A stretch of DNA of 64,000 nucleotides from Clostridia bacterium. Its GTDB lineage: Bacteria > Bacillota > Clostridia > TANB77 > CAG-508. A program made the translations under genes and the position numbers. The stretch is taken from the NCBI GenBank assembly GCA_045531335.1, contig JAZSDU010000053.1, positions 7,408 to 71,407 of the forward strand, in the 5' to 3' direction. Below, piece by piece: positions 1 to 64,000 of the stretch; position 1 is the first letter of the stretch; each line of letters opens with the position of its first letter. Under the pieces are notes generated by a model. It did not search any database, was not told the DNA's origin, and saw nothing but the letters and a program-made list of their open reading frames with translations.

Positions 1-1438
1 TTACCCAATCTGTAATGTTTGCAAGTGGACTTTCTCCATCTTCTGTAGGTTCATATTCTGCAACATCTGGAAGAAGTAATGGTAAATCTTCTTCTTTCAT
101 AGGTTGCCATCCACATTTTTCACAATAAATCATAGGAATTGGCTCTCCCCAGAATCTTTGACGTGAGAATACCCAGTCTCTCATTTTGTAATTATTAACT
201 TTTCTAGCAATTCCTTCTTTAACTAATTTATCTGTAATTGCAACTTTAGCTTCTTCAACAGTAAGACCAGTAAATTCTTCAGAGTTAACTAATTTACATC
301 CTTTACCTAAATAATCTTGTTTTTCAAAAGCACAAGTATCAGTTTCTCTTCCATCAATTACTTGAATCATTTCTAGGTTGTGTTCAATTGCATATTCAAA
401 GTCTCTTTGGTCATGACTTGGAACTGCCATAACAGCACCTGTTCCATAATCACCTAAAACGAAATCACCTAAGAATATTGGAACTTCTTTTCCATTAACA
501 GGATTTATAGCTTTTATTCCTTTAACTAAACAACCGGTTTTTCCTTTGTTTAGCTCTGTTCTATCCATACTTGATTTTTTAGCTGTTTCAGCAATATATG
601 CATTTACTTCATCTTTATTTTCAACTCTTGGCATTAATTCTTTTATTAATTTTCCATCAGGAGCAATAACAAAGAATGTAATACCATAAATTGTTTCAAT
701 ACAAGTTGTAAATACAGAGAATTTTCCTCCACCAACTATATCAACATCTAATTCAACACCAGTAGATTTACCAATCCAATTAATTTGACCAAGTTTTACT
801 CTATCTGCAAAATTTGTATCATCAAGACCTTTTAATAAATCTTCTGAATAGTCACTCATTCTAAGCATCCATTGAGATTTTTCTTTTTGAACAACAGAAT
901 CCCCACATCTTTCACAAACTCCACCAGCAGCATCTTCATTAGATAAAACTGATTTACAAGTTGGGCACCAGTTAACTGGAACTGTATCTTTATATGCCAT
1001 TCCGTGTTTATAGAATTGTAAGAATTGCCATTGAGTCCATTTATAGTAATCGGGATCTGTTGTAGAAAATTCTCTAGACCAGTCAAAAGAGAATCCTAAA
1101 TCTTTCATTTGCCCTTTAAAGTTTCTAATACTTTCTTGTACAGCAGCTTTCGGATGAATATGATTTTTTATTGCATATTGTTCAGCAGGAGCTCCAAAAG
1201 CATCCCAACCCATTGGATATAGAATGTTATATCCTTGCATTCTTTTCATTCTAGCAAGCGCATCCTGTGCAGTATAGCTTCTTACATGACCAACATGCAG
1301 ACCAGCTGCTGAAGGGTAAGGGAACTCAACCAATATATAATAAGGAGTTTTTTTATCTCCAGTATCTGCTTTAAAAGTTTGATTTTCATCCCAATAGTTT
1401 TGCCATTTCTTTTCAATTTCTTTGTGATTATATTCCAT
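1..1438 (-). CDS. leuS: leucyl-tRNA synthetase, N-terminal ~479 codons (gene runs off the left edge)
   Basis: Minus-strand translation from ATG at 1438 gives MEYNHKEIEKKWQNYWDENQTFKA..FPYPSAAGLHVGHVRSYT (HIGH-type motif) and WCPTCKSVLSNED..CERCG. A GGAGAG SD lies upstream. Confidence 0.92.
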   Translation of the reverse strand, partial: MEYNHKEIEKKWQNYWDENQTFKADTGDKKTPYYILVEFPYPSAAGLHVGHVRSYTAQDALARMKRMQGYNILYPMGWDAFGAPAEQYAIKNHIHPKAAVQESIRNFKGQMKDLGFSFDWSREFSTTDPDYYKWTQWQFLQFYKHGMAYKDTVPVNWCPTCKSVLSNEDAAGGVCERCGDSVVQKEKSQWMLRMSDYSEDLLKGLDDTNFADRVKLGQINWIGKSTGVELDVDIVGGGKFSVFTTCIETIYGITFFVIAPDGKLIKELMPRVENKDEVNAYIAETAKKSSMDRTELNKGKTGCLVKGIKAINPVNGKEVPIFLGDFVLGDYGTGAVMAVPSHDQRDFEYAIEHNLEMIQVIDGRETDTCAFEKQDYLGKGCKLVNSEEFTGLTVEEAKVAITDKLVKEGIARKVNNYKMRDWVFSRQRFWGEPIPMIYCEKCGWQPMKEEDLPLLLPDVAEYEPTEDGESPLANITDWV

Positions 1439-1574
1439 TTTTATCTCTCCAATCTGTTCAAATTCTTTATTCCGTAAATAATATTGAAAAGATTATATAA
1501 CAAAAAACAAAATAAATAAAGTAAAAACTATTAATTTTTGAAATTTTCTGATATAATAACGATATTATATACAT

Positions 1575-1696
1575 GAATTGGAATTTATATGATGAAAAAT
1601 ATTGTAGGGGCGGGTCTTGTGCCCGCCCGATGAATCAAAAAAACGGGCAGGCACAAGACCTGCCCCTACAGAAATTTAATTACACAAACAAAATTT
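1575..1696. mobile_element. MITE-like element, repeat family A (GTAG-hairpin doublet core at 1603-1670)
   Basis: Core is TGTAGGGGCGGGTCTTGTGCCCGCCC-16 nt-GGGCAGGCACAAGACCTGCCCCTACA, and each half is its own 7-bp GC hairpin. The AT-rich flanks GAATTGGAATTTATAT and ACACAAACAAAATTT resemble the terminal repeats of the copies at 40145 and 42686. Confidence 0.7.
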
Positions 1697-1712
1697 AGAA
1701 AGAAGGAATAAC

Positions 1713-2453
1713 ATGAGAGCATTAGTAACAGGAGCATCATCTGGACTAGGAAAAGAAATGGCAATATATTTAAGTGAGCAAGGGATAGGTGTAGTATTAG
1801 TCGCAAAAGATAGAGAAAAGTTAAAAGAAGTACAAAAAGAAATACAAACAAAATCAGAAATAATATGTGTAGATTTATCTGATGCACAAAATTGTATTGA
1901 TTTATATAAAAAAGTTGGAGACATAGATATATTAATAAACAACGCAGGCTTTGGAACAACAGGTAGTTTTACAGAAACAGATTATATAACAGAACTAAAC
2001 ATGATAAGCACAAATATATGTGCAGTGCACACACTTACAAAATTATATCTACATGAAATGAAAAAGAAAAATTCCGGATATATTTTAAATGTAGCATCAA
2101 TTGCAGGATTTATGCCAGGACCACAAATGGCTACATATCATGCTAGTAAGGCATATGTGCTAAACTTAACGCAAAGCATTTATGAGGAATTAAACCAAGA
2201 AGGATATGATATAAATATAAGTGCTTTGTGTCCAGGACCAATCGAAACACCATTTATAGAAAAAGCGAATGTAAAATTTAAAACAAAATTAATGACAGCA
2301 GAATATGTTGCAAGATATGCAATAGACAAAATGTTTGAAGGAAAGTATATGATTATACCGGGTGGAAACAATAAAATAATCAGATTTTTAAGCAAAATAG
2401 TTCCAGACAAATTAATAGGTAAAATAGTTTATAAAATGGAACAAGAAATGTAG
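1713..2453 (+). CDS. short-chain dehydrogenase/reductase (SDR) family oxidoreductase
   Basis: Contains TGASSGLG (TGxxxGxG), NNAGFG and YHASK (YxxxK). The TAG stop at 2451-2453 lies inside the repeat terminus TGTAGGGG. Confidence 0.85.
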   Translation: MRALVTGASSGLGKEMAIYLSEQGIGVVLVAKDREKLKEVQKEIQTKSEIICVDLSDAQNCIDLYKKVGDIDILINNAGFGTTGSFTETDYITELNMISTNICAVHTLTKLYLHEMKKKNSGYILNVASIAGFMPGPQMATYHASKAYVLNLTQSIYEELNQEGYDINISALCPGPIETPFIEKANVKFKTKLMTAEYVARYAIDKMFEGKYMIIPGGNNKIIRFLSKIVPDKLIGKIVYKMEQEM

Positions 2454-2500
2454 GGGCGTTATCGGTAAGGAATGCATATAAGGAATACCGAATTGCGCCC
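2449..2500 (+). repeat. family A repeat, single long-loop variant
   Basis: TGTAGGGGCG..(CGGTA..AAGGAAT..AAGGAATACCG)..GCGCCC. It is nearly identical to the copy at 47541. Confidence 0.7.
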
Positions 2501-2523
2501 GAAAACAAAATCATTGCAAACAT

Positions 2524-2592
2524 TGTAGGGGCGGGTCTTGTGCCCGCCCAATAAATGAAAAATTGTGGGCAGGCACAAGACCTGCCCCTACA
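2524..2592. repeat. family A repeat doublet (REPIN-like)
   Basis: Same hairpins as the 1603-1670 and 40181-40249 copies: TGTAGGGGCGGGTCTTGTGCCCGCCC..GGGCAGGCACAAGACCTGCCCCTACA. Confidence 0.8.
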
Positions 2593-2619
2593 AATAAAAC
2601 AAATGCAAGGAGGCATTTT

Positions 2620-3459
2620 ATGAAAATAGGTCTAGCATTATCAGGTGGAGGAATAAGAGGAGCTGCACATGTAGGCGCAATAAAAGCCCTAGAAGAGAAT
2701 GGAATAAAGATAGATGCAGTTGCTGGAACATCTGCAGGAAGTATAGTAGGAACATTATATGCAATGGGATATACTACTGATGAAATGTATAAATTGTTCA
2801 ATTATTTTTCAAAGTCTGTAATGAGTATATCTCCTAGGTATTTTTTGGGTGGAATAAAAGAGAAAAAAGGGATTCAATTAGGAGGGCTTACTTCAGGTGA
2901 AAATATTGAACTAGCAGTCGAAGAAGCTGCTAAAATAAAGAATATAAAAACTATAAATGATATAAAAATGCCTATAGCTATTCCTACAACAGACTTAATT
3001 ACAGATAGGGAAATAATTTTTACTAACAATCAAGATTTGCAAGGTGAAGAATATATACACAATATAGAGATTGGAAAAGCAGTACGTGCAAGCTGTAGCT
3101 TTCCAGGGATGTATGCTCCTCTAGAATATGATAAATATCAATTTGCAGATGGAGGAATATTTGATAATTTGCCAGCCTTACAAACTAGAAAACTAGGAGT
3201 AGACAAGGTAATATCTATAAAGTTTAAATTAAATTATCCGAGAAAACAAAGAACTTTATATAACATAGCAATGCAATCTATAGATTTAATGTCAGAAAAT
3301 CTAATAAAGGATTCAATAAAGGAAAGTGATTATATTATAGATATAGACCTAAAAGACGTAAAACCTTTTAGCATTAGCAAATTAGAATTTTGCTATCAAC
3401 AAGGATATTTACAAACATTAGACCATATAATTAAATTAAAAAAGGAATTGAATATGTAG
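2620..3459 (+). CDS. patatin-like phospholipase
   Basis: Contains GGGIRG (oxyanion), GTSAGS (GxSxG) and a later DGG. An AAGGAGG SD precedes ATG 2620. The track start at 2563 reads through the repeat and is rejected. The TAG stop lies inside TGTAGGGG at 3455. Confidence 0.88.
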   Translation: MKIGLALSGGGIRGAAHVGAIKALEENGIKIDAVAGTSAGSIVGTLYAMGYTTDEMYKLFNYFSKSVMSISPRYFLGGIKEKKGIQLGGLTSGENIELAVEEAAKIKNIKTINDIKMPIAIPTTDLITDREIIFTNNQDLQGEEYIHNIEIGKAVRASCSFPGMYAPLEYDKYQFADGGIFDNLPALQTRKLGVDKVISIKFKLNYPRKQRTLYNIAMQSIDLMSENLIKDSIKESDYIIDIDLKDVKPFSISKLEFCYQQGYLQTLDHIIKLKKELNM

Positions 3460-3485
3460 GGGCGGCTAGTAGCCGTCCGCGCTTC
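3455..3485 (+). repeat. family A repeat, single hairpin
   Basis: TGTAGGGGCGGCTAGTAGCCGTCCGC, that is GTAG followed by a GC hairpin. Confidence 0.6.
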
Positions 3486-3625
3486 GAAGAATTTTCTTAA
3501 AATTATTTAAAGCCAAAAATTTTCTTAAAATCATGCAAAAATTTATCGAATTTTGCAAAAAAACATCAAACAAAACTCTAGATTCTATTTTTTCCCGAAA
3601 AACGCTGAAAATATGCAAAAAACAC

Positions 3626-3654
3626 TTGAAAAAGTTAACATAAACGTTTATAAT
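3626..3654 (+). promoter_or_regulatory. sigma70-type promoter candidate for the giant surface-protein operon
   Basis: TTGAAA-17 nt-TATAAT, about 250 nt upstream of ATG 3902. Confidence 0.4.
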
Positions 3655-3901
3655 AATATATGTGAAATCATATATTTAAAACAAAACACATTGTTTTTAA
3701 AATGTCATAAAAATGTAATTTTTTAAAAAATAAGTCTGTGTTTTGTATTTCCGTATGCAGTTTTTACGTACTTTAATAAATTTTACTATTTACTAAAGAA
3801 AAGAGATATTGACATTAAACGATAAAAATGTAAGAATAATGCTATATTAATATATTTATAGCTAATTAAATATAATAATTTTATTTGGGAGGACATAAAG
3901 T

Positions 3902-6900
3902 ATGTTTAATTTTAAAAATTCAAATTCTGGAAAAATAAGAGTCAAATTGTTAGCAACACTGCTTGTATTAACTTTAACATTTGCTAATTTTGCATTAGTT
4001 GGTTCATATGTAGGCGAAGCAATTGCAGCAGAGATTGACTTATCAAAACAAACTGATGAAACAAATAGCAACAATGTAAAGTTTGATATTTATCTTGATG
4101 AAGTTAATAGAACTGTAAAAGAAAAAACAGCAGATATAAATTCACAAGAAATGAAGTTATATGTATCAATAAGTGTACAAGATGGAGGATATTTAAATAA
4201 CCCAGTAATAGAACTTGCAGATGCAAACTTTAAATTTAGAGATAATCCAAAACTAACAAGTGTTAAATTAGATTCAATACAATCAGGAAAAGGAATGTCA
4301 GCAGGAATTCCAATAGTAGCAAAAAATGATGAATCATATAATTTAGCTTTATTAAACATGCAAAGCCAAATAAGATTAACAGGAGAATATATTGATGCAG
4401 AAGGTAATGTAACAGAAATAGATACAACTAAAGCAGTAAAAATATCATGGACAACAGATTCAATTACTGCAGACGATATAGAACTAAACCAAAGTATAGT
4501 AACAAACAAAATATATGATATGGGTAAAGAAAATAAGAGAATTATTCAAACACTAGTAACATTAAAAGTAAAAGACAATAAAGCACCAATAGAAACAGCT
4601 TTAATAGAAATAAACAATCCGGCGATAGGAGTAGCGCCAGAATCAGTAAAAGTAGCTGGATATACTACTAAAGCAACTAATGGTAAAACACATCTAGAAT
4701 TTAATGATGGATTAACAAGCCAATGGGCATATAATACAGAAACAAATCTAGTATCTATAGTAACAAACAATGAAGCAAATGAACAAAATATAGTATCTTG
4801 GGAAAAAGATTGTGTAGATAAATATATTATTACATATGTATATAATGAAAATGCTGTAGTAGCACCATTTACTTGCGATTCAAAAGTTACAATGGGAATT
4901 CATGGAACAACAAATGTAATAGAAAAAACAAATACATTATCATTAGAAACATTAGAAGAAACAGGAGAAATAGTAACTTTAGATAGCAATATAACAAATA
5001 AGATATATAAAGGGAATATGTATTTAGGAGAAGAAACTACATATGAAACAAAATCTGATTTATATATTCCATATGCTGGTGCGACATATAAGATTGCAAT
5101 TGCAGATTTAGGAGATGAAATATCAGGTTTAGAACAAAAATCATATTATAAAACAACAAAAATCAATAAAGCAGATGCATTAAAAGTATTAGGAACAGGT
5201 GGAGAAATAGAGATACATGATTATACTGATGGTAAAGAAGGAGCAGAAATAGGAAAAATACTATTATCAGAACAATCAGAAGGAGACTATTATACTTTTT
5301 CTTATGACACAAAAATAAGCCAAATTCAAATCGTATTTACTCCAACTGTAGAAGATTCTATAATGAAATCTACTGAAGGAATAATAGAAATTATAAATGA
5401 AAAAGCAATAGAAGTAGAAAATATAGAAATAGTACCAGAAATAACAGAATTAACAACAAATCTAAAATTAATAGCATGTAATTTAGATTCTGAGCAAAGT
5501 ATAGATGCTAATATTACAAAAAAAGTAAGTATACTAGAACCTGCTTTAACATTTGATATATCATTAAGGGAAAATACTTTATCTACACAAATAGAAGATG
5601 AGATAGAAATTACAACAGAATTAAAAGCAGTTAATAGCAGTAATAAATTATTTAATAATCCTACAATTAAAATAGAATTACCTAAAGAAGTAACAGAAGC
5701 AAGTTTAGAAAATATAACACAAGTATTATATGACGACGAACTTACTTTAAACGGAGAAAAAGTAGAAATAGTAACAAATGAAGCTGGAAACAAAGAATTA
5801 GTAATAGTACTTGAAGGAGCACAAACAAAGTATAATACTTCAGCACAAAATGCTACTATAACAGCAAATTTAAAAGTAAAAGCAAATCAATTTGTAGCAG
5901 ATAAAAATGTAGAAATAAAAGCTACATGTATTAATAATGCACAAAGCGAAGACAACAAAGAAACAGTAGAAAGCAAAGAAAATGTAAAACTAGTATCTAA
6001 ATCAGGATTAATTACAAAAAATACTATTACAATAGGAGAAAATGTAATTGAAAAAATAAATCAAAACGCTGTAGATGCTAATATTTCAGAAAATACAAAT
6101 GCAACTATTAGTTCATCAATTATAAATAATTTTGGAGAAAATATTTCTAATATTAATATAGTAGGAAATATTCCAGAAGGAGTAACATTAACAAACGGTA
6201 TAGCAAGTAAAATTCAAGGAATAGAAGTTGCTTATTCAGAAGAAACAAATCCTGGAATAGATTCAGATAGTTGGAAAACAAAAATAACAGATGAAGAACT
6301 TGCTAAAATGAAATCTTTTAAAATAACTTTAGCAGAATTAGCAAATGGAAGCACAATAGATTTAAGCTATAGTGTAAATGCAAATATAGAAAATATTGAA
6401 ATAAATACAGCTTTAACAAATAATTTAACTATTGATTATGTAATAAATGAACAAGCAAAACAAGAAGAAATTGATTTTACTTTAAATATAGAAGAAGGAA
6501 CTAGTTCAGGAAATCCAACAGAACCTGAAGCCCCAGAAGTACCTGAAGGACAAAAGGCTATAATTACAATAGAACCAAAAACTACAACAAACACATTATA
6601 TGAAGGACAAATTGTAACATATGAAATTAAAGTAAGAAATACAAGTACAGAAACATTAAATAACGTTACATTAGATTATACTGTGCCACAACAAGCAGTG
6701 CTTACAGAACTTACATATGCACAAGGAACAGATATTGTATTTACAGATGATACAACAAGCACAAATAAAACATGGGTAATAGAAGCCATTAAGCCAAATG
6801 AAACAGTAAATAAAGAAGTTACATTAAGAATAATAGCTGAATCAAAAACTATGACAAATATTGCAGAGTTAAGAGATGAATCTAATAATGTAATTGCCAA

Positions 6901-8800
6901 TGATATATCTGTTACATCAATTGCAGAAGGAAAAATATCTGCTATATTATCAAGAAGGGCTAATATGGAATCTGCATTAACAGAAGGAGATTATATTCAA
7001 TATGTAGTGATAGTAAAAAATAATACTACAGAAAGCATGAGTAACGTAAAAATAACATCACAAGTTCCAAATCAAACTAAATGGGTAGAAGATTCAGAAC
7101 ATAACCAAAATTGGGCATATGATGAAAACTCTAATAAATTAGAATATACAATAAATACTTTAGAACCTGGACAAATATTAGATATAAGATTTGAAGTAGA
7201 AGTTGAGAATATACAAAACGGTATTTGCGAAGCTACAATAAATAATACTGCAATAGCTATTTTAGAGTCAGGAGAAGAATATGAAACAAATGTATATACA
7301 AGTTATGTATTAATGCCAAAATGGGATATACACATGACATCTACTCATAATGCTACATTAAACGAAGGAGATAATGTAAAATACATTATAACAGTAACCA
7401 ATACAGGTAAAACACCATCAACTATATCTGTCCAAGATATACTACCAGATGAGATTCAATTTAGAAAAGCAACATATTATACAAATCCAGAATACAAAAT
7501 AGAAGATACAATTATTAAAAAAGAAATAAATATTTCATATCCTGTAGAAGTAGGGGAAACATTAACACTAGAAATAGAAGGTGTAACATACGATTTAGAG
7601 GATAACGTTCCAAGTAAACAAATATCAAATGTTGCAAAAATAGATTTAGGAAAGAATGAGTACCTAGAAAGTGAAACAATAACAAATACAATAATAAATG
7701 ATGTAGTAGAGCCAGAAAATCCACAAGAACCAGAAAATCCTGAAAATCCAGACGAGCCGGGTGACCCAGAGGATCCTGAACAACCACAAAAACCAAATGG
7801 AGAAACATATTCAATATCAGGTTTAGCATGGTTTGATGAAAATAAAAATGGTATAAGAGATAACCAAGAAAAAATTATTCAAGCAGTAAAAGTTATGTTA
7901 TTAGATGTAAAAGGAAACAAAGTATCAGAAACAGTTACTTCACTTACAGGAACATATAAATTTAGTGATATAGCTAAAGGAGAATATATAGTAATATTTG
8001 ATTATGATGAATCAAAATATGCAGTTGCTAAATATCAAGTAAAAGACGCAAGCAATGAAAATAACTCAGATGTAATTTCTAAACAAATAAAATTAGATGA
8101 AGAAAATATTACAGTAGGTGTAACAGATATAATAAAAGTAGAAACAGAAGATATTGTAAATATAGATATAGGTTTAATACAAAATCCAAACTTTGACTTA
8201 AGCTTAAACAAATATATATCAAAAGTAGTAGTAACAAACAAGTCAGGAACATCTACATATACATATGAAGATACACAGCTTGCAAAAGTAGAAATTTCAG
8301 CAAAACAATTAGCAGGAACAGTATTATTGGTAGAATATGAAATAGAAGTATCTAATGAAGGTGATGTAGATGGATATGTAACAGACATTATAGATTATCT
8401 TCCAAAAGAGTTAGAGTTTAATTCAGAAATGAATACAGAATGGTATTTAGGAACAGATAATTACTTACATTACATGGCATTAGATCCACAAGCAATAGAA
8501 CCAGGAAAAACAAAAAGCGTAAAATTAGTATTAACAAAAACATTAAAATCAGATAGTACAGGAACAATTGAGAATACTGCAGAAATAGCACAAAGCGCAA
8601 ATTTAGAAGGACTATTAGAAACTGATTCTACATCTAATAATAAAAAAGATGGAGAAGATGACATTTCAAAAGCAAGTTTAATTGTTTCAATTAAAACAGG
8701 TAGTCCAATGATGTATATTGGAATTGTATTAGCAAGCATGATGATTTTAGGAATAGGAATTTATATAATAGATAAAAAAATTCTGAGAGTAAGAATATAG
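3902..8800 (+). CDS. giant surface/adhesin-like protein (1632 aa) with DUF11-like repeats, a SdrD-B/Cna-B-like domain and a C-terminal membrane anchor
   Basis: N-terminal signal peptide (LLATLLVLTLTFANFALVG). Repeats such as TLYEGQIVTYEIKVRNTSTETLNNVTLDYTVP. A P/E-rich linker EPENPQEPENPENPDEPGDPEDPEQP. GLAWFDENKNGIRDNQE..TGTYKFSDIAKGEYIV. The tail is SIKTGSP + TM + DKKILRVRI. Confidence 0.85.
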   Translation: MFNFKNSNSGKIRVKLLATLLVLTLTFANFALVGSYVGEAIAAEIDLSKQTDETNSNNVKFDIYLDEVNRTVKEKTADINSQEMKLYVSISVQDGGYLNNPVIELADANFKFRDNPKLTSVKLDSIQSGKGMSAGIPIVAKNDESYNLALLNMQSQIRLTGEYIDAEGNVTEIDTTKAVKISWTTDSITADDIELNQSIVTNKIYDMGKENKRIIQTLVTLKVKDNKAPIETALIEINNPAIGVAPESVKVAGYTTKATNGKTHLEFNDGLTSQWAYNTETNLVSIVTNNEANEQNIVSWEKDCVDKYIITYVYNENAVVAPFTCDSKVTMGIHGTTNVIEKTNTLSLETLEETGEIVTLDSNITNKIYKGNMYLGEETTYETKSDLYIPYAGATYKIAIADLGDEISGLEQKSYYKTTKINKADALKVLGTGGEIEIHDYTDGKEGAEIGKILLSEQSEGDYYTFSYDTKISQIQIVFTPTVEDSIMKSTEGIIEIINEKAIEVENIEIVPEITELTTNLKLIACNLDSEQSIDANITKKVSILEPALTFDISLRENTLSTQIEDEIEITTELKAVNSSNKLFNNPTIKIELPKEVTEASLENITQVLYDDELTLNGEKVEIVTNEAGNKELVIVLEGAQTKYNTSAQNATITANLKVKANQFVADKNVEIKATCINNAQSEDNKETVESKENVKLVSKSGLITKNTITIGENVIEKINQNAVDANISENTNATISSSIINNFGENISNINIVGNIPEGVTLTNGIASKIQGIEVAYSEETNPGIDSDSWKTKITDEELAKMKSFKITLAELANGSTIDLSYSVNANIENIEINTALTNNLTIDYVINEQAKQEEIDFTLNIEEGTSSGNPTEPEAPEVPEGQKAIITIEPKTTTNTLYEGQIVTYEIKVRNTSTETLNNVTLDYTVPQQAVLTELTYAQGTDIVFTDDTTSTNKTWVIEAIKPNETVNKEVTLRIIAESKTMTNIAELRDESNNVIANDISVTSIAEGKISAILSRRANMESALTEGDYIQYVVIVKNNTTESMSNVKITSQVPNQTKWVEDSEHNQNWAYDENSNKLEYTINTLEPGQILDIRFEVEVENIQNGICEATINNTAIAILESGEEYETNVYTSYVLMPKWDIHMTSTHNATLNEGDNVKYIITVTNTGKTPSTISVQDILPDEIQFRKATYYTNPEYKIEDTIIKKEINISYPVEVGETLTLEIEGVTYDLEDNVPSKQISNVAKIDLGKNEYLESETITNTIINDVVEPENPQEPENPENPDEPGDPEDPEQPQKPNGETYSISGLAWFDENKNGIRDNQEKIIQAVKVMLLDVKGNKVSETVTSLTGTYKFSDIAKGEYIVIFDYDESKYAVAKYQVKDASNENNSDVISKQIKLDEENITVGVTDIIKVETEDIVNIDIGLIQNPNFDLSLNKYISKVVVTNKSGTSTYTYEDTQLAKVEISAKQLAGTVLLVEYEIEVSNEGDVDGYVTDIIDYLPKELEFNSEMNTEWYLGTDNYLHYMALDPQAIEPGKTKSVKLVLTKTLKSDSTGTIENTAEIAQSANLEGLLETDSTSNNKKDGEDDISKASLIVSIKTGSPMMYIGIVLASMMILGIGIYIIDKKILRVRI

Positions 8801-8816
8801 GGAAGGAGGTAGAGAG

Positions 8817-11800
8817 ATGATGAAAAAAGTATTAATATCAGTATTGATTTTTATAGTGGCGTTTCTTAGTTTAAATATTATTAGTTTAGCTGAGAGTATT
8901 TCATTAGATAAGAATATTTTTTCTAAAAACAATGTTTTATGTATAGAGATTGGTAATTGGTTCCCAGGTGGTGCATACAATGTTAAGAAATTGTCCTATA
9001 TTGAAAGTGATGATGAAAAATTGAAAGCTTTTCAAAGTGGTCTTGGATATATATTATCATATGATAATAATTATAAGAGGAATAATGAACAAGGAGCTTA
9101 TGATACATATAATGACCCTATTCAACTTGTTTTATGGCTTTACCTAGACCAAAATCAAGAACAAGCTAGAAAGTTTTTTGGAAACTATGATTATGACCTT
9201 ACAACTAATACAGATGGATATTCTTGGGAGAGAGTTGTAAAAGACGATACAAACAAAATAATTTATAGAAAAGGTACAATTTATAATGATTATGGATCAG
9301 TAACACCTAGTAAAAATGGAGATAATAACAAATTAGCTTATAATATTTATAGCGAAGCAGAAAATGCATATAATCAAAAAGATAAATATGAATTCGATAT
9401 TAATTTATATTATAATAGCGACCACCAAGCTGTAATTGAAGTAAATACAGCTGAAAAAGATGATGGAGTAGATGTAAAATTAACTTTCAAAAAACAAGAC
9501 CTTAGTAGCAAGGGTGTATCAGGTGTAAATATTACTCTATCTAAACTAAGTAATGTTTCTTCAATATCAAGCACTTCCCTTACAAGTGCAGGTACTACTG
9601 GGAACTTTGGTACAATTACAGTAACACCAACTGAAAATAATGGTACTTTTAAAATAAGAGTAACAGAAACAGAACCATCTGCATATATGGGTATAGGATA
9701 CGTAGATTTAACAGTAAACTACAATACATCAACAGGTGCAGTTACAAGTATAACGGAAAACAATACAAATGTAACAAGTAGTGGTAGCACTGTTACAATA
9801 AAAAACAGACCAGCAGTTCAAATAAAATTTAATAAACAGAATTTTAGTAGTGGAAATTTGGCAGGAGCAATTATAAGTGTAGAAAAGGGAGATAATGTAG
9901 CAAGTATAAATAAAACTACTATGACTCTTGGAACTGATACGCTTATTGTAAAACCTACAGACCCTACTAAAGATACTTTTAAAATAAAAATAAATGAGAC
10001 AACAAATCCATTTGGACATATGGGAATAGGAGAAGAAGTAACTTTAACAGTAAGTTATGATCCAACAACAGGAGAAGTAAAAAGCATAACAAGTTCTAAT
10101 GAAACATATGTACCAAGTATTTCTGGAAATGGAACTCTTGTAGTAAAAAATAAACCTAAAGTAAATTTAACTATAAATAAAACAGATAAAGAAACTGGAT
10201 TAACTATTTCTGGAGCAAAATTTGATGTAAAAATTGAGAATGTAGCATCAGTAAAAATGTCAGGATATTCAGGTAATAATGGAGTAATAAATTCTAATAA
10301 TGGAACAATTATTTTAGAAGATGTTTTAGCAGGAAAAATTGAATTTGAAGAGATTCAAGGAAATGGCAGTGCTCAAGATATAAAAATAACACTTACAGAG
10401 ACTGAAGCGCCAACAGATTATGCGATAGAAAATCCAACAACAATTATTTATATAAAACAAGATTATTCACAATATAAAGTTAATAGTGGATCTTGGAAAA
10501 ATACATCTGCTGGAATAGCAGTTCCTATAAATATTACAAACAAACCAGCAATCACTTTAAGTGGAAAGGTTTGGGAAGATGCACAAGAAAAAGATAAAGA
10601 AGCAAACGTTCCTGATGGAGAAATAGATACTTCTGAAAGAGGATTGGCAAATGTACCAGTATATGTTTGCGATTCAACTGGAACAGTTTTAAATTATAAA
10701 AATGAATTAACAGGAAATAATAAAACAGATGCAAACGGAAATTATATATTTAAAGATTTACCTAAAACAGAACAAGGTTACAAAGTAATATTTAAATATG
10801 ATGGAATAAATTATCAAGAAACAAAAGCACAAGGAGCTAAGGGTAATGATTCAAAAGCAAATGAAGTAAATAGAACATCATTTAATAGCAAGTTTAAAAC
10901 AATAATTAATGGTGGAACAGAAAGTGGAATAAAATTAGGTTATGACTATAATGAAGGTAAATCAACATTAAAATCAAATATTGATGGAACAAACCCTGCA
11001 AATGGTAATGCAACAGATTTCCAAATGACTGCACAAACAGGTGTATATAAAACTACAACAGAAAATCTACACTGTGGACTTGCAAGAAAAGAGCTTGACT
11101 TAGCTGCAGTAATGCAAGTAGATAGTACAACATTAACAATAAATGACAAAACTACAAAATATGACCATACAAAAACAGTTATAGAAAATCTAGAGGAATT
11201 AGGAATTAAGGAATTAAACTATATAAAAAATGAAGGAGAGGTAACTACATACTTAGAGTATTCAGATTATTATTACAGAATAGAAGACTATAATACAAGC
11301 AGTACAGAAATAAAGAATGAAGACCCAAGCGATATTACAACTAATGTAAAAGAACTAGATGTATATGTAACTTATAAACTAGAATTAATAAATCAAACAA
11401 TAAATAATGGAGTAACAATAAATGAATTAGCATATTACTACGATAAAAACTATATATTAGAAGGAATAGGAACTGAAATTGATGCGACAGGTAAAGTAAT
11501 AAACAATTCAACTATAAAACATGAAGCATTATCAGATGAATTAGGAGATGCATTAGGAAAAAATGCAATTAAAGTATCAGGCTTTGATGGAGAATCAGGA
11601 AGCCAGGCTGTAATAGAAACTTTATACTTCACATTTAAAGTTAATAAAACAGAAGATGGATTACCAGAAGCAATTGCAACACCAAAAGGATTAAATTGTG
11701 CAAATGTAGTAGAAATCACATCATACAGTACAACTAATTCATTAATAGATAGAGACTCAGAGCCAGGAAATTTATTAATAAAAGGAACTGAAGACGATTC

Positions 11801-13799
11801 ACCACAATCTAATGGATTAAAAATTATATTAAAAACAACAGAAAGAACAATAGAAGGAACAGTTTTTGAAGATAGTAACGAAGATAGTAACGAAGATGGT
11901 ATATTAGATGAAAATGATCAAAAAGTAGATGGTGTAATAGTACAATTAATTGAAATAAGATCAAAAGCATCAGGAGGACTAGGAGAATATATTTGGCAAC
12001 AAACAGTATCTGGAAGTAATGATGTAAAATCATTAACTAATAAAGGAACTGAGATAAGAAATTATAGTCATACAGGAGAAAATGCTGTAGATCAAGGTGA
12101 ATATAAATTCACTGGATTTGTTCCAGGAAATTACATTATAAGATATATATATGGAGATGGAACAACATATGATTTTGATGCAGAAGGAAATAAAGCAAAA
12201 TATAATGGACAAGACTATAAATCAACAAAAGACCCAAATTATCAAGAACCTTTATACAATACAGCAGAGTATGCTGATGGATCATCAGTTGCAAGAGATA
12301 ATGAAGCAAGAAGATTAGAAGTGATGGCATATTCAACAACTATAGATGCTAAGATAGGTCAAGCATTGAAAACATTTAGCAAAAACATGAAAGATTTAAC
12401 AGATGGAGAAAAAGCTGTTTTAAATAGCTATTATGACTCATTAGATAAAAACAATATAGAGGTAATATTTGCATATAATGCTTCAAAAGGAGATGCATAT
12501 GCAGGTAATCCAGTTCCAGCAACTCTTAATGAAGATGAAATATATAACTTATTAAAATACTATGTATCATATAAAACATGGATGTCTGCAGAAACATCAA
12601 TGATAAATGTACCTGTAGATACAGAAGAGACATCAATTGATACAAATTCAACACAAGTTGGAATTGAATATATAGATAGCAACGTACTATTTGAAAATAT
12701 GAACTTCGGTTTAGCATTAAGACCTAATACAAAATTAGTATTAGAAAAACACATAACAGGATTAAAAATAACACCAAGTGGAACAGGAGTACAACCAATA
12801 GTTGATGCAAGAAAAGAAATAAGTGCATATTACGACGAAGATTCTAACAATGATTCACCAACAGGAATAACAACAGGACTTGCAACAATTGAATCAACAA
12901 GAACAGAAAGAGGATTCTGGAAAGTAGAAACAGACATTGAAGAATTAGCACAAGGTGCTCAGCTAGAAGTTGAATACACATATGTAATAAGAAATGCAGG
13001 AGAAGAAAAGGATTATTTATCTAAAATATTAGTAAATGCATATGAAGGATATCAGACAAACGATGATGGCACTAGAAGTGGAGAAAAATTAGATAAATCA
13101 TATAAAGAATATTTAGAAAGCCTAGTTTATGACACAAGAGGAAAAACAAGTGCATATGGAGCTTATTTAGGACAACACTACTATACTGGAAATGTTGGAA
13201 CAACTGATGCAGAAGTATCATCAAGAGTAGAAGGACTAGAAGAAGCACTAAACAATCAATTAAAATATGATGATGCAGGAGACTACTTTGAAATAACAAA
13301 TAAAGATGACGAGGGCAAAGTTATTTCTGTTTCAAGAAATACTTATGATACAGATGGAAATCTAGTAGACAACGTAGGAAATGGAATAAAGAACATTGAA
13401 ACAGTAGTAACCGCAGTAAATGAAACTGGTTTCATGGAAACAGGGGATAAAGACCTTAGCAGAACATTAAGGCTAACAACAGTATTATCATCAGTAACTG
13501 GTGATGCAGGATACTATCCAAGTTATATTGCAGAAATAACTCAATATTCAAATGCAGCAGGTAGAAGAAATATGTATGCAGAACCAGCAGACTTAAGTTA
13601 TGTACATAGTGAAGCTACAGAAATAACAATGGAAACACATAACGAAGTAGACGAATTCTGGGGAGAACAAATCATAATTTCTAAACCAACAGGAGAAGAC
13701 AAACTTACAATATTACAAATAGCAATAATAACAATAAGTTCAGTAGCAGTAATAGGAGCAGGAATAGTGCTAATCAAAAAATTCGTATTAAAAAAATAA
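8817..13799 (+). CDS. giant surface/adhesin-like protein (1660 aa) with SpaA/Cna-B-type and SdrD-B-like domains and a C-terminal membrane anchor
   Basis: Signal peptide present. Three prealbumin-like modules (KLTFKKQDL.., IKFNKQNF.., LTINKTDKETGLTISGAKFDV..TLTETEAPTDYAI). Two SdrD-B-like modules (GKVWEDAQ..DANGNYIFKDLP; GTVFEDSNED..GEYKFTGFVPGNYIIRY). The tail is SKPTGE + TM + KKFVLKK. Confidence 0.85.
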   Translation: MMKKVLISVLIFIVAFLSLNIISLAESISLDKNIFSKNNVLCIEIGNWFPGGAYNVKKLSYIESDDEKLKAFQSGLGYILSYDNNYKRNNEQGAYDTYNDPIQLVLWLYLDQNQEQARKFFGNYDYDLTTNTDGYSWERVVKDDTNKIIYRKGTIYNDYGSVTPSKNGDNNKLAYNIYSEAENAYNQKDKYEFDINLYYNSDHQAVIEVNTAEKDDGVDVKLTFKKQDLSSKGVSGVNITLSKLSNVSSISSTSLTSAGTTGNFGTITVTPTENNGTFKIRVTETEPSAYMGIGYVDLTVNYNTSTGAVTSITENNTNVTSSGSTVTIKNRPAVQIKFNKQNFSSGNLAGAIISVEKGDNVASINKTTMTLGTDTLIVKPTDPTKDTFKIKINETTNPFGHMGIGEEVTLTVSYDPTTGEVKSITSSNETYVPSISGNGTLVVKNKPKVNLTINKTDKETGLTISGAKFDVKIENVASVKMSGYSGNNGVINSNNGTIILEDVLAGKIEFEEIQGNGSAQDIKITLTETEAPTDYAIENPTTIIYIKQDYSQYKVNSGSWKNTSAGIAVPINITNKPAITLSGKVWEDAQEKDKEANVPDGEIDTSERGLANVPVYVCDSTGTVLNYKNELTGNNKTDANGNYIFKDLPKTEQGYKVIFKYDGINYQETKAQGAKGNDSKANEVNRTSFNSKFKTIINGGTESGIKLGYDYNEGKSTLKSNIDGTNPANGNATDFQMTAQTGVYKTTTENLHCGLARKELDLAAVMQVDSTTLTINDKTTKYDHTKTVIENLEELGIKELNYIKNEGEVTTYLEYSDYYYRIEDYNTSSTEIKNEDPSDITTNVKELDVYVTYKLELINQTINNGVTINELAYYYDKNYILEGIGTEIDATGKVINNSTIKHEALSDELGDALGKNAIKVSGFDGESGSQAVIETLYFTFKVNKTEDGLPEAIATPKGLNCANVVEITSYSTTNSLIDRDSEPGNLLIKGTEDDSPQSNGLKIILKTTERTIEGTVFEDSNEDSNEDGILDENDQKVDGVIVQLIEIRSKASGGLGEYIWQQTVSGSNDVKSLTNKGTEIRNYSHTGENAVDQGEYKFTGFVPGNYIIRYIYGDGTTYDFDAEGNKAKYNGQDYKSTKDPNYQEPLYNTAEYADGSSVARDNEARRLEVMAYSTTIDAKIGQALKTFSKNMKDLTDGEKAVLNSYYDSLDKNNIEVIFAYNASKGDAYAGNPVPATLNEDEIYNLLKYYVSYKTWMSAETSMINVPVDTEETSIDTNSTQVGIEYIDSNVLFENMNFGLALRPNTKLVLEKHITGLKITPSGTGVQPIVDARKEISAYYDEDSNNDSPTGITTGLATIESTRTERGFWKVETDIEELAQGAQLEVEYTYVIRNAGEEKDYLSKILVNAYEGYQTNDDGTRSGEKLDKSYKEYLESLVYDTRGKTSAYGAYLGQHYYTGNVGTTDAEVSSRVEGLEEALNNQLKYDDAGDYFEITNKDDEGKVISVSRNTYDTDGNLVDNVGNGIKNIETVVTAVNETGFMETGDKDLSRTLRLTTVLSSVTGDAGYYPSYIAEITQYSNAAGRRNMYAEPADLSYVHSEATEITMETHNEVDEFWGEQIIISKPTGEDKLTILQIAIITISSVAVIGAGIVLIKKFVLKK

Positions 13800-13813
13800 T
13801 ACGTAATACTAAG

Positions 13814-13850
13814 TAGACTAAAGGGGACAGACCCCTTTAGTCTATTTTTT
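13814..13850 (+). terminator. family B palindrome acting as a rho-independent terminator
   Basis: (G)TAGACTAAAGGGG-ACAGA-CCCCTTTAGTCTA followed by TTTTTT. Confidence 0.75.
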
Positions 13851-13903
13851 CATACAATTAAAAAAATTGGGCATAATATCTAAGACTCATTTTGGAGGGA
13901 ATC

Positions 13904-14857
13904 ATGCTTTTACAAATATTAATGATAATTTTAGGTTTTATATTATTAATACTAGGAGCTAATTTATTAATAAAAGGCTCTGTTAATATTGCAAAGAAAT
14001 TCCATATTCCTGAAATTTTAATAGGACTAACCATAGTAGCATTAGGTACTTCTATGCCAGAGTTAATTGTTACAATAACATCAGCAAACAAAGAAGCAGG
14101 GGATTTAATAATAGGAAATGCTATAGGAAGTAATTTATGCAATTTATTATTAATATTAGGACTAATGGCGATTTTAAGACCTATAAGAGTAGATAAAGAT
14201 GCAAAAAAAATACATATACCAATATCATTTTTGACAACATTACTTGTGTTAATAATGGGACTAGGAATTCTTTACGGCAAAGTAGGAGTAATAAACCGAA
14301 TAGATGGAATCATACTAACAATATTGTCTATAACATATTTTATATATCCTATAATAGTAGAAATAAAAGATGTAGGGGCACACCTCCGTGATTACACAGA
14401 ACATAAAAACAAAATATTTTTATCAATAATATTTATTATAATAGGAATAATATCACTAAAATATGGAGGAGATTTTGTAGTAGAATACTGTATAGAAATT
14501 GCAAGAATGTTTAGCATTAGCGAAAGGGTAATTGGATTAACAGTTATAGCAATAGGAACAGCCCTTCCAGAACTAGTAACTTCAATATTAGCAATTATTA
14601 AAAAAGATACAGATTTAGCAGTAGGTAATTTGGTAGGATCATGTATACTAAATTTATTATTAATTTTAGGAATAGGAGCAATAATTACTCCACTAACACT
14701 ATCATCTGAGTTCATACAAAATTTAGTTATTTTATTAGCAACAAATCTAATTATATGGGTATTCTGTTTTATAGGTAAAAAGGAAACTATAAGTGTATTA
14801 AAAGGCTTTATATTAGTAACAATTTTTTTATTATATATATGCAGTTTGTTTATATAA
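13904..14857 (+). CDS. CaCA-family sodium/calcium exchanger membrane protein (YrbG-like)
   Basis: Two alpha-repeats: GTSMPELIVTITSA..GNAIGSNLCNLLLILG and GTALPELVTSILA..GNLVGSCILNLLLILG. GGAGG lies 5 nt before ATG 13904. Confidence 0.85.
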   Translation: MLLQILMIILGFILLILGANLLIKGSVNIAKKFHIPEILIGLTIVALGTSMPELIVTITSANKEAGDLIIGNAIGSNLCNLLLILGLMAILRPIRVDKDAKKIHIPISFLTTLLVLIMGLGILYGKVGVINRIDGIILTILSITYFIYPIIVEIKDVGAHLRDYTEHKNKIFLSIIFIIIGIISLKYGGDFVVEYCIEIARMFSISERVIGLTVIAIGTALPELVTSILAIIKKDTDLAVGNLVGSCILNLLLILGIGAIITPLTLSSEFIQNLVILLATNLIIWVFCFIGKKETISVLKGFILVTIFLLYICSLFI

Positions 14858-14862
14858 ATGGT

Positions 14863-14887
14863 AAAAAAGGGGACAGTCCCCCTTTTT
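14863..14887 (+). terminator. terminator hairpin (degenerate family B core)
   Basis: AAAAAAGGGG-ACAGT-CCCCCTTTTT. Confidence 0.65.
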
Positions 14888-14951
14888 GCCCTATTTTTGT
14901 TAGCTTGAATATAAACATTAAAAATACATATAATAAAATTATTACCAGATA

Positions 14952-14980
14952 TTGTATGAAAAAAATGCTTGTGATATAAT
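14952..14980 (+). promoter_or_regulatory. strong promoter candidate for the aminopeptidase gene
   Basis: TTGTAT-17 nt-TATAAT with an extended -10 TG (TGATATAAT). Confidence 0.5.
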
Positions 14981-14990
14981 CTATAAAAAC

Positions 14991-15066
14991 GAGGGACATA
15001 CCTCAATCTATGAGGAATACCCTTGTACTGAGGTGTGTCCCTCAAACCTTGTGAAGACATTCCTCA
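14991..15066 (+). promoter_or_regulatory. structured 5' leader (15-bp hairpin plus a pseudoknot/alternative pairing)
   Basis: GAGGGACATACCTCA (14991-15005) pairs with TGAGGTGTGTCCCTC (15029-15043). The loop sequence ATGAGGAAT is complementary to ATTCCTCA at 15059-15066, just upstream of the SD. Confidence 0.4.
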
Positions 15067-15096
15067 AATATTATAAACAAAAGAAAGGAGAATATA

Positions 15097-16497
15097 ATGT
15101 CAGAGTACGAAAGTTTAAAAGAAAGATTATTTAACAATAAAAAATGCGGATGGGAAAATTTATCAGAGGAAGAGAAACAAAAAATAAATACATTTGGAGA
15201 TGAATATATATATTTCTTAAATAAAGCTAAAACTGAAAGAGAAGCAGTAGATTTTACAAAAGAAGTATTACAAAAAAATGGATTTGTTGATTTGAGAGAC
15301 AAATTAGTCTTAGAGCCAGGAGATAGAGTGTACTACGTAAACAGAGAAAAAAGTGTATATATGGCAGTAATAGGAACAGATAAACTAGAAACAGGATTAA
15401 ATATATTAGGAGCACATGTAGACTCACCAAGATTAGATTTAAAACCTAATCCTCTATATGAAGATACAGGATTTGCATATTTAAAAACACATTACTACGG
15501 AGGAATTAAAAAATATCAATGGACAACAATTCCTTTAAGTATACATGGTGTAATTGTTAAAACAAATGGAGAAAAAATAAAAGTAAATATAGGAGAAGAT
15601 GAAACAGATCCAATATTTACAATAACAGACCTTTTACCACACTTAGCTCAAGACCAAATGGATAAAAAACTAAGAGAAGGAATTTCAGGAGAAGACTTAA
15701 ACCTTCTTATAGGAAGCATTCCATATGGAGATGAAAAAATATCTGAAAGAGTAAAATTAAATATACTAAGAATATTAAATGAAAAATATGGAATTACAGA
15801 AAAAGACTTATTAAGTTCAGAAATAGAATTAGTACCTGCATTTAAAGCAAGAAGTTTAGGATTTGACAGAAGTATGGTAGCAGGATACGGTCAAGATGAT
15901 AGAGTATGTGCATATGCAGAAATAAGAGCAATGTTAAATATACACAATCCTAGAAAAACAGCAGTATGCATATTATCAGATAAAGAAGAAATAGGAAGTA
16001 TGGGTAATACTGGAATGGAATCAAATGTATTTGATACATTTATTGCAGAACTACTAAACAAAAGAGGAGAAAACAGACCTAATTTATTAGATAAAGTATT
16101 CTGTAATTCAAGAATGCTATCAGCAGATGTTGATGCTGCATTAGATCCAATATATGCATCAGTATCAGAAAAGAATAATGCATCATTCTTAGGATATGGA
16201 ATAGCATTTAACAAATATACAGGATCAAGAGGAAAATCAGGAGCATCAGATGCAAATGCAGAATATGTAGCTGAAATAAGAGCAATATTAGAAAGTAACA
16301 ATATACCATATCAAATAGGTGAACTTGGAAAAGTAGACGTAGGAGGAGGCGGAACAATTGCATATATTCTAGCAAACAAAGGAATAGATGTAATAGACTG
16401 TGGAGTACCAGTATTATCAATGCACTCACCATACGAAGTGACAAGTAAATTTGATATATACCAAGCATACAGAACATACGAAGCATTCATGAAATAG
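15097..16497 (+). CDS. M18-family aminopeptidase (aminopeptidase 1-like)
   Basis: 466 aa with GAHVDSPRLDLKP, DDRVCAY, DKEEIGS and SMHSPYE, typical of M18/M42 zinc aminopeptidases. The TAG stop is the first triplet of the family B repeat. Confidence 0.85.
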   Translation: MSEYESLKERLFNNKKCGWENLSEEEKQKINTFGDEYIYFLNKAKTEREAVDFTKEVLQKNGFVDLRDKLVLEPGDRVYYVNREKSVYMAVIGTDKLETGLNILGAHVDSPRLDLKPNPLYEDTGFAYLKTHYYGGIKKYQWTTIPLSIHGVIVKTNGEKIKVNIGEDETDPIFTITDLLPHLAQDQMDKKLREGISGEDLNLLIGSIPYGDEKISERVKLNILRILNEKYGITEKDLLSSEIELVPAFKARSLGFDRSMVAGYGQDDRVCAYAEIRAMLNIHNPRKTAVCILSDKEEIGSMGNTGMESNVFDTFIAELLNKRGENRPNLLDKVFCNSRMLSADVDAALDPIYASVSEKNNASFLGYGIAFNKYTGSRGKSGASDANAEYVAEIRAILESNNIPYQIGELGKVDVGGGGTIAYILANKGIDVIDCGVPVLSMHSPYEVTSKFDIYQAYRTYEAFMK

Positions 16498-16589
16498 ACT
16501 AAAGGGGACAGACCCCTTTAGTCTAACTAGACAAATAAATAATAATTTTAAGGGGGCAGAGACTAAAAGGGTCTGTCCCCTTTAGTCTA
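16495..16589. repeat. family B palindrome doublet upstream of the RAYT-like gene
   Basis: TAGACTAAAGGGGACAGACCCCTTTAGTCTA (16495-16525) plus AGACTAAAAGGGTCTGTCCCCTTTAGTCTA (16559-16589) in inverted loop orientation (ACAGA vs TCTGT). Confidence 0.85.
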
Positions 16590-16621
16590 TACTAAGGGCA
16601 TAATATTAAAGGAGGTAAATC

Positions 16622-17383
16622 ATGCCACGTATGACTAGAAAATTAAGTGAAACAGGATTTTATCATGTTATTATAAGAGGAGTAAATAAGGAAACTATTT
16701 TTTTAGATGATAATGATAGAAAAATGTTTTTACGCTTATTAAGAAAATATAAGGCAGAATTAGAATGTAATGTGTATGCTTATTGTTTAATGAGTAATCA
16801 TGTACATTTATTAATAGAAGATCAGAAATTTAATATTGCAGAATTAATGAAGAATATAACTTGTGTTTATGCAGGTGAATTTAATAAAAAACACAAAAGA
16901 GTAGGACATTTATTCCAAGACAGATTTAAGAGCCAAAATGTGGAGAATCAAAGTTATTTATTACGATTAATAAGATACATACATAGGAATCCAGAAAAAG
17001 CAGGAATTTGTAAAACAGAGGAATACCAGTGGAGTAGTTATAACGAAGTATTATATGGTTCAAAAATTATAGATAGAGATTTTATATTAAGTATATATAA
17101 TGATAATAAATTTTATGCGATAAATGAATTTAAAAAGCAAATGACAGGAGAGCAAGATGATATTCTTGATTCAGCATATTTAGACGAAAAAATATCAGAT
17201 ATTGAAGCAAAAAGATTAATTGAGTATTTAATAAAAACAAAACAAATTCCTGAAATAACTAGCGAAAATTTAATAAAAGTAATTGATGGAATAAGAGAAA
17301 TAAAACATATTACTAAAGAACAAATAATTAGAGTGCTTGAAATAAAAAGAAGTACATTTTATAAAATGCAAAATGAAAAATAG
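16622..17383 (+). CDS. REP-associated tyrosine transposase (RAYT)-like HUH/Y1 protein (IS200-like fold) with a C-terminal HTH extension
   Basis: FYHVIIRG, HUH motif in SNHVHLLIE, catalytic-Tyr motif LIRYIHRNP, and C-terminal ITKEQIIRVLEIKRSTFYKM. Flanked on both sides by family B palindromes. Confidence 0.85.
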   Translation: MPRMTRKLSETGFYHVIIRGVNKETIFLDDNDRKMFLRLLRKYKAELECNVYAYCLMSNHVHLLIEDQKFNIAELMKNITCVYAGEFNKKHKRVGHLFQDRFKSQNVENQSYLLRLIRYIHRNPEKAGICKTEEYQWSSYNEVLYGSKIIDRDFILSIYNDNKFYAINEFKKQMTGEQDDILDSAYLDEKISDIEAKRLIEYLIKTKQIPEITSENLIKVIDGIREIKHITKEQIIRVLEIKRSTFYKMQNEK

Positions 17384-17411
17384 ACTAAAGGGGTCTGTCC
17401 CCTTTAGTCTA
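17381..17411. repeat. family B palindrome between convergent genes
   Basis: TAGACTAAAGGGGTCTGTCCCCTTTAGTCTA. Its TAG (17381-83) and CTA (17409-11) supply the stop codons of the + and - strand genes. Confidence 0.9.
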
Positions 17412-18263
17412 CAAATTATATAAATTGCTGTCTATACATAGTTTTGCTCTTGCTGCTGTTTTTTCATCAGATGCAAGTGCGTTTTCTAAGAATTCAGGAT
17501 GTGCTATTAAGAAATTTCTCATAGTTTCATCTGGATTTTCATAGAAGTTTTTTAACATTTCAAATTGATTTTCGTTTATTATATTCATGCTAAGTGCTTT
17601 TTCAAATAAACTTGCGTCTATATTAATCATTGATAATGATTTTACATTTTCGTTTTCTAATTTTTCTTTTCCACCTTGCATTCTATCTACAACTACTGTG
17701 CTCCAAGCAATTTCTGCTTCTAAGCTTTTGATTGCAGGAATCCAAGCTCTTATATAACTAGATGCTTCTGTTATTAAGTCAGCTATATGTAATACTTTAG
17801 CTCCTTTTACTTCTGATTTATTAAGTTCTTTTTCAAAAGTGCTATCTGTTACTACCATACTTAAGTCTTTGTATATTGTAATATGTGGTTTTGAAAGTAA
17901 GTTTGCAATTATATTAGAGAAGAACCAATCTCTTCTTTCACCACCTGAAATGTAGTCAATTTCATCTACATTTATATTTTCTTTTATAAATGCAATCATT
18001 TCATTAATTACATTTTTATAAATTTCATTTTCATTATAATGGTTAAATGTTTCTTCAAATACTTTTTTAGGAAGAGTCTCCTTATTTTCTTTTTCAGAAT
18101 CAATAAATTTTAATAAATTTACTGCGTCTTGTTCACTTCCATAAAGGAAATGTGTGTTTATGTAATATGGCCCTATTTTACCAGAAGTATACCAAAATGG
18201 TTTGTTGTCTGGGCATATTCTTAAAGCATTTGTTTCAAATAAATATGATACTAAGTTACTCAT
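17409..18263 (-). CDS. phosphoribosyltransferase-like protein (possible atypical orotate PRTase) divergent from the pyr cluster
   Basis: FWYTSGKIGPYYIN resembles the OPRT N-terminal F.L.SG..SPYY motif. VLHIADLITEASS is a degenerate PRPP loop. GGAGG lies 5 nt before ATG 18263. Confidence 0.5.
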   Translation of the reverse strand: MSNLVSYLFETNALRICPDNKPFWYTSGKIGPYYINTHFLYGSEQDAVNLLKFIDSEKENKETLPKKVFEETFNHYNENEIYKNVINEMIAFIKENINVDEIDYISGGERRDWFFSNIIANLLSKPHITIYKDLSMVVTDSTFEKELNKSEVKGAKVLHIADLITEASSYIRAWIPAIKSLEAEIAWSTVVVDRMQGGKEKLENENVKSLSMINIDASLFEKALSMNIINENQFEMLKNFYENPDETMRNFLIAHPEFLENALASDEKTAARAKLCIDSNLYNL

Positions 18264-18388
18264 AAAAACCTCCAATAATATATTTTCTTATAAATAATAA
18301 ATCAAAAATAGAATAAAGTCAAATAAAAACCTTGAAAAAAATAGAATAAAATGATAATATTGTGAAAATGATAAAAGGAGGAAGAAAA

Positions 18389-19663
18389 GTGACAACATTA
18401 TTAAAAAATGGTAGAGTAATAGATTATAAAACAAATACAGATGACTATCTAGATATTTTCATTGAAAATGGAATTATAAAACAAATAGCTAAAGATATAA
18501 ATGCTGTAGCGGATAGTGTTATTGATTGTACTAATCTATTTATTATACCAGGTATGATAGATATTCATTGTCATTTAAGAGAACCTGGATTTGAATATAA
18601 AGAAACTATAGAAACTGGAATGAAAAGTGCTGCCAAAGGGGGATTTACTTCTATTTGTCCAATGCCAAATACGAAACCTACCTGTGATAGTGCTTTTGTT
18701 TTAGAAAAAATACAAAGTGAAGCAAAAAGAGTTGGGGTTTGCAATGTTTTCCCATACGCTAGTGTAACAATTGGAGAAAAAGGGGAAGAATTAACAGATT
18801 TTGAAGCTCTAAAAAATGCAGGAGCAATTGCTTTTTCAGATGATGGTATGCCTGTTGTAAGAGCAAAGATAATGAGAGATGCAATGATTAAAGCAGAAAA
18901 ATTAAACACATTTGTAGCTTCACATTGTGAAGAAAAAGAACTTGGCAAAGGTGCAATAAATGCAGGTAAAGTTGCTGAAGAATTAAATGTACAAGGAGTA
19001 CTTCCAGAAGCCGAAACATTAATGGCTGCAAGAGAAGTAGAAATTGCAGAAATAAATAATGTTCATGCACACATATGCCATATAAGTGCAAAAGAAACAG
19101 CAAGATTAATAAGAGATGCTAAAAAAAGAGGAGTAAATGTAACTTGCGAAACATGTCCTCATTACTATAGCTTTACAGAAGAAGAAGTTCTAGAGTCAGG
19201 GGCAAATGCAAAAATGAATCCACCTCTTAGAACAAAAGAAGATATGGCAGAGATAATAAAAGCAATTCAAGACGGAACAATAGATTGCATAATAACAGAT
19301 CATGCACCACACTCAAAGGAAGAAAAAGAGCAAGGATTAGAGAAGGCTCCAAATGGAATTATAGGATTTGAAACAGCACTTGCCGCAAGTATTACTCATC
19401 TTATTGATAAAGGCTATATTAATTATTTAGACTTAGTTAGAATTACAAGTTATAACCCTGCAAAAATATTAGGAATTGATAGAGGAGTAATAGAAGAAGG
19501 AAAAGTGGCTGATATTACAGTATTTGATCCTAATAAAGAATACATATATACAGAAGATATGATAGTATCAAAATCAAAAAACACACCATATATATGTAAA
19601 AAATTAAAAGGACAAGTAATGTACACAATAGTAAACGGGAATGTTGTATATAAAAATGATTAA
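18389..19663 (+). CDS. pyrC: dihydroorotase
   Basis: DIHCHLREPG, a carboxylated-Lys region, and DHAPH near the C-terminus. AGGAGG lies 8 nt before GTG 18389. In-frame alternatives exist at 18362 and 18368. Confidence 0.88.
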   Translation: MTTLLKNGRVIDYKTNTDDYLDIFIENGIIKQIAKDINAVADSVIDCTNLFIIPGMIDIHCHLREPGFEYKETIETGMKSAAKGGFTSICPMPNTKPTCDSAFVLEKIQSEAKRVGVCNVFPYASVTIGEKGEELTDFEALKNAGAIAFSDDGMPVVRAKIMRDAMIKAEKLNTFVASHCEEKELGKGAINAGKVAEELNVQGVLPEAETLMAAREVEIAEINNVHAHICHISAKETARLIRDAKKRGVNVTCETCPHYYSFTEEEVLESGANAKMNPPLRTKEDMAEIIKAIQDGTIDCIITDHAPHSKEEKEQGLEKAPNGIIGFETALAASITHLIDKGYINYLDLVRITSYNPAKILGIDRGVIEEGKVADITVFDPNKEYIYTEDMIVSKSKNTPYICKKLKGQVMYTIVNGNVVYKND

Positions 19664-19676
19664 AGGGAGGATGTAA

Positions 19677-29643: not shown

Positions 29644-30903
29644 ATGGAACTAAAAATAAAATATCAATACACATATTTTATAAAACCATTTTTAATTGAA
29701 GAGAAAAAATATGAAAAATATTTATTAAGTTTAATAAAAAATAAAAGTTACAAACTAAAGATTTTTGAAAAAGAAAGAGACTTAAACCTATATTCATATT
29801 TTATAAAAAACATAAGAGAATATTTTTTTCCAACATTTGAGTTTGATAAAGAAAAAATAAGAGATTTTGAAAATATGATAGATTCTCTTAAAGCAAAAAA
29901 ACTTTCAAAATTGCATTGTAATATTTTTGAATATAATTTTGATAAAAAAATACAAGGAAAGATAGATGAAAAAGAGGGAATATTTTTTAATATTGATAAG
30001 ATAGAAATTGTATGTTTAGATACAGGGGTATGCTTTTTAGTTATAAAAACAAATTTAGAAAATAGCGAAAACTTTTCTGAATTATTAAATTTTAATTATA
30101 AATTTAAAGACATAAATTCTGATTTCGCAAAACTAAGAGAATTTAATAATATTAAGATACAAACAGATAAATTTAACAACATGAATGAATTATCAAATTT
30201 TATAGATAATATTATTGGAGTAAAAAACGATTCTATAGGATTAAAAGATGTAGATTTATATAACAAAAGATTTTTTGTATATACATATAGTTGTATTGAT
30301 CAAGATGCATGGAATAATGAAGAGGATTTTAAAAATATAGAAGGTGACTTTTTAAAATATAGTAATGTCTTATCAAATAACAATACAGTGGATTTAAATT
30401 TAAAAGAATTAGATAAGAACATACAAAATATAGAACAGTTTAAATATTCAAGATTTGGATTTACAAAGCAAAGTGCAAGTTTGATTACATCTAGTATAGA
30501 TATTAATAATTATACTAAATTGTTATTTGATTATGAAAATGAATATTTATATACATTATTAATAAGCCTATATCAACGAATATATTTGAAAAAACTTGAA
30601 AATAGTTTTAAAAGTAAAAAAGATATTAGTATAGTTAGAAATAAATTTACTAAATTCACAAAAGAGATTTGGTTAAATGAAATTACTAATTCCCTAACAG
30701 GAACCGTTTTTTATAATAAATGGAGAGAAGTTTTTGAACTTCAAGAAATTTATGGTGAAATAAAAAACAGATATGATGTAATTTATAAAGACCTTAATAT
30801 AGAGAATGAGAACATTTTAAATAAGATTGTATTAATAGCATTAATAGTATCAATTATATTAAATGTATTTAATTTGATTGTAATAAATAATATGCAGAGG
30901 TGA
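29644..30903 (+). CDS. hypothetical protein with a C-terminal TM helix, in an operon with acpS
   Basis: 419-aa K/N/E-rich ORF with GAGGAG SD and C-terminal IVLIALIVSIILNVFNLIVI. I recognise no family. Confidence 0.65.
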   Translation: MELKIKYQYTYFIKPFLIEEKKYEKYLLSLIKNKSYKLKIFEKERDLNLYSYFIKNIREYFFPTFEFDKEKIRDFENMIDSLKAKKLSKLHCNIFEYNFDKKIQGKIDEKEGIFFNIDKIEIVCLDTGVCFLVIKTNLENSENFSELLNFNYKFKDINSDFAKLREFNNIKIQTDKFNNMNELSNFIDNIIGVKNDSIGLKDVDLYNKRFFVYTYSCIDQDAWNNEEDFKNIEGDFLKYSNVLSNNNTVDLNLKELDKNIQNIEQFKYSRFGFTKQSASLITSSIDINNYTKLLFDYENEYLYTLLISLYQRIYLKKLENSFKSKKDISIVRNKFTKFTKEIWLNEITNSLTGTVFYNKWREVFELQEIYGEIKNRYDVIYKDLNIENENILNKIVLIALIVSIILNVFNLIVINNMQR

Positions 30904-30907
30904 AAAA

Positions 30908-31285
30908 ATGAAAGTGCTTTGTGGTACAGATATAATAGAAATAAGTAGAATAAAAGAATCAATAGAAAGATCAGGAGAGAAGTTTACTAATATTCTTTTT
31001 ACACCTACTGAAATAGAATATTGTGAAAGTAAAAGAAATGCAAAATATTATCATTATGCAGGAAGATTTGCTGCAAAAGAAGCAATTTTCAAAGCAGTAT
31101 CACCACTACTAAAAAACAAATTTGACATATCATGGCATAATGCAGAAGTTATTAATGATGAAAATGGAAACCCACAAATCAATTTCTTAGATATAAAATT
31201 AAGGAAAATAAAAAACATAGATATTTCAATATCACATTGTAAGGAATATGCTGTTGCTACAGTTGTAGTAATGGTAGAAGAATAG
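30908..31285 (+). CDS. acpS: holo-[acyl-carrier-protein] synthase
   Basis: GTDIIEISRI, RFAAKEAIFKA and ISISHCKEYAVA. Confidence 0.9.
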   Translation: MKVLCGTDIIEISRIKESIERSGEKFTNILFTPTEIEYCESKRNAKYYHYAGRFAAKEAIFKAVSPLLKNKFDISWHNAEVINDENGNPQINFLDIKLRKIKNIDISISHCKEYAVATVVVMVEE

Positions 31286-31293
31286 AGGTAGAG

Positions 31294-32064
31294 ATGGAAT
31301 TTTTTGATTCACATGCACATTATAATGATGAAAGATTTGAAGAAGATAGAGATAAATTAGTTAAAAAAATATATAATGAAGGTGTTACTAAAATAATAAA
31401 TGCAGGATATAGTTTAGAATCTTCTAAAGAGGCCATTAAAATAGCTGAAGACTATGAGTTTATGTGTGCAACTGCAGGCATTTCTCCAAATGATATAGAC
31501 AATTTTAAAAAAGAAGACTTACTAGAAATAGAAAATTTAGCAAAGAACAAAAAAGTTGTTGCTATTGGAGAAATAGGATTAGATTATTATTGGAACAAAG
31601 AAAATAAAGAATTGCAAAAGCAAGTTTTTAAAGCTCAAATAGAAATAGCAAACAGATTAGATTTACCAATAGTTATTCATACAAGAGAAGCTATATACGA
31701 TACTTTAGATATATTAAAAAATAATAAATGTAATAAAAAAGGTGTGTTTCATTGCTGCCCATTAAATGTAGATTTGGTTAGAGAAGGATTAAAATTAGGA
31801 TTTTATATATCGTTTGCGGGTCCAATAACTTTTAAAAATTCTAAAAATGCAGAAGAAATAATAAAAATGGTGCCGCTAGATAAAATACTTATAGAAACAG
31901 ATTCTCCATATCTTAGTCCAGAACCATTAAGAGGGCGAAGAAATGATTCAAGAAATGTAAAATATATGGCTCAGAAAATAGCAGATGTAAAAGGAATAAC
32001 ATTAGAAGAAGTGTCAAAAGCAACTTATAAAAATGCAGAAAAGTTGTTATTAAATAATAAATAA
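31294..32064 (+). CDS. tatD: TatD-family metal-dependent hydrolase/DNase
   Basis: FDSHAHYND, IGEIGLDYYW, IHTREA and ETDSPYLSP. Confidence 0.9.
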   Translation: MEFFDSHAHYNDERFEEDRDKLVKKIYNEGVTKIINAGYSLESSKEAIKIAEDYEFMCATAGISPNDIDNFKKEDLLEIENLAKNKKVVAIGEIGLDYYWNKENKELQKQVFKAQIEIANRLDLPIVIHTREAIYDTLDILKNNKCNKKGVFHCCPLNVDLVREGLKLGFYISFAGPITFKNSKNAEEIIKMVPLDKILIETDSPYLSPEPLRGRRNDSRNVKYMAQKIADVKGITLEEVSKATYKNAEKLLLNNK

Positions 32065-32076
32065 GGAGAAATATAA

Positions 32077-32340
32077 ATGGAAGAAAAAGATTATATATAT
32101 GTATATGATAAAAAAGGTAAAAAACAAAAAATGGAATTAGTTGCAAAAGTAGAAATACCAGAAGATCCATATCAATATATAGTTTACAAAGAACCAAGTA
32201 AAAAAATACCATTATATATAGCAAAATTAAAATTAGCTCGAGGAATAACAGCACTAGAAACTAATATATCACAGGAAGAAAAGGATATAGTTATTAGTGC
32301 AATAAAAAAAGAATTATTGGAGGAAGGCAATGAATTATAA
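32077..32340 (+). CDS. DUF1292-like small protein
   Basis: 87 aa with the family-typical pattern (dense K/E, ..MELVAKVEI..YIVYKEP). Confidence 0.6.
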   Translation: MEEKDYIYVYDKKGKKQKMELVAKVEIPEDPYQYIVYKEPSKKIPLYIAKLKLARGITALETNISQEEKDIVISAIKKELLEEGNEL

Positions 32341-33949
32341 TAATATAAAAGTATGTGAAGATCATGAAAAAGTACATATACCAGACAATCTTTTGACAAA
32401 ACTGTGGAATGGTTTATTTAAAGTTCTTTGTGTTGTAGGACCAATAGCACTTACATTTACATCATGTTCAGGAGAAAAGGACGTTAAAAAGAATATTGAA
32501 GAAACAACTATACCAAAGGTTGAAACTAAAGTAGATAAGAATGCTTATAACGATATAGAAGATAAAATAGTTATTCCTGAACGAGAATCTACTACATTAG
32601 AAGAATATGAAGAAACTACTACATCAAGAGGAACAGAAGCAGAAAGACCTGTTAATAAAGAAGAAAATGGTGTTGTAAAGTATAATGAATTATTAAATAA
32701 AATGAATGCTGAACTTGCTAAAAAGAATTTTTCAAAAGAGGCTAATCAAGCATTTAAAAGAGTATTAGACAAACTATATAAAAATTATCCTACTTGGCAA
32801 GGAGCATATAAAGATTTACCACCAGTAGAAGAATATATACAAAATAATTTAATAGATACTATAAAAAATATAAATTCAATAACTATTTATGATGCTGAGT
32901 CAGAAATAGGTAAAAAATTGCTAGAACAAGGTCAGGCTCTAGGACAAACAGACTCAGAGGGTAATATAACAATGATATTTAAAGGCGGAACAGAAGAAAA
33001 TGATGATATAGAAAGAACATTTCATGAAATAATACATTGTAAACAAATACAAATATTATTCAACCAAGAATATTTTAAAGATAATGAAGAATTAAGATTA
33101 TTAATGCTAGAAGGAAGCACAACATTTCATCAAAAATTTGTAAATCCTTTAGATGTAAAAGTAGGTGGAACATGGACGATATCAAATGAAGCAGGAACTT
33201 CTACACTTAACTATAATAAAGATAATTGTTTAGGTTATTTAGTAGAACTTAACGCATTTGAAAATCTAGTATATCTTGCTGGATATGATACAATGGACAA
33301 AGTTGAAAAAGGAGAAATATCTCTTTCAGAATTAAAAGAAACAATTGCAAAAAATTATGGTCAAGACAAATCAAATAAAATATGGAATACTATGCACAAG
33401 TGGTATAGTGCATACAATGAAAATTGGCAATCTGATGAAGCATATCAAGCTGGTATTGAATTACAAAATCTATATTTAGAGTGTGTCGAACAGGATATAA
33501 ATAAATTAAAACCAAACCAAGTTAAACAATTTATGGATGTTTATAGAAATTATAAATTAAAAAATCTAGCACAAATAGAAAATTCTAATGGAGAAAATAT
33601 AACAAATCAAGTTTTCGATATTGATAAGCTAGATGACTTAATGGTAGAAAAAGTAATGGAAGCAAATGAAATATATTTTACTCCAAATAAAGAAATGAAT
33701 AAAATGGCAATAAAAAGTGTATTATATGCAAGCAATAAAGCCTATTATGATACTAGTGGAATATATGAAGATGTCTATTTACCAACTACTATAAAGGGTA
33801 CAAACTACAAATATGCTGGTAATGGAAATTTAATTATTACATATACAGATAAATATGGTGAAACTATAAATGTAGGAATAACATTTGACGAAAACAGTAT
33901 AAAGGAAATAAAAGAAATAGAAACACGAGAAAACAGCTTAGAAATATAA
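32330..33949 (+). CDS. putative secreted/lipoprotein zinc metalloprotease (HExxH)
   Basis: Signal/lipobox-like VVGPIALTFTSCSG and an HEIIH motif (TFHEIIHCKQ). No further family recognised. Confidence 0.6.
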   Translation: MNYNNIKVCEDHEKVHIPDNLLTKLWNGLFKVLCVVGPIALTFTSCSGEKDVKKNIEETTIPKVETKVDKNAYNDIEDKIVIPERESTTLEEYEETTTSRGTEAERPVNKEENGVVKYNELLNKMNAELAKKNFSKEANQAFKRVLDKLYKNYPTWQGAYKDLPPVEEYIQNNLIDTIKNINSITIYDAESEIGKKLLEQGQALGQTDSEGNITMIFKGGTEENDDIERTFHEIIHCKQIQILFNQEYFKDNEELRLLMLEGSTTFHQKFVNPLDVKVGGTWTISNEAGTSTLNYNKDNCLGYLVELNAFENLVYLAGYDTMDKVEKGEISLSELKETIAKNYGQDKSNKIWNTMHKWYSAYNENWQSDEAYQAGIELQNLYLECVEQDINKLKPNQVKQFMDVYRNYKLKNLAQIENSNGENITNQVFDIDKLDDLMVEKVMEANEIYFTPNKEMNKMAIKSVLYASNKAYYDTSGIYEDVYLPTTIKGTNYKYAGNGNLIITYTDKYGETINVGITFDENSIKEIKEIETRENSLEI

Positions 33950-33954
33950 ATAAT

Positions 33955-33991
33955 AAAAAACAAATCTACTTTAAAAGTAGATTTGTTTTTT
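33955..33991 (+). terminator. rho-independent terminator
   Basis: AAAAACAAATCTACTT-TAAA-AGTAGATTTGTTTTTTT. Confidence 0.75.
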
Positions 33992-34110
33992 TATGTTACT
34001 TAGATTGACAAAATTGGTACTTTATGGTATATTATAAATAGGAGAGATATTGCCTAAAATTTTAAAGGCACAAAAACATATATATTTATATATATTTGGA
34101 GGTGGTTTTT

Positions 34111-35568
34111 ATGGAAATAGTTTTCGATAAAACAAAGAAAATTTTACTAACCTTAATTTTAACATTAGTATTCATAAGCCTTGGTACAACAATATTTGCA
34201 GCAGATCCATTTCACTTAAATGCAACTGCAATAGTTATGTATCAAGAAAGAAGATTTAGTTTAGGAGCAAATAAAAGTAATGTGAAATATGAAAGTAGTA
34301 ATGAAAAAATTGCCACAGTTGATAGTAGTGGATTAATTACAGCGAAAAGAATAGGTATAGCAACCATAACAGCAACAGCACCAAATGGAGAAACTGCAAC
34401 ATGTAAAGTTAGAGTTAAAATGCAAACTAGATTAATAGATAAAATAAGAGGTGCTGGGTTAAGTATAAGTTCAGCAACTGTTTATAAAGATATGAACTTT
34501 GTAATTTACAATGAACTAACTTATAATAATTGTAAGATAAGAGAATGGAAAAGTAGCAATGAAAATATAGTATTTATTGGTAGCAGTAGTAACTACTATG
34601 CCAGAATGACTGCTAAAGCGCCTGGAACAGCAGTAATAACAGCAACAACTTCAAAAGGTTATGATATAAATGTTAACATAGTAGTTAAAGAACCAGACAC
34701 AGAAGCAGCAACACCACAACAAACAACACAACCTCAGACAGTTGCAGTAACAGGAATTACTTTAAATAAAACTTCAGCAACTATTGAAAAAGGGGAAACA
34801 TTAAATTTAACAGCAACAGTAAGTCCAAACAATGCAACAAATAAAACTATAACATGGACAAGCAACAAGACAGACATAGCAACAGTAGATTCAAGTGGAA
34901 AAGTAACAGCAAAAGCCGCAGGAACAGCAACAATAACAGCAAAAGCAAATGATGGAAGTAATAAAACAAAAACTTGTACAATTACAGTAACTGATCCATA
35001 TTTGTATACAAATACAGATTATCAACAGATCTATAGTTCTTTAGATTATAATAAAGATAAAAAGAATACTGGTATATATGGTCCTACTAAGCTTAATGAT
35101 AATTATACTATAGCTATTAAAAAAGATAAATTAAACAGTGTATTAAAAACAATTAACAGTGAGAATATATATAAACAAAGTATAGGCGGAATTTATTGTA
35201 ATAGAGTTGCTACATATCAACTATATATGTTATTAGGAAAGATAAGTGAAGATGATGCCTATAAATGGGATGCCGACAATGGAGAGTACGATGTGGCAGG
35301 AGTAGATGATATACGATATGATACAGAAGCTAATACTTTGGCTAAAATTAAAAAATGGATAGATGCAAAAAAACCAGTAAAATTACATGTTAAATCAAAT
35401 ACAGGAGAACATTGGGTAACTGTAGTTGGATATAAAGGTAATGGAACAAATAAAAGTGATTTTCTAATTTTAGGTAGCCAATTTGGAACACTTCAAACTA
35501 TAAGTTCTTCATATAATGAAGCAATGAATGGATTATATAGCGACTGTTGGGCTAAAGTATATAACTAA
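34111..35568 (+). CDS. secreted protein with Big_2 Ig-like domains and a C-terminal papain-like (C39-like) cysteine peptidase domain
   Basis: GGAGGTGG SD before ATG 34111 and a signal peptide. Big_2 signatures (VAVTGITLNKTSATIEKGETLNLTATVSPNNATNKTITWTSN..VDSSGKVTAKAAGTATITA). A candidate Cys (GGIYCNRV) and His (GEHWVTVVGY). Confidence 0.7.
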   Translation: MEIVFDKTKKILLTLILTLVFISLGTTIFAADPFHLNATAIVMYQERRFSLGANKSNVKYESSNEKIATVDSSGLITAKRIGIATITATAPNGETATCKVRVKMQTRLIDKIRGAGLSISSATVYKDMNFVIYNELTYNNCKIREWKSSNENIVFIGSSSNYYARMTAKAPGTAVITATTSKGYDINVNIVVKEPDTEAATPQQTTQPQTVAVTGITLNKTSATIEKGETLNLTATVSPNNATNKTITWTSNKTDIATVDSSGKVTAKAAGTATITAKANDGSNKTKTCTITVTDPYLYTNTDYQQIYSSLDYNKDKKNTGIYGPTKLNDNYTIAIKKDKLNSVLKTINSENIYKQSIGGIYCNRVATYQLYMLLGKISEDDAYKWDADNGEYDVAGVDDIRYDTEANTLAKIKKWIDAKKPVKLHVKSNTGEHWVTVVGYKGNGTNKSDFLILGSQFGTLQTISSSYNEAMNGLYSDCWAKVYN

Positions 35569-35582
35569 ATAAAAACAAACAA

Positions 35583-35612
35583 AGAAGATGCAATTGGAAA
35601 CAATTGCATCTT
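35583..35612. terminator. bidirectional terminator
   Basis: AAGATGCAATTG-GAAA-CAATTGCATCTT with an A-run upstream and a T-run downstream. Confidence 0.7.
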
Positions 35613-35629
35613 TGTTATTTTTATTTAGT

Positions 35630-36181
35630 TTATTTACCAAAATCAACTTTAACGTTTTTTCTAGCTTCTTCACTTTCAACTTTGAATAATTCTTCAGGTT
35701 TGAAACCAAACATTGAAGCAATTATGTTTGAAGGAACAACTTCTAATTTTGTGTTATACATTGTAACACTGTCATTATAGAATTGTCTTGAGAATGATAT
35801 TTTGTTTTCTGTGTTTTGTAATTCTTGTTGTAATTCAGAAAAGTTTTGATTTGCTTTTAAATCTGGATAATTTTCAGATACTGCCATAATTGTTTTTAAT
35901 GCTCCTGAAAGTTCGTTATCAAGATTTGCTTTTTCTGCAACACTACCTGCATTTGCCCATGATGTTCTAAGTTCTGCAACTTTAGTTAGAACTCCTTCTT
36001 CATGTTCCATATAACCTTTTACTGTTTCTACTAAATTTGGAATTAAATCAAATCTTCTTTGTAATTGAACATCTATTTGACTCCAAGAATTTTTTACTTT
36101 TTGTCTTAATCTAACTAAATTATTATAAATTCCAATTACTGCAACAACTAATATTGCTAGTATAACTAATGCTATCCACAT
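35630..36181 (-). CDS. lemA: LemA family protein
   Basis: N-terminal TM followed by NNLVRLRQKVKNSWSQIDVQLQRRFDLIPNLVETVKGY, the characteristic LemA core. Confidence 0.88.
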   Translation of the reverse strand: MWIALVILAILVVAVIGIYNNLVRLRQKVKNSWSQIDVQLQRRFDLIPNLVETVKGYMEHEEGVLTKVAELRTSWANAGSVAEKANLDNELSGALKTIMAVSENYPDLKANQNFSELQQELQNTENKISFSRQFYNDSVTMYNTKLEVVPSNIIASMFGFKPEELFKVESEEARKNVKVDFGK

Positions 36182-36400
36182 ACTAATAACCTCCTATTTA
36201 ATAATATTATAGTTTGATTATAGCATAACAAAAAAATCATATCAATAAATTAATTAAATAAATTGTTGTTTATACAAAAACATGCATATTTTAGTACAAG
36301 CAGCATATAATAATATAGATAAATGCAGTAAAAATTTTCCAAATTTGACAAATTATTTAAAAAGTAGTATAATTAAAGAGATCGCTTGAAGGAGGGATTT

Positions 36401-37324
36401 ATGAATAAAGTAAAAAATACATCTATATCGTACAGAAAAGTTATAGCAATAAGTGTAGTTTTTATAATAATCTTAGGGATATCAGTAATTGCGGGAAATG
36501 TTAAATTAAATAATGTAAAAATTAAATTCTCAAACAATCACGAAATTACTGTATTAACATCAAAAACAAAAGTATCTGAAATATTACAAGAAAACCATAT
36601 AATGATATCATCAGATGAGACAGTAATACCTACAACTACTGAAGATATAACAGATACAAAAACAATTATAATTACAAAAGTAGGAGAAGAACCTACTAAA
36701 ATAGCTAAAGTATCAGAAGAAGAATTAAATAATAATATAGATGAAATAGCTGAAAACTATTCAAACATTACAGAAGAAATTGTTACTGTACAAGAAGAAA
36801 TACCATTTGAAACAATAACAAAAGATGTTTCAAACGGAAGTGAAACAACAAATAAAGTAATACAATCAGGTAGAAATGGTATTAGAGAAGTGACTTATAA
36901 AGTAAAATATAAAGAAGATGTAGAAATTGAAAGAATAGAATTATCATCTAAAATCATAAAAGAACCAGTAAATAAGATAGTTCAAATTCAAACAAAAGTT
37001 ACATCAAGATACTCTTCTAGAGGAGCAGCTGTTACAACAGCATCTTCTGGTAGATACAAAGTAACAGCATATTGCGCATGTGTTAAATGCTGCGGAAAGA
37101 CAAATGGTATAACAGCATCAGGAACAAAAGCTACAGCAAATAGAACAGTTGCTGCACCAAGTTCATTCGCATTTGGAACAAAAATAGTGATGAATGGTCA
37201 AACTTATGTAGTAGAAGATAGAGGTGGAGCAATACAAGGTAATAGAATAGACCTTTATATGAATTCACATTCAGAAGCTTTAGCTTGGGGTGTAAGATAT
37301 TTAGATGTAGAAGTATTAAATTAA
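36401..37324 (+). CDS. G5 and 3D domain cell-wall-associated protein (YabE-like)
   Basis: GGAGGG SD before ATG 36401 and a TM. G5-like EEIPFETITKD..VIQSGRNGIREVTYKV. 3D domain YKVTAYCACVKCCGKTNGITASG..VEDRGGAIQGNRIDLYM. Confidence 0.82.
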   Translation: MNKVKNTSISYRKVIAISVVFIIILGISVIAGNVKLNNVKIKFSNNHEITVLTSKTKVSEILQENHIMISSDETVIPTTTEDITDTKTIIITKVGEEPTKIAKVSEEELNNNIDEIAENYSNITEEIVTVQEEIPFETITKDVSNGSETTNKVIQSGRNGIREVTYKVKYKEDVEIERIELSSKIIKEPVNKIVQIQTKVTSRYSSRGAAVTTASSGRYKVTAYCACVKCCGKTNGITASGTKATANRTVAAPSSFAFGTKIVMNGQTYVVEDRGGAIQGNRIDLYMNSHSEALAWGVRYLDVEVLN

Positions 37325-37347
37325 AAACAAGAATATATTTACAAATA

Positions 37348-37376
37348 TTGACATATAATAAAATATAAGTTATAAT
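37348..37376 (+). promoter_or_regulatory. consensus promoter driving a short + strand RNA
   Basis: TTGACA-17 nt-TATAAT (perfect consensus), about 40 nt upstream of a terminator. Confidence 0.55.
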
Positions 37377-37382
37377 AAATAT

Positions 37383-37450
37383 AGCTTAAGCGACAAAGTT
37401 GTTTATTAAAAAACATAAAAAAGACTAGGAGTGCATGTCCTAGTCTTTTT
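37383..37450 (+). ncRNA. candidate type I antitoxin sRNA (~68 nt)
   Basis: Bounded by the consensus promoter and the terminator AAAAAAGACTAGGA-GTGCATG-TCCTAGTCTTTTT. Segment 37392-37415 is a direct repeat of 37513-37537, so it is complementary to the start-codon region of the convergent small ORF. Confidence 0.5.
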
Positions 37451-37455
37451 CCTTT

Positions 37456-37527
37456 TCAGTTTTCATCAAACTTGCTTAATATTAAGTAAGTTATGTACAA
37501 AACTAAAAGTCTGACAAAGTTGCTCAT
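37456..37527 (-). CDS. 23-aa hydrophobic peptide, candidate type I toxin (Fst-like architecture)
   Basis: Encodes MSNFVRLLVLYITYLILSKFDEN. GGAAGGAGG SD lies upstream. It shares the bidirectional terminator at 37417-37450. Confidence 0.5.
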   Translation of the reverse strand: MSNFVRLLVLYITYLILSKFDEN

Positions 37528-37584
37528 TATAAAAACAACCTCCTTCCTGCCACTAAGCAAGTCACTAAGCAAGTAGGCATAAAT

Positions 37585-37613
37585 ACTATAAAACACATGA
37601 ATAAAAATGTCAA
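37585..37613 (-). promoter_or_regulatory. promoter for the small toxin-like ORF
   Basis: Minus strand TTGACA-17 nt-TATAGT. Confidence 0.5.
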
Positions 37614-37720
37614 TATTTACCAATTAGTTTCAAATACAATTTAGAATTTAACAAAAAATAAAGTTGTAAAATACCTCTATATGTGATATAAATAGTTTAA
37701 TAATTTATGTAAGGAAGGTA

Positions 37721-39388
37721 ATGATGGGAGCAGAAGATAAAATAAAAAAAGAAAAAGGCACATCCTTTATGAAAAATGTTGCAATGCTTATGCTTGCACA
37801 AATTGTTATAAAAATATTAGGATTTGTATATAGATTAGTAATTATAAATGTAGATGGATTTGGAGATATTGGTAATGGATATTATGATGCAGGTTATACA
37901 GTATACTCGTTATTACTTACATTGTCTTCTGTGGGAATTCCTACAGTAATATCAAAGTTAGTATCTGAAAGAGTAGCAATAGGAGACCACAAAGGTGCAC
38001 ATAGAATTTTTAAAACAGCTTTAAAAATATTTACAATAATTGGTGCAGTTTTATCAGTTGCATTATTCTTTGGAGCAGAAATTATTGCTAGTAAAGTTTT
38101 AAATGTACCAGATGTTAAATATGTTTTAATGGTACTTGCTCCAGCAATAATGTTTGTTGCATCATCATCAGTACTTAGAGGATATTTTGCAGGGCTTGGA
38201 AGCATGAAATCAACAAGTGTATCACAAACATTAGAACAATTTTTTAATTGTGTTCTTACAATAACATTTGTATATGCATTAGTTGGAAAAGATCCAGCAA
38301 TAATGGCTGCAGGAGGAAACGTTTCTACAACTCTTGCTATACTAATTTCATTTACATACTTGTTTGTATTTTATAAAAGAAGAAAAAAAGGAATATTGGC
38401 AGAGTGTGAAGCTCAAACAGTTCCACAAGAAGATAAAACAACAGGCAAATTAATAAAAACTATATTTGCAATATCAATACCTATGACAATTGGTTCACTA
38501 ATATCAGTTATTAATAATATGATAGACACAGTTACAATAAGTAATTGTATACAAACAGCATTTTCAGGAATGATTACTGCAAAAGATGAATTAGAAAAAA
38601 TAGCTATGGAATTATCAGGACAGTTATCAAAAGTAGTAACAATAATACATCTTCCACTTGCAATAACAGGAGCATTTTGTACAGCTTTAGTTCCAGCAAT
38701 TTCATCAGCAATTTCTGTAAAAGATTATGATACTGTAAATAAAAGATTAACATTTTCATTTTTTGCAACAATGCTTATTATAATGCCATGTAGTGCTGGA
38801 TTAATTGCACTTGCAAATCCAATATTGCAATTAATATATCCTGCTGCTTCAAATGGAGCTGATATATTAATACTAAGTACATTTATGATGATATTTATTT
38901 CACTTAATTATGTTATAGAAGGTGGGTTATATGGTTTTGGAAAAGTACATATTCCAGCTATAGCATTAGGAATAGGTGGAGTAGTAAAATTAGTAATGAA
39001 TATATTATTAATTAGTAATCCAAAAATAAATATTTTAGGAGCTTCAATTAGTTCTATAGTATGCCAAGTTATATTATTTATTATTTGTATATATTATTTG
39101 AACAAAGAAATAAGATTAAAATTAAGTTTTAAACAACATATATTTAAACCAATATTTGCATCAGCTGTAATGGGAGCTATAGTATATTTTGCATATAGAT
39201 TATTAATAGGTTATACAGGAAATGCAATAGCAACAATTGTATCTATATTAATAGGAGTGATTTCATATGCAATTCTAGTGCTAGCGACAAAAATGCTTAC
39301 AAAAGAAGATATATATATGATTCCATTTGGAACTAAAATATATGGTGTGTTGGTTAAATTAGGAATTTATAAAGAGGAGAATATATGA
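37721..39388 (+). CDS. MOP-superfamily flippase (SpoVB/MurJ-like polysaccharide biosynthesis protein)
   Basis: 555 aa with about 14 TMs. N-terminal FMKNVAMLMLAQIVIKILGFVYRLVI..YSLLLTLSSVGIPTVISKLVSE is typical of the SpoVB/MurJ family. Confidence 0.8.
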   Translation: MMGAEDKIKKEKGTSFMKNVAMLMLAQIVIKILGFVYRLVIINVDGFGDIGNGYYDAGYTVYSLLLTLSSVGIPTVISKLVSERVAIGDHKGAHRIFKTALKIFTIIGAVLSVALFFGAEIIASKVLNVPDVKYVLMVLAPAIMFVASSSVLRGYFAGLGSMKSTSVSQTLEQFFNCVLTITFVYALVGKDPAIMAAGGNVSTTLAILISFTYLFVFYKRRKKGILAECEAQTVPQEDKTTGKLIKTIFAISIPMTIGSLISVINNMIDTVTISNCIQTAFSGMITAKDELEKIAMELSGQLSKVVTIIHLPLAITGAFCTALVPAISSAISVKDYDTVNKRLTFSFFATMLIIMPCSAGLIALANPILQLIYPAASNGADILILSTFMMIFISLNYVIEGGLYGFGKVHIPAIALGIGGVVKLVMNILLISNPKINILGASISSIVCQVILFIICIYYLNKEIRLKLSFKQHIFKPIFASAVMGAIVYFAYRLLIGYTGNAIATIVSILIGVISYAILVLATKMLTKEDIYMIPFGTKIYGVLVKLGIYKEENI

Positions 39389-40146
39389 AACTAATTTCAT
39401 GGAATGTAAATGGTTTAAGAGCTATATACAAAAAAGGTTTTATGGATATTTTTGAAAGTTTAAATGCAGATATATTTTGTATTCAAGAAACTAAAATGCA
39501 AGAAGGCCAAATAGAATTAGATTTAAATGGATACTACGAATACTATAATTATGCTGAAAGAAAAGGATACTCAGGAACAGCTATATTTACTAAAAGAAAA
39601 CCTTTAAATATTAGCTATGGAATAGGAATAGAAGAACATGATAAAGAAGGAAGAGTAATTACATTAGAATTTGATGATTTTTATATGGTAAATTGTTATA
39701 CACCAAATTCCGGAAGAGAACTTGCAAGATTAGAGTATAGAATGGAATGGGAAGAAGCTTTTAGACGATACCTAAAAGAGTTAGACATTAGAAAACCACT
39801 TGTAATCTGTGGAGATTTAAATGTAGCACATAATGAAATAGATTTAAAGAATCCAAAATCAAATAGAAAAAATGCTGGATTTACAGATGAAGAAAGAAGT
39901 AAAATCGACACACTTTTAAATTCAGGATTTACGGATACTTTTAGAAAAGTGTATCCTGATAAGGAAGGCTCATATACTTGGTGGTCATATATGTTTAACG
40001 CAAGAGCAAATAATGCGGGGTGGCGTATTGATTATTTTTTAGTATCTGATAGAATAAGCGATAATATAAAAGATGCATTTATTTATTCAGACATAATGGG
40101 AAGTGACCACTGCCCAGTGGGACTGGAAATAGAAAATAATTTATAA
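39385..40146 (+). CDS. xth: exodeoxyribonuclease III
   Basis: SWNVNGLRA, CIQETK, GDLNVAH and SDHCPV. Confidence 0.92.
   Translation: MKLISWNVNGLRAIYKKGFMDIFESLNADIFCIQETKMQEGQIELDLNGYYEYYNYAERKGYSGTAIFTKRKPLNISYGIGIEEHDKEGRVITLEFDDFYMVNCYTPNSGRELARLEYRMEWEEAFRRYLKELDIRKPLVICGDLNVAHNEIDLKNPKSNRKNAGFTDEERSKIDTLLNSGFTDTFRKVYPDKEGSYTWWSYMFNARANNAGWRIDYFLVSDRISDNIKDAFIYSDIMGSDHCPVGLEIENNL

Positions 40147-64000: not shown

Follow-up and report, generated by a model that had tools for sequence, protein, structure and literature searches.

A probable TIRtron-like locus in an AT-rich Clostridia genome: a Y1 HUH nuclease gene between inverted copies of its likely cognate hairpin

A gene for a Y1 HUH nuclease lies between inverted copies of a dispersed hairpin in a 64,000-nucleotide stretch of a Clostridia bacterium (assembly GCA_045531335.1, contig JAZSDU010000053.1, positions 7,408 to 71,407 of the forward strand; hereafter the window). 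The arrangement is probably a TIRtron-like unit, ie a single-copy, vertically inherited gene for a single-strand DNA nuclease of the TIRYT type (resembling subclass 2.1 of Quentin et al.), together with hairpins which are likely to be its cognate sequences. TIRYTs and TIRtrons were described by Di Nocera, De Gregorio & Rocco 2013 (PMC3733652); Quentin et al. 2018 (PMC6006769) equated them with TnpA_Y1 subclass 2.1. Judged by BLASTP, motifs and repeats, the locus is a Clostridia-type example of this known class and not a classical GTAG-tagged REP/RAYT pair.

The Y1 gene and its product

The gene is a 253-aa open reading frame with an ATG start codon and the ribosome-binding site AAAGGAGG. Its features are given below.

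16622..17383, + strand: Y1 HUH nuclease gene (TIRYT / subclass-2.1-like), 253 aa; from the open reading frame, PF01797, the AF2 model, Foldseek and BLASTP
16799..16807, + strand: codons of the HUH motif, H60-V61-H62; H60 and H62 invariant in 40 homologues
16976..16978, + strand: codon of the putative catalytic Tyr119 (YIHRNP), followed by W137-S138-S139; from conservation in 40 homologues
17270..17377, + strand: C-terminal three-helix region, putative HTH, residues about 217-252; model helices 217-227, 232-238 and 243-252

The product scores 61 bits against the Pfam profile PF01797, Y1_Tnp (cut-off 23), the search which the initial annotation had proposed as a check. The HVH at residues 60-62 and the YIHRNP beginning at Y119, both read in the open reading frame at that stage, proved invariant on alignment of the 40 homologues. 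Y119, N123, P124, W137 and S139 do not vary at all, and S138 hardly varies. A serine motif just past the region of the catalytic tyrosine is a feature of subclass 2.1 (PMC6006769), and the pattern Y...NP...WSS is found in the TIRYT alignment (PMC3733652, Additional file 5). The AF2 model of the protein has a pLDDT of 89.6. Its top Foldseek match is TnpA_REP (4ER8, E 8.5e-8, TMt 0.71), followed among PDB entries by the IS200, ISDra2 and IS608 TnpA structures. At the level of sequence, a phmmer search of the PDB with the full protein gave no matches at E <= 1, and a profile of the C-terminal half gave a best E no lower than 0.1. The dN/dS of the gene is 0.08 compared to the relative L004, and ranges from 0.08 to 0.47 among the comparisons made. 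The model shows a Y1 fold, the alignment shows that the predicted catalytic residues are intact, and the dN/dS ratios show purifying selection on the gene.

A C-terminal HTH had also been proposed, and is weakly supported. The model contains three helices, and weak matches to HTH_7 (8e-6), HTH_23 (2e-3), HTH_24 (1e-3) and HTH_28 (0.058) were each obtained in two or three of the 40 homologues; the window protein itself has no Pfam HTH match at E <= 1. The domain modelled in isolation has a mediocre pLDDT of 70.5, and Foldseek found no match for it below E 5.9. Members of subclass 2.1 carry an HTH-like C-terminal domain (Bac_DnaA_C, HTH_23 or HTH_28).

Family assignment

The published TIRYT and RAYT proteins used for BLASTP were the Di Nocera sequences. 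The TIRYTs matched with E values of 4e-35 to 2e-20; sml_4509 shares 42.6% identity with it over 141 aa (E 4e-35), and pca_3049, gbm_2474 and dau_2153 gave E values of 1e-32 to 1e-35. Among the canonical RAYTs the values were 2e-13 (pfs_3939), 1e-10, 4e-6 and 0.055 (E. coli TnpA_REP). A profile built from the 40 homologues ranks TIRYTs and RAYTs in the same order. The NCBIfam RAYT model NF047646 (REP_Tyr_transpos) scores 68.4 bits, below its cut-off of 80, and the IS200 model NF033573 scores 22.4 bits, below its cut-off of 55. Of the initial REP/RAYT reading, a Y1 HUH enzyme of TnpA_REP-like class with 4ER8 as its top structural match can be retained; the GTAG tag (see below) cannot, the RAYT cut-off is not reached (68.4 vs 80), and the protein is closer to the TIRYTs. 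Nor is it an ordinary IS200 TnpA, the outcome which had been named as refuting that reading, since the IS200 score is 22 bits against a cut-off of 55 and the best structure is 4ER8.

The likeness to TIRtrons extends to several features. The protein has the signature MPR.AR, YH...RG.N, AYCLM.NHVHLL, GHL.Q.RFKS, Y...NP and WSS, and a C-terminal extension with weak HTH signals. The gene stands between inverted repeats, and on both flanks the apex GGGGACAG fits GGGGWSAS, the motif of the inverted repeats flanking TIRYT genes (PMC3733652). As for some TIR families, the repeats are partly or fully self-complementary, moderately repeated, and present as singles and dimers (PMC3733652). Three features differ. 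The listed TIRYTs seem, going by their strain codes, to come mostly from Proteobacteria and Acidobacteria, whereas the host here is Clostridia-like with roughly 28% GC; the motif forms the apex of a perfect hairpin of 13-21 bp, one which behaves like a REP or REPIN; and the ...RGRPRK tail of most listed TIRYTs is missing from the C-terminus of the window protein.

Canonical REP/RAYT systems (E. coli TnpA_REP/YafM, 4ER8; Nunvar 2010; Ton-Hoang 2012; Corneloup 2021) share the Y1 HUH fold, a single-copy gene with two inverted flanking palindromes, and dispersed copies which include doublets and lie at gene 3' ends. In both cases protein and repeat co-evolve and the gene is lost in some relatives. 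In those systems, however, a GT(A/G)G head is conserved, and the conserved determinant is that 5' tag, whereas here it is the loop and upper stem; the window protein also has about 110 more C-terminal residues. Cognate REPs of canonical RAYTs typically number more than 100 genome-wide. TnpA of the IS200/IS605 family (IS608, ISDra2) has the same catalytic domain and presumably the same chemistry on hairpin-containing single-stranded DNA, but the unit here is not mobile as a whole: it occupies a fixed locus with one gene copy, its two ends carry the identical hairpin in inverted orientation, and tnpB is absent. Group 1 RAYTs (Bertels, Gallie & Rainey 2017, PMC5581495), which are likened here by description only, are also reported from Clostridia, are mostly single-copy and have flanking 16-mers, modestly abundant at about 12 per replicon; the paper describes no hairpin family for them.

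Hairpins in the window

Allowing up to three mismatches, the 31-nt palindrome TAGACTAAAGGGG-N5-CCCCTTTAGTCTA was found seven times in the window, starting at 13814, 16495, 16559, 17381, 22104, 25245 and 25284, compared to 0.00 expected from 100 shuffles. The 13-nt apex GGGG-ACAGA-CCCC is present ten times when 14869, 25797 and 44852, added by allowing one mismatch, are included. Nine of the ten lie between 13.8 and 25.8 kb, around the Y1 gene. The copies and the elements next to the gene are as follows.

13814..13844, + strand: dispersed copy, ACAGA loop, 15 nt past the stop of a surface-protein gene (8817-13799)
14864..14887, + strand: variant copy, ACAGT loop, stem of A/T runs, directly past the stop of a Na/Ca-exchanger gene
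16495..16525, + strand: upstream hairpin 1 with an ACAGA loop; bases 1-3 form the TAG stop of a peptidase M18 gene
16552..16560, + strand: GGGGGCAGA motif, complementary, bar one mismatch, to TCTGTCCCC of hairpin 2
16559..16589, + strand: upstream hairpin 2, TCTGT loop, two mismatches; forms an inverted REPIN-like doublet with hairpin 1
17381..17411, + strand: downstream hairpin with a TCTGT loop, in the opposite orientation to hairpin 1
22104..22134, + strand: dispersed copy, TCTGT loop, between the co-directional genes 21326-22099 and 22157-23065
25245..25314, + strand: inverted doublet; its ends are the stop codons of the convergent genes 23793-25247 (+) and 25312-26364 (-)
25787..25821, + strand: in-frame intragenic copy in a variable loop of a Gate-family transporter gene (- strand)
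44839..44877, + strand: distant copy whose outer stem differs (GTGAGGCAAAA...); contains the TGA stop of gene 42838-44844

The doublet upstream of the gene (16495, 16559), the single palindrome downstream (17381) and the recurrences at 13814, 22104, 25245 and 25284 (up to three mismatches) agree with the initial annotation. Of the variants it listed, those near 14863, 25793 and 44843 were recovered as apex copies with at most one mismatch, whereas the one at 46107 is a degenerate relative, GGGACAGTCCCC. The downstream hairpin supplies both the TAG of the Y1 gene and a CTA, which is the TAG on the minus strand of the convergent gene 17409-18275. Single hairpins folded as DNA have an energy of -13.4 kcal/mol (z -7.6). 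The two REPIN-like inverted doublets, 16495-16589 with a 35-nt spacer and 25245-25314 with an 8-nt spacer, each fold as one long hairpin, with -29.9 kcal/mol (z -9.4) for 16490-16595 and -35.1 kcal/mol for 25240-25320. Doublets are also common in relatives and among the metagenome matches.

The GTAG tetranucleotide 5' of the hairpin, which had been given as the hallmark of RAYT-recognised REPs in Proteobacteria, does not characterise this family. Read on the strand with the ACAGA loop, G precedes TAG in four of the seven window copies, and TAG is part of the variable, base-paired outer stem. Relatives are without GTAG, and carry TGAAACG..., AAAACG..., AAATGGCAAAAA... or TGAGGGAAAAA... in place of TAG (in short, TGAAACG, AAAACG, TGGCAAA or TGAGGGA).

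A GGGGGC motif is present upstream of the orthologues in L004, L005, L006, L012, L136, L138 and L144. The upstream GGGGGCA was considered as a conserved operator and dropped; it is on the opposite strand in L023.

A separate, GC-rich family of GTAG-tagged, REPIN-like repeats, overlooked initially, was also observed in the window, where TGTAGGGG occurs 20 times compared to 0.5 expected. It does not flank the Y1 gene. Two repeat families, the apex hairpins and true GTAG-tagged REPs, coexist in one window.

Structure and spread of the hairpin

In 58 distinct low-GC copies, 92.4% of cells were paired, compared to 78% in shuffles, a level attained by none of 500 shuffles. Cells with a double change numbered 131, compared to 46 in shuffles, and again none of 500 was as high. 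Slid controls were 37-67% paired. The apex, AAAGGGG-ACAGA-CCCCTTT, is conserved, and the lower stem varies between species with compensatory substitutions. By this covariation, the hairpin structure is under selection. Within a species the outer stems are homogenised, at orthologous sites included. The columns flanking the 58 aligned copies contain no conserved base, ie no 5' guide or tag, so that the site of cleavage is not predictable.

At least 120 metagenome stretches, with GC contents of 25-73%, contain the exact 19-mer apex, frequently in the form of inverted doublets; a homologous gene was present in only three of these stretches. A scan of genome contigs for GACTAAAGGGG-N5-CCCCTTTAGTC gave three unrelated, isolated single matches and no genome with this hairpin family. 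A text search of the literature for the apex sequence found no paper, and GGGGWSAS was found in Di Nocera 2013 only. The REPtron table of Quentin et al. 2018 lists neither Clostridia nor Firmicutes and lacks the string GGGGAC.

The locus in relatives

Nine further homologues were compared, at 94, 77, 70, 55, 51, 49, 43, 42 and 37% identity. Inverted hairpins of the apex type are present on both sides of the first seven (94 down to 43%); the 42% homologue has different TIRs and the 37% homologue no clear flanking pair. The upstream loop is ACAGA and the downstream loop TCTGT, both in the window and beside the seven closest of these homologues. On a metagenome contig of 64% GC (L023), a homologue 39% identical to P0057 lies between inverted copies of TGATTCAAAAGGGGACAGACCCCTTTTGAATCA, and apex hairpins adjoin homologues on two further contigs. 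The initial claim that palindromes bracket the gene is upheld by these comparisons; the flanking copies are inverted, the palindrome is dispersed, and it co-varies with the gene between species. An inverted hairpin pair in L035 was examined as a possible enclosure of cargo and rejected; it flanks an XRE-HTH membrane protein gene and looks like two ordinary intergenic copies.

All contigs examined, down to 49% identity, share the order peptidase M18 / Y1 gene / convergent gene / pyrC..., and no Y1 paralogue was found in the window. The gene is most likely single-copy and vertically inherited. Its dS compared to L004 is 0.345, 4-7 times that of the neighbouring genes, so replacement of the allele fits as well as simple vertical descent. 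In one relative which lacks the Y1 gene a single hairpin is left at the junction, and the neighbourhood is still rich in hairpins.

Elsewhere, orthologous intergenic sites have a hairpin in some relatives and none in others. The doublet at 25245..25314 is missing in L004, and the site of the 22104 copy holds a GTAG-type REP in L004 instead. The position of the 25787 copy in the transporter gene is occupied in L004 and L005, with a stem of the L005 type, and is empty in L012.

Proposed mechanism and alternatives

If it works as IS608 TnpA and E. coli TnpA_REP do, the enzyme would bind the folded hairpin on single-stranded DNA and read the loop and the G4/C4 stem, the loop alone distinguishing the two strands. 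It would then cut beside the hairpin by means of Tyr119 and an HUH-bound metal, and the ends would be rejoined. Hairpin-only units might be excised, inserted or copied in trans in this way while the gene stays at its locus; singles and inverted doublets without the gene are dispersed over the 3' ends of genes nearby, with one copy in frame within a gene. A further, probable role of the hairpins is as terminators or as stabilisers of mRNA 3' ends. A part for the C-terminal helices in binding double-stranded DNA or in autoregulation is more speculative. Several points count against the TIRtron-like reading. Nine of the ten window copies are within about 9 kb of the gene, and the neighbourhood is hairpin-rich in the relative which has no gene at the locus. 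Quentin et al. 2018 (PMC6006769) found no REP-like partner sequences for subclass 2.1. The non-REPIN RAYT groups are regarded as co-opted, with function unknown (Bertels et al., PMC5581495).

That last view leads to the alternative which survives best, although we consider it unlikely: the Y1 protein would be a fully co-opted host factor, processing or resolving hairpins at stalled forks or 3' ends or acting as an HTH regulator, which moves nothing, and the hairpins would spread or be kept by other means, such as recombination, gene conversion or selection for termination. The fixed locus over long divergence, the purifying selection on the gene, the published opinion on single-copy non-REPIN groups (PMC5581495), the persistence of hairpins where the gene is missing and their terminator-like character are all in keeping with this, and the homogenised outer stems, orthologous sites included, could be the product of gene conversion. 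Against it, sites both occupied and empty, and different stem types at one site, require some process of insertion or replacement. The HUH motif and the tyrosine are strictly retained, and inverted flanks are the arrangement of REPtrons and TIRtrons, whose enzymes cut REPs in vitro (PMC8266576).

A link between gene and hairpin would be absent altogether if the hairpins were ordinary intrinsic terminators or mRNA 3' stabilisers which adjoin the Y1 gene by coincidence. Hairpins do lie at stop codons or within 15 nt of them, and a tail rich in T follows many of them on the ACAGA strand; a terminator scan catches these. That scan found 22 terminator-like sites compared to 4.1 expected, most of those listed being apex hairpins; conservation of the hairpins may thus partly reflect function as RNA. 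Rfam at its gathering thresholds detected two tRNAs in the window and had no match at the hairpins. Terminators do not, however, keep an identical apex and loop of 13-19 nt from 25% to 73% GC. The apex also flanks seven homologues down to 43% identity as well as the L023 homologue, and adjoins two more. There are also inverted doublets and an in-frame intragenic copy, and the T-tail of the 22104 copy is on the non-transcribed strand. We regard pure coincidence as very improbable.

That 16495-17411 is an autonomous insertion sequence of the IS200/IS605 type, transposing as a whole, is hardly credible: despite the Y1_Tnp domain, the hairpins at both ends and the frequent occurrence of homologues on contigs of about 900 bp, as if from collapsed multi-copy elements, each relative examined, down to 49% identity, has the gene in one and the same place, no second copy of the unit is present in the window, and the IS200 model falls short (22.4 bits vs 55). 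A single hairpin in inverted copies forms both ends, where distinct left and right ends sharing an orientation would be expected, and tnpB is lacking. The one such contig examined (L011, 900 bp) stops within its flanking hairpins, which is what a repeated hairpin beside a gene that is not repeated would give.

Implications

The TIRtron-like reading bears on a very large family, TIRYT / subclass 2.1, which is without a demonstrated substrate or function. Subclass 2.1 is the second-largest Y1 subclass, and the window protein as query matches 15,044 cluster representatives (50% identity) at E <= 1e-10. The locus and its relatives yield a sharply defined candidate substrate, in which the 19-nt apex is constant and the remaining stem co-varies, and relatives with and without the gene offer a natural comparison for whether the enzyme maintains the hairpins. 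The locus also presents REP-like biology in AT-rich, Clostridia-like genomes, which the REP literature consulted treats only in passing: placement at 3' ends, stop codons supplied by the element, an in-frame copy and a second, GTAG-tagged family. It is quite possible, though on balance we lean somewhat against it, that the entire TIRYT / subclass-2.1 clade has the G4-ACAGA-C4 hairpin as its general substrate on single-stranded DNA. If so, these hairpins would constitute a second, GTAG-independent super-family of REP-like elements, spread over phyla from 25% to 73% GC, of which AT-rich Clostridia would have a version with a lengthened stem, alongside canonical GTAG-tagged REPINs in the same genome.

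The Y1 gene and its protein

The Y1 gene is an intact ORF (16622-17383, + strand, 253 aa) preceded by AAAGGAGG. Its product is, as the initial annotation had proposed, a RAYT-like Y1 protein with HVH and YIHRNP motifs. It scores 61 bits against Pfam PF01797 (Y1_Tnp; cut-off 23), and H60-V-H62, Y119 (YIHRNP) and the W137-S-S139 motif are invariant over 40 homologues. NCBIfam scoring places the protein between families, at 68.4 bits for REP_Tyr_transpos (cut-off 80) and 22.4 bits for IS200 (cut-off 55). The latter score speaks against an ordinary IS200 TnpA, the case that would have spoken against the first assignment. An AlphaFold model built from the 40 homologues (pLDDT 89.6) had as its top PDB match E. 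coli TnpA_REP with bound REP hairpin (4ER8; E 8.5e-8, TMt 0.71), and the IS200, ISDra2 and IS608 TnpA structures ranked after it. In a comparison set rebuilt from Additional file 5 of Di Nocera et al. 2013 (PMC3733652), the protein matched TIRYTs at E 4e-35 to 2e-20 (sml_4509, 42.6% identity over the core) and canonical RAYTs at 2e-13 to 4e-6, with E. coli TnpA_REP at 0.055. The 40-homologue profile gave the same ranking, TIRYTs ahead of canonical RAYTs. The C-terminal HTH that had been annotated is weakly suggested by matches to HTH_7, HTH_23, HTH_24 or HTH_28 in a few homologues and by three short helices which close the C-terminal end of the model; no significant fold or sequence match was found for the isolated domain.

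Counted as 50%-identity cluster representatives, the protein family is very large, numbering 33,738 at E <= 1e-3 and 15,044 at E <= 1e-10; many members are about 250 aa long and align over their full length. The gene is under purifying selection, dN/dS being 0.08 against L004, the contig of a relative, and 0.18-0.47 for more distant pairs. Its dS against L004 (10001-10762) is 0.345, higher by a factor of 4-7 than in the peptidase M18 (0.046) and pyrC (0.079) genes that flank it, and identity dips locally to 89-92% at 16800-17200. This much faster evolution than that of its neighbours could be due to allele replacement or to a locally raised mutation rate.

Hairpins in the window

A search for the palindrome TAGACTAAAGGGG-N5-CCCCTTTAGTCTA with up to 3 mismatches gave 7 copies in the window and 0 in 100 shuffles; a relaxed search with the 13-nt apex, GGGG-ACAGA/TCTGT-CCCC, gave 10. 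The repeat coordinates of the initial annotation all proved correct; 46107 is only a degenerate relative. At 46107-46160, just 3' of the stop of gene 44977-46110, the degenerate relatives GGGACAGTCCCC and GGGGACTGTCCC are followed by a CGACAAAATGTCG hairpin. The stem is symmetric, so that orientation can be read from the loop only. The loop is ACAGA in the upstream copy at 16495, and TCTGT in the second upstream copy at 16559 and the downstream copy at 17381; the Y1 gene thus lies between inverted copies, an upstream doublet and a downstream single palindrome, as first described. Inverted doublets lie at 16495-16589 and 25245-25314. As ssDNA they form long hairpins of -30 to -35 kcal/mol, compared with about -13 kcal/mol (z about -7.5) for a single copy. 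The apex sequence, GGGGACAG, fits the TIRYT motif GGGGWSAS exactly. No Rfam match was found for the hairpins of the window, its sole Rfam matches being two tRNA genes (56422-56492 and 57685-57755).

A GGGGGC(A/T) motif is also present at 16552-16560, where it can pair with TCTGTCCCC, a stretch within the second hairpin. The motif recurs upstream of the gene in seven other contigs (L004, L005, L006, L012, L136, L138 and L144), including at other loci, within approximately 100 nt of the Y1 start codon as estimated from the flanks. It could represent either the remnant of a half-site or an operator.

Intergenic hairpin copies lie at, or at most 15 nt from, a stop codon, and several provide the stop:

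Stop codons provided by or lying within hairpin copies
16495-16497, peptidase M18 stop TAG, first triplet of hairpin 16495
17381-17383, Y1 gene stop TAG, from hairpin 17381-17411
17409-17411, stop TAG of the convergent gene, on the other strand of hairpin 17381-17411
25245-25247 and 25312-25314, both strands, stops of a second convergent pair, from doublet 25245-25314
44842-44844, TGA stop inside copy 44839-44877

Across relatives the stop codon tracks the stem type, being TAG in the window, TGA in L005, and TAA in L006 and L012. One hairpin (25787-25821) lies in frame within a Gate-family transporter gene (25312-26364, - strand), in a variable loop (...KGDRPLF...). This intragenic copy is also found in L004 (about 20671) and in L005 (about 9354), where it bears L005's own stem type; L012 has an unrelated, non-palindromic stretch of similar length at that position.

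Linkage of gene and hairpin among relatives

Genomic context was taken for nine further homologues (94, 77, 70, 55, 51, 49, 43, 42 and 37% identity). Every contig examined with a homologue of 49% identity or more had the same locus: peptidase M18, the Y1 gene, a convergent phosphoribosyltransferase-like gene, and pyrC-pyrF-pyrK-pyrD. The homologous protein P0035 occurred on several contigs from different samples, all at this one locus. These homologues are flanked on both sides by inverted hairpins whose apex is the same or nearly so and whose lower stem is species-specific:

Lower stems of the flanking hairpins
Window and L004, TAGACTAAA...
L005, TGAAACGAAA...
L006, AAAACGAAA...
L012, AAATGGCAAAAA...
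L136, TGAGGGAAAAA..., loop ACAGG

The 43% homologue lies at a different locus between inverted CGCCAGAAGGGACAGGTCCTTCTGGCG hairpins, and the 42% homologue is flanked by inverted repeats of another type, GGGGACGTTTCC; no clear flanking pair was found for the 37% homologue.

Covariation was determined in an alignment of 58 distinct hairpin copies from low-GC loci. Paired stem cells amounted to 92.4%, against 78% with partners shuffled, and fell to 37-67% when partner columns were slid as a control. Both sides had changed at 7 of the 14 pairs, giving 131 cells of this kind where shuffles gave 46. For percentage paired, double-change cells and covariation score alike, none of 500 shuffles reached the observed value. 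Little variation is seen in the four G-C pairs or in most of the adjacent A-T pairs. These comparisons indicate that gene and hairpin travel together and that the hairpin is under structural selection.

The columns flanking the 58 hairpins were inspected for a conserved tag and none was found. TAG has a G before it in 4 of the 7 window copies, and relatives have no TAG at all. GTAG, which had been taken as the 5' hallmark of these palindromes, is thus not a feature of the apex-hairpin family. It belongs instead to a distinct, GC-rich family, TGTAGGGG, with 20 occurrences in the window against 0.47 expected. A GC-rich hairpin of 7-8 bp with variable stem sequence comes after at least 13 of the sites, and six inverted doublets fold as long hairpins:

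GTAG-family copies in the window
1603-1670, doublet (1603/1663)
2524-2592, doublet (2524/2585)
26443-26514, doublet (26443/26507)
29536-29610, doublet (29536/29603)
40181-40249, doublet (40181/40242)
42723-42797, doublet (42723/42790)
2449, 3455, 27954, 45000, 47541, 49021 and 56247, singles

The Y1 gene has no such copy on either side, and the window encodes no canonical RAYT. In L004, GTAG-family copies occur where the window has an apex hairpin or nothing.

Evidence for turnover of sites, and a relative without the gene

Of the sites 3' of pyrC, those of L005, L012 and L136 are filled and those of the window and L006 are empty; the L005 copy is of the TAGACT type, though the main type of that genome is TGAAACG. 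Between pyrK and pyrD the window has one copy, L005 a doublet, L006 a variant and L004 a GTAG-type REP. The window has a doublet 3' of the DUF1846 gene that is missing from L004, where only TAGACT follows the common stop codon. The metagenome contig L130 is a close relative of L136, with 95-97% nucleotide identity over the pyr genes, falling to 85% beyond the hairpin towards the peptidase. L130 is without the Y1 gene: in place of window 16496-17410 there is the peptidase M18 stop, one hairpin (about 7376-7428) and the convergent gene. Homologues are often found on contigs of about 900 bp, and the one examined, L011, has both of its ends within the hairpins that flank the gene, which is what one would expect were the hairpins the repeated element.

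Spread of the apex

When the metagenome collection was scanned for the exact 19-mer AAAGGGGACAGACCCCTTT, at least 120 stretches matched, in contigs of 25% to 73% GC among the matches listed. More than one copy is present in approximately one third of the listed stretches, usually as inverted doublets separated by 20-60 nt. By a rough estimate the 19-mer would occur only a few times by chance in a collection of similar size, so that both this count and the doublets go well beyond chance. The hairpins are short in high-GC contigs (A3-4 G4 / C4 T3-4), with a stem of 13-21 bp in low-GC contigs. A homologous gene was present in only 3 of the 120 listed stretches. One of these, L023 (64% GC), encodes a 258-aa homologue, 39% identical to the homologous protein P0057, with inverted TGATTCAAAAGGGGACAGACCCCTTTTGAATCA copies on both sides in the same layout; in the remaining two, apex-type hairpins directly adjoin the gene. 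The metagenome contig L063 (68% GC) carries a tandem array at 132-325, 3.7 units of 53 bp, each with an apex hairpin in the same orientation.

Classification and mechanism

Di Nocera et al. 2013 (PMC3733652) described RAYT-like genes lying between terminal inverted repeats which share GGGGWSAS, with no GTAG REPs, and named them TIRYTs and TIRtrons. Quentin et al. 2018 (PMC6006769) equated TIRYTs with TnpA_Y1 subclass 2.1, which has a C-terminal HTH-like extension and no REP-like partner in their analysis. The REP/RAYT assignment of the initial annotation holds for the Y1 HUH enzyme and its dispersed palindromes, and the locus works like a REPtron, yet it lacks two features that define a canonical RAYT, the GTAG head and the family score, and TIRYTs are far closer. 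As it also shows the testable features of a TIRtron, the locus is classed as a Clostridia-type TIRtron or subclass 2.1 member, a kind already known.

The Y1 HUH enzyme is intact, and its gene is flanked by its likely cognate hairpins, inverted relative to each other, whose apex is conserved while the stem co-varies. Hairpin-only singles and doublets are dispersed and vary in presence and absence; the gene is fixed and single-copy. By analogy with IS608, ISDra2 TnpA and TnpA_REP, the enzyme would bind the folded hairpin on ssDNA, distinguishing the strands by the loop, cut near the hairpin via Tyr119 and then rejoin the ends; hairpin units would thereby be moved or copied in trans. As a conserved 5' guide is lacking, the cut site is not predictable. 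The main rival explanation is complete co-option of the Y1 enzyme, with its mobilising activity lost. That the hairpins are pure terminators fits poorly; a terminator-pattern scan of 13-27 kb did give 22 sites against 4.1 expected, those listed being mostly apex hairpins. An autonomous IS is likewise a poor fit.

Clostridia are mentioned by Bertels et al. (PMC5581495) just in passing, for Group 1, and the REP/RAYT texts and tables compared contain neither the apex sequence nor any REPtron from Clostridia. Relative to that literature, what is new is that GGGGWSAS forms the apex of a genuine hairpin with a co-varying stem, REP- or REPIN-like in behaviour, that the exact apex is common to very different genomes, that one locus keeps the gene over deep divergence, and that close relatives occur with and without it.

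Follow-up and report, generated by a model that had tools for sequence, protein, structure and literature searches.

An unannotated stretch of about 280 bp in the genome of an uncultured gut member of the Clostridia raises the question of whether a tiny hydrophobic open reading frame (ORF) and a small RNA (sRNA) convergent with it form a type I toxin-antitoxin locus. The initial annotation of the window (the whole 64,000-nucleotide stretch of DNA that was analysed) had proposed a par-like type I candidate, and this proposal is strongly supported by the cognate pairing of paralogous copies, by dozens of homologous modules and by the coding signature of the ORF. We put at about 75% the probability that these ~280 bp make up a self-contained cassette, type I toxin-antitoxin-like and organised as in par of Enterococcus faecalis pAD1. 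The label "Fst-like", which it had also received, suits the architecture of the locus but not its peptide, which has no HMM match, no tryptophan and no PxxxG motif.

Layout of the cassette

The elements of the cassette are the following (positions are those of the window):

37344-37625, no strand: whole cassette, with a 12-nt inverted repeat, AAATATTGACAT / ATGTCAATATTT, at its borders
37348-37376, plus strand: promoter of the sRNA (antitoxin candidate), TTGACA-17-TATAAT, 12/12 matches to the consensus; TTGACA at 37348-37353, TATAAT at 37371-37376
37383-37453, plus strand: predicted antisense sRNA of ~70 nt, its ends placed from the promoter and terminator positions
37392-37416, plus strand: direct-repeat copy in the sRNA (GACAAAGTTGTTTATTAAAAAACA), the segment predicted to pair with the toxin start region
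37417-37451, both strands: shared bidirectional intrinsic terminator, a perfect inverted repeat with a 13-14 bp stem and a 7-nt loop
37456-37527, minus strand: toxin-candidate ORF, MSNFVRLLVLYITYLILSKFDEN plus stop, 23 codons, hydrophobic
37513-37537, minus strand: translation initiation region from just after the Shine-Dalgarno sequence to codon 5, the predicted sRNA target and second direct-repeat copy
37539-37547, minus strand: Shine-Dalgarno sequence (SD) GGAAGGAGG, its GGAGG bases predicted mostly paired (P(unpaired) 0.00-0.34)
37542-37578, minus strand: 5' leader of the toxin mRNA, with a tandem ACTTGCTTAGTG x2; in the MFE fold its 5'-terminal GCCU pairs with the 5' half of the SD
37585-37613, minus strand: promoter of the toxin mRNA, TTGACA-17-TATAGT, 11/12 matches to the consensus; TTGACA at 37613-37608, TATAGT at 37590-37585

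All the elements described in the initial annotation were found in place and exceed what chance would give. Both proposed promoters are borne out, the one on the minus strand with 11 of 12 consensus matches and the one on the plus strand as a perfect consensus; likewise, the 23-aa hydrophobic ORF (37527-37456) is there, preceded by its SD (37547-37539). Taken as a class, promoter-like sites are no more frequent than expected in this AT-rich region (20 found versus 23 expected; the local DNA has 28% GC), so that the case is made by the arrangement and its conservation, not by the hexamers alone. Related genomes have A-type copies elsewhere, and BLAST similarity to these covers exactly positions 645-926 of the query, that is 37344-37625 of the window. 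At the equivalent position, the convergent sRNA promoter scores 12/12 in 25 of the 48 family modules and at least 10/12 in all 48, while toxin promoters score 10-11/12 in 46 of them, usually one step below. The sRNA promoter is the stronger of the two in 31 modules out of 48 and the weaker in 6, as expected if the antitoxin is produced in excess (cf. PMC7472228).

Terminator-like sites number three in 3 kb, for 0.5 expected. The one in the cassette, detected on both strands, has a perfect 13-bp stem (37418-37430 / 37438-37450) followed by T-runs on either strand, as fits the proposal that the two transcripts share one bidirectional terminator (37417-37450). Pairing in the main terminator helix reaches 99.7% over 47 family matches, and 8 of its 8 pairs show double changes. 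The convergent plus-strand RNA, first put at ~68 nt, is predicted at ~70 nt from the promoter and terminator positions; it would begin with a mini-hairpin, AGCUUAAGC(G), and end with the terminator hairpin, the pairing region between them (about 37384-37416) being single-stranded. A palindromic sRNA 5' start of the AGCTTAAGC type is also found in A-type and other subtypes. Neither copy A, the one in the window, nor copies B and C reached the gathering score of any family in Rfam 15 (for copy A, best 18-24 bits versus gathering scores of 49-115; no match lay over B or C). The searches of the three copies at permissive thresholds brought up just sub-threshold chance matches, among them TD-2, sRNA71, Phe_leader and Enterococcus Ref1C, which were rejected.

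Predicted folding and pairing of the two RNAs

The minus-strand mRNA is predicted to be ~160 nt long, its 5' end being placed from the promoter, and with this end the extreme 5' terminus is predicted to be paired. An SD-occluding 5' hairpin is predicted in all copies; the homologous CCUUUC/GAAAGG helix is 96.8% paired across the family, with double changes at 9 of 9 pairs. Much of the ORF sits inside a conserved RNA hairpin, which covaries as well. Over the intramolecular structures, 94.4% of cells are paired as compared to 78.4% in shuffles, and double changes occur at 37 of 42 pairs, in an alignment that was itself fitted to the model.

The toxin mRNA had also been suggested to fold back from its 5' to its 3' part in the manner of hok and fst mRNAs. 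The complementarity does exist, between a tandem CACTAAGCAAGT x2 at 37551-37574 and ACTTGCTTA at 37470-37478, but the fold-back is a minor predicted conformer, accounting for ~2% of the ensemble, and it is not conserved: the tandem duplication of the leader is found in this copy alone and the fold-back is missing from the nearest A-type relatives. On the basis of constrained folding and conservation, it was rejected as a feature of the family. The conserved feature is instead the predicted local 5' hairpin that occludes the SD.

The direct repeats carried by the two RNAs (37392-37413 and 37513-37534) are identical at 19 of 22 positions. As had been noticed at the outset, the sRNA copy is thereby complementary to the toxin start region, the two T/C differences becoming G:U pairs. 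The predicted duplex involves ~34 nt of the sRNA and 38 nt of the mRNA (about 37501-37538), running from just past the SD, over the start codon, to codon 9. With -28.7 kcal/mol, it is predicted to be more stable than any of 1000 dinucleotide shuffles (-14.3 +/- 2.5; z -5.9). When the three copies of this genome are combined in a 3x3 matrix, cognate pairs give -28.7, -33.5 and -30.5 kcal/mol and non-cognate pairs -12.0 to -20.2. The same holds for 29 modules from many genomes, with means of -28.7 for cognate and -13.5 for non-cognate pairing; in 25 of the 29 the cognate partner ranks first, and in the remaining 4 it comes second, outranked by a close orthologue. In addition, the intermolecular start-codon helix covaries among 17 B/C-type modules, where it is 92.6% paired with double changes at 5 of 12 pairs, for a covariation score of 0.294 versus 0.141 in shuffles (0/500 reach it) and at most 0.073 in slid registers. 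The three paralogous copies are, on these predictions, a case of co-evolved cognate pairing.

These features suggest the following scheme. The strong minus-strand promoter would direct synthesis of the ~160-nt mRNA for the 23-residue hydrophobic peptide, and the plus-strand consensus promoter that of the ~70-nt RNA. Since both RNAs would stop at one bidirectional terminator, their 3' hairpins would be exact complements. Before any binding, the 5'-terminal hairpin of the mRNA would occlude half of the SD and bury the 5' end. The single-stranded 5' part of the sRNA would pair with the mRNA just past the SD, over the AUG, to about codon 9, which would block ribosome loading and probably yield a duplex open to degradation. 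Should the supply of sRNA drop, the more structured mRNA would be translated, and the peptide would act on the membrane and stop growth. We infer that both RNAs are made and that the peptide is toxic and acts at the membrane, and likewise what triggers its release.

Distribution, peptide and rival readings

Two more copies, with the same layout and different sequences, lie on C11 and C53 of the same genome. With a covariance model, the module was detected in 21 of the 28 genomes of the genus; in a sample of 40 genera from the whole order, 15 gave matches, nearly all from one family. Family genomes, of 1.1-2.0 Mb, carry up to 6 copies each. The model matched no other family of Clostridia, and some 290 Clostridia genomes outside the family gave no match. 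The locus of copy A is filled in some genomes and empty in others, as is usual for toxin-antitoxin cassettes: most members of the genus have the orthologous spacer without the cassette. The A-type homologues L036, L037 and L044-L046 do not adjoin yabE-like or flippase genes. Copies B and C are syntenic across species, in housekeeping neighbourhoods. A blastn search with the cassette gave 0 matches in 50,697 phage records and 72,556 plasmid records. Pattern scans of viral contigs returned 23 and 3 loci, none of which scores with the covariance model (one, on inspection, was GC-rich, unrelated DNA). A role in addiction on mobile elements is thus unsupported, given the synteny of B and C and the lack of a copy on the phage and plasmid records. 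False positives from a first pattern search, in the dnaA start region of three relatives' genomes, were discarded. In one relative, the ORF has a premature stop while the sRNA is intact, so that the peptide must be dispensable at least there.

The peptides are 22-23 aa long, with a GRAVY of 0.6-1.6 and a C-terminal K-E/K-F-D-x. Their uninterrupted hydrophobic core has only 8-11 residues, or ~14 if residues 4-5, around a basic residue, are counted, and is short for a membrane-spanning helix. Nine family peptides matched 0 families of Pfam-A (hmmscan, E up to 10). Searches of NCBIfam and PADLOC gave 0 matches, PHROGs nothing but one match at E 0.12, which was disregarded, and a profile search of the PDB (E up to 10), where the NMR structures of Fst and PepA1 are deposited (PMC7472228), 0 matches. 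An exact look-up among ~15 billion proteins found none of five hydrophobic peptides; it did find, unnamed, a 29-aa peptide of a second, charged class. In this sister class, the same RNA chassis carries a non-hydrophobic, highly charged peptide of 28-31 aa.

Could the 23-codon frame be fortuitous, the locus consisting of two convergent non-coding RNAs only, for instance an sRNA and its sponge? The ORF is tiny, short frames abound in AT-rich genomes, and the conserved RNA hairpin over much of the frame could account for its sequence conservation. This reading is nevertheless very improbable in view of the way in which the frame varies. The start codon, the position of the stop and a canonically spaced SD are all conserved, and the ORF is 22 aa long in 49 of 65 cases and 23 aa in 7 more (56/65). 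In 49 homologous 22-codon ORFs, the entropies of codon positions 1, 2 and 3 are 1.04, 0.44 and 1.41 bits, a three-base periodicity, and pN/pS is 0.53 in the annotated frame versus 0.72 and 2.13 out of frame. Position 2 is nearly fixed as T at hydrophobic positions while positions 1 and 3 vary; at five codons this T is invariant, with 1.5-1.8 bits of variation at positions 1 and 3. The substitutions are exchanges among L, I, V, F and M. The coding signature is clear and, as judged from these patterns, the peptide ORF is under selection. An even lower probability attaches to the reading in which unrelated features (the terminator of the yabE-like gene and chance promoters), or a decaying, non-expressed repeat, give the appearance of a cassette. 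Promoter-like hexamers are indeed no more frequent here than expected, and the yabE-like gene upstream has no other terminator ahead of the cassette hairpin. Such an explanation is strongly disfavoured, however, by the fact that the arrangement recurs, with both promoters conserved and covarying pairing, three times in this genome and across dozens of others, by the different terminator that the yabE-like gene has in relatives with an empty site, and by the lack of a match to the model in the ~290 outside genomes. A leader peptide or attenuator was rejected as well, since the mRNA would end right after the ORF and no gene lies downstream on that strand.

A more serious rival, though still an unlikely one, is a small non-toxin micro-protein with a membrane or regulatory role, for example one that modulates a transporter or an envelope enzyme, and whose level the sRNA tunes. 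What the comparative data show is an antisense-regulated, translated small ORF, not toxicity; moreover, the stable, syntenic chromosomal loci of copies B and C, the short hydrophobic core and the existence of a sister class that is not of the usual toxin type would all fit such a protein. Against it stand three hallmarks of type I systems (PMC7472228): repression is tight and multilayered (consensus antisense promoter, SD occlusion, pairing with the translation initiation region); several orthogonal paralogues coexist, whose pairing regions diversify; and the cassette is present or absent at a locus. The toxin-antitoxin reading also agrees with the general features of type I loci, i.e. a hydrophobic peptide of less than 60 aa with a charged C-terminus, encoded by an mRNA complementary to an antisense RNA, whose binding is here predicted (PMC6563280, PMC8594479). 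The modules are a new family of type I toxin-antitoxin-like loci with par architecture, of predicted toxicity and transcription.

The 22-aa peptides may work otherwise than by forming pores, a core of 8-11 residues being too short for a canonical transmembrane span. It is possible too, although we hold this only tentatively, that the lineage has a modular "par-like RNA chassis" of its own (conserved SD-occluding 5' leader, convergent consensus-promoter sRNA with a 5' mini-hairpin, start-codon pairing) which has diversified as many orthogonal copies and with unrelated cargo peptides. In these reduced-genome gut Clostridia, the cargo may comprise several 22-23-aa hydrophobic subtypes and the 28-31-aa charged class. 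The chassis would in that case serve as a general switch by which micro-proteins, and not only membrane toxins, are released conditionally. The cassette family fills a gap in the record of type I systems (PMC6563280) for a whole family of uncultured gut Clostridia, whose genomes of 1.1-2.0 Mb still retain up to six copies. Its dozens of orthogonal sRNA/mRNA pairs, a natural collection on a common scaffold, are suited to studies of the evolution of antisense specificity and could supply parts for RNA devices such as those of PMC12721322. At 22-23 aa, the toxin candidate is among the shortest.

Comparison with known type I systems

Like the Ibs/Sib loci of Escherichia coli, which encode very short (18-19 aa) and extremely hydrophobic toxins, the modules occur in multiple orthogonal copies per genome, each with its cognate antisense RNA (PMC8594479). 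Ibs/Sib loci differ in having Gram-negative hosts and neither a common terminator nor repeat-based pairing in trans; Sib RNAs are fully overlapping cis-antisense RNAs that span the whole ORF (PMC8594479). The Clostridioides difficile modules (CD2517.1-RCd8, CD0956.2-RCd10 and others) come from the same bacterial class, have convergent toxin and antitoxin genes (PMC5961336, PMC6563280, PMC7699646) and encode small hydrophobic peptides, charged at the C-terminus, that had escaped annotation. Their toxins are 34-59 aa long with lysine-rich tails, their antitoxins are complementary to the toxin mRNA over long overlaps, which points to a mechanism by degradation, and most of these modules lie in prophages or adjoin CRISPR arrays (PMC6563280). 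In the present modules, by contrast, the overlap is limited to the terminator, the translation initiation region is paired through repeats, and no link to phage was found.

The closest likeness is to par (Fst/RNAII): the layout of the cassette matches the features of par-type loci as listed by Weaver 2020 (PMC7472228), and T1TAdb assigns such a layout only to Fst/RNAII and SprA1 (PMC8594479). Common to both are the convergent promoters (here 11/12 and 12/12, conserved in the 48 modules scored, their transcription being predicted; PMC7472228, PMC8594479), the single bidirectional factor-independent terminator with its complementary 3' hairpins, and an antisense RNA that overlaps only the 3' end of the mRNA and not the ORF. 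Regulatory pairing takes place outside this overlap, through oppositely transcribed direct repeats that cover the translation initiation region, while the mRNA masks its own SD in a 5' stem-loop and has its extreme 5' end paired, as is predicted here. In both, the pairing sequences are poorly conserved between paralogues, which would make co-resident copies orthogonal.

The differences lie in part in the RNAs. One long, interrupted complementarity of ~34 nt takes the place of the two repeats DRa and DRb, and the mRNA is ~160 nt (predicted) as compared to ~230 nt. The YUNR U-turn, in par the loop motif that initiates the kissing complex, is absent from the terminator loop of this copy (CAUGCAC on the mRNA, GUGCAUG on the sRNA, as read from the sequence); copy B has UUCG. 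The motif is not strictly defining, since some par homologues do without it (PMC7472228). The peptide differs more: it has 22-23 aa, against 33 aa for Fst, a core of 8-11 residues, and no match in Pfam, the Fst family included. Fst/Ldr peptides have a conserved Trp between the transmembrane helix and the charged C-terminus, and a P/D/S/T-xxx-G(C) motif inside the transmembrane segment (PMC7472228). Neither the window peptide nor the family consensus has a Trp (position 20 is Phe in 32 of 49 ORFs or Leu in 14), and the motif is not found in them, the three peptides of this genome and the consensus having no Pro and no Gly. The host differs too, being an uncultured gut member of the Clostridia, most of which have no homologues of known type I toxins (PMC6563280). 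That such a cassette should exist is a solid but unsurprising finding, since par-like loci are common in Firmicutes. Par-type wiring is already known; what is new is this lineage's predicted cassette family, with its unrelated and much shorter putative peptide.

Elements of the cassette and its paralogues

The cassette that occupies 37344-37625 of the window (copy A) combines the predicted mRNA of a small hydrophobic peptide, the toxin candidate, with a predicted convergent sRNA, the antitoxin candidate. Its elements are listed below; the RNA ends of both transcripts are deduced from promoter and terminator positions.

Elements of copy A (basis in brackets)
37613-37608 (-35) and 37590-37585 (-10), minus: toxin mRNA promoter, TTGACA-17-TATAGT (both strands read)
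37578, minus: probable toxin mRNA start, G37578 (from the promoter)
Leader, minus: ACTTGCTTAGTG twice (both strands read)
37547-37539, minus: SD, GGAAGGAGG (both strands read)
37527 (ATG) to 37456 (end), minus: 23-codon ORF, peptide MSNFVRLLVLYITYLILSKFDEN (ORF reading)
37451-37417, minus: hairpin, then T-run (both strands read)
37348-37376, plus: sRNA promoter, perfect TTGACA-17-TATAAT (both strands read)
37383, plus: probable sRNA start, A37383 (from the promoter)
37417-37451, plus: terminator hairpin of the toxin mRNA, which, read the other way, ends the sRNA (terminator scan)
37392-37413 / 37513-37534: direct repeat, 19 of 22 positions identical (repeat finder)
Leader and ORF: tandem 12-mer in the leader, 9-nt complement inside the ORF (repeat finder)
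37343-37354 and 37607-37618: perfect 12-nt inverted repeat AAATATTGACAT / ATGTCAATATTT bounding the cassette (repeat finder)

The initial annotation had described the minus-strand promoter, SD and ORF, the plus-strand consensus promoter, one terminator serving both strands and a direct repeat over the toxin start, and each was found where it had been placed. The 12-nt inverted repeat consists of the two -35 boxes and their identical upstream context. In the 28% GC DNA around copy A, terminator-like sites are more frequent than expected (3 against 0.5) and promoter-like hexamers are not (20 against 23).

When the assembly (1.39 Mb, 54 contigs, 27.9% GC) was searched at the DNA level and all its small ORFs with a preceding SD were scanned, two further copies came to light. 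Copy B (C11:17985-18129) encodes MKNILKIVDLLLILLILKEFDT, and copy C (C53:5769-5912) a 22-residue peptide. Both show the complete layout: toxin promoter, 5' hairpin, SD, 22-codon ORF and bidirectional terminator and, facing these, a TTGACA-17-TATAAT promoter for a predicted RNA of ~74 nt. A T-box leader match lies ~20-200 nt from copy C (L017:1660-1843 (+), G000:C53; 76.7 bits, E 7.5e-16, below the Rfam gathering score of 93).

A covariance model built from seven B/C-type mRNAs, copy A being left out, recovered copy A at 59 bits. It matches 21 of 28 genomes of the genus, with at most 6 matches per genome, and 39 of 251 sampled genomes of the order (15 of 40 genera), 36 of these 39 belonging to the query genome's family, itself included. 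At class level (301 genomes), only family members matched, and none of the ~290 genomes of other families. Species-representative genomes were scanned with a pattern and the matches filtered with the covariance model; every module confirmed in this way is in a MAG that carries the label uncultured Clostridia, Clostridium sp. or Eubacteriales. These MAGs are of gut origin, the hosts including human, rabbit, mouse and goat. None of 26 pattern matches on viral contigs was a module, and blastn against phage and plasmid records gave no match to the cassette.

Coding evidence, RNA structure and pairing

Among 65 ORFs of the hydrophobic class, 49 have 22 codons and 7 have 23. In the 22-codon set, mean column entropy at codon positions 1, 2 and 3 is 1.04, 0.44 and 1.41 bits, and pN/pS is 0.53 in frame versus 0.72 and 2.13 in the other two frames. 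Codons 7, 8, 10, 12 and 17 have an invariant T at position 2, while positions 1 and 3 reach 1.8 bits, which means that L/I/V/F/M are selected irrespective of the nucleotides. The consensus is M-K-x-phi-x-K-phi-phi-A-L-phi-phi-phi-L-L-I-L-K-E-F-D/N-x; the subtype of copy A reads MSN-phi-phi-x-LL-x-LYI-phi-YLIL-x-KFDED. The peptides have no match in Pfam, NCBIfam, PHROGs, PADLOC or PDB and were not found in a collection of ~15 billion proteins, presumably because gene callers do not report ORFs this short. ORF variants occur at two homologous loci, L014/L040 (G010:C20:180-324) and L045 (G011:C30:11478-11623): in one, a TAA at codon 19 leaves an 18-aa peptide beside an intact cognate sRNA, and in the other the peptide is extended at its C-terminus to 32 aa (MRNLLKLLVLVIVYIVINDRLVISKNTRNGNS). 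They may represent toxin decay or diversification with the RNA partner retained.

The predicted family mRNA begins with a hairpin, CCUUUC...GAAAGG, covering the 5' half of the SD (GCCU...AAGG in copy A), and has a long hairpin inside the ORF. In the alignment fitted to the covariance model, pairing reaches 96.8% in the SD-occluding hairpin and 99.7% in the main terminator helix, and double changes occur in 9 of 9 and 8 of 8 pairs, respectively. The GGAGG bases of copy A have a predicted probability of being unpaired of 0.00-0.34. The sRNA promoter matches at 12 of 12 positions in 25 of 48 modules. It outscores the toxin promoter in 31 modules, ties with it in 11 and falls below it in 6. In B/C-type modules its spacer is a cross-species near-palindrome, TTGACAAATATTGTAAA (G000:C11 ~18170-18200; L019-L034), which is conserved beyond the need of a spacer and may serve as a regulator's operator or belong to an overlapping opposite-strand promoter.

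That the sRNA could pair with the toxin translation initiation region, as originally proposed, is borne out by calculation. In copy A the 5' part of the sRNA forms a duplex of ~34 x 38 nt with the mRNA from just past the SD to codon 9, at -28.7 kcal/mol versus -14.3 +/- 2.5 in 1000 dinucleotide shuffles, none as good. Between copies A, B and C, cognate energies are -28.7, -33.5 and -30.5 kcal/mol and the six non-cognate ones -12.0 to -20.2. Codons 4-9 differ between B and C, and their sRNAs differ to match. Judged from sequence, the pattern is that expected of orthogonal toxin-antitoxin pairs residing in one genome; Weaver reported the same orthogonality for par-pAD1 and par-EF0409 (PMC7472228). 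In 29 modules both the ORF and the sRNA promoter could be recognised. Their pairing averages -28.7 kcal/mol for cognate and -13.5 for non-cognate partners; 25 of the sRNAs pair best with their own mRNA, and for the other 4 the cognate mRNA comes second, after a close orthologue. When each start region was joined to its own sRNA, RNAalifold found a helix of 12 pairs across the AUG, 5 of them with double compensatory changes. Its cells are 92.6% paired (84.1% in shuffles) and its covariation score is 0.294 (0.141 in shuffles), values that 0 of 500 shuffles reach; registers slid by 1-3 columns are ~40% paired and score at most 0.073.

A 5'-3' fold-back of the toxin mRNA had also been claimed. The complementarity exists, but plays no part in the MFE structure of the copy A mRNA (-48.0 kcal/mol); a fold constrained to include it is ~2 kcal/mol less stable, and this conformation makes up ~2% of the ensemble. 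The 12-mer duplication is unique to copy A. In the nearest A-type relatives (L037, L044) the leader is the same, but the ORF contains no complement to it (z about +0.5); only the syntenic copy in the congener G002 keeps partial pairing. We therefore reject the fold-back as a conserved element of the system; in copy A it may exist as a local, metastable fold.

Genomic setting and a second peptide class

Copy A is intergenic, flanked by a G5+3D (yabE-like) gene on one side and a MurJ/SpoVB-like flippase gene on the other, and G002 has a cassette in the same spacer. At the aligned sites of the congeners G004, G005, G006 and G014 the two genes are 96-158 nt apart, and the spacer contains a different terminator and other palindromes. 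A-type copies stand elsewhere in G006, G020 and G023, and at a second place in G002; similarity to them spans exactly 37344-37625, promoter to promoter, and stops at the 12-nt inverted repeats. Copies B and C have flanking sequence in common with homologues of other species, which indicates that these loci are inherited vertically while the pairing region co-evolves. The cassette-free spacers L205 (G006:C21), L206 (G014:C6) and L207 (G005:C21) carry other long palindromic elements, e.g. GGACGGACTTTTTT...AAAAAAGTCCGTCC and GGGGATAGACCCC...GGGGTTTATCCCC, and the site looks like an insertion hotspot for small structured elements. At 37324-37450 of the window, no terminator separates the stop of the yabE-like gene (37324) from the sRNA promoter. 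Transcripts reading on from the gene would stop at the cassette terminator, giving a 3' UTR that holds the whole antitoxin sequence; antitoxin supply would then be tied to the expression of a cell-wall gene.

A second peptide class, carried by the same RNA chassis, occurs at L047 (G004:C17:8725-8899), L048 (G005:C18:11378-11545), L063, L104, L125, L131 and L153. The SD-occluding 5' hairpin is nearly identical to that of the hydrophobic class (ACCTTTCACTTAAAGGTAGAAAGGGG); the ORFs encode 28-31 aa that are not hydrophobic (MTNSELILRLVEMLLEQKEETMKAKEEKE; MTSYDLIWQLIDMLLAEKSKAEETNKDKD; GRAVY -0.76). The convergent sRNA (promoter TTGACA-17-TATTAT, 5' start AGCTTAAGC) repeats the mRNA start region and has its own terminator, beside that of the mRNA. 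One of these peptides is present, unnamed, in public protein collections on 61 contigs.

Relation to known type I systems

The cassette had been called Fst/par-like, and the locus architecture agrees with the second half of that name. The features that Weaver gives for par, the Enterococcus faecalis pAD1 locus of toxin Fst and antitoxin RNAII, namely convergent promoters, a bidirectional terminator, direct repeats for pairing at the TIR, an SD-covering 5' stem-loop and base pairing of the 5' end (PMC7472228), are all present at the sequence level. Copy A has no evident U-turn motif, but this motif is not universal among par loci (PMC7472228). The type I systems of C. difficile differ from the cassette in toxin size, antisense overlap and prophage or CRISPR context (PMC6563280). 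None of the Fst/Ldr signatures is present in the peptide: Trp and the P/D/S/T-xxx-G motif are absent and the profiles give no match. With 22-23 aa and an uninterrupted core of 8-11 residues, it is much shorter than Fst. Since the par features are present and these signatures are not, we file the cassette as a new toxin/sRNA family that would work like par, outside the Fst family. By analogy, we infer that the peptide would be toxic and act at the membrane, and that some trigger would release it. Of the systems in T1TAdb, only Fst/RNAII and SprA1/SprA1as are assigned the geometry of the cassette, in which the RNAs overlap at their 3' ends outside the ORF and interact outside that overlap (PMC8594479).
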